A DNA stretch of 64,000 bases, taken from assembly GCA_963707635.1 (NCBI GenBank), contig OY970173.1, forward strand, positions 1,984,001-2,048,000. Reading direction: 5' to 3'. The position numbers were made by a program, and so were the translations under genes. Origin of the DNA: Candidatus Latescibacterota bacterium. Its GTDB lineage: Bacteria; Krumholzibacteriota; Krumholzibacteriia; WVZY01; JAKEHA01. The notes beneath the pieces were generated by a model that was not told the origin of the DNA, made no database searches, and worked only from the letters and a program-made list of their open reading frames with translations. Shown here piece by piece: positions 1 to 64,000 of the stretch; position 1 is the stretch's first letter; each line of letters begins with the position of its first letter.

Positions 1-979
1 GGCGGAAGAGGTCGACGTCAACGTGCACCCGAGCAAGCTCGAAGTGCGGGTGCGCAACGAACGGGTGGTGTTCGCCGCCGTGCGCGGCGCGGTCAAGTCC
101 GCGCTCACGTCGCGCAGCGAGACGGTGATGGCGGTGGGCATGGGTGGCGCGCATGCGCACGAGGCGGGGCACGCGGTGGCCGACGTGGCGATCGCGGCGG
201 CGTGGCCGGCTCGCCCCGCCCGCGAGGAACGCGCGGCGCCGTCGATGTTCCATGCGCTGCCGGGGGCGGAGTCGCGTATTCGCGACGCATTTGCGGACTA
301 CGAATCGAACAAGCCGGTGCGCGGGCCGTGGCCGGCGGGTGCCGCGGAGGCGGCGCCGACGGAGCGCGCGGGCGCGACGATGCCGGAAGAAGTCGCGCGC
401 GCGGCGCCGGGCGACGACGCGCTGTACTGGCAGTTCAACCAGACCTTCATTTTCATCCAGGTGCGCGGCGGTGTGGTGGTCATAGACCAGCACGCGGCTC
501 ACGAACGCATCCTGTTCGACCTGGGCATGCGGCGGCTGGAGGACACGGCGCCACCGTCGCAGCAGATTCTCTTCAGCATCCCGGTCGAATTGTCGTTGCG
601 CGAACTCGAGGTATTCCGCTCCTCGCGCGAGGTGTTCCACAAGCTGGGATTCACGCTGGAGCCGTTCGGCGGAATGAGCATTCTGGTGCGCGGGTACCCG
701 CAGGGGCTGAAGAACTGGTCCGACGGGCGTCTGCTGCTGCAGATATTCGACGACATCATCGCGGATCGGGCCCCGGGGAACACGCTCACCGAGAAGCTGG
801 TGGCGAGTTACGCGTGCCGCAGCGCCATCAAGGCCGGGCAGCGTCTCTCCGTGGAAGAGATGAAACTCCTCGCCGACCAGCTGTTTGCGGTCGACAATCC
901 GTATTCGTGCCCGCACGGGCGTCCCACCATCCACCGCCTGTCGCTCGACGAAATCGAGCGCTGGTTCCACCGCCGCTGA
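1..979 (+). CDS. mutL: DNA mismatch repair endonuclease MutL, C-terminal part (truncated by window start)
   Basis: DVNVHPSKLEVR near the window start; endonuclease motifs IDQHAAHERILF, ACRSAIK, CPHGRP; upstream of miaA as is usual. Confidence 0.97.
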   Translation, partial: AEEVDVNVHPSKLEVRVRNERVVFAAVRGAVKSALTSRSETVMAVGMGGAHAHEAGHAVADVAIAAAWPARPAREERAAPSMFHALPGAESRIRDAFADYESNKPVRGPWPAGAAEAAPTERAGATMPEEVARAAPGDDALYWQFNQTFIFIQVRGGVVVIDQHAAHERILFDLGMRRLEDTAPPSQQILFSIPVELSLRELEVFRSSREVFHKLGFTLEPFGGMSILVRGYPQGLKNWSDGRLLLQIFDDIIADRAPGNTLTEKLVASYACRSAIKAGQRLSVEEMKLLADQLFAVDNPYSCPHGRPTIHRLSLDEIERWFHRR

Positions 980-999
980 CCTTTCCTCGGGAGGCCGGG

Positions 1000-1965
1000 T
1001 TGCACGCGCGTGCAGATGCCTCCGCCATTCGCGCCGTGGCGATACTCGGCGCGACCGCCACCGGAAAATCCGACCTCGCGGTAGACCTCGCGCGCGCGTT
1101 CGACGGCGAAATCGTGTCGATGGACTCGCGCCAGGTCTACCGGGGGCTGGACATCGGGACGGGCAAGGCGAGCGTGGCGGCGCGCCGCGGCGTGCCCCAC
1201 CACCTGATCGACATTCTGGACCCGGCCGAGCCGGTCAGCGCGGGCTTGCACGCGGCGCTCGCCGGGGCCTGCGTGCGCGCGATCGCGGCTCGCGGCCAGG
1301 TGCCGATTCTCGCCGGCGGCACGGGGCTCTACTTTCGGGCCCTCTTCGGCGGGCTGGTCGCGGTGTCGATCCCGCGCGAGCGTCTGGCGGTGATTCGCGA
1401 ATCGTTTTTCGGGCGCGCCACCCCCGCGTTGCACGCGGAGCTCGCCGCGCGGGACCCGGTCCGCGCGGGCGAGCTCTCGCCCAACGACCGGGTTCGGATT
1501 ACCCGCGCCCTCGAGCTGATCGCGTACAGCGGTGTCCGCGCGAGCGATCTCTACCGGCGCCAGAGCGCGAGTGCCGACCGTTCGTCCGACGTGGTCTATT
1601 TGAAGATCGTGCTCACGATGCCGCGTGAGGCGCTGCGCGAACGCGTGGCAGAGCGCACGCGCGAATTGTTCGACGCCGGCTGGCCGGGCGAGGTCGCGCG
1701 GCTCCTCGCGCGCGGCGTGCCGGTGGGCGCCCCCGCGATGAGGAGCCTGGGCTACGCGGAGCTGGCCGCGGCACTCGGCGCGGGTGAGCCGCCGGAGAGC
1801 CGCTTCGAGCGCATCGTGACGGCCACACGGCAGTACGCGAAACGCCAGGAAACCTTCTTCCGCAGCGAACCGGACGCGGTCTGGATCGACGTGACCACGC
1901 CCGGGGCGAAGCGGGAAGCGCAGCGTCTGGTCGCGGCATTTCTGGGCCGCCCGGAGGCTCAATAA
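1000..1965 (+). CDS. miaA: tRNA dimethylallyltransferase
   Basis: GATATGKS P-loop, DSRQVYRGLDIGTGK, GGTGLY, TRQYAKRQ; TTG start at 1000 after GGAGG. Confidence 0.96.
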   Translation: MHARADASAIRAVAILGATATGKSDLAVDLARAFDGEIVSMDSRQVYRGLDIGTGKASVAARRGVPHHLIDILDPAEPVSAGLHAALAGACVRAIAARGQVPILAGGTGLYFRALFGGLVAVSIPRERLAVIRESFFGRATPALHAELAARDPVRAGELSPNDRVRITRALELIAYSGVRASDLYRRQSASADRSSDVVYLKIVLTMPREALRERVAERTRELFDAGWPGEVARLLARGVPVGAPAMRSLGYAELAAALGAGEPPESRFERIVTATRQYAKRQETFFRSEPDAVWIDVTTPGAKREAQRLVAAFLGRPEAQ

Positions 1966-1969
1966 CAAC

Positions 1970-2010
1970 TTGACACGTATTGTCTAACATGGTTTCATAT
2001 CAACTTGTTA
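1970..2010 (+). promoter_or_regulatory. Putative sigma70 promoter of tRNA-Gly with an overlapping IHF-like site
   Basis: TTGACA(1970-1975)-N17-TTTCAT; TATCAACTTGTTA (1998-2010) matches the IHF consensus WATCAANNNNTTR. Confidence 0.55.
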
Positions 2011-2015
2011 GAGGG

Positions 2016-2091
2016 GCGGGCATAACTCAGTTGGTAGAGTATCAGCTTCCCAAGCTGAAGGTCGCGGGTTCGAGTCCCGTTGCCCGCTCCA
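2016..2091 (+). tRNA. tRNA-Gly(CCC)
   Basis: Acceptor stem GCGGGCA/TGCCCGC, anticodon arm TCAGC-TT-CCC-AA-GCTGA, GGTTCGAGTCC T-arm, encoded CCA. Confidence 0.98.
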
Positions 2092-2105
2092 TCACTCATT
2101 TCCGC

Positions 2106-2831
2106 ATGCGACGCGCGCACCGCATCCCCGGCCGAATGGTGGTAATCGCGAGCCTCGTCCTGGCGGCCTGCGGGCCCGGCGCGGACCTTGCCCCGCGCGG
2201 CGACCTCGACCACGCGATCGAGCAGTTCGTGGCGGGCGAGTACCGGTCCGCGATCGCCGGCTTCGAGCAGGCCCTCGCCGCTACCGAGGACGACGCCGTG
2301 CGCCGCGAGGCGTACACGTACCTGGGGCGGGCGCACATGGCGCTGGGCGAGACCGACGAGGCGGTCACGTCGTTCACGATGGGGGCACGCTACGGCGACC
2401 GCGGCGTGTGCGTCGCGTACCTCGAAACGCTCAAGCAGTACGTCGGCGGATCGCCGAAGAGCCTGCACATCAGCGAGGCGCTCACGCGTTCGCAGCTGGC
2501 GATCGCGATCCTGCGGATCATGGACGGCGGCGCCGACGCGAAGAAGAGTCTCGACGCGAGCGCGCCGACGCCGATCCGGACGCTCGAAGCCCGGCACTGG
2601 ATGGCGCCGCTCGCGGACGGCGCCGATCACCCCGACGCCGCCGTCACGCCGGCCGCGCTGTACGTGATCGTGGCGCGGATTCTTGCCGACGCAAAACTCT
2701 CCGGCCGCGTGCACGAGGTGATGCCGGCCGGATACCGGGCGGCGCTGGGGGATACACGCGCGGTGTCGGGCGCCGAAGCACTGGCGGTGCTGGAGCGGAC
2801 CCGGAGTCTCAAGGAACAGCATGGCCGATAG
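2106..2831 (+). CDS. TPR-containing lipoprotein with degenerate SLH-like C-terminal repeats
   Basis: Lipobox LVLAAC; TPR-like helices (AYTYLGRAHMALGETDEAV); LTRSQLA, VTPAALY and VSGAEAL segments resemble SLH; start 2106 or 2136. Confidence 0.7.
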   Translation: MRRAHRIPGRMVVIASLVLAACGPGADLAPRGDLDHAIEQFVAGEYRSAIAGFEQALAATEDDAVRREAYTYLGRAHMALGETDEAVTSFTMGARYGDRGVCVAYLETLKQYVGGSPKSLHISEALTRSQLAIAILRIMDGGADAKKSLDASAPTPIRTLEARHWMAPLADGADHPDAAVTPAALYVIVARILADAKLSGRVHEVMPAGYRAALGDTRAVSGAEALAVLERTRSLKEQHGR

Positions 2832-4137
2832 AGCGCTCGAAATCGTTTCCATCAAGGACCCGGCGGACTTCGGGTTGGACCCGGGGATCCTTGCGGTCGG
2901 CGACCGTGTTCTCGAGGTGGCGGGCGAGACCGCGCAGGACCAGCTCGACTTCCATTTTCACGCCTCGCGCGGCAAGACGGTGGCGATCAAGGTCGAGCGC
3001 CGCGACGGACGCGTCGAAGACATCGTGCTGCCGACCGCGGCCGTGGCCGGGTTGGAAATCTGGTTCGAGGCCATGGATTTTCGCCGCTGCCGCTGCAAGT
3101 GCCCGTTCTGCTTCGTGGACCAGATGCCGAAGGGTATGCGCGATTCGCTGTACGTGAAGGACGAAGACTTCCGTTTGAGTTTTCTATACGGGAACTTCAC
3201 CACCATGAACGACATGACGGACGCCGAAATCGAGAAGATCGTCGTCCAGAAGAACTCGCCGCAGTGGGTGTCGGTGCACGTCATCGACGAGGGCATGCGC
3301 CGGTTCATCTTCGGCCGCCCCATGCGGCGCCGCATCGTGGAGACGCTGCGGCTGCTGGCGGAGGGCGGGATCACCGTCCACACCCAGGCCGTGATCGTGC
3401 CGGGCAAGAACGACGGCGATTATCTGCGCGAGACCATCGCCACGCTGGAGGCGATTCACCCGAACATCGCCACCCTGGCGGTGGTGCCGGTGGGGCTCAC
3501 CCGGCACCGGTCGGGGCTGTCGTCGATTCGCTCTTACCGCGACGAGGAGATGGGTGCGGTGATCGACCTCGTGGAGCCGTTTCGGCGGCGCTTCCTCGAC
3601 TCGCGCGGGAGTCGCTTCGTGTTTGCGAGCGACGAATGGTACGTCGGCGCCGCGCGGGACGTCCCGGAGTTCGACGCCTATGAGGGGTTCCCGCAGCTCG
3701 ACAACGGCGTCGGCAGCATCCGGCAGTTCCTCTACGACCTCGACGACGATCTGGAGGGGACCACGCTTCCGGCGGACCTCGGCGGGGTGCGCATCGCGAC
3801 CGGATCGCTGGCGGCGCGCGTGTTCGAGCGCCACCTCTTTCCGCGGCTGCGCGCGCGCGGAGTCGAGGTGGTGCCGGAGATCGTGCGGGTCGACAACGAG
3901 TTCTTCGGACCGCTGGTGACGTGCTCGGGTCTTCTGGTCGGGCGCGACATCGTCGCCGCCGTGCGCGCGGCGGGCGACGCGAAGCCCACGCTCATCCCGC
4001 CCAACTGTTTAAACTATGACGCCGTGACCATCGACGAAATGTCGATCGCCGACCTCTCCCGCGAGGTGGGGGCGATGGTGGCGGCGCCGGACTCGCTGGC
4101 CGACGCCCTGTGCGAAGCGGCGGAGGCGGCGCGATGA
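2821..4137 (+). CDS. DUF512-family putative radical SAM protein with PDZ-like N-terminus
   Basis: CRCKCPFC (CxxxCxxC), FVDQMPKGMRDSLYVKDEDFRLSFLYGNF, VVPVGLT, QLDNGVG. Confidence 0.9.
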   Translation: MADRALEIVSIKDPADFGLDPGILAVGDRVLEVAGETAQDQLDFHFHASRGKTVAIKVERRDGRVEDIVLPTAAVAGLEIWFEAMDFRRCRCKCPFCFVDQMPKGMRDSLYVKDEDFRLSFLYGNFTTMNDMTDAEIEKIVVQKNSPQWVSVHVIDEGMRRFIFGRPMRRRIVETLRLLAEGGITVHTQAVIVPGKNDGDYLRETIATLEAIHPNIATLAVVPVGLTRHRSGLSSIRSYRDEEMGAVIDLVEPFRRRFLDSRGSRFVFASDEWYVGAARDVPEFDAYEGFPQLDNGVGSIRQFLYDLDDDLEGTTLPADLGGVRIATGSLAARVFERHLFPRLRARGVEVVPEIVRVDNEFFGPLVTCSGLLVGRDIVAAVRAAGDAKPTLIPPNCLNYDAVTIDEMSIADLSREVGAMVAAPDSLADALCEAAEAAR

Positions 4138-5534
4138 AACGCCCCGCGGTGGTCGCCATTGTCGGCCGGCCCAACGTGGGCAAGTCGACGCTCTTCAACC
4201 GGCTCACGGTGGCGCGCCGGGCGATCGTGCACGCCACCCCCGGGGTCACGCGCGACGTCCAGCGCGGGGTCGCCGAGTGGTGCGGCCACTCGTTCGAGCT
4301 GATCGACACCGGCGGGCTCTTCTCGGGAATCGACGACCCGCTGGTCGACCAGGTCGAGGCCCGCGCATTGCGAGAGGCGCGGGAGGCCGACGTCATCCTG
4401 CTGGTGGTGGACGCCGAGAGCGGCCTGATCCCGACCGATTTCGACGTGGCGGAGCAGGTCCGCGCCTCCGGCGTTCCGGCCCTGCTGGTGGTCAACAAGA
4501 CCGAGGGACCGACCAGCCAACGCGCCGCGGGCGAGTTCCACCGGCTCGGGTTCGAACAGTTCTACGAGATCAGCGCGATTCACGGCGACGGCACCGGCGA
4601 CCTCCTCGACGACGTCGTGAAGCTCCTGCCGCGTTCCGCGGCGCGCGACCTGCACGCGGACCTGCGCCTGGCCATTGCCGGCGTTCCCAACGTCGGGAAA
4701 TCCAGCCTGGTGAACGCGATCGTGGGCGCGGAAGCGACCATCGTGGACTCGCGCCCGGGGACGACGCGGGATTCCATCGACGTCTCGCTCGCGTGGCGCA
4801 AGAAGCGGATCACGCTGGTCGATACCGCGGGCATCAAGCGCAAGGCCAAGACAAAGGAGGACCTCGACCTGCTGAGCACCGTCAAGAGTCTGGAGTCGAT
4901 CCAGCGATGCGACGTCGCGGTGGTGATGCTGGACGCGTCGCGCACGATTTCCAACCAGGACATCAAGGTGGCGAGCTATCCGCACAACGCTGCGCGGGGC
5001 GTGGTGGTGTGCTTCAACAAGTGGGACACGGTCAAGAAGGCCGATCGCACCTACGCGGAAATCGAGCGCGAGTTCCGCCGGCGCTGCGGGTTCTTGAACT
5101 ACGCGCCGGTGCTGTTCATCTCGGCGAAGGAGAATCAGCGCGTGGCGAAGGTGATCGAGACGGCGTGGCGCATCAAAGAGGAGCGCGAACGCCGGATCCC
5201 GACCGCGGAGCTCAATCGATTCCTGGTGAAGCTCGTCGCCCAGAACCCGCCGCCGTTTCACTCGGGCGGCAACGGCAAGATTCTGTACGGAACCCAGGTC
5301 GACGTGGCGCCGCCCACGTTCACCCTGTTCGTCAACCGCGCCGTCTTTTTCGGCCGGTACTATCTGCGCTTTCTCAACAATCGCATTCGGGAGCAGTTCG
5401 GATTCGAGGGGACGCTGATCCGGATCGAACTGGCGGAGCGGCGCGAGGTGCGCAAGTCGGAAACGCCACGGGCCCGGCCGACGCGGCGCGCCCGAATGAA
5501 ACGCGGCGAGCGCCGCAAGCGGGTGGCGACGTGA
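4134..5534 (+). CDS. der: Ribosome biogenesis GTPase Der (EngA)
   Basis: Two G-domains (GRPNVGKS..DTGG; GVPNVGKS..DTAG..NKWD) plus KH-like C-terminus; ATGA overlap with the upstream gene. Confidence 0.97.
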   Translation: MKRPAVVAIVGRPNVGKSTLFNRLTVARRAIVHATPGVTRDVQRGVAEWCGHSFELIDTGGLFSGIDDPLVDQVEARALREAREADVILLVVDAESGLIPTDFDVAEQVRASGVPALLVVNKTEGPTSQRAAGEFHRLGFEQFYEISAIHGDGTGDLLDDVVKLLPRSAARDLHADLRLAIAGVPNVGKSSLVNAIVGAEATIVDSRPGTTRDSIDVSLAWRKKRITLVDTAGIKRKAKTKEDLDLLSTVKSLESIQRCDVAVVMLDASRTISNQDIKVASYPHNAARGVVVCFNKWDTVKKADRTYAEIEREFRRRCGFLNYAPVLFISAKENQRVAKVIETAWRIKEERERRIPTAELNRFLVKLVAQNPPPFHSGGNGKILYGTQVDVAPPTFTLFVNRAVFFGRYYLRFLNNRIREQFGFEGTLIRIELAERREVRKSETPRARPTRRARMKRGERRKRVAT

Positions 5535-6154
5535 CCCCGGTGTTGCTGACGGCGCTGGCGGGCTACCTGGTCGGCGGGATTCCGTTCAGCTATGTCGCGG
5601 GCCGCATGCGGGGCCTCGACCTGCGCCGGCACGGGAGTGGAAACCTGGGCGCGTCGAATACCTACCGGATCCTCGGTGGGCGGATCGCGCTGGCGGTGCT
5701 CGTGCTCGACGTCGCCAAGGGACTTGGTCCGGTGCTGGTCGCGAAGCAATTCGACGCGCCGGGGAGCGCGCCGGTTCACGCGCTCGCGGCGGCGGCCGGG
5801 GCGATTCTCGGCCACCTCTTTTCGCCGTATCTCAAGTTTTCGGGCGGAAAGGGAATCGCCACCAGCGCGGGCGCGTTTGCCGGCCTCACGCCGTGGGCCT
5901 TCGCCTGCGCGCTGACCGTGTTTGCGGCCGTGTTTGCGGCGCGCCGGATCGTCTCGCTCGCGAGTCTGTGCGGCGCGATCACGCTTCCGCTCGGGGTGTG
6001 GCTGGCGGAGCGCGCGGGACTGGCCGAACCGCACGCGTCCCTGCTCTGGGTCACCACCTTGGTGATGCTGGTCGTGGTTTTCAAGCACCGCGGGAATATC
6101 CGCCGTTTGCTCGCCGGCACCGAACCCGCGCTCGCGCGCCGCAAGGACGGGTGA
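5531..6154 (+). CDS. plsY: Glycerol-3-phosphate acyltransferase PlsY
   Basis: HGSGNLGASN, LDVAKG, GHLFS..FSGGKGIAT, HRGNIRRL; GTG start overlaps the der stop. Confidence 0.96.
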   Translation: MTPVLLTALAGYLVGGIPFSYVAGRMRGLDLRRHGSGNLGASNTYRILGGRIALAVLVLDVAKGLGPVLVAKQFDAPGSAPVHALAAAAGAILGHLFSPYLKFSGGKGIATSAGAFAGLTPWAFACALTVFAAVFAARRIVSLASLCGAITLPLGVWLAERAGLAEPHASLLWVTTLVMLVVVFKHRGNIRRLLAGTEPALARRKDG

Positions 6155-6158
6155 GCGC

Positions 6159-7196
6159 GTGCGCGCCGGGGTTCTGGGGGCCGGGGGCTGGGGCACGACG
6201 CTGGCGATCGTGCTCGCGGAGAACGACCGCGAGGTGGTCCTGTGGGATCGCGACCCGGCGCGCGCGGAAGCGACCCGCCGGGGGCGGGAGAACGCGACCT
6301 TCCTCCCCGGGGTCGAGTTGCCGGAACGGATCGATGTCACCAGCCGTCTGGGCGAGGCGGTGGCGGGCATGGCCATGGTGGTGTTCGTGGTGCCGTCGCA
6401 CACGATGCGCTCCACGGCAGCGGCGGTGCGCGAGTCGGGCTCGCCCGGCGGCCGCGCGCTGATCGTGAGCGCCACCAAGGGGCTGGAGGAAGGGACGCTC
6501 TGCCGCATGAGCGAGGTGTTGCGCGACGAGCTCCGCGTCGACGCGGGCCGGATCGTGAGCCTCGCCGGGCCCAGCCACGCCGAGGAAGTGAGCCGCCGCG
6601 TGCCGACGTCGATCGTCGCGGCGGGCGTGGACGAGGGGGTGTGCCGCGAGGTGCAGGAGGCGTTCGTGCGGCCGTACCTGCGCGTCTACACCAACGACGA
6701 CATCGTCGGCGTCGAGCTCGCGACCGGGTTGAAGAACTCGATCGCCATCGCCGCCGGGATTCTCGACGGGCTCGGCTGCGGGGACAACACCAAAGCCGCG
6801 CTGGTCACGCGCGGCCTGGCCGAGATCACGAGGCTCGGGCTGGCGCTGGGGGCCAGGGGCGAGACCTTTTCGGGTCTTGCGGGGGTGGGGGACCTCGTGG
6901 TTACCTGTTTGAGTCGCCACAGCCGCAACCGTCGCGTCGGGGAAGCGATCGGTCGCGGGCAGTCGCTGGAGGAAGCGCTGTCTGGAATGGTGATGGTGGC
7001 GGAAGGTGTGCGCACCACGCGCGCCGCCGTCGAGCTCGGTCGCAGGCACGGGGTGGAATTGCCCATCATCGAGATGGTGCACCGCGTGCTGTTCGAAGGG
7101 CACGACCCGCGCGAAGCCGTCCAGATGCTGATGACGCGCCCGCCTCGCGCCGAAACGCGCGACGCCACGCGGAGCGCCAAGGGAGGACGCGCATGA
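6159..7196 (+). CDS. gpsA: NAD(P)H-dependent glycerol-3-phosphate dehydrogenase
   Basis: GAGGWGT, TKGLE, GPSHAEEV, LKNSIAIAAG, GDLVVTC..SRN. Confidence 0.97.
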   Translation: MRAGVLGAGGWGTTLAIVLAENDREVVLWDRDPARAEATRRGRENATFLPGVELPERIDVTSRLGEAVAGMAMVVFVVPSHTMRSTAAAVRESGSPGGRALIVSATKGLEEGTLCRMSEVLRDELRVDAGRIVSLAGPSHAEEVSRRVPTSIVAAGVDEGVCREVQEAFVRPYLRVYTNDDIVGVELATGLKNSIAIAAGILDGLGCGDNTKAALVTRGLAEITRLGLALGARGETFSGLAGVGDLVVTCLSRHSRNRRVGEAIGRGQSLEEALSGMVMVAEGVRTTRAAVELGRRHGVELPIIEMVHRVLFEGHDPREAVQMLMTRPPRAETRDATRSAKGGRA

Positions 7197-7594
7197 GGTA
7201 CAAGACGACCACCGGGAAGATGTACTACACCATCGGCGAAGTGAGCGAGATCACCGCCGTCAAGCCGCACGTGCTGCGCTACTGGGAAACCGAGTTTCCC
7301 ACCCTGCGCCCCAAGAAGAACCGCGCGGGCAATCGCAGCTACCGACCGCGCGACATCAAGTCGATCCTGGCCATCCGGGATCTGTTGTACAAAGAGAAGT
7401 TCACGATCAACGGCGCCCGCAGAAAGCTGCAGGAGAACTTCGGCAACCCGGACACGATCTTGAAGCAGATGCAGATTCCGTTCAGTGATCCGCAGGCGCG
7501 CCACGTGCTGCTTTCGGTGAAGAAAGAGCTCGAGGAGATCCGCGATCTGCTCGGCAACGGCACCGGTGACGATCTGCCCGGCGAGATCGCTTGA
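7193..7594 (+). CDS. MerR-family transcriptional regulator
   Basis: YYTIGEVSEITAVKPHVLRYWETEF HTH; this subfamily is commonly followed by tRNA-Pro. Confidence 0.93.
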   Translation: MRYKTTTGKMYYTIGEVSEITAVKPHVLRYWETEFPTLRPKKNRAGNRSYRPRDIKSILAIRDLLYKEKFTINGARRKLQENFGNPDTILKQMQIPFSDPQARHVLLSVKKELEEIRDLLGNGTGDDLPGEIA

Positions 7595-7620
7595 ACCCGC
7601 GGTCCGCGGTCTGGTAGTCT
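7591..7620 (+). promoter_or_regulatory. Putative sigma70 promoter of tRNA-Pro(GGG)
   Basis: TTGAAC-N18-TAGTCT with extended -10 TG, 12 nt before the tRNA. Confidence 0.55.
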
Positions 7621-7632
7621 TCCGATACAGGT

Positions 7633-7709
7633 CGGGGTGTGGCGCAGCCCGGTAGCGCACTTGCATGGGGTGCAAGTGGTCGCTGGTTCGAATCCAGTCA
7701 CCCCGACCA
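7633..7709 (+). tRNA. tRNA-Pro(GGG)
   Basis: Acceptor CGGGGTG/CACCCCG, anticodon arm CTTGC-AT-GGG-GT-GCAAG, GGTTCGAATCC, CCA. Confidence 0.98.
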
Positions 7710-7729
7710 TTCATGTTCGAGGTAAGGAA

Positions 7730-7760
7730 ACGGGGGTCGATGCGATGCGTCGACCCCCGT
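7730..7760. terminator. Hairpin between convergent units, probable terminator
   Basis: ACGGGGGTCGA...TCGACCCCCGT 11-bp inverted repeat between tRNA-Pro and the convergent CDS. Confidence 0.7.
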
Positions 7761-7784
7761 GTTGCTCCGCCGAGCGACCGGCGC

Positions 7785-10700
7785 CTACTTCAGCATCACC
7801 ATCTTCTTCGTCTGCGTGAAGTCCCTCGCCACGAGCCGGTAGAAGTAAACACCGCTCGAGACCGTCTGGCCCGCGTCGTCGCGACCGTCCCACACCTTCG
7901 TGTGGGTACCCGCCGCGAACTCGTCGTTGGTGATGGTCCGGACCAGCTGGCCCGCGACATTGTAGACCTCTAGGCTTACCAGACCACGCACTTTCACCGA
8001 GAACGCGATCGTTGTCTGCGGGTTGAACGGGTTCGGATAGTTCTGCGAGAGGCTGTTGCTTGCAACCGTTCCCGTCCCAATTGGCTGGGGCGGCACGTTG
8101 CCGAGCCACGTGATGATGTCGTGCAGATGATCAAAACGATCCGCGATGCCGTCGAGGTCGTCGTCGCGAATGTAATCGAACGCAAAACCGGAAAGCAGCA
8201 CGCCGACGCTGACACCGTTGCTGTTAACTGTTCTCTTCGAGATCACGGCGCCGTTGGTCGGGCCCGGAGGCCCATAGCTGACTTCCATCAAGGACGCCCC
8301 GGTCGGATCCATCACGTCGAAGTCATTGACCAGGGGACATCCGCCGAACAGGACGAACGTGTCGCCGTTGAAGCACCCAGCTGCAATGCCCCGGCCCAGC
8401 GGTGAAATGCCATAGGAGGGAACGTGGTTGCCTCCCGTCAACGCGTAGGTGATGTACGTGGTCTTGAACGTGACCGCCGACGCCCCGGTGTAACGGTTGA
8501 GCTGTGCGGCCGCGTCGTCGCCGCAGAGATACACGCCACCCTGCGTCGGCAGGTTATCCAGGAAGGTGTTGATCAGGCCATAGTCGTCGGTCTTGTGGCC
8601 CGGAAAAGTTGCGCCTCCATCGCCCAGCGTGACCGACAGATCGCCGCAGTCCCAGAGGATCTTGCGATAGCAGTCGTTTAGCTGTGCCTGGATGTTCACG
8701 ACGCGGCTGGCGAGGGCGTTGTTCACGCCGGACGACGGCCCGCGAATGTCATAGCGGTCCACCTGCTCGAGGATGCCCAGGTTGTCGAATGCGGTGTCCC
8801 AGTATCGTTGCGCGCCGCGGCCGTCCATGCCGTCGACGTACAGGATGTCGCCGCCGTTTTGCCAACCGGAACCCGGCAGGCAGGTGAACTCGGAGGGGTG
8901 CGCCACGGCTTCGGCCAGGAGGGGACCGCTTGCACCCAAGTTCGAGCCGAAGGCGTAGGTTGTTACGGGGAATGCAGCAGCGTTTGTCGCGGCATAGAAG
9001 AAACAGATCATGTCGCCCGGCGTAAACAAGTTGTCGTCCAGGTCGATGCAAAACTTGTCGGCAACGGGTTTGCCGTTCACCATCACCTGGTCGAGGCGCA
9101 GACAGGTCCAGGGGATCCCCATCGCCACAAAGTCCTTGCCGGGAACATGGGGCCATCGGACCGGGTCGTCGGTGAGTCCTGCACCAGACTTGCCAGGCTG
9201 ACCGAGCGGCTTGACGGCGACGAACATGTAGACCGCCGCGCCGCCGACGGCCGGGTCGATCCCGAGCCCGTCGACCGGATCGGCGACGGTCACCACGGCG
9301 CAGTCACCGGGGACAATGCCAGGGATCGTGCCCGGCTGAATGTCCATGGCTATGTCCGCACGAACCGTCCCCACCAACGTGCCGTCGGTCGAAAAATTAT
9401 CCTGGAACTGGTCGATATCGCGGATCGCCCACTGCGGCCCGTGCACACCAACGCTGGTCAACGTCACGCTGTCGAGCAGCGGGGCATGACTGTGACAGAT
9501 ACCGTCACCGTAGACGCCGCACCATGAGCCGCACTGGTCCACGACGCCCAGAGAGAGCTGAATGTCCGTTGCGCCGACGAAGTTCAGGAGTGCGCCCACT
9601 GACTCACTCTGCTGCAACCAGTCCTTGCCTCCGTAGTACGAGAAGTTCATGTCTCTCCACGGGCCGGGGCACCCCGCCCCATCGAGGGTGCGGACATGCC
9701 ACACGTAGAAGACCAAGTTGTCGATCGGATTGTCGCGATAGACCGAGAAACTGAGGCGCACCCCCGAACCCAGAGGAACAACGGGGAGCGGGATCAACGG
9801 CGACCAAACCTCGTTGGCGAGGTAGCTGCCGAACGCGTTGCCCTGGGGAACCGCCCGTTGCCCAGGCAGTCCACCGCACGCGTAGGTGTTGGTGGATCCC
9901 AGAATGGCCGCCCACATGCACGTCAGATTGTTGCTGCACGCATCCTGTTGAATCTGGCTCACCCCTGGAAACAGGGACATATACTGGCCGTATCCCGGCG
10001 AAGCGCCCGCAAACCAGTCGGGCGACGCCAACGCGCCCGGCGCAACGCCCTCGAAGGTCTCGAGCGCAAGACCCCCGGCCACAAGGTTGTCGAAGTGGGC
10101 CCCGCCGTTCGAGGGGTAAAGGCCGTCTTCATCCGACCCACCACCGTCCGAATGGAAGTGTAAACGTACCTTCGCAAAACCGGGGGGCACGGTAGCGTAC
10201 AGACCGCCGTACGCAGCGAGGGGAATATTGCCGTCCCACGGGCCGTCGATCACCGTCCACCCAAACGTACCGGTGCAGTCGGTGGTGTATTCGAGCGTGA
10301 CGGAGTCGTGTCCGGGCTCGCAGTCAAATTTGGCGTCAAAGGCCACGAAGAGGCCGCCGGGAGCGACGGGAATGCAGGCGATCGTTTCCCAGAACTGATC
10401 CCAGTTGTTGCGGTAGCCCGGGTCAATCGCGAAACCGCAGGGAATCGGAGCTGGCTCGATGCCGCACCACAGCGAGTGGACGCCAAAGAGAGGTGCAAAA
10501 TCGACAGGCGGAAGCCCGAGGTAATCGTCCACATGGAAGTAGACGCCGGGCTGGGCCGTCCTATCCACTGTCAGCCAACCCGCGGCTGTGCAGGTGGCGC
10601 CCGCGTCGAACGATTGTGTATATAAGACCAGTTCCGGTGCCGGAGCCGGAGGCGCTAACGGCACCATCGAGTCCGGATCTCGCGAAACCTCCCTTGGAAC

Positions 10701-10799
10701 GGACGTGCGATCGGAGTCAGAAAGGACGTCGCCTGGCAGCACGGACACGCACAGGGTTCCAAGGGCCAGGACGAGGAAGGCGCTGGTAAGGTCTCTCAT
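7785..10799 (-). CDS. Large secreted Cys/Gly-rich protein with C-terminal FlgD Ig-like/T9SS-like sorting domain
   Basis: Signal peptide MRDLTSAFLVLALG; C-terminus LSQNYPNPFNPQTTIAF...WDGRDDAGQTVSSGVYFYRL...KKMVMLK; SD AAGGGGG. Confidence 0.88.
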   Translation of the reverse strand: MRDLTSAFLVLALGTLCVSVLPGDVLSDSDRTSVPREVSRDPDSMVPLAPPAPAPELVLYTQSFDAGATCTAAGWLTVDRTAQPGVYFHVDDYLGLPPVDFAPLFGVHSLWCGIEPAPIPCGFAIDPGYRNNWDQFWETIACIPVAPGGLFVAFDAKFDCEPGHDSVTLEYTTDCTGTFGWTVIDGPWDGNIPLAAYGGLYATVPPGFAKVRLHFHSDGGGSDEDGLYPSNGGAHFDNLVAGGLALETFEGVAPGALASPDWFAGASPGYGQYMSLFPGVSQIQQDACSNNLTCMWAAILGSTNTYACGGLPGQRAVPQGNAFGSYLANEVWSPLIPLPVVPLGSGVRLSFSVYRDNPIDNLVFYVWHVRTLDGAGCPGPWRDMNFSYYGGKDWLQQSESVGALLNFVGATDIQLSLGVVDQCGSWCGVYGDGICHSHAPLLDSVTLTSVGVHGPQWAIRDIDQFQDNFSTDGTLVGTVRADIAMDIQPGTIPGIVPGDCAVVTVADPVDGLGIDPAVGGAAVYMFVAVKPLGQPGKSGAGLTDDPVRWPHVPGKDFVAMGIPWTCLRLDQVMVNGKPVADKFCIDLDDNLFTPGDMICFFYAATNAAAFPVTTYAFGSNLGASGPLLAEAVAHPSEFTCLPGSGWQNGGDILYVDGMDGRGAQRYWDTAFDNLGILEQVDRYDIRGPSSGVNNALASRVVNIQAQLNDCYRKILWDCGDLSVTLGDGGATFPGHKTDDYGLINTFLDNLPTQGGVYLCGDDAAAQLNRYTGASAVTFKTTYITYALTGGNHVPSYGISPLGRGIAAGCFNGDTFVLFGGCPLVNDFDVMDPTGASLMEVSYGPPGPTNGAVISKRTVNSNGVSVGVLLSGFAFDYIRDDDLDGIADRFDHLHDIITWLGNVPPQPIGTGTVASNSLSQNYPNPFNPQTTIAFSVKVRGLVSLEVYNVAGQLVRTITNDEFAAGTHTKVWDGRDDAGQTVSSGVYFYRLVARDFTQTKKMVMLK

Positions 10800-10950
10800 A
10801 TCGATCCCCCTTGAAGAGGTGAGCCCTACAGCAAAGACACGGAGTTGACGTTGGATGGGGCGCCGGGGCGCTGGAATGGCAAAGATGAGGTGGCGATGGC
10901 CAGGGCGCGCAGCGAGTATACAACAAAGTTACGCCCGAATCCACGGCGCG

Positions 10951-14673
<3,723 letters not shown>

Positions 14674-14738
14674 GCGGGTGTTATTGGAATCGAACGGGAT
14701 ACCTCGGTCGTCGGGCCGGCACGGCCCGTGACAGTCCT

Positions 14739-14767
14739 ATAGTACGCATCTTTGACTTCGGCGTCAA
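14739..14767 (-). promoter_or_regulatory. Putative sigma70 promoter of metH; -35 box sits inside a TTGAC-N6-GTCAA palindrome
   Basis: Minus strand TTGACG-N17-TACTAT; inverted repeat at 14752-14767. Confidence 0.65.
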
Positions 14768-14820
14768 GAACGCGGGCTTGCCCGGGCCGCGCCGGGCGGG
14801 GTATGGTCGAAACACCCCCG

Positions 14821-15714
14821 ATGCTCCAGGCCATTCCCTATCATCTGGGCGCGTTTTTCGCGCGCTTCACGCCGGACTGGTTCTGCCGGCTGATCACCTG
14901 GACGCTCGCCGAGATCAACTGGCGCCTGCGCCCCGGAACCCGGCGCGTGGTGGCCGCCAACCTGGCCGTCATCCATCCCGAATGGAGCGCGGCGCACTGC
15001 CGCGCCGCGGCGCGCCAGGTGGTCCACAACTTCGCCCGGAGCATCCTGCTGTTCCTGCAACTTCCGTTCCTCGACCCCGACGAGCTCTTCGCCCGCAGCG
15101 ACGTCTCCGAACTCACGCCGGAGGTGGAGCGCCTGCGCGCGCGCGGGGGACTGGCCGCGGGGGTCATGCCGCCGCTCATCATCGCGTCGGCCCACGTGGG
15201 GCCATGGGAGGTGGGAGGGTACTGTCTGTCGCGGATGGGCTACGCGGTGCACAGCGTGGCGCTCGAGCATGCCTCGGCCCGGGTCACGAAATTCTATAGC
15301 GACCGCCGCTCCTACCTGGGGCTCCACGTCTATCCGGTCTCGGGCTCGTTTCCCCAGCTGCGCTCGGCGATCGCGCACGGCGGGTGCGTCGCCCTCCTGA
15401 TCGACCGCCCTTACGGGAAGGCGCGCAAGCGCTTCGACTTCTTCGGCGCCCCCACCGAGTTCTCGCTCGGGCACCTGGTGCTTTCGGCGCGAAGCCGCAC
15501 ACCGGTGCTGACCGGCGCGGTGGTGTTTGACGGGCCGAAGCGCTTCCGGTACGTTCACGGCGGCACTCATTTTCCGAACGAGCACGCCGACGAGTTCGAA
15601 AAACTCGAACGCCTCCAGGAGACGTGCCTGCGCGATCTCGAGCGGATCATTCGGGCGCATAGCGAGCAGTGGTTCCACTTCACCCCGCTGGAGCGGACGG
15701 AATCCCATGGCTGA
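14821..15714 (+). CDS. Lysophospholipid/lipid A-type acyltransferase (LpxL/PatA-like)
   Basis: SAHVGPWE catalytic motif, ALLIDR, terminal EQWFHF; start 14803 or 14821. Confidence 0.85.
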   Translation: MLQAIPYHLGAFFARFTPDWFCRLITWTLAEINWRLRPGTRRVVAANLAVIHPEWSAAHCRAAARQVVHNFARSILLFLQLPFLDPDELFARSDVSELTPEVERLRARGGLAAGVMPPLIIASAHVGPWEVGGYCLSRMGYAVHSVALEHASARVTKFYSDRRSYLGLHVYPVSGSFPQLRSAIAHGGCVALLIDRPYGKARKRFDFFGAPTEFSLGHLVLSARSRTPVLTGAVVFDGPKRFRYVHGGTHFPNEHADEFEKLERLQETCLRDLERIIRAHSEQWFHFTPLERTESHG

Positions 15715-16399
15715 CGACGCCACGCCCTACCGCGACCTCGCGGCCGTGATTCCGGCCTACAACGCGGGGTCGCACCTCGCCGGCGTGATCGAGCGCGTGG
15801 CGCGCTACGTCCCGCGCGAGCGCGTCGTGGTCGTCGACGACGGCTCCAGCGACGACACGCGCGCCGTGGCAGAGCGCTCGGGGGCGACGGTCGCGGTCCA
15901 CCCGGTAAACCGGGGCAAGGGCGGCGCGATCCGTTCCGGCATCGCGCGCGCGGGCGAGCTCGGTGTGCCCTTCGCCATCCTGCTCGACGCCGACGGGCAG
16001 CACAACCCCGACCAGATCCCGGACTTCGTGGCGCGCCAACGGGCGACGGACGCCGACATGGTGGTGGGGAACCGGCTGGTCAGCGCGGCCAACATGCCGT
16101 GGCTGCGCAAGGCGACCAACTACGTGACGAGCGCGGTGGTGTCGCTGCTGGCGCGCCGGCGGGTTCCGGACTCGCAGAACGGGTACCGCCTCATCCGCCT
16201 CGCGCACTTCGGCAAGTTCCCGCTGACGACCTCCCGCTACGAGATCGAGTCCGAGATGGTCATCCGCGCCGGGCGCGCCGGCGGGAAGATCGCGTCGGTG
16301 CCGGTGGAGACCATCTACGCGGGCGAAGTGAGCTTCATCAATCCATTCGTCGACACCTACCGGTTTTTGCGCATGGTCGCAAAATCGTTCTTCTGGTAG
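15707..16399 (+). CDS. GT2 glycosyltransferase (polyprenyl-phosphate glycosyltransferase-like)
   Basis: IPAYN, VVDDGSSD, NRGKG, LDADGQH, DSQNGYR. Confidence 0.92.
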   Translation: MADDATPYRDLAAVIPAYNAGSHLAGVIERVARYVPRERVVVVDDGSSDDTRAVAERSGATVAVHPVNRGKGGAIRSGIARAGELGVPFAILLDADGQHNPDQIPDFVARQRATDADMVVGNRLVSAANMPWLRKATNYVTSAVVSLLARRRVPDSQNGYRLIRLAHFGKFPLTTSRYEIESEMVIRAGRAGGKIASVPVETIYAGEVSFINPFVDTYRFLRMVAKSFFW

Positions 16400-16431
16400 A
16401 CTGCGGCCTCACGCGTCGCCGCACCGCCCCG

Positions 16432-17181
16432 ATGAACAAGCGCATCCTGATTTCGAACGACGACGGGTTCGACGCGCGCGGACTCAAGGTGCTCGAGCAG
16501 GCGCTGGCCCCGCTCGGCGAGGTGTTCGTGGTGGCGCCGGACTCGGAGCAGAGTGCGAGCAGTCACTCGCTGACCGTGCGCCGGCCGATCGAGGTCAAGC
16601 AGGTCGGGGACCGGCACTACCGCGTCGGCGGAACACCGACCGATTGCGTCGTGCTGGCCCTGCAGGTGATCATGGACCGGCCGCCGGACCTGGTCGTGGG
16701 CGGCATCAATCACGGTCCGAACATGGGGGAGGACGTGGGATACAGCGGCACGGTGGCGGTTGCGTTCGAGGGGACCATCCTCGGCGTCCCGTCGATCGCG
16801 ATTTCGTCGCTGCAGCGCGACGTGGCCGGCGGCGAGGTCATCGGCCGGATCGCTCGGATCGTGGTGGAGCGCGCCCTGGAGCACGGAATCCCGCGGGAGT
16901 CGCTCCTGAACGTCAACGTGCCCAATCCGGACATCGCACCCATCAAGGGGCTGCGAATCACCAAGCTGGGCTCGCGTCACTACGAGAACTTCATCGAGCC
17001 CGGACGCGGGCCGCTACGCTCGCACTACACCATCGGGGGCCGGGACCCGGTGTGGCGCGAGGACGACGGTTCGGACATCGCGGCCGTTCGCATGGGCTAC
17101 GTGTCGATCACGCCGCTGGACCTGGATCAGACCCACTACAAGGCGATCGTCGAGATGGAACGCTGGCGGTTCGAGCTGTGA
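16432..17181 (+). CDS. surE: 5'/3'-nucleotidase SurE
   Basis: ILISNDDG, GGTPTDCV, GINHGPN, YSGTVA, VSITPL. Confidence 0.96.
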   Translation: MNKRILISNDDGFDARGLKVLEQALAPLGEVFVVAPDSEQSASSHSLTVRRPIEVKQVGDRHYRVGGTPTDCVVLALQVIMDRPPDLVVGGINHGPNMGEDVGYSGTVAVAFEGTILGVPSIAISSLQRDVAGGEVIGRIARIVVERALEHGIPRESLLNVNVPNPDIAPIKGLRITKLGSRHYENFIEPGRGPLRSHYTIGGRDPVWREDDGSDIAAVRMGYVSITPLDLDQTHYKAIVEMERWRFEL

Positions 17182-17900
17182 GGTGGCGTCAGTACCGAAT
17201 CGCGCGCGAGCGGATGGTGCGCGACCACGTCTACGCGCGCGGCGTTCGTGACCCGCGCGTGATCGACGCGATGCTGCGCGTGCCTCGCCACCTGTTCATC
17301 GACCGCGACGCCGGCGTCGAAGCATACGCGGACCACTCGTACCCGATTGGATTTCAGCAGACGATGTCGAAGCCGTACATGGTCGCGTACCTGACGGAGC
17401 AGCTTCGACTCGGCGGGGAAGAGCGCGTGCTGGAAATCGGAACCGGGTCCGGCTACCACGCGGCCGTGCTGGCCGGCCTGTGCCGCGAGGTCTACAGCGT
17501 CGAACGGGTCGCCGACCTGGCGGAACGCGCGCTCGCGGTGCTGCGCGATCTCCTGTACGCGAATGTAAACGTGCGGGTCGGGGACGGGGCCGACGGCTGG
17601 CCGGAGCGGGCGCCGTTCGACCGCGTGCTCCTGACCGCCGCGGCCGACCATGTGCCGCGGGCCCTCTTGAACCAGCTCGCCGACGGCGGAGAGTTTCTGG
17701 GCCCGGTGCGGCGGGACGATCGGGGCCAGGAAATTGTCCGGCTCACGCGCCGCGGGGATCGCTTTGAGCTGGAGCGCCTGATCGAGTGCTCCTTCGTCCC
17801 CATGGTGCGCCCGGAGAGCGCCGACGACGAGGCGCGCATGCCCCGGCCGGCGGCGCCGGTCGAGCGCGAGACTTCCGCCGACGCGGGATCGAACGGCTGA
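17178..17900 (+). CDS. pcm: Protein-L-isoaspartate O-methyltransferase
   Basis: VPRHLF, QTMSKPYMVA, VLEIGTGSGY, APFDRVLLTAA; follows surE. Confidence 0.95.
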   Translation: MRWRQYRIARERMVRDHVYARGVRDPRVIDAMLRVPRHLFIDRDAGVEAYADHSYPIGFQQTMSKPYMVAYLTEQLRLGGEERVLEIGTGSGYHAAVLAGLCREVYSVERVADLAERALAVLRDLLYANVNVRVGDGADGWPERAPFDRVLLTAAADHVPRALLNQLADGGEFLGPVRRDDRGQEIVRLTRRGDRFELERLIECSFVPMVRPESADDEARMPRPAAPVERETSADAGSNG

Positions 17901-17922
17901 TCTTTCTACGCGAACTCTTTCC

Positions 17923-17950
17923 TTGATTCGCTCCGAAAACATGTTACGAT
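17923..17950 (+). promoter_or_regulatory. Putative promoter for tRNA-Pro(CGG)-sigma-apt
   Basis: TTGATT-N16-TACGAT with extended -10 TG in an AT-richer gap. Confidence 0.55.
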
Positions 17951-18003
17951 GTATCGACTTAGGTTGGTCCGGGTGTGCCGGACCCGTGCGCGACTCTTGG
18001 GGT

Positions 18004-18081
<78 letters not shown>

Positions 18082-18091
18082 TTATCCTTCC

Positions 18092-18970
18092 ATGGCCGAC
18101 GAACGCCTGAAGCCCGCACCCAAGGACGACGCGCGCGAGCCGTCGTACGACATCCAGGCGCGCTACCTCGCGGAAATCGGGCGCTATCATCTCCTGACCG
18201 CCGAGGAAGAGATTGAATTGGGCCGGCGGCTGGCGAACGGCGACGAAGAGGCCCGCCGCCACCTGATCAACTCCAACCTGCGCCTGGTCGTCACCATCGC
18301 GAAGCGCTACGCGCACCGCGGGCAAACCCTCCTGGACCTGATCGAAGACGGCAACCTCGGCCTGATCCGAGCGGCCACGAAATTCGACTACACCAAGGGA
18401 TTCCGCTTCAGCACCTACGCGTCGTACTGGATCAAGCAGTCGATTCGCCGCGGCGTGGCCAGCCAGTCGCGGCCGTTGCGCATCCCGGTGCACATCTTTC
18501 ATCTGATCAACCGGTACGTGAAGGCGGAGGAACGGCTGCGCACCAAGGGGAAAGCCACGGACGACGAGTCGATGGCGGCGGAGCTGGATGTGAGCGTGCG
18601 CCGGGTCAAGCTGGCGCGCACGCTCGTCGCCGGCATCCGCTCCGAGGACCCGCTGCAGAGCGCCGACGCGCTTCAGCAGCTGGCGTCGGACCCGTACCAC
18701 CTGCACAACGGCTCGCCCGAGGCGCTGGTGACGCTCCAGCTCGAGAACAACGAGATCGCGGATCTGTTCGAGCGCTGCTTGAGCCCGCGCGAACAGGAAG
18801 TCTTGACGCTCCGCTACGGCCTGGCCGACGGGGAGCCGAAGACGCTGGGCGAAGCGGGCCGCGAGGTGGGCGTGTCGCGCGAGCGCGTGCGCCAGATCGA
18901 AAAGCGCGCGCTCCAGAAGCTCAACATCGTGCTCTCGAGCGGCGGCCGCCGGGAAGGCTCGCCGGAATGA
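18092..18970 (+). CDS. Sigma-70 family factor lacking region 1.1 (RpoS-like by synteny)
   Basis: YLAEIGRYHLLTAEEE, NLRLVVTIAKRY, GFRFSTYA, VSRERVRQIE; surE-pcm-sigma-apt order. Confidence 0.92.
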   Translation: MADERLKPAPKDDAREPSYDIQARYLAEIGRYHLLTAEEEIELGRRLANGDEEARRHLINSNLRLVVTIAKRYAHRGQTLLDLIEDGNLGLIRAATKFDYTKGFRFSTYASYWIKQSIRRGVASQSRPLRIPVHIFHLINRYVKAEERLRTKGKATDDESMAAELDVSVRRVKLARTLVAGIRSEDPLQSADALQQLASDPYHLHNGSPEALVTLQLENNEIADLFERCLSPREQEVLTLRYGLADGEPKTLGEAGREVGVSRERVRQIEKRALQKLNIVLSSGGRREGSPE

Positions 18971-19500
18971 GCGCGGAGACGGTGGAACGGGTTCGCGCCG
19001 CCATCCGCGACGTGCCCGATTTCCCCAAGCCGGGTGTGCTCTTCAAGGACATTACACCGGTCTTGAGCGACCCGGCGTTGTTCGTGGACATCGTGGGAAC
19101 CCTGGCCGAACGTTACCGGCCGATGGGCATCGAGAAGATCGCGGCAGTCGAATCACGCGGATTCATCTTCGGAGCGCCGCTTGCCGCGCTGCTGGGCGTG
19201 GGCTTCGTCCCGCTGCGGAAGTTCGGAAAACTCCCGCACGCGACGGTGGCGGAGACGTTCGACCTCGAGTACGGAACCGAGACCCTCGAGATCCACGCCG
19301 ATGCGTTCCGGCCCGGTGAGCGTGTGCTCGTGGTCGACGACCTCCTGGCCACCGGCGGCACGGCGGCGGCGTCGGTCAAGCTGGTGCGCAAGGCGGGCGG
19401 GCAGGTCGTGGAACTGGCCTTCGTGGTGGAGCTGGCCTTGCTCGCCGGCCGGAAGCGCCTGGTCGGGATTCCGGTATACGCGCTGGTGAAGTTCGAGTAG
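18967..19500 (+). CDS. apt: Adenine phosphoribosyltransferase
   Basis: DFPKPGVLFKDI, ESRGF, LEYG, VVDDLLATGGT. Confidence 0.97.
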   Translation: MSAETVERVRAAIRDVPDFPKPGVLFKDITPVLSDPALFVDIVGTLAERYRPMGIEKIAAVESRGFIFGAPLAALLGVGFVPLRKFGKLPHATVAETFDLEYGTETLEIHADAFRPGERVLVVDDLLATGGTAAASVKLVRKAGGQVVELAFVVELALLAGRKRLVGIPVYALVKFE

Positions 19501-19552
19501 GCTTCGCGTTACCAAGTCCTGGCACTGCATCGTGGTCTTGCCGAATCTTCGT

Positions 19553-19629
19553 GGCCCCGTAGCTCAGATGGATAGAGCAGCGGTTTCCTAAACCGTTTGT
19601 CGTGCGTTCGAATCGCGCCGGGGCCACCA
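19553..19629 (+). tRNA. tRNA-Arg(CCT)
   Basis: Acceptor GGCCCCG/CGGGGCC, anticodon arm GCGGT-TT-CCT-AA-ACCGT, GTTCGAATC, CCA. Confidence 0.97.
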
Positions 19630-19667
19630 TTTCATTCCCACGCCCAGGCGCCGTTGCGACCTGGCCG

Positions 19668-20411
19668 CTAGTGTCTCTCCATCAACTCGATCGATTCGTC
19701 CGACACGATGGTGATCACCTCGCCGGTGCCCGGGTCCACGGCGAGAACCTCGGTGTGGTCGATGGCGCGCAGGAGCCCGTCCCGTCCGTACCACTCGCGA
19801 TGGGAATCCCTCGGCCCGTCTGTCGGCGCCGAGGCTCGAATGTCGACGCCGCGCACCCGCCCGTGCGAGGTCGTGAGTGTGTCGATGCTCTCCACGCGTC
19901 GGGTGGCCGCGCTGCCCGGCATCGCGGTCCATGAGCGGGCCACCGTGAGCGGATACTGAAGGACGGTCATCTCGGCCACGCTGGCGAGCGCCGGGACGGA
20001 CCCGGGCGGGATCGACAGGGCCACGAGCGCGCGGTAGAGGCCGGAGGCATCCTGGCGGTAGCGGCGCCACGTCGTCACGGTATCGTCGCCGCTGTCGGCG
20101 AACAACCACTGCCGCTCGACGACATAGGCCGTGCCCGCCAACTCCTCGGTGGTGAACAACTCGCGCTCGGCGTTGCCATGAAACTCGACTCTGGGTTCGA
20201 CCTCGCTGCCGTCGAAGGCGATGAAGCGAACCGTGCGCGTCCGCTGGTAGGTCCACGACTCGCCGACGCCGAGCGGGTATCGGGAAACCACCGACGACGA
20301 AGCCGGCTGGGGAGTCGTGGGATCGCCGTCGCAGGCCAGGGCGAAGAGAAGCACCACGCCCGCGAGAACTCCGAGACATCTTGCCGGCACAATGAGTGGG
20401 GAAGGCGCCAT
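19668..20411 (-). CDS. Hypothetical lipoprotein
   Basis: Lipobox FALAC, YPLGVGESWTY and YPLTVARSW repeats, EWYGRDGLLR; start re-assigned to ATG 20411. Confidence 0.75.
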   Translation of the reverse strand: MAPSPLIVPARCLGVLAGVVLLFALACDGDPTTPQPASSSVVSRYPLGVGESWTYQRTRTVRFIAFDGSEVEPRVEFHGNAERELFTTEELAGTAYVVERQWLFADSGDDTVTTWRRYRQDASGLYRALVALSIPPGSVPALASVAEMTVLQYPLTVARSWTAMPGSAATRRVESIDTLTTSHGRVRGVDIRASAPTDGPRDSHREWYGRDGLLRAIDHTEVLAVDPGTGEVITIVSDESIELMERH

Positions 20412-20507
20412 GTGTCGTTCCTGACGGGAACCAGCGTCGCAGTATAGGAGCGACGAAGCCACTCGTCCAGCGTTTGCTGCGATTACGCCTTCGTGCCGGA
20501 AGCGCCC

Positions 20508-21377
20508 ATGCCTTACCATGTCCCCGTGGTCAGGTTTCGGCGCGGCGGGGTCCTGCTGGCGGTCGTTTCCGCGCTCGGGTGCGGGTGCGCCGGCGGCCTC
20601 GCGCACCCGGACGCGTCGCTGTTCCCGCCGCCGCCGCGCGATGCGATCACGTTCTGGGGGCACGCGTGCTGCTATATCGACGTCGGCGGAGTCGGCGTTG
20701 TCACCGACCCCGTGTTCGACCGGGGCCTCTTCTTTCGCCACCGCCGCATTCCCGGGCCGCCCCGGTCCTCGTACGCCGGCGCGCGCGTCGTGCTGATCTC
20801 GCACGCGCACCCCGATCACTTGAGTCCCGAGACGCTCCGCACCTTCCCCGCCGGCGCGGTGGTGCTGTGCCCGGCCCCATCGGCAAAATATCTCGAGGAG
20901 GTCGGGCTCACGGTAAGGGTGATGGCCCCGGGCGATGAATTCGAGTTCGAAGGCGGGCGGATCGTGGCGGTGGCGGCGTTCCACATGGGGACGCGCTGGG
21001 GGATTCACGCACAGGCCGACGGCCGCGCGCTCGGCTACGTGGTCGAGACGCCGAAGGCGACCGTTTTTTACAGCGGGGATACGAGCTACTTTTCGGGCTT
21101 CGCGGACGTCGGGTGGACGTACGCTCCCGACGTCGCGCTGTTGAACGTGAACGGCCACCTGCACTCGCAGGACGCGAGCCGCGCCGCGTGGGCAACACAG
21201 GCGGGGGTGGTGATTCCCATCCACTGGGGGGCGTTTCCATTCTGGATCTTCGGAGGCAACAAACGCCCGCGGGACGAATCCGAGATGGCGCAGACGGTCG
21301 GCGACCGGCTGCGCGTGCTCGAAGTCGGACAGAGCGTTGCACTCGACCAGGTCTCGCACCGCCGGGCGTTGCCGTGA
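20508..21377 (+). CDS. MBL-fold metallo-hydrolase (UlaG/NAPE-PLD-like), probably exported
   Basis: WGHAC, TDPVF, SHAHPDH, YSGDT, PIHWG; start uncertain. Confidence 0.88.
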   Translation: MPYHVPVVRFRRGGVLLAVVSALGCGCAGGLAHPDASLFPPPPRDAITFWGHACCYIDVGGVGVVTDPVFDRGLFFRHRRIPGPPRSSYAGARVVLISHAHPDHLSPETLRTFPAGAVVLCPAPSAKYLEEVGLTVRVMAPGDEFEFEGGRIVAVAAFHMGTRWGIHAQADGRALGYVVETPKATVFYSGDTSYFSGFADVGWTYAPDVALLNVNGHLHSQDASRAAWATQAGVVIPIHWGAFPFWIFGGNKRPRDESEMAQTVGDRLRVLEVGQSVALDQVSHRRALP

Positions 21378-21397
21378 TGCGGGCCTCACGGTATAAT
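21369..21397 (+). promoter_or_regulatory. Putative sigma70 promoter of proline dehydrogenase
   Basis: TTGCCG-N17-TATAAT. Confidence 0.65.
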
Positions 21398-21459
21398 GCG
21401 CGGCAATCGCGCCCGATTGTTTCCGCGTCGTTGACGCATTCGCATAGAAACGGAGTCCA

Positions 21460-22356
21460 ATGAGCGTTCTGAACCGCGTGCTCGCGTCCTCGCTGCCTCT
21501 GGTGCCGAAGCCGATCGTCCGCCGCGTGGCCAGCCCGTACCTGGCCGGCGAGCACGCGTCCGATCTGCTGCGCGTAGCCACGGGCTTGAATCGGGACGGA
21601 TTCCTGGTCGCGGCGGCGATGCTGGGGGAGTTCGTGACCCGGCGGGAGGAGGCGGAGGAGGCGGTTCGCGAGTATTTGGCGCTGCTGGCTCAGTTGCACG
21701 CGGCCGGCGTCGACGGGTACATCCATGTGAAACCCACCCACCTCGGGCTCAAGCTCGACCGTGAATTCTGCCTCGCCAACATCCGGCGGCTCCTGGACGC
21801 CGCCCGGGTGAACGGTCAGTTCGTGCGCATGGACATGGAGGATTCGCCGTGCATCGACGACACGCTGGACGTGTTCCACCGGCTGCGGCGGGAGTTCGAC
21901 AACGTGGGCGTGGTCCTGCAGGCGCGGATGCGCCGGAGCATCGCCGACGCGCGCGAGCTGGCGAAGGTCAAGGCGAACGTGCGCGTGTGCAAGGGTATCT
22001 ACGTCGAGCCGCACGCGATTGCGTACACGGATCCCGAGATCATCAACCGCAACTTTGCCGCGCTGGTCGAGGGCCTGGCGGGCGCCGGGTGTTACGTCGG
22101 CATCGCCACCCACGACGAGCGCCTGGTGTGGGAAGCGGAGCGGATCATCGAGCGACTGCGATTGACGCGTGAGCAATACGAGTTCCAGATGCTGCTGGGC
22201 GTGCTGACTCCGCTGCGGCGCGTGATCCACGACGCCGGGCATCGACTGCGCGTCGCCGTCCCGTACGGGCCCAACTGGTACCCGTATTCGCTGCGGCGGC
22301 TGCGCAAGAATCCCGCGATCGCCGGCTACGTGCTGAAGTCGTTCTTCAAGGGCTAG
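21460..22356 (+). CDS. Monofunctional proline dehydrogenase
   Basis: KPTHLGL, RMDMEDS, RVCKGIY, IATHDE, EFQMLLG, YSLRRL. Confidence 0.92.
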   Translation: MSVLNRVLASSLPLVPKPIVRRVASPYLAGEHASDLLRVATGLNRDGFLVAAAMLGEFVTRREEAEEAVREYLALLAQLHAAGVDGYIHVKPTHLGLKLDREFCLANIRRLLDAARVNGQFVRMDMEDSPCIDDTLDVFHRLRREFDNVGVVLQARMRRSIADARELAKVKANVRVCKGIYVEPHAIAYTDPEIINRNFAALVEGLAGAGCYVGIATHDERLVWEAERIIERLRLTREQYEFQMLLGVLTPLRRVIHDAGHRLRVAVPYGPNWYPYSLRRLRKNPAIAGYVLKSFFKG

Positions 22357-22373
22357 CGGAAGACGGGGTTTCG

Positions 22374-23201
22374 TTGAACCACCCCGACGAATACGTCCAC
22401 GGCACGACCGGCGACGAGCAAACGCGCCTGTCCCGCCTGAACGAACTCCTCAACCGGCAGTCTCTGTCGCGGCTCGGCCTTGCGCCGGGGCTCCGCGTCC
22501 TCGACGTGGGCAGCGGACTCGGGCAGTTCGCGCGCGCGATGGCGCGGGAAGTGGGACCGGGCGGGCGTGTGGTCGGGGTGGAACGCAGCGCGGTGCAGAC
22601 GGCGGCGGCGCGACAGCTAGCCGCGACCGCCGGCGAGGCCGACCTGGTCGACACGCGCGCGGGCGACGCTCACCGGCTCCCGCTGCGCGACGACGAGTGG
22701 GGGAGCTTCGATGTTGCGCACGCGCGTTTTCTGCTCGAGCACGTGGCCGATCCGCAGGCGGTGGTGGACGGGATGGTGCGGGCGGTGCGTCCCGGGGGGC
22801 GGGTGGTGCTGGAAGACGACGACCACGAGCTCCTGCGCCTGTTTCCGGCGCTGCCGGATTTCGACCGCGTGTGGCATGCCTACGCGACGTCCTACGCCGT
22901 GGTGGGGCACGATCCGTGGGTGGGTCGAAAGCTGCCGAGCATGCTCGCGCGCGCGGGCGCGACCCCGACGCGGTGCGACTGGCCCTTCTTCGGGGCCTGC
23001 CACGGCTCGGAGTCGTTCGAGGCCATCGTTGCGAACTGCCGCTCGATCCTGACCGGGGCGCGCGTGGCCATTCGCGCCGCGGGGGTGCTCAGCGCCGCGG
23101 ATTTCGAGCTTGGGATCCGGGCGTTCGACGACTGGTGCCGTACGCCGGGCGCGGCCTACTGGTACTGCACCTTCTGGGCGGAAGGCGTGCGGCCCGTTTG
23201 A
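22374..23201 (+). CDS. Class I SAM-dependent methyltransferase
   Basis: VLDVGSGLG, FDVAHARFLLEHV, VRPGG. Confidence 0.88.
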   Translation: MNHPDEYVHGTTGDEQTRLSRLNELLNRQSLSRLGLAPGLRVLDVGSGLGQFARAMAREVGPGGRVVGVERSAVQTAAARQLAATAGEADLVDTRAGDAHRLPLRDDEWGSFDVAHARFLLEHVADPQAVVDGMVRAVRPGGRVVLEDDDHELLRLFPALPDFDRVWHAYATSYAVVGHDPWVGRKLPSMLARAGATPTRCDWPFFGACHGSESFEAIVANCRSILTGARVAIRAAGVLSAADFELGIRAFDDWCRTPGAAYWYCTFWAEGVRPV

Positions 23202-23215
23202 CCTGACCTCCGCCC

Positions 23216-24367
23216 TCAGCGCGGCGGCAGCGTGTCCCGGAAGAAACGCTCCGCGTTCAATCCCATCACCCGCGCGATCTCCTCATCGGAGAATCCCTCC
23301 TGCACCAGCGCGTCCGTGAGGAGCGCGAGCCCGCTCGCGTCGAACGGCGTCCGCACCGCTCCGTCGAAGTCCGACCCGATTGCCACGTGCTCGATTCCGG
23401 CGACCGACACACCGCGCCGGATCGCGCGCGCAATCGCGCGCGCGTCCTCCCCGCACACGGCGGCGTTCCAGAACCCGATCGCGATCAGGCCGCCGTGCGC
23501 CGCAATGCGCGCCAGCTGGTCGTCGGACAGGTTGCGGGGGCCCGGGCAGGTCGACTGCACGCCGGTGTGGGAGACCAGGACCGGCCGCGTGGTTGCCGCG
23601 AGCACGTCGTCGACCGTCGCGGGAGACGCGTGGGCGAGGTCGATGACCCCGCCGAGGGAATCGATGCGCGCCACCACCCGGCGGCCAAACGGCGACAACC
23701 CGCGTCGGCGCCAGCCGTGCGCGGAGCCGCCGACGTCGTTGTCGAACATGTGGGCGATTCCGAAGACGCGAAAGCCGTCGGCAAACAGCGTGTCGACGCG
23801 CGCGAGGTCGCGGGCGACGGGGTGGAGGCCTTCGAGCAGGAGGATGGCTCCGACGGCGTGCCCCGCGGCGAGAGCATCCAGGCCGGCGCGCGTGGTGACG
23901 AGCGAGAGCGCCCCGTCCGAGGCCGCGACCGCGCGCGCGAGCTTCTGCGCCTGAAATCGAGCGCGGGCGAACGGGTCGAACCAGGTGCGCCGCGGCCAGT
24001 GCTGCATCACCGCCAGCGGCGTCATGACGTCGACGACATTGGGCGTGCGCCGGTAATTGGCGGCGATGGGGTTTCTGGTCGGCACCGAGAACACCTGGAG
24101 CGCGACGTGGCCGTCGACGAGGCGGGGAAGGTCGACGTGTCCGCGCGACGAACGAATCAGCAGGTCCCGGTCCCACAGCAGCGCGTCGCAGTGCAGGTCG
24201 GCGATACGCAGGCGCGCGTGCAGCGCGCGCGCGCGCGGCGTGACCTCGGGAGACGCGGTCGCATAGGTGGAGTTGAGCTGTGCGTCGACCCGGTGGGCAA
24301 GGGAACGTCCGCCGAGCCACGCGGCGCCGGCGGCGAGGACGATCACGACGAGATAGCGCCAGAGCAC
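23216..24367 (-). CDS. Membrane dipeptidase (peptidase M19) with N-terminal anchor
   Basis: ADLHCD, LEG, DLAHAS, SHTG, RNLSD, IGSDFDG; start re-assigned to GTG 24367 because the longer ORF runs through a terminated RNA. Confidence 0.88.
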   Translation of the reverse strand: MLWRYLVVIVLAAGAAWLGGRSLAHRVDAQLNSTYATASPEVTPRARALHARLRIADLHCDALLWDRDLLIRSSRGHVDLPRLVDGHVALQVFSVPTRNPIAANYRRTPNVVDVMTPLAVMQHWPRRTWFDPFARARFQAQKLARAVAASDGALSLVTTRAGLDALAAGHAVGAILLLEGLHPVARDLARVDTLFADGFRVFGIAHMFDNDVGGSAHGWRRRGLSPFGRRVVARIDSLGGVIDLAHASPATVDDVLAATTRPVLVSHTGVQSTCPGPRNLSDDQLARIAAHGGLIAIGFWNAAVCGEDARAIARAIRRGVSVAGIEHVAIGSDFDGAVRTPFDASGLALLTDALVQEGFSDEEIARVMGLNAERFFRDTLPPR

Positions 24368-24397
24368 GGCGGGGATGGTAACACCGCGGGACCGCGC

Positions 24398-24531
24398 AAA
24401 AAAAAGAACGAGAGTAGTTCCCCCAACTGCCGTGACGCTAGCGCCCGTCAAGGCCCATGCGGCAACCGCTTCGCTGTCCAATAGCTTGCGAGCAGGACGC
24501 GCACGTACAGGCGAGGGAGTACTCTCGTTGC
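24398..24531 (-). ncRNA. Candidate structured non-coding RNA (~130 nt), family not recognised
   Basis: Ends pair perfectly over 10 bp (24407-24416 with 24520-24529); internal stems; followed by T8; upstream sigma70 promoter. Confidence 0.6.
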
Positions 24532-24539
24532 GAAGAGGG

Positions 24540-24569
24540 AGTATAGTCAGCGACAGGCGAGATTGTCAA
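24540..24569 (-). promoter_or_regulatory. Strong putative sigma70 promoter
   Basis: Minus strand TTGACA-N18-TATACT. Confidence 0.75.
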
Positions 24570-24729
24570 TGATGCCACAATGAATGATCATACTGGCAGG
24601 ACGCCTTGATCCTAGTTTCACATGAGAAGTCAGATTAAGATGACCCGGAGGAGGGGAAGGGGAGAGAGGCTGCGGTGTTCCCAGGTGTCGCGCCTTGTCG
24701 AGCGGGCATCCAGGAACACCGCTCGGGCG

Positions 24730-24777
24730 TTAACGCCTTCTAAGAAACCAGAGCAAATCAATGAGTTCGATCCGCAT
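24730..24777 (-). CDS. Candidate 15-aa micropeptide MRIELIDLLWFLRRR
   Basis: SD AAGGGGGTG 5 nt before ATG, TAA stop, sigma54-type promoter upstream, GC hairpin downstream; below the ORF-track cutoff. Confidence 0.55.
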   Translation of the reverse strand: MRIELIDLLWFLRRR

Positions 24778-24855
24778 GTGGGCACCCCCTTTTCGAGAGT
24801 CACCGGATTAACTCATCGGCGCGGACGCCTATCGGCGTCGCGTCGTGGCGGATCG

Positions 24856-24871
24856 TGCATACCTTGTGCCC
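24856..24871 (-). promoter_or_regulatory. Putative sigma54 (-24/-12) promoter
   Basis: GGGCACAAGGTATGCA: GG-N10-GC with GGCAC and TGCA. Confidence 0.6.
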
Positions 24872-24911
24872 TGGGGTAGGCCAACTGGGGTGCGTGGTTC
24901 CGAGTGATGCC

Positions 24912-27425
24912 TTAACTGGCTTTGCGATATGCAATTACGCTCGTGATGTCATCTTCCTGATTGCCCCCTCCGAAGGCCAGGACGTTCTCAAGCAGTGCAT
25001 TCTGCAGGGCCTGGGCCGGTAGGTTTCGATTCGCCCGCAGGAACGCAATCAGCCGCTCCTCGCCATAAAGCTCGCCGTCGGGGCTGCGCTGCTCGGTGAC
25101 CCCGTCGGTATAGAGGAGAAGCAGGTCGCCGGGCCGGAAGGACACCGTCCCCTCGTCGTAGCGATGGTGGCGGTTCGCTCCCAGCACGGTCCCGCCGTTT
25201 CCCAGCCGGTCGATGAACCCGTTGGTGGCGAACAGCGCCGGGCACTGGCCGGCGCTCGAAAACGTGAAGGTGGATCCGTCGAGGTCGAGCACGCCGCAGA
25301 AAAACGTGGCGAACTGCCCGGGCTTGGCGTGTTCGACGAGGTAGTCGTTGAGCTCCTGATTCAGCTCGGAAGGGGCGAGTCGTCCCTTGAGAGCGCGGTT
25401 CTTGAACACGGCCTGGAGGGACGCCATCAGCATGGCTGCCGGCACCCCTTTTCCAATCACGTCCCCGATTGCCAGCACGACCCGGTGATCGTCGAGGGGG
25501 AAGTAGTCGAAGTAGTCGCCCCCGACCTCGCTCGAGCTGACCATCTGCCCGAGTATCTCGACCCCGCGCAGGTGCGGCGACTCGGCGGGCAGGAGCGCCT
25601 GCTGGATATCGCGGGCCAGCATGACCTCGCTCTTCAGGCGCTCTTTGTCGATGGATGAGCGGATCAGGTCGGCGTTCTCGATCACCAGCGCGAGCTGGTC
25701 CGCGAAGGTCTCCAGGAGGTCGCCGTCCGCGCGCCGGTAGACGAGGCCCGATCGTTTGGGACCGAACAGGGCGAGACCCAGCAGCCGGTCCGGCGCGGCG
25801 ATGGGGACGCACACGGCCAGCGAGGGGACCGCGAGCAGCGAGCGCGAGTCGGCGTCGAGGTGCGGCCGCTCCCAGGAGCGGTCCAGGAATTCCACCATCA
25901 GCGGCGTACGGTAGCGCGTGAGGTATCGGCCGAGGAACGAGTCCGGGTTGAACGACTCCGGCAGCGGTGGGGCGGCCTGGTAGACGCGCTCCCGGCGCAG
26001 GTCGTGCTCTTCGCCCTTCAAGTAGATCGCGACGAAGGAGGGATGCAACAGCGCCTCGCAGCGCTCGAGGAAATGATCCACGATCTCGTCGCGGGTCAGC
26101 GTCCGCGCGACCCGGCGGCCGAAATCGACGACCTCCTGCTGGTAGGTGAATTCCACTCGATAGAACATCCGGTCGACGGCGCCCTGGATCCGCTGGCGAA
26201 TGGGCGCGAATACGATCGCCAGCACGAGCACCGCGATCGGCAGCCAGACAAACTCGCTGACGCCGAACTGGCGGGAGAGGAACGCGCCGGCGGTCTGCAC
26301 GACGACGTAGTAGCCCGCCGCGAGCACGCCGGTGAGCACCGCGTACACGAGGCTCTTGCGCACCACCGTATCCAGCTCGATCGCCCCGTGCTTGAGAATG
26401 GCGTAGGCGAACGTGATCGGCACGAACCCGAGGCAAAGCGCGGTGAGGATGGTCGCCGAGTCCGCCGACCCGGGGCGTATGGCTGAGTAGAGCGTGGCCG
26501 CGAGGAAGGGGCCCAGACCGACGACGGTGCCTGCGATTACGACGCGGAGTTTCTGCTTCTGCGCGCCGGGAGCCGTTCGGTAGGACCGGATGACGATCAC
26601 CAGCGACGCGACCAGGTACGCGGCGAAATACGCGGTCGACAGCGCGAGCACCACCGTTTCCGCGGTCTCGCCCGGCGAGTGGAAGCTGAAGCGGCGCACG
26701 GTGACGAACGCGCTGACGGCGAGGATCGCCACCGGCGGCAGGTAAAGCCACACCGAGCGCCGCACGGGCGATCCGTTTTCCCGCGGCCCCCGGTCCGGAA
26801 AGCGCAGGAAGAAGTGGAGCAGTACCGCGGGGAAGAGGAGCATGACCGCGTCCCAGAAGAGTTCGCCGCCCAGCTGGAAGGCGGTGCTCTCCGTGGACGG
26901 GCGGTCGGTCAGGAAAAATGCGAGCATCCACGAGTTCACAGTGAAGAGCGTGCCCAGCACGTCGTTGCGCCGGACGAAAACCCCGAGCCCGACGGCCAGG
27001 AACGCGATCGCGGTCACGAGCAGCACCATGCGCTCGAGCAGGAGGTTCTGGGGCACGGTGGCGTACCGCACCGTCTCGCGCAGTGCGACGCCGTGGCGGT
27101 GGAGCTCGTACGTCTGCGGCGCGTGCGCGGCGTTGCGGGTGACCGCACTCTGGTAATGGGCGCGATTGCGAAGGCGCTCGCCGTCCACGGCGACGATCAC
27201 GTCGCCGGGCTGAATGTTCGCGGAGGCGTTGGGGCCGTCGGCGGCGACACGCTGCACGACGAGGTTACGGGTCTCGATGCCGGAATACGGCGCACTCCAG
27301 CGCTCGCGCAGCCCGGGGAACTCGAGGACCACGACGGCCAGGAGGAAGAGCAGCAGCGTCGGCCGGAAAACCGAGGCGATTCGGTGATGGGTGCGGGCCG
27401 GTTGGGCCCTGGACGGCGAGTTCAC
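24912..27425 (-). CDS. PP2C/SpoIIE-family phosphatase with PDZ, multi-TM sensor and GAF domains
   Basis: IQPGDVIVAVDG PDZ; several TM helices; ARDIQQALLP, VGGDYFD, GDVIGKG, YTDGVTE, DDIT; GTG start after GGAGG. Confidence 0.92.
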   Translation of the reverse strand: MNSPSRAQPARTHHRIASVFRPTLLLFLLAVVVLEFPGLRERWSAPYSGIETRNLVVQRVAADGPNASANIQPGDVIVAVDGERLRNRAHYQSAVTRNAAHAPQTYELHRHGVALRETVRYATVPQNLLLERMVLLVTAIAFLAVGLGVFVRRNDVLGTLFTVNSWMLAFFLTDRPSTESTAFQLGGELFWDAVMLLFPAVLLHFFLRFPDRGPRENGSPVRRSVWLYLPPVAILAVSAFVTVRRFSFHSPGETAETVVLALSTAYFAAYLVASLVIVIRSYRTAPGAQKQKLRVVIAGTVVGLGPFLAATLYSAIRPGSADSATILTALCLGFVPITFAYAILKHGAIELDTVVRKSLVYAVLTGVLAAGYYVVVQTAGAFLSRQFGVSEFVWLPIAVLVLAIVFAPIRQRIQGAVDRMFYRVEFTYQQEVVDFGRRVARTLTRDEIVDHFLERCEALLHPSFVAIYLKGEEHDLRRERVYQAAPPLPESFNPDSFLGRYLTRYRTPLMVEFLDRSWERPHLDADSRSLLAVPSLAVCVPIAAPDRLLGLALFGPKRSGLVYRRADGDLLETFADQLALVIENADLIRSSIDKERLKSEVMLARDIQQALLPAESPHLRGVEILGQMVSSSEVGGDYFDYFPLDDHRVVLAIGDVIGKGVPAAMLMASLQAVFKNRALKGRLAPSELNQELNDYLVEHAKPGQFATFFCGVLDLDGSTFTFSSAGQCPALFATNGFIDRLGNGGTVLGANRHHRYDEGTVSFRPGDLLLLYTDGVTEQRSPDGELYGEERLIAFLRANRNLPAQALQNALLENVLAFGGGNQEDDITSVIAYRKAS

Positions 27426-27527
27426 CGGTGTCCTCCGAGCGGGTGCGGGATCGGGGTGGATGAAGCGTGAGGACCCGGCGCACGCGGTGTCAACGGTTTT
27501 CACCGTCGGGGGCGGCCGAGGAAGCGC

Positions 27528-27556
27528 TTGCAGGGAGTCGACCCGTATGCTAGTCT
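27528..27556 (+). promoter_or_regulatory. Putative sigma70 promoter
   Basis: TTGCAG-N17-TAGTCT with extended -10 TG. Confidence 0.5.
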
Positions 27557-27606
27557 AGCGATTCTAAACAAATTAGGGCCCCGGTAGCGAGGAGATTTTC
27601 GTAACC

Positions 27607-28272
27607 ATGACGACCACCGCACGACGCGCGAAAAAGAGCCTGAAAGAAGACCAGCTGGTCACCACCACCTTCCGGCTGACGGAATGGGCACAGGAGCATT
27701 TCAACCAGGTCATCATCGGCGTGGTGGCGCTGGTGGCCGTGGTGGCGGTGCTCGTATTCGCGTCTAACAGCCGGGAGAGCAGCGCGCGGGACGCGGAACG
27801 CGAGATCGGCTCGGCGCTCCTCCTGTACCAGCGGGGCGAGTTCGGTGCGGCGGGGACGACGTTCCAGCAGATCTACGATCGTCACAAGGGCAAGCAGGCG
27901 ACGGCGGCGAGGTTCTTCAAGGCCGAGTGCGACCTGCGCCTGGGCAACTACCGGCAGGCGGTCGACGAATACGACGGCTATCTGGAGAAGCGCGCCGACT
28001 ATCCGCTGTTCGAATCAGCGGCGGCGATCGGAAAGGCGCTCGCGTGGGAGGGTCTTCAGAACTATCCCGAAGCCGCGAAGACGATGGCGGAGGCGATCAA
28101 CACGCTCCCGAAGGAAGACCCGCGCTATTTTGATACTGTGTTTCAGGCCGCTGATTTTTACATGAAGGCCGGAAACTCAAGCGAGGCCCTCAAGTTCTAC
28201 GAGGTGGTGGCGGCGGACGGCACCGGCGAGCTCAAGTCGCGTGCCTCGGTCGCCGTCGCGATGCTGAAGTAG
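27607..28272 (+). CDS. Membrane-anchored TPR protein (YfgM-like)
   Basis: KKSLKEDQL N-terminus, single TM helix, TPR helices. Confidence 0.8.
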   Translation: MTTTARRAKKSLKEDQLVTTTFRLTEWAQEHFNQVIIGVVALVAVVAVLVFASNSRESSARDAEREIGSALLLYQRGEFGAAGTTFQQIYDRHKGKQATAARFFKAECDLRLGNYRQAVDEYDGYLEKRADYPLFESAAAIGKALAWEGLQNYPEAAKTMAEAINTLPKEDPRYFDTVFQAADFYMKAGNSSEALKFYEVVAADGTGELKSRASVAVAMLK

Positions 28273-28286
28273 TAACGCGCGAACCC

Positions 28287-28673
28287 GTGGCCACAGGCAC
28301 GACAGCCCCAGATCCCGCGCGGGCGTCGCCCGCCGACCACGAGCGCTGGTACGCGGCGCTCGGATACGTGTTCTTCCTCTGTTTCCTGGCGCTCTGGAAG
28401 GCGCGGGGAAGCGCCTTCGTTCGATTCCACGCCCGCCAGGCCTTCCTCCTGTTTTTCTCCGAGTGCGTGGCGTTCCTGGTGATCGTCGTGATCGACCGCA
28501 CCGTCGGGCGGCTACCATTCGTCGGCGTCATCGTGGTAGTGATCGCTCAGGCCGTGGTGTTTCTCACCGCCTTGTTCCTCTCCGTGATGGGCTTCGTGAA
28601 GGCGCTCTTCGGTGAACTGTGGGAGATGCCGTTCTTCGGGCCGTACCGCGAGAAAGTACCCCCGCTGGGATAG
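28287..28673 (+). CDS. Small membrane protein (DUF4870-like)
   Basis: AALGYV, FVRFHARQAF, LPFVG, WEMPFFG. Confidence 0.8.
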   Translation: MATGTTAPDPARASPADHERWYAALGYVFFLCFLALWKARGSAFVRFHARQAFLLFFSECVAFLVIVVIDRTVGRLPFVGVIVVVIAQAVVFLTALFLSVMGFVKALFGELWEMPFFGPYREKVPPLG

Positions 28674-28685
28674 ATGGGGAGCGCT

Positions 28686-28707
28686 GGGGCGGCAACACTG
28701 CCGTCCC
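28686..28707. terminator. GC-rich hairpin between convergent genes
   Basis: GGGGCGGCA-ACAC-TGCCGTCCC. Confidence 0.5.
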
Positions 28708-28719
28708 GTGCGGCACTAG

Positions 28720-28747
28720 GTGGCGCATAAGATATATTATGTTAACT
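28720..28747. other. dif: dif site (XerC/XerD chromosome dimer resolution)
   Basis: GTGGCGCATAA-GATATA-TTATGTTAACT versus E. coli GGTGCGCATAA-TGTATA-TTATGTTAAAT; intergenic, at the gene-polarity switch. Confidence 0.92.
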
Positions 28748-28793
28748 TGACTCACCAGCACCTTCTGCCTCCGGCGCCCGTGGCCGCTTCTCC

Positions 28794-31283
28794 CTATAGG
28801 ACGATGTTGACCAGGCGGTTCTGGATGACGATGACCCGCCGCGGTGCGCGCCCTGCGAGGGCTTCCTGGATGCGTGGGTGCGCCAGCGCGATTTCCTTCA
28901 TGCGTTCCGGGTCCGTATCCGCCGGGATCGACTCGCGCGCGCGGATCTTGCTGTTGACCTGGATGACCAGGTCGAAGGATTCCTCCTTCACGTAGCGGGC
29001 ATCCGCCTGCGGCAACGCAGTGGCGAACACGCTGTCGGCGTGGCCGAGCCGCTCCCAGAGCTCTTCGCACAGGTGCGGCGTCATCGGCGCCAAGAGCCGC
29101 ACCAGCGCGTCGAAGGCGAAGCGCACCACCGCGGCCCGCTGCGGGCCCGACGGGCCTGCCGACGCCTCGGCGAACGGTGTCAGCGCGTTGGAGAGTTCCA
29201 TGAGCGCGCTGATGGCGGTGTTGAACCGGAAATGGTCGCTCACGTCGGCCTGGACGCGCGCGATGGTCCGGTGGGCCTTGCGAAAGAGCTCGCGTTCGGA
29301 TTCCGCCAACGCTTCGTAGACGATGGACTCGAGCGCTCCCGGCAGACGGGCTGCGTGCGCCTCGTAAAAGCGCCAGATTCGATTCAGGAAACGATAACAG
29401 CCCTCGACGCTCTCGTCGTTCCACTCGATGTCGCGCTCGGGCGGCCCGCAGAACAGAATGTAGAGGCGCATGGTGTCGGCGCCCATGGGCTGGATGATGG
29501 TGTCGGGCGGCACCACGTTGCCCTTGCTCTTCGACATCTTCACACCGTCCTTGCACACCATGCCCTGGGTGAACAGGCGCGCGAAGGGCTCCCGAAACCC
29601 GATGTGCCCGCGTGCGTGCAGGAAGTGCGTGACGAAGCGCGCGTAGAGCAGGTGCAGGATGGCGTGCTCCACGCCGCCGATGTACTGGTCGACCGGCAAC
29701 CAGGCGTCGCATCGATCACGTTGAAATGCAGCCGATTGGTCATTCGGGCTCAAGTAACGCATGAAGTACCAGCTCGAATCGACGAACGTGTCCATGGTGT
29801 CGGTGTCGCGTTCGGCGCGGCCGCCGCAGCGCGGGCACTCGACCACGCGAAAGGCGTCGCTGGTGGCCAGCGGGCTCTTGCCGTCTCCGCGTGGGCGGAA
29901 GTCGACGTCGTCCGGCAGGCGCACGGGTAGCGCCTCTCGAGGCACGGGCACCACGCCGCAGCGCGGACAGTGGATCATGGGAATGGGTGCGCCCCAGTAG
30001 CGCTGGCGCGAAATCAGCCAGTCGCGCAGGCGGAAGTTCACCTTGCGCTTCCCTTTTCCCCGCCGCTCGAGCTCGTCGGCGATGCGCTCGAAGGCCGATT
30101 TCTCCGTGAGCCCGTCGAACGCACCGCTGTTCACCAGGATGCCGTTCCCGGAGTAGGAAGAGACCGGCAGCGTGGTCGCGGCGCCCGCGGCGGGACGGAT
30201 GACCTCGCGGATCGGAAGCCCGTAACGGGTGGCGAAATCGAAGTCGCGCTGGTCGTGGGCGGGAACCGCCATGATGGCTCCGGTGCCGTATTCCATGAGC
30301 ACGTAGGGCGCCATGTACACGGGAATCGATTCGCCGGTGACGGGGTTGGTCGCGTGCGTGTCGAGGAACACGCCGTCGCGCCCGGGTTCGATGCGGGACT
30401 TGCCGCTCAAACGATCGGCGGTGTAGCGCGCGATCGCGTCGCGAAACTCGCGCTCGCGCGGCGAGCCGGCGACCAGGCGCGCGACTTCCGGATGGTCCGG
30501 GGACAGCACCAGAAAGGTGGCGCCGCCGATGGTGTCCGGGCGGGTGGTGAAGCAGACCACGCTGCGCCCGGTTCCCTCGAGATCGAACGAGATCTCGAGC
30601 CCCACGCTGCGGTCGATCCAGTTGCGCTGCATGGTGACCACACGCTCCGGCCAGTCGGCCAGCCCGTCGAGGCCGTCGAGCAGCTGGTCCGCGAAATCGG
30701 TAATGCGGAAGAACCACTGCTCGAGGTCGCGTTCCTCGATCGGCGTGCCGCAGCGCTCACACGCGCCGTCCACCACCTGCTCGTTGGCCAGCACGGTCTT
30801 GTCCTTCGGGCACCAGTTGACCGAGGCGGCCTTGCGGTACGCGAGCCCGGCGTCGAACAACTCCAGGAAGAGCCACTGCGTCCAGCGATAGTAGTCGGGG
30901 TCGCACGACGTGACCTCGCGCTCCCAGTCGTAGACCACGCCCCAGTTGTGAAACTGCTGCTTCATGCGCGCGATGTTGCTCTTCGTCCACTGCGCCGGGT
31001 GGATGTCGCGCGCGATGGCGGCGTTCTCGGCCGGCAGCCCGAACGCGTCCCACCCCATCGGGGCGAGGACTTCGCACCCTTCCATCTTCTTGAAGCGCGC
31101 GAGCGCGTCGCCGATCACGTAGTTGCGCCCGTGCCCCACGTGCAGCTCGCCGGACGGGTACGGAAACATCATGAGGCAGTAAAACTTCCTCCCGGTGCGG
31201 GAGAGGTCGCAGCGCATGAGGCCCGTGCGGGCCCAGCGTTCCTGCCACTTGCGCTCGATTTCAGCGTGGGGATACTTCGCCAT
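28794..31283 (-). CDS. leuS: Leucine--tRNA ligase
   Basis: MFPYPSGELHVGH, editing domain (FTTRPDT, GTGAIMAVPAHDQRD), KMSKS. Confidence 0.98.
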   Translation of the reverse strand: MAKYPHAEIERKWQERWARTGLMRCDLSRTGRKFYCLMMFPYPSGELHVGHGRNYVIGDALARFKKMEGCEVLAPMGWDAFGLPAENAAIARDIHPAQWTKSNIARMKQQFHNWGVVYDWEREVTSCDPDYYRWTQWLFLELFDAGLAYRKAASVNWCPKDKTVLANEQVVDGACERCGTPIEERDLEQWFFRITDFADQLLDGLDGLADWPERVVTMQRNWIDRSVGLEISFDLEGTGRSVVCFTTRPDTIGGATFLVLSPDHPEVARLVAGSPREREFRDAIARYTADRLSGKSRIEPGRDGVFLDTHATNPVTGESIPVYMAPYVLMEYGTGAIMAVPAHDQRDFDFATRYGLPIREVIRPAAGAATTLPVSSYSGNGILVNSGAFDGLTEKSAFERIADELERRGKGKRKVNFRLRDWLISRQRYWGAPIPMIHCPRCGVVPVPREALPVRLPDDVDFRPRGDGKSPLATSDAFRVVECPRCGGRAERDTDTMDTFVDSSWYFMRYLSPNDQSAAFQRDRCDAWLPVDQYIGGVEHAILHLLYARFVTHFLHARGHIGFREPFARLFTQGMVCKDGVKMSKSKGNVVPPDTIIQPMGADTMRLYILFCGPPERDIEWNDESVEGCYRFLNRIWRFYEAHAARLPGALESIVYEALAESERELFRKAHRTIARVQADVSDHFRFNTAISALMELSNALTPFAEASAGPSGPQRAAVVRFAFDALVRLLAPMTPHLCEELWERLGHADSVFATALPQADARYVKEESFDLVIQVNSKIRARESIPADTDPERMKEIALAHPRIQEALAGRAPRRVIVIQNRLVNIVL

Positions 31284-31327
31284 GATCGAAAGAAACGGGC
31301 AAACGGGGTTGGCCGGCGGGGCGGGCG

Positions 31328-31555
31328 CTATGCGCCCGCGAAACGCGCCAGCACGTGAAACTCGGCGCCCACATGGTCGATCTCGACCGCGGCCCCGGTG
31401 GTTTCGAGGTACGCGCGCACGTCGTCGGCGGCGTCGAGGTTGCTGACCACCACCCGCAGCATCCCGGGACGCCCCTTGGCGAGCAGCGCCTCCGCCATGA
31501 GCCGGGGGCCGGGCGTCGAGAGGCCGCGGGCGTTGATGCGAACGTCGTTCTCCAT
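31328..31555 (-). CDS. TusA/SirA-like protein lacking the catalytic Cys
   Basis: INARGLSTPGP aligns to the LDxRGLxCPxP motif; 75 aa; no Cys in the protein. Confidence 0.7.
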   Translation of the reverse strand: MENDVRINARGLSTPGPRLMAEALLAKGRPGMLRVVVSNLDAADDVRAYLETTGAAVEIDHVGAEFHVLARFAGA

Positions 31556-31579
31556 GCGTCGACCGGTCAGGCGGTCAAT

Positions 31580-32647
31580 CTACGGCCCGGTTTCCGCACT
31601 GGCAAGCCTTTTCCCGACGTGCGAGGCGAGCAACGCCTCCTCGACCACGCTGCGGGAATCGAGGGATGTGGTCTTCAGCTTCAAGTCCGCCCAGCGCAGG
31701 TTGGCGAGCAAGGTCTCGAGTGCGGCGGGGGTGGTCTTCGCGGCCTGCTCTCGCAGCCGCGCGGCGAAAAACGGGCTGGTGGTACTCGCGATGTGCTCGG
31801 CGAGCGCGCGGTCGGAACCGACCGCACGCCCGCGCTCGGCCACGACGCGCTGCACTTCCATCAGGTTCACGACCCGGCGAAGCAGCATCGCCACCAGGAA
31901 CACCGGCTCCTCCCCCGCGTCCACCAGCGACGCGAGGCGTGTGAGCGTCGTCGCCGGCGGAGACGTGCCCGCGCCGTCGAGCAGCGAGAACAGACTCTCC
32001 GTGCGATACCTCCCCACCACCGCCGCGACCACGTCGCGGGTGACACTGCGCGTGTCCGCTGCCGCCAGCAGGATCTTGTCGATCTCGTTGGCGAGGTCGA
32101 TCATCTGCGTTCCGACCGACTCGATCAGCAGGTCGAGCGCGTCGGGGTCGACGCGGTAGCCCTCGCGCTTGCAGCGGGCCAGCACGCGCTCCAGGGTTTC
32201 CGCTTCGTCGAGCGGGGCGAACGCGAACTCGACGCCGTGCCGGAGCGCGACTGCGGCCAGCCGCTTGTGGGCCGCCGTCTCCAGCTTCTCGCTGGCGGAT
32301 TCGATCACCAGCACCAGGCCCTCCGGGATCTTCTCGGCGCGCTCCACCACCCGGTCGCGGTTCGACGGGGAGAGCGTATCGAAGCCGCGGAGGATCACCA
32401 ATCGCCGGGCCGCGAAGAGCGGGAACGCTTGCAGGCGATCGTCGAAGGCCTGCGCGTCGAATTCATCCCCGTGGAGGATGTCCAGGTTGAAGGTGCGGTC
32501 GCCCTCGGGCAGCACCGCCTCGATGAGCTTGCGCGTGAACTCCCGCTTCATATGTTCTTCCGAGCCGTGGATGAAGTAGAGCGGGCGGACCCGTCCGTTT
32601 GTGACGTCGTCGAAGAGCTTTCGGTACGCGCTGAGCCGCCCGGCCAT
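31580..32647 (-). CDS. holA: DNA polymerase III delta subunit
   Basis: PLYFIHGSEE, FNLDILHG, PLFAARRLVIL, NEIDKI, ADLKLKT. Confidence 0.92.
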   Translation of the reverse strand: MAGRLSAYRKLFDDVTNGRVRPLYFIHGSEEHMKREFTRKLIEAVLPEGDRTFNLDILHGDEFDAQAFDDRLQAFPLFAARRLVILRGFDTLSPSNRDRVVERAEKIPEGLVLVIESASEKLETAAHKRLAAVALRHGVEFAFAPLDEAETLERVLARCKREGYRVDPDALDLLIESVGTQMIDLANEIDKILLAAADTRSVTRDVVAAVVGRYRTESLFSLLDGAGTSPPATTLTRLASLVDAGEEPVFLVAMLLRRVVNLMEVQRVVAERGRAVGSDRALAEHIASTTSPFFAARLREQAAKTTPAALETLLANLRWADLKLKTTSLDSRSVVEEALLASHVGKRLASAETGP

Positions 32648-33143
32648 GGGTCACCAGTCCTGGACGGTCAGGTTGAGGATACGCTCGGTGATCTCGCGGA
32701 TGGACTCGTTGATCGCGTCGTCGATCGTGCGCCCTTCCCCGACCTGCTCCACGAAATAGGACCCGTCGCCCTGGAACGCGCGGTCGCGCCAGATGGGCTC
32801 GTTCTGGCGCCGGTTGTACAGCGTGGCCACCACCCGGATCACGACGTGGTACTCCTCGGCGTTGAGTTCGCTGTTGAAGGAAAACGGCTGGTTACGAAAC
32901 TCGACGATCTGTCCCTCGAGCACCGCATCGGCGCCGTCCTCGGGAACCACCTTGAGCGTGTTGTCGGTGACGAGGTTCTGGATGACGCGCTCGGTCACGG
33001 AAATCTCGAGGTTCGGTTCCGAGGTCTTGTTCTCGAAAAAAGGCACGTAGATGGTCCGGATGTCCTTCGCGGTGCGGGAGGTCGTGCTGTAGCCGCACGC
33101 CACCGCCAGCGCGAGCAACGCGGTCGCGCACGCCGGCGCGACG

Positions 33144-34577
<1,434 letters not shown>

Positions 34578-36632
34578 GGTGCACCTGCTTTACGGGTAAA
34601 TAGACCGAGAACGTCGTCCCCACGCCGTACTCGCTATCGACATAGATATAGCCTCCGTGGCGCTCGATGATACCGTGCGTCACATAGAGTCCCAGCCCGG
34701 TGCCGCCCGCCTTCTTGGAAAAGAACGGCTCGAACACGCGCTGCCGGTCCTCTTCGGTGAGGCCCAACCCGTTGTCGCGCACACGGATAATAGCAAAATC
34801 ACCCACCCCGTCAAACAGAACGTCCGGCACCTCCCGGGCGAAGGTGACCGCTATCCCAACCTCGGCGCCCGGCGCGCTGGCCTCGATGGCGTTTTTCAGC
34901 AGGTTGATCAGCACCTGCGTGATGCGGTCGGCGTCGACCACGATGCCGCGCGGCGTCTCGGGGAACTCGGTGAGCACGGAAACCCCCTTGCGCTTGGCCA
35001 GTTCCGCCATGCTGGCGATGCTGTTGCGGGTGAGGAGCTCGAGCGAGGTTTCCTCGTAGATCAAGTCGCTGACCCGCACCACGCTCATCAGGTCGCCGAT
35101 CAGGCGATCGATACGCTTGACCTCGTCGAGGATGAAATGAATGTTCTCCCGCTGGCTGTCCGCCACCTGCCCCGCCCGCTGCAGGTACTGGATCCCGGCC
35201 GCGATCCCGGTGAGCGGGTTGCGGATCTCGTGCGCGATGCTGGACGAGAACCGCCCGAGCGCCGCCAGCTTGTCGAGCTGCGCGATCTGTTCCTCCATGC
35301 GCTTCTGCCGGGCGATGTCGTTGAACACGGCCAGCGCGCCCTGCGGTTGCTTCTTTTCGTCGAAGAGCAGCGAGGTATTGAGCAGGATGGGATCCTTGGC
35401 GCCGCCGTTCTTGAGCAGCCACGCCTCCTGCTGGAAGGCCTTGCGTCCGGTTCGCAGCGTGCGCATGACCGGATTCTCGCCGGTGCCGACGGGGCTGTCG
35501 AGGATCAGCGCCTCCACGTGGCGGCCGCGCAGTTCCGACTCCGAGTAGCCGGTGAGCGCCTGCGCCCGGTGGTTGGCAAACAGCACCGCGCCCCGTTCGT
35601 CGACGGTGATGAGTCCGTTCATCATGCTGTTGATGACGTCGTCGCGGAAGCGCTCCTCCTGCTGCAGTTCCGTGAACAGGCGGTTGTTCTCGAGCATCGT
35701 GCCCAGCTGGACGGCGAGGGTTTCCACCGAGACCAGGTCGACGCGGCTCAAGGAGGCGGCCTTGAAGCCGTCGGTCACGCCGAGCAGGCCCAGCACCGGC
35801 ACGCGCCCGCAGCCGGGGCACACGTAACCGTGCTCGATCGACCACGCCTCGCGCTGGACCTGCGTCGTCTGCAGGATGCAGTCGGGACGATTCGCGCAGC
35901 CCTGGGTGGCCCCGCTCTTGACGAGTGGCACGACGATGTAGGACGTCATCGTGCTGTCGCGAAACAGCGACTGGCCTTCGACGGTGCCCACCGGGTGCAT
36001 CTGCGGATCGCGGATCAGCACCGACTGGTGCATCTGCACCGACTTCTTGAGCAGGCCGTCCAGGCCCGCCAGTGGCAGGCGTGCCTGCTGGTGGATGTGG
36101 CCCTCCGGGGTGTCACGAAACACGTAGATGTTGAACGCCTCGGCCTCGGGGTCGTAGAGGCCGACGAACAGCTCGCGGTACCCGAGCCCCTTGGACAGGA
36201 AATTAATGACGGCGTCGACCACCTTCGACTCGTCGAGCGACGACACCAGTGTGAGCCCGATCTCCTTGATGCTCAATAGCTGGATGTTCTTTTCGACCAG
36301 CTGGAAGTTCTTTCGCTCCAGCTCGGTCGCGACCTCCTTGAGGGCCTTGTAGACGGCGCTGCCGACGTCACCCGGCCGCACCTGGCTCAATTCCCCGATG
36401 GCGTCACCGTGGATCTGGCGAATGCCGTCGAGGACGCTCTGGTAGCGGGCGCGGACGGTGCGGGACTCGGCGACGACGTAGGCGATGGCGAGCGCGATCG
36501 CGACCGGGATGAACGCCCACCACGGGAGCACACGCGCGAGCGCGGCCACGCCGAGCGTCCCCAGCGCGATGCCGACGAGCACGCGGCGGCGCGGAATATA
36601 GCTGGCGATGGCCACCGGTCAGACCCCGCGCG

Positions 36633-37886
36633 TCAGCGGGCCTCGACACGGGGTTCGAGGTTCCAGCGCGACGGCAGGTATACCAGTCCCCAGCGCGCGC
36701 TCATTCCCCTTCCCCCCGTCCCGTTCAGGTTCGACTCCTCGACGTCGAGCGCGATGCAGTGCTCCAGGTGGTCGTACCACAGAGCGGTGCTCGTTATGAA
36801 CAGCGAGAGGTAGTAACGATTGGGCAGCAGGAAGAGGTCGTCGATCTGGAGGTCGACGGTCCCCTCGCCGGCTTCGAGCGTCGGGATGTAATAGCCCGAG
36901 TGCCAGGTGCTGATGGTCGCGATGCGGGTTCCCATGTCCGAGTGGATGGTCATTCCGAAGTGCGGGTCCTTGATGCGCTCCTGCGCGCGGTAGTGGAAGC
37001 GGGCGCGCAATGGTTCGCCGCAGCGGAAAATGGAGGTGGGAGCGCCCTCTTTGTCCAGGAAGTCGACGCGCGTGAAACGGACGGCGCCGTTGCCCCCGCG
37101 CCCGTCGACCTCCGCCAGGTCGTACCCGGCGCGCTGTGCCTCCGAAAACGTCCGCAGGTAGGACGCGATCACGTCGTCGGAGGGGCCGTCCATGTGCAGC
37201 TTGCCGGCGTCGATCCAGATCGTGCGTGGGCACAGGTTTTCGATCGCGGCCATGTTGTGGGAGACGAAAAGCACCGTGCGCCCGCCCGAGCGCATGTCGT
37301 CCATCGCGTTGAGGCACTTCTTCTGAAAATCGGCGTCGCCCACCGCGAGCACCTCGTCGACGAAGAGGACGTCGGGGTCCATGTGCGCCGCAACCGCGAA
37401 CCCCAGGCGCAGGCGCATCCCGGACGAATAGCGCTTGATGGGGGTGTCGACGAACTTTTCCACGCCGGCGAAGTCGATGATCTGATCGATGCGGGCGTCG
37501 ATTTCCCGCTTGCGCATGCCGAGGATCGATCCGTTCAGGTAAATGTTCTCGCGCCCGGTGAGCTCGTCGTGGAACCCGGTCCCGACCTCGATCAGCGACG
37601 CCACGCGTCCACGCACGCGCACGCGCCCGCTGGTCGGGTAGGTGATCTTGGAAAGTACCTTGAGCAGCGTGCTCTTGCCGGCGCCGTTGCGCCCGATGAT
37701 GCCGAGCACTTCGCCCTCGTTGACGCTGAAGGAAAGGTCGTTGAGGGCGAGGATGGTCGTCACCTCCCGGCGCTGGCGCCGAAGGGTGAACACACTGATG
37801 AGGGCTTCGCGCAGCATGGTCTCGTGCTTGAGGGACCCGAGACGGTACTGCTTGGTGAGGTGTTCGACGTGAATCGCTTCGCGCAA
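36633..37886 (-). CDS. wzt: Polysaccharide ABC transporter ATP-binding protein with Wzt C-terminal domain
   Basis: GRNGAGKST, YSSGMRLRLGF, VDEVLAVGD; TTG start after AAGGAG. Confidence 0.94.
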   Translation of the reverse strand: MREAIHVEHLTKQYRLGSLKHETMLREALISVFTLRRQRREVTTILALNDLSFSVNEGEVLGIIGRNGAGKSTLLKVLSKITYPTSGRVRVRGRVASLIEVGTGFHDELTGRENIYLNGSILGMRKREIDARIDQIIDFAGVEKFVDTPIKRYSSGMRLRLGFAVAAHMDPDVLFVDEVLAVGDADFQKKCLNAMDDMRSGGRTVLFVSHNMAAIENLCPRTIWIDAGKLHMDGPSDDVIASYLRTFSEAQRAGYDLAEVDGRGGNGAVRFTRVDFLDKEGAPTSIFRCGEPLRARFHYRAQERIKDPHFGMTIHSDMGTRIATISTWHSGYYIPTLEAGEGTVDLQIDDLFLLPNRYYLSLFITSTALWYDHLEHCIALDVEESNLNGTGGRGMSARWGLVYLPSRWNLEPRVEAR

Positions 37887-37897
37887 GGTCGATCTCC

Positions 37898-38704
37898 TTA
37901 GACGAGGTCGGCGAACGCTCGCTCGGCCCGGGCGAAGTACACGCTGGCCGCAGCGAACAGCGCCAGCGAAATCAGAGTGGCGATCCCGAGCAGCTGCCAG
38001 TCGACGGAGCGGGTCGGCAGCACCGCCGCGCGGAAGGCGTCGATGATGCCGACCAGCGGGTTGAGCCGGAGCACCGCCTGGTACTTCGCCGGCATGCTGC
38101 TGAACGGATAGATGACGGGCGCGAGAAAGAGCATCGTCTGCACGAAGAACGGGATGGTGTATTTGATGTCCCGGTACTTCACGTTCAGGGCGGAGAAGAA
38201 CATCCCGATCGCGGTGCTGAAAATGACCAGCGGGACCATGAACAGGGGCCACAGCAGCAGGCCGGCGGACACGGGCATGTGGTAGTAGAACATCATGCCG
38301 ATCAGCACCAGCGACGCAAAGGCGAAGTCGACCGTACCGCTCAGCGCCGAGGAAGCCGGAATGATCGCGCGCGGAAAGTACACCTTGCTGATCAGCTTCG
38401 AATTGGCGATCAGGCTGTTGCCGGAGAGCGGCACGGCGCCCTGGAAGTACGTCCATGGCACCAGCGCCGCGTAGCTGAAGATCGGGTACGGGACTCCCTC
38501 GCTGTCGATCTTGGCGACCCGCCCGAAGAAGAGCGAAAACACCACCATCATGAAGAACGGCTGCAGGACGGCCCACGAGGCGCCGAGCAGCGTCTGCTTA
38601 TAGCGGATCTTGACGTCCCGCCACACCAGAAAGAAAAACAGCTCCCGGTAGCGGACGAACTCGGAGAGCCACTCCAGCGCCTGCGGGCGGGCGATCGCGT
38701 TCAC
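37898..38704 (-). CDS. wzm: Polysaccharide ABC transporter permease
   Basis: RDVKIRYKQTLLG, LISKVYFPR, LNPL. Confidence 0.94.
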   Translation of the reverse strand: MNAIARPQALEWLSEFVRYRELFFFLVWRDVKIRYKQTLLGASWAVLQPFFMMVVFSLFFGRVAKIDSEGVPYPIFSYAALVPWTYFQGAVPLSGNSLIANSKLISKVYFPRAIIPASSALSGTVDFAFASLVLIGMMFYYHMPVSAGLLLWPLFMVPLVIFSTAIGMFFSALNVKYRDIKYTIPFFVQTMLFLAPVIYPFSSMPAKYQAVLRLNPLVGIIDAFRAAVLPTRSVDWQLLGIATLISLALFAAASVYFARAERAFADLV

Positions 38705-39360
38705 AGCACCACCTTGCGGCCGTAGAAGGCCTCCGCGCGCCGCGAGGGCGCGTTGCATTCCATGCCCCGCAGCCGCATCAGCGCCACGAAGGTTTCCTCG
38801 TCGAACCAGTGCTTGCCCGCCTGCGAGGCGAAGCACTCCATGAGAATCGCGACCTTGGCGCGCGCGTGTGCCTCCTCGAGCGGGACGTAGACGTTCGGCG
38901 TTCCCAGGTCGCCGTCCCACTTCGGAACCTCGTATTCCAGCACCAGGTGGTCCCGGAAGGTATTCCACGTGAGCTCGGACACCACCCGGTGGTCCTGGTG
39001 CAAATCGTCGCGGAAGTGAGTGAAGATCAAATCCGGTTTCACCCGCGCCTTGAGCTCTTCGAAGTAGGTCTTGATCTTGGCGTGCTCCGACGGGAAGAAG
39101 CCGTCGCGAAACTGGTGGAGCTCGACGATGCGCGCGCCGGCGGCGGCCAAAAAGCGCGCGGCGGCAGCCTCGGCCTCCTTCGCGCGCTCGGCGTGAGCGC
39201 TGAATACCACCCAGTGGACCGCGGCGCCCGCGTTGGCGGCCAGCAGGCGCAGCACCGTACCGCCGCAGCCGATTTCGAGGTCGTCGCTGTGGGCACCCAG
39301 ACAGAGGATGGACCTGGCCTGCTTGAGCGCGAGTGTGTTCATCGGCAGCCCCTGCGTCAT
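38701..39360 (-). CDS. PIG-L family deacetylase/hydrolase
   Basis: GAHSDDLEIGCGG, HQDH, FASQ, AEAF. Confidence 0.9.
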   Translation of the reverse strand: MTQGLPMNTLALKQARSILCLGAHSDDLEIGCGGTVLRLLAANAGAAVHWVVFSAHAERAKEAEAAAARFLAAAGARIVELHQFRDGFFPSEHAKIKTYFEELKARVKPDLIFTHFRDDLHQDHRVVSELTWNTFRDHLVLEYEVPKWDGDLGTPNVYVPLEEAHARAKVAILMECFASQAGKHWFDEETFVALMRLRGMECNAPSRRAEAFYGRKVVL

Positions 39361-40139
39361 CCTCGCTTCGGCGCCCACAGCGTCCACGGCGCCGTGTCGT
39401 GGGTGTACATCTCCTCGAGCAGCTGCCGTTCCTTGAACGTGTCCATGGCCATGAAGAACCCGTCGTACCGGTGCGCGGTCAACAGTTTCTTTTCGATCAG
39501 GCGCTGGAACGGCTGTTCGACCAGCTCCTCACCCGGCTTCATATAGTCGAAGACGTCGCGGCGCAGCACGAAGTATCCGCCGTTGATCCGGATGTCCGCG
39601 TTGGACACGTGCGTGATCTCGCTCACGCCGCGGGTGCCGTTCATGGAAACGATGTGGAAACTCTGGCTCGGCCGCACGCACAGAAAACTGGCCACCTGCT
39701 TCTGCTCCGTCAATCCACGGATTACGTCGGGCAGGGGCGCGTCGGTGAGGTTGTCTCCGTAGTTGGCCAGGAACACCTCGTCGTTCTCGAGCAGCGCGCG
39801 TACCGCTTGCAGGCGTCCCCCGATGTTTGTGCTCATGCCGGTATCGACGAAGGAGATCTTCCAGTCGTGGATATCGCTGTTCGCCAGGTCGATCGAGCCC
39901 GCGCCGGAAAGCGTGAAATCGTTCGACAGGCATTCGTCGTAGTTCAAGAAGTACTTCTTGATCACGTCCGCCTTGTACCCGAGGCAGAGGATGAACTCCT
40001 TGTGGCCCCAATGGGCGTAGTACTTCATGATGTGCCACAGAATCGGCCGGTAGCCGATGGGCACCATGGGTTTGGGAACGTCCTCGGAATACTCGCGAAT
40101 GCGCATGCCGAGCCCTCCGCAAAACAAAACCACCTTCAT
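39357..40139 (-). CDS. Glucose-1-phosphate cytidylyltransferase-like (RfbF family)
   Basis: CGGLGMR, PKPMVPIG, VDTG, NYGD, INGGYF, MDTFKE. Confidence 0.9.
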   Translation of the reverse strand: MKVVLFCGGLGMRIREYSEDVPKPMVPIGYRPILWHIMKYYAHWGHKEFILCLGYKADVIKKYFLNYDECLSNDFTLSGAGSIDLANSDIHDWKISFVDTGMSTNIGGRLQAVRALLENDEVFLANYGDNLTDAPLPDVIRGLTEQKQVASFLCVRPSQSFHIVSMNGTRGVSEITHVSNADIRINGGYFVLRRDVFDYMKPGEELVEQPFQRLIEKKLLTAHRYDGFFMAMDTFKERQLLEEMYTHDTAPWTLWAPKRG

Positions 40140-40167
40140 ACGCGCCCCCATGTCATGGCCAGACCAT

Positions 40168-41268
40168 TCATGCCTTTGCCCACTCAACTCCCGCGCGACC
40201 GGCATCGCGCTCATACTCGGTCAGATCGTCGGCGGTGGTAATCGAAGCGGCTCCATAGTACTGTTTGTACCACCCAATCGTGCGGGCGAATGTGGTATCC
40301 GCGTTCCAAATGGGTTTCCAACCGAGTCGCGTGCGTGCCTTGGTTGAATCGAGCGTGAGGAACTGAGTTTCGTGCACCGCCTCGGGATCTTCCCGTATTT
40401 CATAACGAACTGCGTCCCAAAGCCCGCGTGCGCGCCCCACCACGCCTTCCACGGTTATCGACGACTCCGACGCCGGCCCGAAATTCCAGCAGTCGGCGCA
40501 TTCCACCCTTCCCTCGAGCAATTTCCAGCCCAGGTGCAGATAGCCGCTCAGTGACTCGAGGACGTGCTGCCACGGCCGGATCGATCGAGGGTTGCGGATC
40601 AGCACGGTCTCGCCCTTGCTGGCCGCTTTCATGATATCCGGCATCAACCTGTCCTCCGCCCAGTCGCCGCCGCCCACCACGTTCCCGGCCCGGGCGGTCG
40701 CCAGCAGGGTCGAGTGCGAGCCGCCGTACGTTGCGGGGTCAAGAAAGGAGCGGCGGTACGCGTGGGAGACCAGTTCGGCGCAACCCTTGGACGCACTGTA
40801 AGGGTCATCGCCACCCATGGGATCGTCTTCGGCATACCCGGTGAGGACCTCCTGGTTCTGATAACACTTGTCGCTGGTGACGTTCACGACTGCCTTGACC
40901 GTGCGCACCCGCCGGCAAGCCTCCAGGACGTTCACCGTGCCCATGACGTTCGTCTCGAAGGTCGCTACCGGATCCACGTATGACCGTCTGACCAGCGACT
41001 GCGCGGCCAGGTGGAAAACGATCTCGGGTTGATGCTTCTCGATGGTTGTGATCAGGCGCTGCTTGTCCAGGACATCGGCTGTGATCGAATGGATCTTGAG
41101 ATCGAGCAGTTCAAAATGACTCGGCCGCGTCGGTATGTCGAGCGAGTAACCGACCACGTCGGCGCCGAGCCGCTCCAGCCACAGGGACAGCCACGAGCCC
41201 TTGAACCCGGTGTGCCCGGTGACGAACACGCGCTTACCGCGATAGATGTTCCTGAACACGACACCCAC
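40168..41268 (-). CDS. rfbG: CDP-glucose 4,6-dehydratase
   Basis: TGHTGFKGSWL, TSDKCY, DPYSASKG, RAGNVVGGGDW, RPWQHVLE. Confidence 0.95.
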   Translation of the reverse strand: MGVVFRNIYRGKRVFVTGHTGFKGSWLSLWLERLGADVVGYSLDIPTRPSHFELLDLKIHSITADVLDKQRLITTIEKHQPEIVFHLAAQSLVRRSYVDPVATFETNVMGTVNVLEACRRVRTVKAVVNVTSDKCYQNQEVLTGYAEDDPMGGDDPYSASKGCAELVSHAYRRSFLDPATYGGSHSTLLATARAGNVVGGGDWAEDRLMPDIMKAASKGETVLIRNPRSIRPWQHVLESLSGYLHLGWKLLEGRVECADCWNFGPASESSITVEGVVGRARGLWDAVRYEIREDPEAVHETQFLTLDSTKARTRLGWKPIWNADTTFARTIGWYKQYYGAASITTADDLTEYERDAGRAGVEWAKA

Positions 41269-41285
41269 CCGCCGACTAGTACGCC

Positions 41286-42572
41286 CTACTCATACACGCG
41301 AACCTCGGGAATCGGGACGACGAACTTGCCACCCCAGTCGCGGATAAACGCCATTTGCTGCATGATCTCGTCCTTGAGGTTCCACGGCAGGATAAACACG
41401 TAGTCCGGCCGCGTCTCGCGAATCTTTTCGGGCGCGAAAATGGGGATGCGCGCGCCGGGGGTGTACGTGTTCTGCTTGTGCGGGTTGCGGTCCACCGTGT
41501 AGTCGAGAAAGTCGGTGCCGATTCCGCAGTAGTTCAAGAGTGTGTTTCCCTTGCCGGGCGCCCCGTAGCCGGCGACGTGCGCGCCGCGGCGTTTCGCGTC
41601 GATCAAGAATGCGAGAATGGCTCGCTTGGTCTCCTTCACCTTCTCGCCGAACGAACGGTAGACCTCGAGCGATTCCACGCCCCAGCGCTGCTCACGCGCC
41701 TTGAGATCGACCACCCGCGGGCTCACGGGGTCGCGGCCGCCGGCGTGACGGCCGAAGATCCGCAGCGAACCGCCGTGCGTGGGAAGCTCGACCACGTCGA
41801 AGAGCGTGATCCCGTGCACCGAGAATACCTTCTCCACGGTGGTGAACGAGAAATACGAAAAGTGTTCGTGGTAGATGGTGTCGAACTGGTTCTGGTCGAC
41901 GAGTCGCACGAGGTGCGGGAACTCCATGGTGATGACACCGGAGGGGTTCAGCATCGCGCCCATGCCCGCCACGAAGTCGTTCAGGTCGGGCACGTGCGCC
42001 AGCACGTTGTTCCCCAGCAGGAGGTCCGCGCCGCCGAAGCGCTCGCGCAGCGAGCGCGCCGACGCCGTGCCGAAGAACTCGACCACGGTGCGCACCCCGC
42101 GCTTGACCGCGGCCTCGGCGACGTTACCCGCCGGCTCCACCCCGAGGACGGGGATTCCCTGCTCCACGAAATACTGGAGCAGGTAGCCGTCGTTGCTCGC
42201 GACCTCCACCACCAGGCTCTGCGCGCCCAGTCCCAGCCGCGGGCCCATTTCCTCCGCGTACGCGCGCGCGTGGCGAAGCCAGGTATCCGAATAGGACGAG
42301 AAATAGGCGTATTCCTGGGCAAAGATCTCGGTGGGGGTGGCGTACTCCCCGAGCTGCACCAGCCAGCAGGCCGTGCATACGAGCGCGTGCAGCGGATAGT
42401 AGGTTTCGGGGTCGTTGAGCTGCTCGGGCTTGACCTGCTTCTGACAAAGCGGCGTCGTGCCGAGATCGGCGAACGTCTCGCGCAGCGTTGCCCCGCAGAA
42501 ACGGCACGTCAGGCCCACGCGCGCGAGCGCGTGCGGCGGCTGGCGGGCCGGCGTCGATGACGTGGGATTCAC
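41286..42572 (-). CDS. NDP-hexose C-methyltransferase-like SAM-dependent enzyme
   Basis: CRFCG and CTACWLVQL Zn motif, EVASNDG, DTIYHEH, HGGSLR, YGAPGKGNT, LPWN. Confidence 0.9.
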   Translation of the reverse strand: MNPTSSTPARQPPHALARVGLTCRFCGATLRETFADLGTTPLCQKQVKPEQLNDPETYYPLHALVCTACWLVQLGEYATPTEIFAQEYAYFSSYSDTWLRHARAYAEEMGPRLGLGAQSLVVEVASNDGYLLQYFVEQGIPVLGVEPAGNVAEAAVKRGVRTVVEFFGTASARSLRERFGGADLLLGNNVLAHVPDLNDFVAGMGAMLNPSGVITMEFPHLVRLVDQNQFDTIYHEHFSYFSFTTVEKVFSVHGITLFDVVELPTHGGSLRIFGRHAGGRDPVSPRVVDLKAREQRWGVESLEVYRSFGEKVKETKRAILAFLIDAKRRGAHVAGYGAPGKGNTLLNYCGIGTDFLDYTVDRNPHKQNTYTPGARIPIFAPEKIRETRPDYVFILPWNLKDEIMQQMAFIRDWGGKFVVPIPEVRVYE

Positions 42573-43807
42573 GGCTGATACCCCCGGGCCTGCTCGCCCG
42601 CCGCCGCGAGGCGGGTCGTGAAATCTTCTCCCAACCGGTCGCAGAGAGTGGCGGCGATTCGCTCCGTGAGCGCGTTCCAGTCGTAGGCACGAGCCACGCG
42701 GCGGCGCTCTTCGGCGCGCTCCGGGGTTCGCTCCGCCGGCGAAAGCGCCGCCTCGATCGCGGAGACCCACTGCCCCGGGTCGCGCGCGATGGCGACGACG
42801 TGCTCGAAGTCACGCAGCGTACGCAGATCGGCTCCGACCACCGGGCGCCCCGCTGCCAGGTACTCGTGCAGCTTCAGCGGGAAGATGTAGCGCGTATAGT
42901 CGGTCAGCGCGTAGCACAGCAAACACACGTCCATGTGCTGCGTGTAGGCCGGTATCTCGCGCACGGTGCGGTTACCGAGGTAGTGCACGTTCGGACGCGC
43001 CAGGAGCGCGTCCTTGTGGGGCGCGCTCGCGCCCATGTGCCCCACCGGCCCGACCAGCACGATGGACCAGTCTGGACGCCTGGCCGCGACCTCCGACAGC
43101 GAGTGCCAGTCGAGCTGCGACTTGAGTCGTCCGATGTAGCCGATGCGCGGGTGCGCGATGCGCGCGAGGTCGGGTGGCTCCGGAGCGGGCTGCGCAAAGG
43201 AGGCATAATCGACGCCGTTGGCCACGTAGCTGGTGTTCGGATTGATGCGACCCTTCTTCTCCAGGAGCGCGGGCGAGTGGACGAAGACCTGGTCGACGCG
43301 CTCGATCACGCGCCGTTCCGTCGCCGACAGGGGCTGTTCGACGTCCGAGAAGGAGTATTCGTCTGCGATGTGGTAGCAGCTCACGTCGTAGTCGGCCAGA
43401 TCCAGCACCTCCGCGAACTTGGGTTGCCAGAGGTAGAGAATGATCCGCTTGGCGCCGGCGCGCTCCAGGATGCGGCGCGCCTGGCGCAGGCGCGCCCGCT
43501 CGGCTGCGCGCCGCAGGGCGCCGGGCCGATAGAACTTGGGGAGCCACCGGCCGTGGTCGTACACGTCGAATCCGGTCCCGGGCGGCTGCGTCGGATCGAC
43601 CATGGCCGCCGGAGCGTGCAGCATCGACCGCAGCGGCCGCGGCGGATTATACCAGACTACCTGGAAATAGCGCGCGAGGCGAGTCAGTATCTGGTGGCGT
43701 GAGAGCCACATTCCGCCCCACCGTTCGGCGACAACCGCGATCACGCCGATCTCCGGGAGCGCAGGACCCGCGGGGCTGGTTGCCGGCGGCGCCGGTCCCA
43801 CGGTCAC
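42569..43807 (-). CDS. GT-B glycosyltransferase (TuaH-like)
   Basis: SRHQI, NGVD, PRIGYIG, PLKLHEYLAAGRPVV. Confidence 0.88.
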   Translation of the reverse strand: MTVGPAPPATSPAGPALPEIGVIAVVAERWGGMWLSRHQILTRLARYFQVVWYNPPRPLRSMLHAPAAMVDPTQPPGTGFDVYDHGRWLPKFYRPGALRRAAERARLRQARRILERAGAKRIILYLWQPKFAEVLDLADYDVSCYHIADEYSFSDVEQPLSATERRVIERVDQVFVHSPALLEKKGRINPNTSYVANGVDYASFAQPAPEPPDLARIAHPRIGYIGRLKSQLDWHSLSEVAARRPDWSIVLVGPVGHMGASAPHKDALLARPNVHYLGNRTVREIPAYTQHMDVCLLCYALTDYTRYIFPLKLHEYLAAGRPVVGADLRTLRDFEHVVAIARDPGQWVSAIEAALSPAERTPERAEERRRVARAYDWNALTERIAATLCDRLGEDFTTRLAAAGEQARGYQP

Positions 43808-44754
43808 TTGCCGCTCCGCGCGCCCTGCGCCTCGCGTCCAGACCCCGGCAGCAGGCGCCGCTTGATTGGGCGAAGCACGAAGCGCGCCGCGTAGGAAGCG
43901 TCCTCCCAGAGTCCGTCGGCGTTGTGCATGAGCCAGCGCGGCAAATGCGCGGTGCAGGCGATCTTCTCGGCGGCGGACACCTGCGCCCTTCGGATGGCGC
44001 CGAGGTGACCCAGGAACTGCCGCGTGTACGGAAACACCGGTTTCCCGGCCTTGGACTGGTCGAACCATGCGTTTCTTGTCTGGCGGGACCGATACTGCCG
44101 CACCGACCGATTCCCGTGCTGCCGATGATGAAACAACACGTCGGGCAGCTCGACGATCCGGCCGGCGAGCCCGATCTCTGCCAGCAGCACGCGGTCGCAA
44201 TCGGCGTAGTCCGAGAGCAGTCTCGTGCGCCGGACCATGTCGGCGCGCATGAGCCCGAAAATCACGATGCACGAGTGCTCGCGGCGCGCGAGCTCGCGAA
44301 AACGCGTGGGGACGTGCGGCGTGTCCGTGTCCATTCCGAAAGACACCACCTTGAGCGTGTTCCCCTTCTCGTCGATGTCGCGTACGCGCGTGTGGACCGC
44401 AACCGCACCCGGGTCGCGATCCAGCACCTCGACACACCGCTCGAGATAGGTGGGCTCGTGGACGTCGTCGTGCGCCGCCCACTTGAAGTACTCCCCCGTT
44501 GCCAGCTCGAAGACCCGGTTGAAATTGTGGCGGCCGCCGAGGTTGGTCTCGTTTCGGTAGTAGCGCACGCGGGGATCACGTCGCGCACGCTCCCGGCAAA
44601 TGGTCTCGGTCGCGTCGGTCGATGCGTTGTCTGAAATGATGAGCTCGAAGTCGCGGAAGGACTGGGCGAGCAGCGAGTCCAGCGCCGGAGCCAGGAACTC
44701 GGCACCGTTAAAGACCGGCACACCCACGCTGACCCGTGGTGTCTTAGCGCTCAC
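43804..44754 (-). CDS. GT2 glycosyltransferase
   Basis: VSVGVPVFNG, ISDNASTD, WAAHDD; GTG start after GAGGT. Confidence 0.92.
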   Translation of the reverse strand: MSAKTPRVSVGVPVFNGAEFLAPALDSLLAQSFRDFELIISDNASTDATETICRERARRDPRVRYYRNETNLGGRHNFNRVFELATGEYFKWAAHDDVHEPTYLERCVEVLDRDPGAVAVHTRVRDIDEKGNTLKVVSFGMDTDTPHVPTRFRELARREHSCIVIFGLMRADMVRRTRLLSDYADCDRVLLAEIGLAGRIVELPDVLFHHRQHGNRSVRQYRSRQTRNAWFDQSKAGKPVFPYTRQFLGHLGAIRRAQVSAAEKIACTAHLPRWLMHNADGLWEDASYAARFVLRPIKRRLLPGSGREAQGARSGK

Positions 44755-44883
44755 TTTGACCTCGTTTCGCCGGGTGGCGAATGCCGGAGCTTGTGACAGC
44801 ATGATCCGATGCGAGAATGCCCTGTCGGCACGCCGCACGCAAGCAAAAGCGAGCGTGCGCGATGGTCTAGCCGCCTGCCAGGC

Positions 44884-44899
44884 AGCAAGTTACATGCCC
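44884..44899 (-). promoter_or_regulatory. Putative sigma54 promoter of the GT/CDP-sugar/Wzm-Wzt operon
   Basis: GGGCATGTAACTTGCT (GG-N10-GC, TTGC). Confidence 0.65.
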
Positions 44900-44954
44900 G
44901 GGAACGGTACGGGGGGCGAAAGCGGACGCGTGGTTCTGACACCCCACCGGGTGT

Positions 44955-45746
44955 TCAGTACGCGCCCTTGCCGGTGAGAACCACGTAGATCGTCCGGAAG
45001 AGGATCTTCAGGTCCATCCACGGGCTCCAGTTGCGGATGTACACGAGGTCGAAGTGCAGCTTCTGGCGCAGTCCGTCGTCGGTGTTCGTATACCCCAGCG
45101 CGACCTGGGCCAGGCCGGTGATGCCCGGCTTCGTCCGCAGGCGGAGTTGGAACTCCGGAAGGTCCTTCTCGATGCGGCCGATGAAATAGGCGCGCTCGGG
45201 TCGCGGCCCCACGATGCTCATGTCACCGTGGAGCACGTTGATGAACTGCGGGACCTCGTCGATCCGGGTCTTGCGCAGCACACGACCGACGGGGGTGATG
45301 CGGGGGTCCTGCTCCTTTGCCCACAGCGGAGGTGTTCCCCGCTCGGCATCCACGACCATGGTCCGGAACTTATAGATGGTGAACGGGAGCCCGAAATTCA
45401 CCAGCACCCGGCGGTCGCGTCCGCGCCGGCTGGCTTCGACGTCGCTCACGCGGGTCCGACGATCGCGCAACCGCCGGTTGACCCCGACGCGCTCCTGACG
45501 ATAGAACACCGGACCCGGAGAGGTCGACTGGATGAGCGCAGCCGCCACCAGCATGACGGGCGAGAGTATCACCAGCGCGGCGATACTGATTACGACGTCC
45601 AGGGCGCGCTTCCACCCCAGGCGCCCGCGCACGTCATAGGGGTGCCGGGCGGGCCTGTCGACGGCAACGACCGGAATCTCCCGGTCGGCGAGCAGCCAGG
45701 GAAAGCGAACCGGGTTGGGGCGGGCGAAACGGGTTCCGAAAGTCAT
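44955..45746 (-). CDS. Initiating phosphoglycosyl transferase (bacterial sugar transferase family)
   Basis: KRALD, YKFRTM, DPRIT, RIDEVPQF, GDMSIVGPRPE, KPGITGLAQV. Confidence 0.95.
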   Translation of the reverse strand: MTFGTRFARPNPVRFPWLLADREIPVVAVDRPARHPYDVRGRLGWKRALDVVISIAALVILSPVMLVAAALIQSTSPGPVFYRQERVGVNRRLRDRRTRVSDVEASRRGRDRRVLVNFGLPFTIYKFRTMVVDAERGTPPLWAKEQDPRITPVGRVLRKTRIDEVPQFINVLHGDMSIVGPRPERAYFIGRIEKDLPEFQLRLRTKPGITGLAQVALGYTNTDDGLRQKLHFDLVYIRNWSPWMDLKILFRTIYVVLTGKGAY

Positions 45747-45831
45747 CGTCGTACCGGGTTCCGAGTTCGAAAGAAAGGGGGCGGGGTGTGGGACGAAACG
45801 TAAATACAGAACACCCCGCAGGGGCGTTGAG

Positions 45832-45847
45832 AGCATCTTCAATGCCA
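45832..45847 (-). promoter_or_regulatory. Putative sigma54 promoter of the sugar transferase
   Basis: TGGCATTGAAGATGCT; IHF-like TTACAATGCGTTA at 45908-45920 upstream. Confidence 0.65.
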
Positions 45848-46066
45848 CTGGAGCGCTTGCGACCCAGCTGGTTTCGCCGGGCGAACCATGCTCGGTATGG
45901 TGTGTTATTACAATGCGTTAGAGAGCGCGGTGCGAGTGATCTCTACGACGAGCGTGCTAAACGGTGATGGTAGGGTTGGGGCTGAATCGGTTATTTCACC
46001 CAGGCGCAAGCGCCGGCCGCGAAGATAACTACAAGTGATAGATTGTGTTACAGACGCACCGCCGGC

Positions 46067-46094
46067 CATGGGCGAATGGGGATAATCGCCCATG
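46067..46094. promoter_or_regulatory. Inverted repeat: candidate enhancer (UAS) or terminator
   Basis: CATGGGCGA-N10-TCGCCCATG, ~220 bp upstream of the sigma54 site and just past the PorV-like stop. Confidence 0.45.
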
Positions 46095-46128
46095 AAATCA
46101 ACTACTAAGCGGAGGATGGAGCGGGCGT

Positions 46129-47412
46129 CTACTCGGCGACGATCTCGAAAATGTGCCCCGCGCTCTTGTAGCGCTGGCGCTCCTCGTCTGCCTCGTCGAA
46201 CGACCGGAACCGGCCGAGCACCACGCGGTAGTGCCCCGCCACGGACTCGACCTTGGCCGGGATCTTGAGAAGTTCGAGTGCGCGGACCTCGGAGCGCGCG
46301 CTGTCCAGCCACGAGTGCGATCCCGCCACCAGCACGAAGGTGGTCGGCGTCGACTGGGCGCGGCCGGCCCGCGGCGCGATGGGAGCAGGCGCCGGCGCGG
46401 AGGGCGGCACGGGCGGCGCCGTGTCGCCGAGCGGCACGGTTACCGGCGGGCGACGCGAGGGCCCCGCCATGCCGAACGAATACGAAAGCGAGAACGTGTG
46501 TGTGCTCGAGAAATACTCCTGCGGCGTGTAGGCATACTCGATCGCAAAGGCGCTGTAGCGCACGCCGAAGCCGGCGTTGAACGGGGTCTGCGACTGGGCG
46601 TTGTCGAGGTTGTCGTTCAATCCCGTGCGCAGCGTGAACATGGTGTTGATCTGATAGTCGACGCCGAACTGAAGCCGCGTCCCGTACGAGTCCGAGTTGG
46701 CGACCTGGGCGCCGGCATAGAATTGCCCGACCGCCGAGTCGAAGACGCGCCCGCCCCCGACCATCCACTCGGGCGCGATGCTCCAGGTGCCGGACGGGTA
46801 CGAAACCGAGCCGCCGATATCCCGCGCCGCCAGGTGGATCAGATTGCGCCCGATGTGGTATGCCGCTCCGGCGTGGAACGCGTATCCGGTCCCGGTATTC
46901 GGAAAAATGTGCTCCCGCAGGTACGTGGCTCCGACCGCGGCCGAGAGGCCAGTGCCGCGAAAGGCGCGGCTGAGCGTCATGTCGAAGCCGACGTTGTAGT
47001 AGCTCTGTTCCGAGATGGCCGACATCGCGTCGTTGTAGCCGACCAGCCCGCCCGAGTAGAGGAAGGTGCCGCCGATCCCCAGGACCGTGGACCCGTCGCC
47101 GAGCGGAACCGCGACCCCGGCCGCGCTGAAGGTCAGATCGTCCAGCCACTCCGCGGCGGTGATGAAGGCCTGGGTGTGCTCGAGGCCGGAGGTGAACGCC
47201 GGATTCGAGTACATGAGTGATGCATCGGGGCTGAACCCCGCCACCGCATCCGGTGACGACATGAGTCGCGCCCCGACCGGAATCTTGAGGAACGAAGCGG
47301 CGTAGCTGCCCGCGCCGGTCTGGGTTCGGCCGGCGCCGGTCAGGGCCAGGAGTGCGATCAGGGCCAGGCCGGAGACGGCCAGTCCGCGACGGGTAGGTGC
47401 GTAATGTCTCAT
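46129..47412 (-). CDS. PorV/PorQ-family outer-membrane barrel fused to a C-terminal SPOR domain
   Basis: ASFLKIPVGAR...SNPA PorV-like N-terminus, STHTFSLSYSF barrel end, Pro-rich linker, then VAGS...YRVVLGRFRSFDEA SPOR-like. Confidence 0.8.
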   Translation of the reverse strand: MRHYAPTRRGLAVSGLALIALLALTGAGRTQTGAGSYAASFLKIPVGARLMSSPDAVAGFSPDASLMYSNPAFTSGLEHTQAFITAAEWLDDLTFSAAGVAVPLGDGSTVLGIGGTFLYSGGLVGYNDAMSAISEQSYYNVGFDMTLSRAFRGTGLSAAVGATYLREHIFPNTGTGYAFHAGAAYHIGRNLIHLAARDIGGSVSYPSGTWSIAPEWMVGGGRVFDSAVGQFYAGAQVANSDSYGTRLQFGVDYQINTMFTLRTGLNDNLDNAQSQTPFNAGFGVRYSAFAIEYAYTPQEYFSSTHTFSLSYSFGMAGPSRRPPVTVPLGDTAPPVPPSAPAPAPIAPRAGRAQSTPTTFVLVAGSHSWLDSARSEVRALELLKIPAKVESVAGHYRVVLGRFRSFDEADEERQRYKSAGHIFEIVAE

Positions 47413-47471
47413 CGAGCCCTTCCCTGCCGTGTCGTTGCGACGATGTCTAGCGGTGGATGCCGTTCGAAATG

Positions 47472-47487
47472 AGCAAACCCGGGGCCA
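47472..47487 (-). promoter_or_regulatory. Putative sigma54 promoter of the PorV-SPOR gene
   Basis: TGGCCCCGGGTTTGCT; IHF-like AACCAACGGTTTG at 47501-47513. Confidence 0.6.
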
Positions 47488-47779
47488 AGGGCCCACCGCG
47501 CAAACCGTTGGTTTCAATCGCAGTCGATAGTATCCGAGGATTCCAAACCAGGGCATGTAATCTCCCTAACAGCCGGCCGTTAGTCGCCGACGGCGGGGCG
47601 GTTCTGCCTCAATCTGCACGGTCTCGCCGTGCAGGCACCATGACGCTTCGACAAACTTTCTGGCGGGGGCGATTTTCAGGGGCCGGCTGGAGCGTTTGCG
47701 GCCGTTGGGCCTGGTTCCAGCCGTCGGGTCGACGCGTCCCGTGCCGACGCGCCCGCCCCGGAGCTGGACCGGAGGGCCA

Positions 47780-49303
47780 TTAGGGGCGACCCTCCATCTC
47801 ATCCAACCGGCGTTGAGCTACTCTCGCATACCGTGTTTCCGGAAAACGCTCAATACATTTCTTCAGCATCGCGACGGCCTTGGGACGGTCGTTCAGCTCC
47901 GTCAAGTAGAGCTCCCCGGCCTTGACCATCCCGGCGGCGGTCGCGTCGTCGTCCCACTCCGGCGTCGCCGAGGCGAGGATCTCCGCCACGTCCCCGGCCC
48001 GCCCGCTCATCACGTAACTGGCCGCCAGGGCCCCCTGCACGGTGAGGCGATCGCCCGCGAACTGGCTGCGCCGGTCGATGAGCGAGAGGTAGTACTCCCG
48101 GGCACGCTCGAGCGCGCGCTCCGCGAGCTCCGTCTCGCCCCGGTCCACGTAGTGGCGCACGATGACCATCGGGGTCTCGATCGCGGCCGCCGAATAGGGG
48201 TAGATCTGCTGCGTGCGCCGCAGCAGCGACAGCGACTCGTCCCAGGAGCCCTGCCGCTCGAGGACCTGGGCGCGCGTCAGCATCGCCCGCGAAACGACCG
48301 CTTCCGGGGCGCCTGGCGCGTCCTCGAGCGCCCGGAACGCCTGCAACGCGCCCGCCTCGTCGCCCCCCTCGAGCTGCAACTCGATCAAGTCGTAACGCGC
48401 GGCGAACGCCGCGTCCGTGTCCGGATACTTCTGGACCACGCCGGCCAGCACCGGCTCCGCGGCGGCGGCGTCCTTGCGAGCGAACGCGTGGATCTCGCCG
48501 AGCAGCAGTTCGAGCCCGGCGGCGTCGGCGGCCAGGCCCGGCGTCGCGATGGCCCCGGCGAGTTCGCGGGCGGCGTCGTCCCATTCGCCGCGCACCATGT
48601 GGAGCTGAATACGTCCCAGACGGGCCTGGTCGGCGCGGGGCGAACCCGGCCACGTGGCCACGACGCGGTCGTAGAACCCGGCCGCGAGGCGGGAGGATTC
48701 GTCGTAGCGCTCGTGGTCGCCGTTCTCCTGGTACATCCTCACCAGCACGATCGGAATGTTGAGAAAGACGTCGTCCAGCTCGACACGCCCGGACCAGAAA
48801 TCGGGGCTCTCGACGATGGCCGAAAACATGCGCGCGCACTGATCCAGCGCCGCGCTGCTTTCGCCCGCCATGTACATCGACCGCGCGGCGCCGAGGCGGG
48901 CTTCCAGCGCGCTGCGCAGCGGGATCGAGCCGCGCTCGACGGTCTCGCGATACATGCTGCCGGCGTCGACGTAGCGCTCGCTCAAGAAGTACAGGTTGGC
49001 GAGCGCGATCCGGGAGGACAGCAGGATGTGTCGAATGTCGTCGACGACGGGTGCGCGCCACGAGTCGGCGCCGGGGTCCGCGAGCGGGTCGTCGGCGACC
49101 ACGCGCTGGTAGGCGTCGATGGCGAGCCGGGTGTCGTTCTGCGACGCCTGCATGAACGAAAGGTTGATCCGGCGCTGAAAGAACTGCGCGCGCCACAAAC
49201 GCCGCTCGAGGTCGTAGCGCGCGCGAACGTCGTCCGTGGGCGCGCACGAGACGACGAGCGGCCACAGCGCCGCGACCCAGAGCCAGCGCGGGTACCGCGT
49301 CAC
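47780..49303 (-). CDS. TPR lipoprotein
   Basis: Lipobox LVVSC; repeated TPR units (ATWPGSPRADQARL, QKYPDTDAA, ERFPETRYA). Confidence 0.82.
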   Translation of the reverse strand: MTRYPRWLWVAALWPLVVSCAPTDDVRARYDLERRLWRAQFFQRRINLSFMQASQNDTRLAIDAYQRVVADDPLADPGADSWRAPVVDDIRHILLSSRIALANLYFLSERYVDAGSMYRETVERGSIPLRSALEARLGAARSMYMAGESSAALDQCARMFSAIVESPDFWSGRVELDDVFLNIPIVLVRMYQENGDHERYDESSRLAAGFYDRVVATWPGSPRADQARLGRIQLHMVRGEWDDAARELAGAIATPGLAADAAGLELLLGEIHAFARKDAAAAEPVLAGVVQKYPDTDAAFAARYDLIELQLEGGDEAGALQAFRALEDAPGAPEAVVSRAMLTRAQVLERQGSWDESLSLLRRTQQIYPYSAAAIETPMVIVRHYVDRGETELAERALERAREYYLSLIDRRSQFAGDRLTVQGALAASYVMSGRAGDVAEILASATPEWDDDATAAGMVKAGELYLTELNDRPKAVAMLKKCIERFPETRYARVAQRRLDEMEGRP

Positions 49304-50127
49304 CGCAGGCCGCCTTCCTCGGGCAGCGCGAGCGCGGTGGTGGCGGCAAACAAGAGGTAGGCCGTGAGCACTTCGAGCAGCGCCGATCCGAGCAGCGCGT
49401 AGAAGACGAGCTCGGGCTGAAAACGGGACGCAATGCCGTCCGCGCGCGAGAGCAGCGCGTCGAGCGGGGCATGGACGGCCAGGACCGTGACCACGACCAG
49501 GAGCGTCGGCGCGAAGTTCTGCGCCGCGTATCCGATGCTGGCCCGCACCGCCGGCAACGCTCCCCCGCCGCGCAGACGCAACACGATCGGCGTATAGACC
49601 AGGAACGTTTGCACGCAGGCGGTGACTGCTACGGAGCCCACGACGGCGGCGCGCGCCGGGAGCCCGGTGGGCAGCATGGCGGCGAGAGCGCCCAGGCCGT
49701 AGCCGACCGCGACGCTCGTCCCCACGAACACGACTCCGACTCCCAGCACGTGCGGGAGTGCGGCTCGAAACGAGGGACGCGGGCGCGACCGGCCGACCAC
49801 GTGGTGGTCGACCATGAGCCAGACCCCCGCGCTCCACGCGGCGAAGCCGACGGTGGCCGCCAGCGGCAGGTAGATGCGCTGGTAGACCTCGGGCAACCGC
49901 ACGAAGTGGAGCGGGTAGTGAAGCGAATCGGCGCCGCCCAGCGCCTGCACCACCGGGACCATGAACGAGGCGATGGGACTCGCCGTGAAGAACGCGAGCA
50001 GGACCAGGAGCGCGCACTGCAGCGCGCCGAACGCGGCGAAGGGGACGAACACGCTCGGCGCGCGGAACCCGAGCCGCATGTTCGCGAGTCCGTCGAGGTA
50101 GCTACTGATGGTCTGGGTCAGATTCAT
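49300..50127 (-). CDS. Hypothetical polytopic membrane protein
   Basis: About six hydrophobic helices, HYPLHF motif; overlaps both neighbours. Confidence 0.75.
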   Translation of the reverse strand: MNLTQTISSYLDGLANMRLGFRAPSVFVPFAAFGALQCALLVLLAFFTASPIASFMVPVVQALGGADSLHYPLHFVRLPEVYQRIYLPLAATVGFAAWSAGVWLMVDHHVVGRSRPRPSFRAALPHVLGVGVVFVGTSVAVGYGLGALAAMLPTGLPARAAVVGSVAVTACVQTFLVYTPIVLRLRGGGALPAVRASIGYAAQNFAPTLLVVVTVLAVHAPLDALLSRADGIASRFQPELVFYALLGSALLEVLTAYLLFAATTALALPEEGGLR

Positions 50128-50758
50128 CGCGCTCCCGAAACAACCGTTCGATCTCCGTGTGTACGGTCCGCGCATAGGGCTCGACATGGCGTTGCGCCTG
50201 CGCGATGTCGGACGCAAACGGCGTCGAGATGCTGACGAACGCCACGTCCTGGGGCCGGCGCCTCAGGGCGCGACCGGCGAGCTCGAGCTTCAGCCCCACC
50301 TCGTCGGCGAGGACGCGGTCGCTGGTCTGGTACCAGTAACAGACGATCCGCCGCTCGAAACCGTTGTGCACGACCAGGGCCCGCAACTCGCCGGTCCCCC
50401 ACGGCACCGGCCAGCGCGTTTCCTGCTCGATGTTCCATCCCGAACCCGGGTAGCAGTGCCGGGGCGAGTGGACCTGCGAGCCCTCGCGCTGGCGATCGAA
50501 ATACCCTACGAAGACCCATACAGGCTCGTCCGCATCGGGTTCGTAGGTGCGGTAAAGCACCTCGCGCGCGCGCAGCGCATCGAAGAACTCCGGCTCGAGC
50601 GCCTCGTCGACGTACGCAGGCGCCACCCCGGCCAACCCCGCGCCGGCGAGCCCGAGATCTCCCGGATCCGCGGGTTCGGTGGCGCGCAGCGAATTGCCGG
50701 CGAGGGCCACCACCGCCAGTGCGATGGCGAGCGCTATCTGCGCGCGTGTCCGATCCAC
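50102..50758 (-). CDS. EpsI-family exosortase-associated protein
   Basis: VFVGYF, HSPRHCYPGSGW signature, YWYQ. Confidence 0.9.
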   Translation of the reverse strand: MDRTRAQIALAIALAVVALAGNSLRATEPADPGDLGLAGAGLAGVAPAYVDEALEPEFFDALRAREVLYRTYEPDADEPVWVFVGYFDRQREGSQVHSPRHCYPGSGWNIEQETRWPVPWGTGELRALVVHNGFERRIVCYWYQTSDRVLADEVGLKLELAGRALRRRPQDVAFVSISTPFASDIAQAQRHVEPYARTVHTEIERLFRERDESDPDHQ

Positions 50759-51579
50759 TCGAGCCCCTTTCCGCCGGCGACCAGGGCCAGAACCCCGGTG
50801 ACGAATACCACGACCCCCGAGAGCTCGTGAAGGAAACTCTGCGCCGCCGCCGGTCCGGCGATGGCCGCGATGCCGGCGGTGAGCGAGAGCCGGGCCACGT
50901 TGGCGCCCACCGCGATGGGAATCACCAGCGCCAGGAACACGAGCCTGCGCACGACGCCGAGTGCGAGCCAGTCCAGCATGAACCACGCGAGTGTGCCCAG
51001 CGTCATGATCGACCGCAGGCCGCTGCAGGCAGCGACGACTTCCAGTGCGTATCCCTCCAGACGAATGACGTTGCCTTCGCGCACGAGCGGCATTCCGGCC
51101 AGGCTCAGGATCTCGGCCGCGATGCGCGAGCTCTCGAGCTGCAGGGGAAAGGTGAGGCGGTAGTACACGAGGTACGGGAGCGGGACCATGCACAACAGAA
51201 ACGCGATCGGATAGGCGAGGACGCGAAAGCGCTCGCGCCCCTCGATCGTGATCACCATCCCGGCCACCACCACCACCAGCGACACCCGCATGGTGAACAG
51301 CTCGGCGGTGAGGAGGCCGAGCAGGTACAGGCAGACGCCGGCGCCGGTGACCCAGAGCCCGGCCCCGTCGACGCGAGCCGCGGCGGCAAGGAAGCGGTGG
51401 CGCCTCCGCCAGGCCAGGACGGCCGCCATGGGGAGCACGAAGAAGCCGTGGGCGTAGTTCGGGTCGTCCGCCCACTGGTGGGCCAGAGACGCCGCTACGA
51501 ACCAGTACGCCGCGGCGAAGGAAAGCAGGAGCAGGATCGACGAAGCAACCGATCGAGGCGCGGGAACGGCGAGCCTCAT
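50734..51579 (-). CDS. Exosortase (EpsH family)
   Basis: YAHGFFV, REGNVI, LEVVAACSGLRS (Cys), ANVARL (Arg), FLHELSG (His). Confidence 0.94.
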   Translation of the reverse strand: MRLAVPAPRSVASSILLLLSFAAAYWFVAASLAHQWADDPNYAHGFFVLPMAAVLAWRRRHRFLAAAARVDGAGLWVTGAGVCLYLLGLLTAELFTMRVSLVVVVAGMVITIEGRERFRVLAYPIAFLLCMVPLPYLVYYRLTFPLQLESSRIAAEILSLAGMPLVREGNVIRLEGYALEVVAACSGLRSIMTLGTLAWFMLDWLALGVVRRLVFLALVIPIAVGANVARLSLTAGIAAIAGPAAAQSFLHELSGVVVFVTGVLALVAGGKGLEWIGHARR

Positions 51580-53381
51580 TGCTCCGATTGCACCAGGAAG
51601 CGGCCGGCGGAATGCACCGCGCCCGAGCCGTCCGTGACCCGGACGAGATAGAGCGCCGGCGCCACCCGCTGCCCGGTGTCGTTGGTGAAGTCCCAGGACC
51701 AGGTGAACCCGTCCGCGCTGCTCTGGAAGCGCCGCACCGCGACGCCGGTCGCGTCGAAGATCCTGACCAGCCATGCGCGCGGCAGATTGCGAACCTCGAG
51801 CGGTCGGTGCGGATCGTCGGCCCAGAAGCCGTCCGGCACGATGGCGCCGGTGCTGGATGCAAGGTCCGTCCCGACGGTGAAGGTGAACACCAGCGGCGTG
51901 GCGCAGTTCTGTACCGCAGCGCGGTCGCACGCCTCCACGTCCACGCGGACCTCGGTCCCGCTGCCGAAGGCGGTATCGGGCCGGTAGCGAATTTCGGCGC
52001 TGGTCGGCGTGCCATCGACGGTGAACACGACCGGGGTTCCGTTCACGCGCATTTCCACCGAGGCGAAGTCTATTCCCAGGCCGCCATCGGCGAGCGACAC
52101 CACGAGGGTCGGCCTCGGTTCCACCCCGATCGCACCCGCCCCCGGGCTCACGACCTGAATCGTCGGCGCGGTGACGTCGTTGGCGGCGGCGGAGCCGGTT
52201 CGAAACGTCCAGTTGCGGCTCATCACGTTGGCCGGGTTCGCGCGGTCGGAGGCGGTCATCTCCACCAGCACGTCGGTGTTGGGAGGAAAGTCCGACGCGG
52301 GGTTGCACTGGACCGCGTAGCCGTTGCTGGCGGGTGTGAGCGACGGCGTGATCGCCACTCCGTTTGCCATCACCTGGATGGAGCTGGCGCTCACACCCGT
52401 CTTGTCGTCCGTCAGCACGAAATAGATGTTTGCGTTCAGCGGTACACCGGTCGCCCCCGGCGCCGGCGCCCGCTGGCTGATCGAAGGCGCCGCGACGTCG
52501 GTTCCCTGCGCGACCAGGGTCACCTCGGACGAATAGCCGCTGAACGTGCCTGCACCGGTGTAGGAGCGCACCGCGAAATAGTACGTTCCGGCGGCGAGGG
52601 CGCAACGCGACGCGGTGGTGGTGTTCCCCGCGTCGACCGAATCCGTGTAGGCGGCCTGGCTGCGGCGCCGGGTACCGAAATACATCCGATAGCCGGTGAC
52701 GGTGGGGTCGCTGACCCGGTTCCACGTGACCTGCGCGCAGCCGAGGGTGGGCTCCGTCACTCTCACGTTGGTCGGCGGCACCGGTCCAGCCGTGTTCTGG
52801 TTGCTGATGGTCGTGGTCGAAGGCGCGGATCGCCCGCTCCAGCGGTCGAACGAGTTGTGCGCGCGCAGCGCGAAGTGGTACGTCCCGGTCTGCATTCCAC
52901 AGCGGGTATACGTCGACTGGGTGCCGTTCTTGACGATGTCGAGCCGGTCGATCGACAACGAGTCGGTGTAGACGCCCGGATTACCGCCCCAGAGCAGCGT
53001 GTAGTCGGTCACGTAGTCGGTGACCGCGGCGCTATTCCAGCGCAGGACCACACAGCCGTCGGTGCTCCCGGTGGCGACCAGTCCCGCGGGGACGGCCGGG
53101 GTGACGGGCTGGATGCCGGTGAGGGTAAACACGTAGACGTCGCCGGTCTGGGTGACATCTTCGAGCGTGATCGACGTGGCCGGGCTGGCGACCTGGCTGC
53201 CCGCCGCAGCCCCGTTCTTCCGGATGTTGTAGTTGCCGGCCGGCGCCAGATCGAAGATCAGGAATTGCGTGTTGCCCGCCGCGGGTTGCGATCCTGCGGA
53301 TGCCTTGCCGGCGGCGTGTGTGCTTGCCGCGGCGACGACGAGCGCCACGAACAGAACGATCGAGAATGCATGACGGACCAT
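51576..53381 (-). CDS. Secreted Fn3/Ig-repeat protein with FlgD/T9SS-like C-terminal domain
   Basis: Signal peptide, two Fn3 domains (GTYHFALRA, GTYYFAVRS), two Ig-like domains (APSIS..P, WTFRT), C-terminus NLP..VRIFDATG..WDFTNDTGQRVAPALY. Confidence 0.85.
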   Translation of the reverse strand: MVRHAFSIVLFVALVVAAASTHAAGKASAGSQPAAGNTQFLIFDLAPAGNYNIRKNGAAAGSQVASPATSITLEDVTQTGDVYVFTLTGIQPVTPAVPAGLVATGSTDGCVVLRWNSAAVTDYVTDYTLLWGGNPGVYTDSLSIDRLDIVKNGTQSTYTRCGMQTGTYHFALRAHNSFDRWSGRSAPSTTTISNQNTAGPVPPTNVRVTEPTLGCAQVTWNRVSDPTVTGYRMYFGTRRRSQAAYTDSVDAGNTTTASRCALAAGTYYFAVRSYTGAGTFSGYSSEVTLVAQGTDVAAPSISQRAPAPGATGVPLNANIYFVLTDDKTGVSASSIQVMANGVAITPSLTPASNGYAVQCNPASDFPPNTDVLVEMTASDRANPANVMSRNWTFRTGSAAANDVTAPTIQVVSPGAGAIGVEPRPTLVVSLADGGLGIDFASVEMRVNGTPVVFTVDGTPTSAEIRYRPDTAFGSGTEVRVDVEACDRAAVQNCATPLVFTFTVGTDLASSTGAIVPDGFWADDPHRPLEVRNLPRAWLVRIFDATGVAVRRFQSSADGFTWSWDFTNDTGQRVAPALYLVRVTDGSGAVHSAGRFLVQSEQ

Positions 53382-53620
53382 GATCCACCCCCGGCCGCGC
53401 GCCGGCGGCACGCCTTGGGAATCATCGAATCGAATCGACGCCAACTTGTTACAGAGCTTGAGTCGCGACGGTCAGGGGCTGCAAGAACCGTGCACGGCGG
53501 CCGGGGCTGGGCCCGCACGTGACCGAGACACACCATTGGAGATTCCGCCGGGGAGGTCAAGGAGAATGTCGGCGTAATTCCCCGGCGTTCCGCGGCCCCG
53601 GGTGGGACCGGGGCCCCTCG

Positions 53621-54784
53621 CTAGAAGCGGTACTCGAAGCGTTCGATGCGCTCGATCGCGTCCCGGTCCCCCGCTTCCAGCACGCGCACGGCGCGAACGA
53701 GCTCCCACGGGGTCGAGAAATGAACGACGTGGCGCTCGCCGTCGTCGTAGCGGGCGAGCAGGTCGGCGAAAAGGGCGACCAGGCTTCCCGGTCCGTCCCC
53801 CAGCAGGCGGGCCGAATTCCGCTCCTGTGCCCCGTGCGTGTGCGCCTTGATGAACACCCAGCGCGGGAAGCCGGCCACCGTGATGCCGGTGCGGACCCAC
53901 GCGTCGAGGCGGTCGGGGGTCGGTGGGTTCGACCCGGTCAGGTCGCCGTTTTCGATCGCGGGAAGAACGCCCCTGCGCCGCTGCTTCCAATTCACCCCGA
54001 GCGGCCCCGTCACGATGAGCGGGCCCGCCGGGCCCGCGACTCCGAGTTGCGCGTCGACGCCGCGAAAGTGCGCGCGCGGGGCACGGGGATCCCCGGCCGC
54101 GTAGTAGATCCGGTTGATCACCGGCGGCTGCGACGGGTGCGGCGCCGACGGCAGCGTGAAATCGCCGTAGCAGCCGGTCTCGCGCAGGACGACCAGCTCG
54201 TCGTCGACGCCGCAATCGCGGCCGCGCCGGCCGGAGTTACCGAGCACCCAGTTGCCGTGGATGAAGGCGTACGTCGCCTCCCGGGTGAACGGGTCGTCGT
54301 GGAGCAGCCCGTGCTGCTCGCGCAGCGTCCGCTTGAAGGCGAGCAACTTGCTCCGGAGCGCCTCCGAGGTGTCGCGGTCGTGGTGGAGGTGGATTTCGAC
54401 TTCGCCGAAGCCCGCGCGCTGGACTTCGGCCAGCGTCTCGACGCAGCGGGGTTCGAGCGCGTATTCCTCCTGCGGGTAGAAGAACCCATGACGCGGCGGC
54501 CGCCCGCCCCGGTCGTGGAAACGCGCCGCGATCTCGGGGTAGCGCTCGCGCCAGCGCTGCGCGCGTTCCCGCGCGAGTTCGCGGTCACGGTTGTGCCAGA
54601 AGGGCTCGAAGTGGTCGACGATGCAGAAGAAGACGTGGCGAACTCCGTCGGCGCGGGGGCCACGCCGGCGGGCCAGGCCGGCGCGAACGATGAGGTCGAG
54701 GTTCTTGCCCCGGACCAGGCGCCACAGCGCGACGCCGGTAGCGGCGGCGGCGAGCCCGAGGATCGACAGGAGGACCGGCGTCAC
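53621..54784 (-). CDS. Membrane-anchored hypothetical protein, possible polysaccharide deacetylase-like fold
   Basis: N-terminal TM helix; VDHFEP, EIHLHH, FIHGNW, DFTLPSAP, KAHTHG. Confidence 0.7.
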   Translation of the reverse strand: MTPVLLSILGLAAAATGVALWRLVRGKNLDLIVRAGLARRRGPRADGVRHVFFCIVDHFEPFWHNRDRELARERAQRWRERYPEIAARFHDRGGRPPRHGFFYPQEEYALEPRCVETLAEVQRAGFGEVEIHLHHDRDTSEALRSKLLAFKRTLREQHGLLHDDPFTREATYAFIHGNWVLGNSGRRGRDCGVDDELVVLRETGCYGDFTLPSAPHPSQPPVINRIYYAAGDPRAPRAHFRGVDAQLGVAGPAGPLIVTGPLGVNWKQRRRGVLPAIENGDLTGSNPPTPDRLDAWVRTGITVAGFPRWVFIKAHTHGAQERNSARLLGDGPGSLVALFADLLARYDDGERHVVHFSTPWELVRAVRVLEAGDRDAIERIERFEYRF

Positions 54785-54788
54785 GCGG

Positions 54789-56183
54789 TCACCACGCCAT
54801 GTAGAGGAACAACTTGGTGAACAGCCATCCGCCGATCGCGCACAGGAACGCGTACACGAAGTCCTTGCGTTCGAACAGGACGTACTTCTCGTCGCTCGTG
54901 CGCACGAACATCTGGGTCACGGCCGTGCTCAATCCGATCATGATGTAGAGCAGTTCGCTGTACGTGCGTGAGAGCCAGTACGCCCCCAGACAATACGCGA
55001 TCAGGCTGTAGCGGAGCGTATCGACATAGAGCGCCAGCGAGCGTTCCCCGCGTTTCTTCAGCTCGTGGGCGATGAACGTGTTGTTCTTGATCGAGAGGTA
55101 GATCAGCATGACCCACGCGTACAGCCCGAAAATGCCCAGCTCCGCCGCGCACAGGACGAAGGAGTTGTGGGCGGTGCGGAAATGATACTCGGTGAAGTTG
55201 TTGTAGCCCACCCCGAACGGGATGAACTGCTCGAACAGATCGATGCCGATCCCCCACGCCTGGATGCGCCCGTACGCGGATGCCTCCTCGGTGGAGATGG
55301 TGGACATGCGCGGTCCCAGCACGAACAGGACGAACATGGCCAGCCCGCCGACGCCGTAACCGAGCACCTTTCCCAGCCGCCGGCTCAAGAGGATCATGAG
55401 CAGCGCGCCGAACGCCATCAGGCCGCCCCGCGACTGGGTGAGATAGAGCGCGTACGCCAGCAGCGCGAGGGTCAGGAAGGCGAACAACTTTTCCACCGGT
55501 TTCGCGCGCTCGAAGAGCTGCAGGAAGAGAAACGGCATCACCATGACGAGCGCGAGGCCGAGGTCGTTCGGGTCGGAGAAGATGCCGATCGCCTGGATGC
55601 GCCCCTCGTAGGTCTGCTGGCCGCCGAGTCCGAAGCCGGTGAAATACTGGACGATGCCCTGCACGGCGAGCGCCACCGTGAGCACGACCAGCAACTTGAT
55701 GATGAAACCGAGTCGCCGGGGGGTGTCGACCAGGTTGGCGATCAGGAAGTACATCATCAGGATGGCGAGGAACTCGGTGGCGGCGCTGACTACTCCGGCC
55801 ACGACCATGGTGCGCATCTGCGAGAGCAGAATCGCGGCGAAGAACCACAGCATGACCCAGTTCTGGGGCGCGTGTGCCACGCGGATCTGCCGTTTCTGGA
55901 CCGCCATGTGCAGAATGAAGAGAGCGATCGTCGCTGCGCCGATCAGCAGCATCACCGGGGCACCCATCAGGCCGGGGACGTAGTCCTGGGGGCGCAGGTA
56001 GAGAAACAGCAGGTAGTTCACCAGGCCGACGAAAGGCTGCACGAAGAGCACGGTGACCCCGACGATTCCCGCGCCCGCGGCGATGGCCATGCCGGTGGAG
56101 TCCAGCATCAGCTTCGTGACCACCAGCGCGAGCAGGCACGTGATCACGAACGTGACCGCAACGGTGACGCGGCGATTATCCAT
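54789..56183 (-). CDS. O-antigen ligase/Wzy-like protein (resembles exosortase-associated O-glycosylation ligases)
   Basis: Polytopic; RPQD, DPNDLG, TQSRGG, SAYGRIQAW, GVG, TAHNSF..AELG. Confidence 0.88.
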   Translation of the reverse strand: MDNRRVTVAVTFVITCLLALVVTKLMLDSTGMAIAAGAGIVGVTVLFVQPFVGLVNYLLFLYLRPQDYVPGLMGAPVMLLIGAATIALFILHMAVQKRQIRVAHAPQNWVMLWFFAAILLSQMRTMVVAGVVSAATEFLAILMMYFLIANLVDTPRRLGFIIKLLVVLTVALAVQGIVQYFTGFGLGGQQTYEGRIQAIGIFSDPNDLGLALVMVMPFLFLQLFERAKPVEKLFAFLTLALLAYALYLTQSRGGLMAFGALLMILLSRRLGKVLGYGVGGLAMFVLFVLGPRMSTISTEEASAYGRIQAWGIGIDLFEQFIPFGVGYNNFTEYHFRTAHNSFVLCAAELGIFGLYAWVMLIYLSIKNNTFIAHELKKRGERSLALYVDTLRYSLIAYCLGAYWLSRTYSELLYIMIGLSTAVTQMFVRTSDEKYVLFERKDFVYAFLCAIGGWLFTKLFLYMAW

Positions 56184-57396
56184 CGCACCTCCCCGCCGCA
56201 CCGCGGAGCAGTCCGTCGAGACGCGCGGCGATCGCGGCATGGGAGTACGCGCGAACCTGCGGGGGCACCGGGGTGGTGGGACCGCCGTCGCGACGGACGG
56301 CGACAACAAAGCGAGCCAGCGTCGCGGCGGCAGCGGCGGTATCGGGGCCGACGATCACCTCGCCGATCCCGGCCTCCCGCACGAGCGCCGCGGAGTCGCC
56401 TTCCGGCACCAGCGCCAGCACACGTCGCCCCGACGCGAGGTATGGATACGCCTTGCTGGGGACGCACGTCCGCCAGCTCTCGCGCTGCGGCAGGAGCAAA
56501 AGCAAGCCGCGCGCGCGGCGCATGGCGCGCAGACTCTCTTCGTGCGAGACGAAGCCGCGCCGTTCGACCCGGCTCTCCAGCCCGCGCTCGACGACCTTGC
56601 GCCACTCCCGGGGGTCGACGTTACCGTATATGGCCAGACGCGGCGCCCCCGCCGGGTCGTCCTTCGCGAGCCGCGCGACCACGTCGACGTAGAGATCCAT
56701 CATGCCGGGATAGACCTCGCCCACGTAGGTGAGGTCCGCACTCTCGGAGGTCGTTTCGGCCGGAGCATCGAGCATGGAGTCGTCGAAGCCGTTCGTCAGC
56801 ACGTCGACGCGCCCGGGGGCGAGAGCTGGAAAGGATGCCAGCAGCGCATCCCGGTTCCCGCGCGTATTGGCGAGGACCAGGTCCGCCGCCGAGAGCACGC
56901 GGCGTTCCAGCGCGCGATGCAGCGACTGCGAGAGCCGGCGGCGCGGATAGCGCGAGGGGGCCGTCCAGGGGTCGCGGTAGTCCGCCACCCACACGAAGCG
57001 ACGGCGGCGTCGAACGGCGGTGACGACACACTGGCTGGAATGCGGCGGACTCGACGTGAGCACCGCGTCGAACGACTCGTGGTCGAGCAGGCGCGTGAGC
57101 GCACCGGCAAGCGCGAGCGACCAGCCGACGTGCACGTCGGGAAACGCGACGTCCTTCCACAGACCCGCGAGGCGCCGCCGGACGTATCCACGACTGCGCT
57201 CGGTGTCCGCGCTGCCGCGTGATGTGGACACCACCCGAACGCCGTCCGCCGCGCGGGAGCCGGGTGCGGCGGTCAGCACCGTCACCTCCCAGCCGGAGGC
57301 CGCCAGGTGGCGCGCCATCGAGGCGACGCGCAGACTCCCGGGCGTGATCCACGGCAGGTAGTGGTACGAAACGACGAGGAGCCGCGGCGTGTGCAT
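56176..57396 (-). CDS. GT4 glycosyltransferase
   Basis: TSSPP, ADYRDPW, TNGFD, PSKAYPYLASG. Confidence 0.9.
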   Translation of the reverse strand: MHTPRLLVVSYHYLPWITPGSLRVASMARHLAASGWEVTVLTAAPGSRAADGVRVVSTSRGSADTERSRGYVRRRLAGLWKDVAFPDVHVGWSLALAGALTRLLDHESFDAVLTSSPPHSSQCVVTAVRRRRRFVWVADYRDPWTAPSRYPRRRLSQSLHRALERRVLSAADLVLANTRGNRDALLASFPALAPGRVDVLTNGFDDSMLDAPAETTSESADLTYVGEVYPGMMDLYVDVVARLAKDDPAGAPRLAIYGNVDPREWRKVVERGLESRVERRGFVSHEESLRAMRRARGLLLLLPQRESWRTCVPSKAYPYLASGRRVLALVPEGDSAALVREAGIGEVIVGPDTAAAAATLARFVVAVRRDGGPTTPVPPQVRAYSHAAIAARLDGLLRGAAGRCDG

Positions 57397-57398
57397 GG

Positions 57399-58601
57399 TC
57401 ACGCCGGCCGGATTCCCGCGCGACCGGTCATTGTATAGAGGAGTTTTCGCGCCTGGCGGCGCTGGCGCGCCCACGGACGTCCGCGGAACTCGTCCAGGAA
57501 ATCGACCAGGTACGCGCCGGGCGCGAACACGGTCCGGCCGCGGAGCCAAAACGACGGCACCCCCCGGCGCACGATCTTCCCCGGATTTTCGCCGGGCCGA
57601 TTCCGGTACCGCCACCGGTCACCCGAGCTCACGGTGACGGCGGCATAGTGCTCGCGCGCGAACTCCATCGCCTCATTATTGTATCCGCCCCCGGGCCACA
57701 CCAGGAACTCGACCTGGGTGGCGAGGGTTGAGGCGATCACGCGCTTCGATTCCACGAGCTCGCGTTCGAGCCGGCCGCGGTACTCGTCGTCGGACTCGGG
57801 GCGGCCCCCGCCCGCGCGACCGGACCGAAAGCGCGCCAGCTCCGCGCGAAGGTGCTCGCGCCACCCCGCCCCGGCGAAGATCGCCGGCCCCCCTTCCCGC
57901 GCGACCAGCGCTGCGAAGTGCTCGGTCTCACCGGGGTCGGGAAAGAAGCGCCGGCACGCGAGCGATTTTTCGTGTGCGTACACCGGAACCCCGTAAGGGA
58001 CGCGCGATTCTCCCGGGCGCTCGAGGTAGTGCGGCTTCGAGCCCGGCTCCGCGTTCCAGTCGAGCCAGTAGTGCCCGTCGCCCGGGTGATGGAAGTCGAC
58101 CACCTCGTCGCTCACCGGGTACCAGGTGTGCGTCATCGCGTGGCACTGCACGTCGAGGAGCCCCGCCGCCAGCAACCGTCGCAGCTCTTCCCAGGACATG
58201 AAGCCCCGCACCGGGAGGTCGGCGTCCGCCAGACGCCCGCCCCACACGTCGCGCAGCGTGGGCCGGACGGCGTCCTGCGGGTGCACGAACTCGGGCGTCA
58301 CCAGCACGGTCCCCGTGAATCCGTAGCGTTCGAGCAGCGGCGCCGCATAGACCCAGTTGTCGAGGTATCCGTCGTCGAAGGTGAGCACCACCGTCTTGCC
58401 CGCCAGCGGGCGCTCGCCCCGGACGTGTGCGTGCCAGTCGCGCAGCGTGGCGCTTCGATAACCCGCCCGGGAGAGCGCGCGCAGCTGGTCCTCGAACACG
58501 TTCGCCGGCGTGGTCAGGTTCGACCAGGCCCAGTCGGGCAGCACGCGCCCGACGCTGTGGTACATGAGAACGGGAACCGCGCCGTCGCCGGAACGCGTCA
58601 T
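57399..58601 (-). CDS. Polysaccharide deacetylase (NodB-type)
   Basis: PVLMYH, LTFDDGYLDN, MSWEEL, QCHAMTH, WPGG. Confidence 0.9.
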   Translation of the reverse strand: MTRSGDGAVPVLMYHSVGRVLPDWAWSNLTTPANVFEDQLRALSRAGYRSATLRDWHAHVRGERPLAGKTVVLTFDDGYLDNWVYAAPLLERYGFTGTVLVTPEFVHPQDAVRPTLRDVWGGRLADADLPVRGFMSWEELRRLLAAGLLDVQCHAMTHTWYPVSDEVVDFHHPGDGHYWLDWNAEPGSKPHYLERPGESRVPYGVPVYAHEKSLACRRFFPDPGETEHFAALVAREGGPAIFAGAGWREHLRAELARFRSGRAGGGRPESDDEYRGRLERELVESKRVIASTLATQVEFLVWPGGGYNNEAMEFAREHYAAVTVSSGDRWRYRNRPGENPGKIVRRGVPSFWLRGRTVFAPGAYLVDFLDEFRGRPWARQRRQARKLLYTMTGRAGIRPA

Positions 58602-59758
58602 GGCCGCACCCCCGGAGCCCCGCGCGATCGGGCGCCCGCGAGCAGGTCGCCGACGCGCCGGCACTGTTCCTCCAGCCGCCGCGGGTAGTAGCGGCGCACG
58701 CGCGCCGTGTCGAACGCGAACAGCACCGCCCTGCCCCGCTTCGACGTGTTGCGGCGTTGCTTGGCGCACCGGAACAGGAGGCTCTTGAGGTAGTAGCCCC
58801 CCAGATAGATATCGAGCAGCGGGTCGCGTGGCCCCGGCCCGAAGTACCCCTCGAGGAACGGCGCGCGCAGCGCCTGCACGCGACTCCGATCGAAGAAGAG
58901 CTGGTGCGGGTACGGATTCATCGTCTCCAGCGTCACCAGGAAGTAGTCGATGTCCTCGTAGATCGGGGCGGGCGTGCGATAATTCAAATCGAATACGTAC
59001 ACGAAATCGTCCCCCGCGTGCGCATTCTGGGGGCCGTAGTCGCCGTGCTGGTCGGACACGGCGACGCGCTGGTCGCGCCCGAACGCGTGCAGCGCGCGCA
59101 CCGAATCCCGCACGCGGGCGGCCGTCGCGCGGCCGAAGCCATGCGCCAGGAACAGCGCGATCTTTTCGTCGACGCGGGCGACGAATTCGTCGCCGAAGGG
59201 CGCGGTGTCGCCCTGCCGCGTCAACTGGTGGTACACCGCGAGCCATTCGCCGCACCGGCGCACGGTCGTCTCGAGACGGCGGGCCGCGTCGCGCCCCGCG
59301 AAACGGCCGCCGTCGCGCAGTATCACGCGCGAGAGGCGCTCTCCCCCGACGCGTTCCATCAGGAGCGCGTTCACGTCGTCGTAGAAATCGAGCGGACGCG
59401 GGACGCGCACTTCGCCTCCCGGTCCAAGGCGGTCGTGCATTGCCTGCAGGTGGCGGTACTCGGTAAGGCCTTCGTTGTTGTCGTCGAACACGGGCGCGAA
59501 CTTGACCACGATCGCGCGCGCGGTTCCGTCGGGGGCGCGGGTCTCGGCGAGGAACAATGGATAACTGGACGCCTCGCCGAGCCGGCGCAGGCTCACCTGC
59601 GCGGACGCGGAATCGAGCGGCGTTTCCGGGAAGTATCGGGAAATCCGGGAACGAATGCGCTCGGCGATGTCGCCCAGCATGGCCGCGGTCACGACCACGC
59701 CGTCGTCGGCGTGGACGGTCGCTGGCGGATTCACGACACCGGGCACGACATTCCTCAC
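58598..59758 (-). CDS. Aminoglycoside-phosphotransferase-like kinase
   Basis: IVVKF, VPRPL, LLMERVGG, HGDYGPQN catalytic loop, VFD. Confidence 0.78.
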   Translation of the reverse strand: MRNVVPGVVNPPATVHADDGVVVTAAMLGDIAERIRSRISRYFPETPLDSASAQVSLRRLGEASSYPLFLAETRAPDGTARAIVVKFAPVFDDNNEGLTEYRHLQAMHDRLGPGGEVRVPRPLDFYDDVNALLMERVGGERLSRVILRDGGRFAGRDAARRLETTVRRCGEWLAVYHQLTRQGDTAPFGDEFVARVDEKIALFLAHGFGRATAARVRDSVRALHAFGRDQRVAVSDQHGDYGPQNAHAGDDFVYVFDLNYRTPAPIYEDIDYFLVTLETMNPYPHQLFFDRSRVQALRAPFLEGYFGPGPRDPLLDIYLGGYYLKSLLFRCAKQRRNTSKRGRAVLFAFDTARVRRYYPRRLEEQCRRVGDLLAGARSRGAPGVRP

Positions 59759-60957
59759 GAGCGCCGCTTGGCCACGGCCTGCTCGAAAACCGCGTCGAGC
59801 CGGGCGTAGTTGGCGCGCCAATCGTAGCGGCTGACGACGAGCTCACGACCCGCCTTGCCCAGCGCGATCCGCAGCGCGGGGTTGCGCAGCAGTGCGACGG
59901 TGTGCGCGGCGAACTGCTCGGGGTCGTCGGTGATCATCGCGGTGCGGCCGTGCTCGAGCGCGATCCCCTCTGCACCCACCGAGGTCGTGACCAGCGGCTT
60001 CTCCATCGCCAGCGCCTGGAAGACCCGGTGCTTGGTCCCGGCGCCGACGCGAAGCGGCAGCACGACCACGGCGGCACGCTGGATGTACTCGCGGATGTCG
60101 GGGACCTGGCCGGTGACGACCACCCGGTCGCTGGCCAGACGCCGGATCGCCTCCGGCGGCGTCTTGCCGGCCAGCGTCAGCTTCACACCCGGGATCTCAC
60201 GCCGCACCCGCGGGAGGATCTCGTCGTGGAAATACAGCGCGGCGTCGTCCTGCGGGGGCCAGCCGAAGTTGGCGAAGTAAACGACGCTGTTCTCTTCCGT
60301 CGCCACGTGGTCCAGGGGGCGAAAGAACTCGACGTCGGCGCCGTTGGGGACGGTGGTCACGTCCGCCTGCGGCGCAATGCGCAGGAACTCCTCGCGGTCG
60401 CCGTCGGAGAGCGTCACGATCTTCTCGGACATGGCAGCGACCTGCTGCTGGCAGCGGATGAAGCGCGGGATCTGCAGGCGGACGAACGCCCGCAGCGCGG
60501 GGTTGGGATGGACGCTGCCGAAGCGCCGCCACAGCACGTGCTCGACGTTGTGCGCGTCGAACACGAACGCGGCGCGCCCCTTGTGGGCGGCGTACTGGCC
60601 CACGTGCAGAAAGTGGGCGTGGATGACATCGATGTTATCTTCGCGCACCATGCGTTCGACGGCGCGCGCCATCTCGGCGCGCCGGTACTCGGAGATGATG
60701 AACGGCCGCGAGCCCGCCAGACTGCCGACCGCCGTCGCAAGCCGCTTCCAGCGCGGGCGCACGAGGTCGATGCCGACGATCTTCCTGCAGTAGGGTTCGA
60801 GGTCGCGGAAGTGGTCGCGGCCGTGTCCGTCGAGCAGGAACGAGAGCAGGTACACCTCGTGGTGCTTCGAGGTTTCCTTGAGCAGGCTGAAGTTCCGGAT
60901 TTCCGCGCCGCCGAGCAGCGGCCAGATCGCCTTGGCGGTGAGGACGAGAACTCTCAT
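59755..60957 (-). CDS. GT4 glycosyltransferase
   Basis: WPLLGGAEIR, DAHNVE, VPNGAD, PLRVGAGT, TTSVGAEGI, YDW. Confidence 0.92.
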   Translation of the reverse strand: MRVLVLTAKAIWPLLGGAEIRNFSLLKETSKHHEVYLLSFLLDGHGRDHFRDLEPYCRKIVGIDLVRPRWKRLATAVGSLAGSRPFIISEYRRAEMARAVERMVREDNIDVIHAHFLHVGQYAAHKGRAAFVFDAHNVEHVLWRRFGSVHPNPALRAFVRLQIPRFIRCQQQVAAMSEKIVTLSDGDREEFLRIAPQADVTTVPNGADVEFFRPLDHVATEENSVVYFANFGWPPQDDAALYFHDEILPRVRREIPGVKLTLAGKTPPEAIRRLASDRVVVTGQVPDIREYIQRAAVVVLPLRVGAGTKHRVFQALAMEKPLVTTSVGAEGIALEHGRTAMITDDPEQFAAHTVALLRNPALRIALGKAGRELVVSRYDWRANYARLDAVFEQAVAKRRS

Positions 60958-61056
60958 ACGTGAAACGAACGCCGGCCACAAACGGCGAGGTCGCGTGGAC
61001 TTATACCACGCGACCTCGGTACTCAACAACGAACGTTTCCGACCGCCCGGGCGCGA

Positions 61057-64000
61057 CTACTGGCTGGCGACCGGCGTCGACGGCGAAAGAATGTCCTCCA
61101 GAGTGAACGACAGCGAGCCGGCCTCGCTGGCCACGTGCTCGCCGCCCTGGCTGACCGTGACCGCATGCCCGTCGCTCCGGCGCGCGACCTCGATCGTGTA
61201 CCCCATGCCCGGCACGAGATCGAAGAGGTGCTGCAGGCCCTGCAGGTCGAAGCCGACCTCGTAGGTGAAAGCACCCGCCGGCGCGGCCCCGGCCGGGTCC
61301 GAGGAGAACATGACGACGTGCTCCTGCGCCGGGTCCTTGATCACCGCGCCCACCATCTGCCCCTCCTTCGAGCGCACGAGCGTCGTCGCCGCCATCGACG
61401 GGGTGGAAGACGTCGTTCCCAGGAACACGTTGAGGAACTGATAACTCGGCCGCACGGTGGTGTCCTTGAGCTCCATGCGCCAGGTCTGCATGCGGTCCTC
61501 CGTGCTCATCGCCTCTTCGTCCACCCAGCCGATGGACGGCGACTGCGGCAGCAGCACCTTGTGGAACAGGCGGCCCGGGCCGTTGGTGACCGACCACACG
61601 CCGCCCGACTGGGTCGGCTGCGTGTACGGGTAGTGGAACATGCTCAAGACTTCCGACGACGTGAACCCGTTCGAGAGCGAGATCCGGTCGAAGGCGACCA
61701 CATATCCGGGGAGGATGTGCACCAGCTCGCGCTGGAACACGTCGACCATCTTGTCGTCGCCGTGGCTGTACTCGCCGGGGTTCGTCCAGTAGGCGTCGCT
61801 GGCGTCGCCCACCGCGTAGGTGTAGGTCGGCGCTGCCTCGTACTTGACCATCGACCCGGTTCCATCGCCGAAGCGCTGCGACGTGTTCGCCACCACGATG
61901 GTATTGTGGAAATGCGCGGAGCGCGGGAGGCTGCTCGAATACGGCTGCGTGTCGGTCAGCATCCAGCCGTCGACGCCGACCGAGGGGTTGCCGACATAGA
62001 TCGAGAAGTGGTTCTGGTCGCTGTGCTGGTGTCCCTGGACCCGGTCCGTGCACGTAAACGTCACCGACACGGCGTTGTCGGTCCAGTTGGAACGGCTGTT
62101 TACCCAGTCGATCCCCTCCGAGTAGTAGCGCGTGGGCAGCTCCGCATAATTGCGCTCCGGCAGTTCCGGCTGCTCCAGGAAATAGTCGACCGGGATCATC
62201 TCCGAGATCCCGTTCATATAGGTGACGTCGTGGTTGCACCAGTACTGCGCGTACTGGCTCTCGATCGTCCCCTTGAGCCCCTCGGCGAGCAGCAGCATCT
62301 CATGGCGGTCGTACGGGTTGACCGTCAGCGTGGGCTCCTGGGAAGCGTCACCGCCGGTATAGAGCACGCGGTTGTTCGGCTGCGCGGAATACAGCTCGTA
62401 GCGCACGGACTGGCGCGCGAACGGGTGCGACGGGTCGTTGAAATAGTCGACCCCGGCGGTCTCCTTGAGCAGGAGGAACGCCTCGAAAATGTGTCGCTTC
62501 ATGGCGCGCCCGTAATTCTCCCCTTCCAGCCAGCCGCCGCCGTTGCCGGCCCCGTCGAGCGCGGGGAACATCTGCTCGCTGAACTTGGCCTTGAGGAACT
62601 CGTACACGTCGGTGTAGCGGTCCGACGACGCGTCGCGCGAATTCATCAGGTAATACACGTTGTAGGTCGTCCCGTTGTGGACGAATGTCCCCGGGTTCTC
62701 GCCGTAGGTGGCCAGCGCCACGTAGGTCGTGGCCAGCAGGTAGTTGTAGAAGTAGTTCTGGTACGGGTTCGACGTTGCCCAGTCCCCGGTGTCGAAGATC
62801 GCGTTGGCGTCGGGCTGGTCGCTCCAGGTCACGAACAGCATCTTGTTCATGTATCCGATCCACGCCGACTTCTGGGCCGGCGTGAGCAGGTCGTAACACC
62901 AGTCGTAGACCAGGCACACGTTGCGCATGAAGTCGCGCACGTACAGGAACTTGTTGTTGGCGTTTCCGATGCAGGTCGCGCCGCACGCCACCAGCGCGTC
63001 CACCTGCTGGATGGCGGTGGTCGCGTAGGAGGTGTTTCCCGTCACCACGTAGGCGAGGGCGAAGTGCCACGTGTCCGCCTTCCCGGGCTTGTTGTCCACG
63101 AAATCGAAGAACGAGTTCGAAAACGCGGTTGGCGTGCAGTTGGGGATCGGGTTGCCATTGTCGTCCAGGCAGGCGTTGCGCCGCAGCTCCTGCAGGCGGC
63201 CGCCGACCAGCGAGAGGCGCGGGTGACCGGCGGGAATCCCCGTGCTGGCGGTGCCGTTCTTCAGGAACACGGATACGCCCGCGGAGGTGGCGACGTTGCC
63301 GGCGTCGTCGTGCGCACGGGCAGAGATCGTGTAGAAGCCGCTGGGGTACACGTTCGGGTCGACGGTGGTCGAGTACGGCGACTGGACGTCCGGTGAGCCC
63401 AGTGCCGCGCCGTCGAGCAGGAACTCGACCGACGCGACCATGACGTTGTCGCTGGCCGTGGCCGTGACGGTGCTGGTGTGATCGATGGTGGAATTGGCGG
63501 CCGGGGCCGTGAGCGTGACCGTCGGCGGGGTCACATCGCCGGTGGGAGCGCCGCCGAGTTCGTACGCGCCGGCGTCGTGGCGCACGCCCGCCGGTCGCGC
63601 CACCCCGTCGCGGTCCACGGCCGGGGCGGGACGCCCCTGGTAGTTCGGTACCCCGCGATCGATTGCGGCCGAGGCGGTGGCGAGGTGGAGGTTGCGCCCC
63701 GTCGCGTCGACGAAGAGGCCGGTCGACGCCGTGACCTGCAGGTTCGAGGCGCCGTCGACGAGATTGCCCCCGACCTCGTCCACGATGAGCTTGCTCGAGC
63801 TCGAGGCCACGCAAATGTTATTGAAAATCACGTTGCTGGTGGAACCGTCGGTCAGGCGGATGCACGCGATGCGCGGTTCGACCACCGTGTTGTTGACGAT
63901 CAGGTTGTTGCTGCTCGGCTTTCCGCAGGAGGGACCCACCTGGTCGGCGAGATGAATGCCGCCGGCCCCCGCCGAGATGCCGTTGTCGTAGATGACGTTG
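61057..64000 (-). CDS. Multidomain protein: right-handed beta-helix, Ig-like and heparinase II/III-like lyase domains (5' end beyond the window)
   Basis: Frame open to the window edge; IVNNT/IFNNI repeats, SAAIDRG..DAGAYE, DVTPPTV Ig domain, NYFYN, EGENYG, GHQHSDQNHF. Confidence 0.8.
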   Translation of the reverse strand, partial: NVIYDNGISAGAGGIHLADQVGPSCGKPSSNNLIVNNTVVEPRIACIRLTDGSTSNVIFNNICVASSSSKLIVDEVGGNLVDGASNLQVTASTGLFVDATGRNLHLATASAAIDRGVPNYQGRPAPAVDRDGVARPAGVRHDAGAYELGGAPTGDVTPPTVTLTAPAANSTIDHTSTVTATASDNVMVASVEFLLDGAALGSPDVQSPYSTTVDPNVYPSGFYTISARAHDDAGNVATSAGVSVFLKNGTASTGIPAGHPRLSLVGGRLQELRRNACLDDNGNPIPNCTPTAFSNSFFDFVDNKPGKADTWHFALAYVVTGNTSYATTAIQQVDALVACGATCIGNANNKFLYVRDFMRNVCLVYDWCYDLLTPAQKSAWIGYMNKMLFVTWSDQPDANAIFDTGDWATSNPYQNYFYNYLLATTYVALATYGENPGTFVHNGTTYNVYYLMNSRDASSDRYTDVYEFLKAKFSEQMFPALDGAGNGGGWLEGENYGRAMKRHIFEAFLLLKETAGVDYFNDPSHPFARQSVRYELYSAQPNNRVLYTGGDASQEPTLTVNPYDRHEMLLLAEGLKGTIESQYAQYWCNHDVTYMNGISEMIPVDYFLEQPELPERNYAELPTRYYSEGIDWVNSRSNWTDNAVSVTFTCTDRVQGHQHSDQNHFSIYVGNPSVGVDGWMLTDTQPYSSSLPRSAHFHNTIVVANTSQRFGDGTGSMVKYEAAPTYTYAVGDASDAYWTNPGEYSHGDDKMVDVFQRELVHILPGYVVAFDRISLSNGFTSSEVLSMFHYPYTQPTQSGGVWSVTNGPGRLFHKVLLPQSPSIGWVDEEAMSTEDRMQTWRMELKDTTVRPSYQFLNVFLGTTSSTPSMAATTLVRSKEGQMVGAVIKDPAQEHVVMFSSDPAGAAPAGAFTYEVGFDLQGLQHLFDLVPGMGYTIEVARRSDGHAVTVSQGGEHVASEAGSLSFTLEDILSPSTPVASQ

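Follow-up and report, generated by a model that had tools for sequence, protein, structure and literature searches.

The question raised by this locus is what is encoded by some 130 nt of the minus strand lying in front of a dipeptidase gene in the window (the whole stretch of 64,000 nt analysed, from the genome here called G000). An earlier reading, made from the letters only, had proposed either a novel stand-alone small RNA with its own promoter or a riboswitch or attenuator controlling read-through into the dipeptidase. The first of these is backed by conservation, single copy number, covariation and absence from Rfam, and the RNA almost certainly represents a real new family of conserved, structured RNAs; what it might do is the harder part, and a likeness to 6S RNA gives the best lead.

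An RNA gene and its fold

The gene comprises the following elements:

24564..24569, minus strand: −35 box of a sigma-70-type promoter; a TTGAC box lies within 60 nt upstream in 78/78 homologous loci
24540..24545, minus strand: −10 box, at the same distance in homologs; predicted transcription start near 24533
24398..24533, minus strand: RNA gene of about 130–135 nt, conserved from 24529 and delimited by the blast ends of relatives and by models R1–R3
24398..24405, minus strand: U8 tract, the likely terminator tail, directly after the terminal helix P1

The promoter, already recognized in the sequence-only reading, has a spacer of 18 nt and departs from the sigma-70 consensus in one of 12 positions; a score of at least 11/12 is reached by just 24 sites, this one among them, in the 3.2 Mb of the genome, and two promoter-like sites occur in the 1.4 kb around the RNA where 0.1 would be expected. 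A weaker promoter-like site (9/12) on the plus strand, 24563–24591, overlaps the −35 box. The paired ends of the RNA (24529–24520 with 24416–24407) and the U8 tract are likewise present where they had been claimed. The U-rich tail is found in 49 of 78 homologous loci and is mostly missing from f5 and f3 (f1 to f9 being our labels for families), where a separate hairpin follows. Folding of the 133-nt segment yields −62.2 kcal/mol (z −4.55; none of 200 shuffles is equally stable), against −49.2 for the opposite strand. The open reading frame of the dipeptidase is called from a TTG at 24481, that is, inside the RNA; because the peptidase domain begins only at residue 87 and relatives start about 40 codons later, this N-terminal extension is spurious, as had been suspected, and hides the RNA.

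That the RNA matches no known consensus family was also borne out by the Rfam search which that reading had proposed: there is no match at the RNA at gathering score in a scan of the whole window, nothing meaningful at E≤10 over 24300–24950, and all scans, with diverged members included, returned only tRNAs and sub-threshold chance matches, the best of which is a fragment of an L31 leader (E 0.015). The 6S, SRP, tmRNA, RNase P and 5S genes of G000 are all elsewhere in the genome. Literature searches on Krumholzibacteri with noncoding RNA or 6S RNA found nothing, and those on Latescibacter with structured RNA nothing relevant.

From the fold and the alignment of homologs the RNA can be divided as follows:

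24520..24529, minus strand: terminal helix P1, 5′ strand, an extra outer helix that 6S RNA does not have (fold, pair counts)
24483..24519, minus strand: 6S-like closing stem P2 to P6, 5′ strand (MAFFT with the 5′ part of 6S RNAs, pair counts)
24475..24482, minus strand: asymmetric bubble, 5′ strand (variable, unpaired columns), with the predicted template start of product RNAs (pRNAs) at 24481–24480
24459..24474, minus strand: apical hairpin P7, built of 3 bp, an AA bulge, 2 bp and a tetraloop; 6S has its apical arm of ~80 nt at this point
24456..24458, minus strand: bubble, 3′ strand, 3–4 nt (unpaired columns)
24418..24455, minus strand: 6S-like closing stem, 3′ strand (pair counts, MAFFT)
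24407..24416, minus strand: terminal helix P1, 3′ strand (fold, pair counts)

The fold is an unbranched rod in which the terminal helix is followed by an irregular P2, P3, an internal loop, P4, a bulge and P5, and then by a small loop, P6, the lopsided bubble and the apical hairpin. As predicted from the alignment, the bubble is unpaired over about 5–12 nt on its 5′ strand and over only 3–4 nt on its 3′ strand, and the apical hairpin beyond it measures 16–20 nt. Among 52 diverse members the 27 proposed pairs are formed in 86.5% of cells and 19 of them have changes on both sides, values which none of 500 shuffles reach (slid controls give 32–49%); the control takes no account of relatedness, and the structure itself comes from the same 52 sequences, so that the figures are support rather than a p-value. 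P1 alone has seven pairs, five of them changed on both sides. In the paired columns 166 cells hold G-U and 41 hold A-C, and this excess fixes the strand of the RNA as minus. The cells of P7 are paired in 216 of 218 cases in the 44 members outside f3; the apex shows little covariation because it is nearly invariant there, most of its positions being unchanged, while f3 has a different apical hairpin of different sequence. The most invariant nucleotides of the whole RNA lie in P6–P7 and in P3, within short helices.

The three inner helices drawn in the sequence-only reading do not hold. Across 44 homologs their shares of paired cells are 21%, 65% and 57%, and only 1, 7 and 2 of the 44 rows have the respective helix in full, so that they are not conserved; in the same 44 the share is 90% for the terminal stem and 91–99% for the helices of the revised model. 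A three-way junction, considered as the fold, was replaced by the unbranched rod; it was the f3 members that revealed the pairing of P6.

Likeness to 6S RNA

The RNA had further been said not to be 6S. This is right for the Rfam model, as RF00013 at E≤10 has no match for the RNA or for members from f5 and f3, but it overlooks that the closing stem resembles that of 6S helix by helix. Both the Rfam 6S consensus and the 6S RNA of G000 have a bulged helix, an internal loop, a 4-bp helix with a 3′ bulge and a bubble-closing helix, and the new family has the identical series up to the bubble. Short motifs in both strands of P3 and in the helix before the bubble are common to the RNA and the 6S RNAs of the phylum. 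In a MAFFT alignment of six 6S RNAs with nine members, both halves of the closing stem were aligned for five of the six, with a gap at the apical arm; for the 6S RNA of f3 the 5′ half alone was aligned.

A five-block sequence profile of the new family, which has no pairing term, ranks the RNA first and the 6S locus fourth genome-wide in G000; its blocks and spacers were picked after the likeness had been noticed, and further 6S genes were then collected by synteny (from six of eight genomes tried), with E. coli ssrS added. The 6S RNAs of G012, G013 and G080 score 30.8–33.6 (0/500 shuffles) and are among the top 2–11 of 35,592 genome windows; since those of G012 and G013 are near-copies of that of G000 (88–90% identical), G080 is the only independent strong case. 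Scores of 14–18, reached by 17–37 of 500 shuffles, were obtained for the 6S RNAs of G054, G073 and G056 (f6 and f3) and of E. coli; of 11 control stretches, one (half of tmRNA) was at 9/500 and the others at 87 or more. The likeness of the closing stem is strong, that is, against the 6S RNAs of f1 and f5, and weak against those of f6, f3 and E. coli. A reciprocal profile made from eight 6S RNAs finds 13 of the 52 members at no more than 2/200 shuffles; none of the members is top of its genome, and the RNA itself is at place 856 of 35,592 windows. Model R3 gave no score on the 6S gene.

The spacing on the 5′ side is similar, 14–18 nt versus 18–21 nt in 6S, and the inner part measures 25–34 nt in the RNA versus 94–104 nt in 6S. 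The third base after P6, where the template is predicted to start, is a pyrimidine in 37/52 members and in 8/8 6S RNAs. What defines 6S RNAs is a conserved length together with binding of the housekeeping holoenzyme. With 6S (SsrS, RF00013) the RNA shares the rod with paired ends, the series of closing-stem helices leading to the bubble, with conserved helices beside it, and, in most members, the pyrimidine; it differs in its extra outer helix, its short 3′ bubble strand, its length (about 125–145 nt versus 176–187 nt) and its place, canonical 6S being encoded at the zapA locus and the RNA elsewhere. It does not reach the gathering threshold of RF00013, has neither the 6S length of ~160–200 nt nor the long −35-like apical stem, and is thus outside RF00013. 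Taken over both strands, the likeness suggests that the RNA and 6S are probably of common descent.

Several known RNAs invite comparison. The 6S-2 RNA of Bacillus subtilis is full length, and the RNA differs from it in being without the apical arm. What the two have in common, also with second copies in other Firmicutes, is a second 6S-type gene beside the canonical one (PMC8414754 and PMC11077062). Closer in shape are the engineered 6S78 and 6S82cp, which have a bubble with short arms and no −35-like region and which cycle in vitro (PMC8876501); these are artificial, with both arms trimmed and a full-size bubble, whereas the RNA is natural and only its apical arm is short. Ms1, CoRP and scr0792 are, like the RNA, lineage-restricted and structured, and bind polymerase, CoRP being encoded between tRNA genes (PMC11077062); by the same source they are actinobacterial and of about 300, 516 and 85 nt, and in a comparison of sequences made via Rfam they do not match. 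Small SRP (4.5S) RNA (RF00169) is also a rod without branches, comparable in size and conserved at its apex; identity with it was rejected, as the SRP RNA of G000 is encoded elsewhere and is at background with the family profile, and the locus has no RF00169 score at E≤10. No published account of the RNA, or of a natural 6S RNA without apical arm, was found in the literature outside subscription journals and supplementary motif lists.

Separate from the RNA, 6S-like RNAs were seen at the zapA locus in f6 and f3 (L414:13296–13478, L416:17796–17980 and L419:17559–17740); these do not reach the gathering score of Rfam, and annotation of canonical 6S in the phylum is incomplete. The Rfam model is blind to such shortened copies as the one described here, and others may be unannotated elsewhere.

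Distribution in the class and beyond

By blast the region of the RNA is found in 31 of 35 genomes of the same order, with matches that begin and end at the ends of the RNA (a 32nd, of 21 nt, is a chance match and was left out). Homologs were then sought with three rounds of covariance models (R1–R3), the last of which finds, at E≤0.05, one copy each in 76 of the 151 genomes of the class, the genomes whose members built the model matching by construction; 75 were counted, leaving out a weak match in G085. By family, the RNA is present in 19/22 genomes of f1, 12/13 of f2, 27/35 of f5, 11/12 of f6 and 1/1 of f9, and in 1/7 of f8, 3/43 of f3, 0/7 of f4 and 0/10 of f7. With the flanking gene for a TPR protein as anchor, diverged copies were recovered at 7 of 16 f3 loci.

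A pattern scan of GTDB representatives gave at least 118 loci, among which 44 are full matches to model R2; the remaining ones among those listed are short chance matches. In metagenomes 46 of 49 loci were positive. Submitters had labelled the positive loci Krumholzibacteriota, Latescibacterota or unclassified, with the exceptions of L150 and L164, which are labelled otherwise, and the record titles of these positives point to Ca. Krumholzibacteriota. Viral contigs searched with the core pattern gave no match, none of 121 genomes from a different phylum, to which L199 (titled Gemmatirosa) belongs, contained a copy, a loose P3 pattern run across the phylum returned noise only, and the weak model matches L302–L305 were rejected as chance. 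In an RpoB tree (FastTree, 27 rows, a single gene) the families are arranged as (f3,f7) versus ((f4,f6),((f5,f8),(f1,f2))); given this order, the ancestor of the group probably had the RNA already, and several losses followed.

Possible function, partner and neighbourhood

By analogy with 6S, the RNA may be a truncated 6S paralog that is 6S-like in action, binding RNA polymerase as a mimic of an open promoter; to this reading we give an even chance. A 6S gene would have been duplicated, and the copy would have kept the closing stem and the bubble and shed the long arm that contacts sigma, leaving an RNA which acts as a decoy promoter for RNA polymerase. Its bubble would enter the active site of the polymerase, with P6–P3 in the downstream channel; synthesis of short product RNAs would begin near 24481–24480, a prediction about equally apt to hold or to fail.

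Published work bears on this from two sides. B. subtilis 6S-1 trimmed to the bubble and short arms still binds and releases polymerase with ~10-fold lower affinity (PMC8876501), yet loss of the distal apical stem abolishes binding of E. coli 6S (earlier work cited in PMC8876501); because the trimmed 6S-1 still cycles while E. coli 6S needs its arm, a weak or redirected binder of polymerase is plausible. Further, PMC11077062 has ~160 nt among the shortest 6S RNAs, reports that each species has a single type of abundant RNA that binds polymerase, and states that 6S-2 binds the housekeeping holoenzyme. If the reading as a truncated 6S is true, an armless natural paralog present across most orders would show what the promoter mimic can do without in vivo, and would open to test whether an alternative sigma factor or the core polymerase can be the target of an RNA of the 6S type; even without this reading, the RNA is a new family supported by covariation.

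A candidate for a redirected target is encoded in the window:

18092..18970, plus strand: gene of an RpoS-like group-2 sigma factor, candidate partner (best NCBIfam match RpoS, below cut-off)

This sigma factor belongs to a clade of its own (support 100/99) with members from f1, f2, f5, f6 and f8, and 82 of 208 genomes have it at E≤1e-53: 19/22 of f1, 11/13 of f2, 32/43 of f5, 10/12 of f6, 1/1 of f9 and 7/8 of f8, with 0/7 in f4, 0/10 in f7 and 1/91 in f3, where the match falls outside the clade. Lineages without the sigma factor have either no RNA or, in part of f3, an RNA with changed apex. The intact RNA thus co-occurs with the clade, an agreement that amounts to only about two independent losses on the single-gene RpoB tree; f8 keeps the sigma factor mostly without the RNA, seven f3 loci have an RNA but no sigma factor of the clade, and genes that are neighbours can disappear jointly. 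RpoS-type sigma factors depend less on the −35 box. It is conceivable, if rather doubtful, that the RNA prefers the holoenzyme with the neighbouring RpoS-like sigma factor over that with the housekeeping sigma factor. Loss of the arm for region 4 of sigma-70 would then have turned the duplicate toward the RpoS-like polymerase; the RNA would be a natural mini-6S, an ancient duplicate serving as decoy for the RpoS-like holoenzyme, and each of the two holoenzymes would have a 6S RNA of its own, a proposal which we make only tentatively and hold to be on the unlikely side.

Another protein altogether may be the partner: the RNA would be a stand-alone decoy or scaffold that binds it via the conserved apex, its 6S ancestry being a relic or the likeness convergent. 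This is a possibility of some substance, if one we consider somewhat unlikely. The most invariant nucleotides are in the short helices P6–P7 and P3 and not in an open seed, the bubble is small and lopsided, and Rfam gives no 6S match, all of which would suit such a role; to be set against this is the 6S likeness, which spans both strands and is in order, together with the absence of familiar candidates, as neither Ro60 (TROVE) in G000 nor Hfq in 5/5 genomes was found. Membership in the bacterial Y RNAs fails on the first of these (no Ro60 in G000, which is 96% complete; the control was positive in 2/14 genomes).

Pairing in trans with mRNAs, for example that of the neighbouring sigma gene, is improbable. 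The RNA has its own promoter, a U-rich 3′ end and a nearly invariant apical stretch of 30 nt, as an RNA of this kind might; the invariant stretch is paired, however, and leaves no open seed, and with Hfq absent from the five genomes the RNA fails as a member of the Hfq-dependent small RNAs. In addition, exact matches elsewhere in the genome are no longer than 16 nt (14–16 nt for shuffles), and between the apex and the start region of the sigma gene complementarity is no better than in shuffles for most of 24 loci; L088 is an outlier and L098 a slicing artefact.

The neighbourhood, surveyed at 78 loci from 78 genomes, decides on the riboswitch. Usually the order is phosphatase gene, small open reading frame and RNA, and then, facing the RNA, tRNA-Arg, apt and the RpoS-like sigma gene. 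In f3 the RNA is flanked by the TPR gene and tRNA-Arg, away from phosphatase gene and small open reading frame. Five f5 loci (L092–L096, genus g20) have the block of small open reading frame and RNA, which sits between tRNA-Arg and the phosphatase gene, in inverted orientation, and the RNA there faces the 3′ end of the phosphatase gene. A dipeptidase gene is downstream in 12/78 loci, all in the genus of the window (three further loci of this genus end too early to judge), and a convergent tRNA-Arg is within 400 nt in 30/78. Because the neighbouring genes differ in this way, the RNA is not a cis element of one gene, and for the family as a whole a riboswitch or attenuator governing read-through into the dipeptidase is contradicted; the alternative helices proposed for it, complete in 1–7 of 44 rows, are not conserved either. 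What speaks for it is confined to the genus of the window, where the dipeptidase starts ~30 nt past the U tract, and to contigs of relatives from RNA libraries which span the U tract into the dipeptidase, some read-through thus being possible; we consider this explanation extremely unlikely.

These contigs come from eight RNA runs of five studies that hold part of the stretch, all as assembled contigs with small word shares. In six of the eight (three studies) contigs of relatives cover the RNA gene, at a depth of 2.3–4.6, not above that of neighbouring genes. Among the pieces listed, 6/6 run past the U tract and one also far past the promoter side, which could be carry-over of DNA or read-through into the dipeptidase. 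Metatranscriptome libraries commonly lose RNAs of ~130 nt; contigs of such low depth give no support to a high abundance of the RNA.

The small open reading frame (24730–24777, minus strand, 15 codons) encodes a hydrophobic peptide with a conserved motif, D-L-L-W-W/F-L-R, at its end. One might take it for the toxin of a type I toxin-antitoxin pair and the RNA for the antitoxin, as it lies 200–400 nt upstream in most loci and has moved with the RNA in one inversion; with both on the same strand and no overlap, the peptide present without the RNA in f8 and at f3 phosphatase loci, and the f3 RNAs apart from the peptide, there is next to no chance of this.

The peptide gene has features of its own: a strong ribosome-binding site (24785–24791), a sigma-54-like promoter of the form GG-N10-GC (24856–24870), and a conserved hairpin behind (24672–24722). 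Of 96 loci examined, which are at the phosphatase gene or close to it, 88 have the peptide gene and 74 also the promoter pattern, and it is more widespread than the RNA; its product is a phylum-wide small membrane peptide, which perhaps regulates the phosphatase. The latter (24912–27503, minus strand) is a PDZ-7TM-GAF-SpoIIE (PP2C) protein whose N-terminal part is weakly like the PEP-CTERM kinase PrsK, and the divergent TPR gene (27607–28272) is weakly like PrsT. On the other side, about 16100–19629 (plus strand), two genes, presumably surE and pcm as judged by eye, are followed by tRNA-Pro, the RpoS-like sigma gene, apt and tRNA-Arg, which looks like an rpoS-type neighbourhood outside the Proteobacteria.

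Two observations concern the genome at large. The rpoB gene of G000 (C1:281226–284991, outside the window) is split into two frames near 283414, probably by an indel of the assembly, and oddities of single bases in this genome thus need caution. ARAGORN finds only two tRNAs with a CAU anticodon in G000, where three are usual, plus one tRNA-Sec.

Follow-up and report, generated by a model that had tools for sequence, protein, structure and literature searches.

Introduction

The described systems closest to the locus analysed here pair a small peptide gene with the gene of its receptor. In comQXPA, the receptor ComP consists of a first transmembrane helix (TM1), a PDZ domain (residues 27-111), ten transmembrane (TM) helices up to residue 387, an alpha/beta part and a kinase, as described in the accessible part of PMC9620489; the census of such systems, in the part available, records none outside the Firmicutes (PMC4008528). 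Type-II ComS precursors are reported, in the accessible text of PMC5131902, to have a variable N-terminus and a C-terminal WW, and to be encoded by a small ORF directly downstream of the receptor gene. Short signalling peptides are also encoded by phages, as in the arbitrium (AimP-AimR) and Rap-Phr systems, some of them being host-derived, and these phages carry their own receptors (PMC13389391, in the part available). For phosphatases of the RsbU, SiaA and RssB type, our literature search found no description of a peptide ligand. MgrB and the type I toxins Ibs, TisB and Ldr, in turn, are short hydrophobic peptides with a basic C-terminus.

The window (the whole 64,000-nt stretch of DNA under analysis) contains a locus for which an earlier note had proposed a sigma54-driven micropeptide with a structured mRNA. 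Each element quoted there (promoter, Shine-Dalgarno sequence (SD), ORF, ACTCTC, clamp strands, stems and C/U tract) was found at its minus-strand position, and the locus comprises the following features.

24912..27503, minus strand: TM1-PDZ-multi-TM (HisKA_7TM-like)-GAF-PP2C/SpoIIE phosphatase, the putative receptor; true start probably ~26 codons inside the ORF
24871-24856, minus strand: sigma54-type promoter GGGCACAAGGTATGCA, GG-N10-GC (-24 GG / -12 GC), the box being present in 29/29 order-level loci
24816-24804, minus strand: 5'UTR strand of the clamp, pairing with codons 2-6 (24774-24761)
24800-24795, minus strand: pyrimidine anti-SD ACTCTC, directly 5' of the SD
24791-24783, minus strand: SD AAGGGGGTG; G-rich SD in 29/29 loci with upstream DNA
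24777-24730, minus strand: micropeptide ORF MRIELIDLLWFLRRR, 15 aa, ending AGA AGG CGT TAA
24672..24722, minus strand: post-stop hairpin, located 6-9 nt past the stop codon, with almost no variation in this order
24670-24647, minus strand: C/U-rich tail, a possible Rho site or alternative SD partner

Judged by anatomy, the peptide locus resembles both ComX/ComP and ComS/XIP and is a member of neither. As in comQXPA, a small peptide gene lies beside a receptor-like gene, a Trp occurs within 5-10 residues of the C-terminus (available part of PMC4008528), and the phosphatase is predicted to expose an extracellular PDZ domain between its first two TM helices, with a multi-TM bundle behind. The receptor order of TM1, PDZ, about nine further TM helices, alpha/beta part and output, with near-equal lengths, is that of ComP in the accessible part of PMC9620489, a comparison of layout and not of sequence. 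In contrast to comQXPA, the output domain is PP2C/SpoIIE rather than HisKA_3/HATPase (PF07730/PF02518), the neighbour clusters contain neither a ComQ prenyltransferase nor ComA, and the peptide family occurs outside the Firmicutes; the precursor is mostly 15-22 aa long as against 52-73 in ComX, and its core is conserved where that of ComX is hypervariable (ComX values from the same part of PMC4008528).

With type-II ComRS the locus shares a similar precursor size (ComS has 17 aa), the C-terminal WW and lineage-specific variants (PMC5131902, same portion), as well as a WW-ended small ORF directly downstream of a receptor-candidate gene; however, the candidate is a membrane PP2C phosphatase, not a cytoplasmic Rgg/RRNPP protein (ComR), and the peptide has a basic tail after WWL, a sigma54- or sigma28-type promoter and a host that is likely diderm. 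Like the arbitrium and Rap-Phr peptides, it is a short peptide encoded by phages (PMC13389391, same portion), but no receptor gene was seen beside the phage copies, the variants match host lineages, and Patescibacteria carry copies too. The phosphatase shares with RsbU, SiaA and RssB the SpoIIE catalytic domain, invariant motif aspartates and STAS partners in the genome, whereas its PDZ and 7TM-like sensor and its dedicated peptide gene set it apart. Finally, in common with MgrB and the type I toxins the peptide is short and hydrophobic with a basic C-terminus, its mRNA in this order being SD-occluded by prediction; unlike them it has no membrane-spanning stretch and no antisense partner, and it possesses an invariant Asp-x-x-Trp-Trp-Leu core.

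A fifteen-codon gene under coding selection

The small ORF (sORF) occupies the gap between the 863-codon ORF with PDZ, HisKA_7TM-like, GAF and SpoIIE domains and an M19 dipeptidase gene. A DNA search matched 32 of 61 genomes (its own included), all from two families of this order, and 30 loci were fetched for the order-level alignment, 29 of them with upstream DNA. The SD, ATG, frame and exact 15-codon length are kept in all 30 loci, and the stop stays in place while its identity varies, TAA, TAG and TGA all being present. Over the ten core codons pS is 0.65 and pN 0.094 (pN/pS 0.144; 0.37-12 in the other five frames), and second codon positions are 95% conserved, third positions 74%. These counts bear out the micropeptide postulated in the earlier note, and from them we infer that the sORF is a real coding gene of an undescribed micropeptide, presumably translated. 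The same note had remarked on atypical codons; AGA at R13 is indeed kept in 23 of 30 loci of this order, against a genome usage of about 0%, but not across the peptide family (1 of 18 in f5/f8; host families are denoted f1 to f9).

The substitution W11F occurs in this genome alone, the other 29 order-level homologues having WW, and the 15-aa forms of this order have a charged N-terminus and no signal sequence. Metatranscriptome contigs of relatives cover the sORF (X1, X3, X4) and a neighbouring non-coding RNA (X1, X2, X4); we do not count them as proof of expression because strand, start and level are invisible in them and they may be DNA.

A peptide family in two phyla

We scanned 151 genomes of the phylum with covariance models, built for the sORF region as well as for the neighbouring RNA, and 60 regions fetched around weak matches contained the same peptide family. 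By its sequence, the micropeptide is a member of an undescribed family, mostly 15-22 aa long, with a D-[LI]-[LF]-W-W-L-[RK] core and lineage-specific tails. The f3 peptides have 20-22 aa and are hydrophobic at the N-terminus, and their genes often carry a terminator-like hairpin; the f5/f8 peptides have 15-18 aa, and those of f6 have 16-18 aa and a C-terminal RD or KD. A degenerate motif pattern matched 175 of 208 genomes of Ca. Krumholzibacteriota, nearly always once, a count that includes at least one chance match (G040:C103), and its reversed control matched 8 genomes; the genome under study was itself missed because of its W-to-F change. In the Eisenbacteria phylum the motif is present in 34 of 201 genomes, and in f4 in 0 of 7. 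Related genomes are not independent samples in these counts.

Among 180 distinct peptides, the core always lies within 0-2 residues of the C-terminus, a position that was a selection criterion for this set but was absent from the viral search pattern. WW is found in 179 of them, the exception being the WF of this genome; 148 are 15-22 aa long and none exceeds 43 aa. Tails sort by host family, and length is fixed within families. The longest uncharged run in 172 peptides is at most 15 residues (median 9), none reaching 17. Order-level forms are nearly neutral (GRAVY 0.06-0.2) with a low helical moment, and 12-14 mostly hydrophobic residues precede the Asp in f3, Eisenbacteria and many parasite forms. 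The Trp codons stand in tandem at positions 10-11 (11-12 in f2); the choice of Arg and stop codons is free over the family as a whole, AGA/AGG being kept in f1-f3.

Pattern matches in cyanobacteria, Pseudomonas, Firmicutes and others were rejected as chance occurrences, inside genes and without SD or phosphatase, and 72 of 122 metagenome pattern matches likewise fell outside the family. A text search of the literature with motif strings returned 0 papers, and the literature searched holds no description of the family; supplements, small-protein and sORF catalogues and subscription journals lie outside that search and may list such ORFs.

Promoters and mRNA structure

The sigma54-type promoter proposed in the earlier note is upheld: the box lies 70-83 nt 5' of the ATG in 29/29 order-level loci with upstream DNA, and the genome encodes rpoN and 14 full-length sigma54 activators. 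Elsewhere, the box was found in 18/18 f5/f8, 9/10 f6 and 19/30 f3 loci. A link to a sigma54 envelope regulon, suggested in the same place, was not established. In f3 (L069-L087, L109-L120), a TAAAG/TCAAG-N13-15-GCCGA box lies upstream of the peptide in 19 of 30 loci; it occurs in 1 of 57 host loci other than f3, and we take it to resemble a sigma28-type promoter. Both classes are named after the familiar consensus boxes of sigma28 and sigma54.

The sORF region has a fold z of -2.66. The proposed clamp between the 5'UTR and the early codons is real but confined to this order: in f1 and f2 both strands have undergone changes and still pair (mean z -1.85; z < -2 in 13 of 30), and the pairwise duplexes by which it was detected, into which locus L012 entered with a wrong start, revealed none in f3, f5/f8, f6, Eisenbacteria, phage or Patescibacteria copies. 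An alignment fold with RNAalifold missed it, a failure that the different ORF registers of f1 and f2 likely explain. The SD is predicted to be mostly paired in every one of the 29 modelled transcripts (unpaired probability 0.01-0.39), its main predicted partner lying 16-23 nt before the ATG in 22 of them. To judge from these folding models, the clamp and the anti-SD hairpin probably damp translation in this order.

The post-stop hairpin has 97.7% of cells paired and a single change on both sides; because it is almost invariant, covariation cannot prove it. Other families of the peptide have a different post-stop hairpin, often with a U-run. Both of the mutually exclusive stems described earlier are present at their coordinates in this genome, but the second is possible in only 3 of 30 homologues.

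The neighbouring PP2C phosphatase

The phosphatase gene adjoins the peptide/RNA locus in 86 of 89 loci, 83 times upstream on the same strand and three times inverted; the set consists of loci with peptide or RNA and excludes L121, which has no peptide. In genus g20 (L122, L123, L128), the peptide cassette still adjoins the phosphatase gene, but in inverted orientation. In the Eisenbacteria phylum the phosphatase is adjacent in 26 of 30 loci. In five f4 genomes the best sensor homologue is not full-length (coverage limited to residues ~251-822) and has no peptide behind it, and in all five motif-negative or doubtful f7/f9 genomes tested a diverged peptide directly follows a full-length phosphatase copy. 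Four full-length paralogues in f7/f9 are not followed by a peptide, and in three f7 genomes a peptide-less paralogue outscores the peptide-linked copy, so that the presence of the peptide is itself part of the grounds for naming the linked copy the orthologue. In another f7 arrangement (L334, L335, L337, L338), a paralogous PDZ-TM-PP2C gene has behind it, in place of the peptide, a gene whose product looks exported, and two of the four loci have a sigma54-type box; this product is possibly an alternative protein ligand.

AF2 models of the phosphatase (pLDDT 83 and 91) comprise TM1, PDZ (36-105), a helix bundle, GAF, a long helix and PP2C. In structure comparisons, the PDZ domain matches those of DegS/HtrA, with DegS, which senses peptides, as best match, and the bundle is closest to GPCR 7TM folds (Z 14.6, rmsd 4.4, 218 aligned), although Z values of 12-14.6 are common among helical bundles and can be reached without kinship. 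The conserved residues E174 and D178 lie inside a TM helix of the sensor. The catalytic domain matches SpoIIE (PF07228, E 5e-48) with invariant metal-binding motif aspartates, and it matches the SiaA and RssB models below cut-off, plus their structures. Furthermore, the genome has 10 STAS-domain matches. An LptE-like gene, recognised by reading, lies in the window, and the host is likely diderm.

The sensor module is widespread, with 3,225 representatives at E <= 0.001; among 52 distant matches scanned, the fused outputs were PP2C, histidine kinase, one Ser/Thr kinase and one TIR. In P0150, P0162, P0179 and others, the TM-PDZ-7TM-like-GAF input is found on PP2C, histidine kinase (with or without PAS), Ser/Thr kinase and TIR. 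Such other members of the module may have unannotated peptide genes of their own.

Neighbouring RNA, regulators and gene order

Beyond the phosphatase, four further features accompany the micropeptide.

24540..24569, minus strand: sigma70 promoter of the ncRNA, TTGACA-18-TATACT; -35 box in all 30 loci
24400..24529, minus strand: conserved ncRNA of about 130 nt, absent from Rfam; accompanies the locus in f1, f2, f5 and f6, not f3
33144..36615, minus strand: NtrC-type activator and histidine kinase, 8-12 kb upstream
18092..18970, plus strand: RpoS-like sigma factor, linked beyond the ncRNA in f5/f6/f8 (20 loci)

The tandem ncRNA mentioned in the earlier note is a separate, conserved unit with its own sigma70 promoter. 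It has a 5'-3' closing stem, a U tail and a highly conserved core, CTCAAGC...AGCGAAGCGGTTGCCGCA..GCCTCTGA (fold z -4.1), and it was found in f1 (13/16), f2 (8/9), f5 (14/33) and f6 (10/10), in f3 (0/61) not at all, and in none of 40 phage (28), Patescibacteria and Eisenbacteria loci. Neither the ncRNA nor the sORF locus has an Rfam match at gathering score, and 6S and SRP RNA were rejected as its identity because both lie elsewhere in the genome. Its complementarity to the peptide mRNA is not above that of shuffles (mean z -0.02, 28 pairs); one G-U-rich match of 7 nt does turn up in 27 of 28 pairs, but it is too weak to build on.

The activator/kinase pair, a weak candidate for driving the sigma54 promoter, is linked in most f1, f2, f5, f8 and f9 genomes and present in the peptide-less f4; it was not found with this query in f3, f6 and f7. 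The RpoS-like factor is a weak candidate for the output of the pathway. The M19 membrane dipeptidase gene (23216-24481, minus strand) is found behind the module in genus g1 alone (14 loci), and its product is possibly a lineage-limited processing enzyme. Genes downstream of the peptide vary, with a convergent gene in 27 f3 loci and no conserved same-strand gene, and no dedicated exporter, protease or modifying enzyme was found among the neighbours of the 89 loci. Within the window, the peptide gene has the phosphatase, TPR protein, ncRNA and dipeptidase genes around it and no comQ isoprenyl transferase, and no conserved cluster of that kind appeared among the neighbours of the 89 loci. The surrounding region is generally syntenic (lptE-holA-leuS-like genes, apt, rpoS).

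Copies in phages

A pattern requiring neither stop nor SD gave 37 matches in 35 stretches of IMG/VR; 34 of the 37 have a stop 0-2 codons after the motif, 25 of those being SD-led, compared with 17 matches, two with such a stop, for a scrambled-pattern control on viral contigs. A Lys-variant pattern contributed five further family copies among nine matches. The 32 viral loci fall into 23 DNA clusters, and their neighbours (115 flanking proteins, PHROGs) include terminases, integrase, primase, recombinases and HNH nucleases; copies L285, L299 and L315 have recombination, Gam-like or integrase genes as neighbours. In the surroundings of the phage copies, none of the flanking genes was seen to be a receptor gene. 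By nearest host type, the 28 distinct phage peptides divide into 12 f3, six f6, four f1, three f2, two f5/f8 and one Eisenbacteria. Four copies on viral or unclassified metagenome contigs (L293, L387, L453, L494) have 31-38 aa and an N-terminus that by eye is signal-peptide-like.

Several phage loci have features of their own. Phages L300 and L305 carry two peptide variants in tandem, one f1-like and one f2-like by tail. In L313, a gene for a sigma-70-family factor (5956-6831) lies directly upstream of the peptide copy, its product being only 24% identical to the host RpoS-like protein. The copies of L287, L288/L290, L292 and L296 lie in or by tRNA clusters, the L296 tRNA having the anticodon CUA, and in L295 and L307 the motif is apparently the C-terminus of a longer open frame, not a stand-alone sORF.

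Copies in Patescibacteria

The peptide also occurs in genomes of 0.7-1.1 Mb, five of them Patescibacteria/Parcubacteria/Komeilibacteria and two others, of one order. In this Patescibacteria order, 15 of 86 genomes match the pattern, ten with SD-led family ORFs and five by chance, and three of the ten carriers have two variants in tandem (L537, L539, L541). In the four regions read (12-16 kb), the copies lie among housekeeping genes and not phage genes, and the seven copies found first are all closest to the f3 host type. Neither a SpoIIE domain nor a sensor homologue was found in the five carriers tested, the genomes of which are incomplete. A divergent single-domain receiver gene lies directly upstream of the peptide in 10/10 carriers (L343:7579-8016, L530-L542), and these receiver domains have only weak matches in this genome.

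Proposed function and alternatives

The reading that we prefer, and that we consider about equally likely to be right or wrong, is that the peptide is an exported ligand of the neighbouring phosphatase, feeding a partner-switch and mimicked by parasites. It is likely a phosphatase signal because of the phylum-wide adjacency together with the copies in unrelated phages and Patescibacteria, and action from outside is preferred because a separate cell without the receptor encodes it. A sigma54 promoter (perhaps sigma28-type in f3) would drive the 15-residue peptide, presumably with sigma54 feedback; the peptide is likely exported, may be trimmed to the C-terminal DLLW(W/F)LR, and would bind the outward-facing PDZ/multi-helix (7TM) sensor predicted at the outer face of the inner membrane. 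The bound sensor would change, in a presumed direction, the dephosphorylation of a STAS anti-anti-sigma factor, and the partner-switch output perhaps controls the linked RpoS-like factor. Phages and Patescibacteria, with the peptide but without the receptor and in host-matched variants, would push the host stress or dormancy switch their way.

Several observations point in this direction: coding selection and fixed length within families; adjacency to the phosphatase, joint absence in f4 and the diverged peptides of f7/f9; the receptor-like anatomy of the models, laid out as in ComP; the STAS-domain matches of the host; the parasite copies; and the signal-peptide-like N-termini of four longer copies. 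The variable N-terminus, invariant C-terminal core, WW and lineage tails are likewise pheromone-like. Against it, no exporter, protease or modifying enzyme is linked, the order-level 15-aa forms have charged N-termini and no signal sequence, and, with a host that is likely diderm, an outside signal must cross an outer membrane. Peptides with a terminal R, K or D are, moreover, atypical PDZ ligands unless trimmed. The GPCR-like Z values lie within the common helical-bundle range, a peptide-less paralogue outscores the linked copy in three f7 genomes, the motif is in just 34/201 Eisenbacteria-phylum genomes, one of the two tryptophans is changed in this genome, and the host match of phages and Patescibacteria comes without independent host assignment. 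Finally, the core is far more conserved across lineages than ComX, which is called 'extremely variable' in the available part of PMC4008528.

The same synteny and co-absence would be expected if the peptide were instead an MgrB-like small membrane protein, never released, that binds the helix bundle of the phosphatase within the inner membrane as a feedback regulator, being made by phages in the infected cell and passed over by Patescibacteria at contact sites. The hydrophobic residues before the Asp in f3, Eisenbacteria and many parasite forms, the WW and basic tail typical of a membrane interface, the conserved acidic residues inside a receptor TM helix and the lack of a linked export gene speak for such a regulator. 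However, no uncharged run reaches 17 residues, the order-level forms are near-neutral in hydropathy with a low helical moment, and receptor-less Patescibacteria copies are harder to explain in this manner; we regard a membrane regulator as unlikely, though worth serious weight.

A further possibility, which we consider improbable, is that the target is another conserved host machine (a kinase, or a membrane protease such as FtsH, the target of lambda CIII) and that adjacency to the phosphatase is inherited gene order. The general synteny of the region, the phage copies by recombination, Gam-like and integrase genes, and the receiver-domain gene rather than a phosphatase beside the Patescibacteria copies would fit such a target, but the adjacency persists in two phyla and through inversion while downstream genes change, and peptide and full-length sensor are jointly absent in f4.

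The type I toxin suggested in the earlier note, considered here with the 130-nt RNA as its antitoxin, now appears very improbable. The small hydrophobic-basic peptide, the SD predicted to be mostly paired, the clamp of this order, the tandem RNA and the phage copies recall such a module, but the antisense check gave no complementarity above shuffles, the RNA is missing from 61 f3 genomes and 40 phage, Patescibacteria and Eisenbacteria loci, the clamp is limited to one order, the peptide is too short to span a membrane, and the gene is single-copy at a fixed chromosomal position across the phylum. The note had also raised an attenuator. A cis-acting leader, be it a Trp- or Arg-sensing attenuator or a ribosome-arrest peptide controlling downstream transcription, recalls the tandem Trp codons, the AGA/AGG kept in f1-f3 and the hairpin 6-9 nt after the stop, but is just as hard to credit with no conserved same-strand gene downstream (the dipeptidase only in g1, a convergent gene in 27 f3 loci), an ncRNA with its own promoter, an alternative stem in 3/30, rare Arg codons and stops that vary freely, and parasite copies in unrelated contexts, some in tandem.

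Significance

Since 23 unrelated phage clusters and a Patescibacteria clade copy the micropeptide, it marks a control point worth hijacking, whatever its target. Returning to the exported ligand of the phosphatase, its fullest form is a tentative picture that we hold somewhat less likely than not to be correct in all its parts: a pheromone system, shared by two uncultured diderm phyla, whose ComP-like PDZ/7TM receptor would drive a PP2C phosphatase rather than a kinase, with lineage pherotypes, the signal having been captured by phages many times and by a Patescibacteria clade once, and host-matched mimics being secreted to control host stress or dormancy. The known cases in which peptides signal to membrane receptors are mainly Gram-positive and work via kinases; here the signal would use a phosphatase, in phyla that are likely diderm. 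If true, a CPR bacterium would be counterfeiting the signal of its host, for which our literature search found no description.

Synthesis of the peptide and expression of the phosphatase are feasible without culturing the organism. The peptide family may offer a lead to the ligands of this widespread orphan sensor, and the micropeptide offers a handle on how CPR epibionts manipulate their hosts and on which hosts these are. Indeed, if the proposal holds, the peptide variant would be a sequence tag that predicts the host lineage of phages and epibionts.
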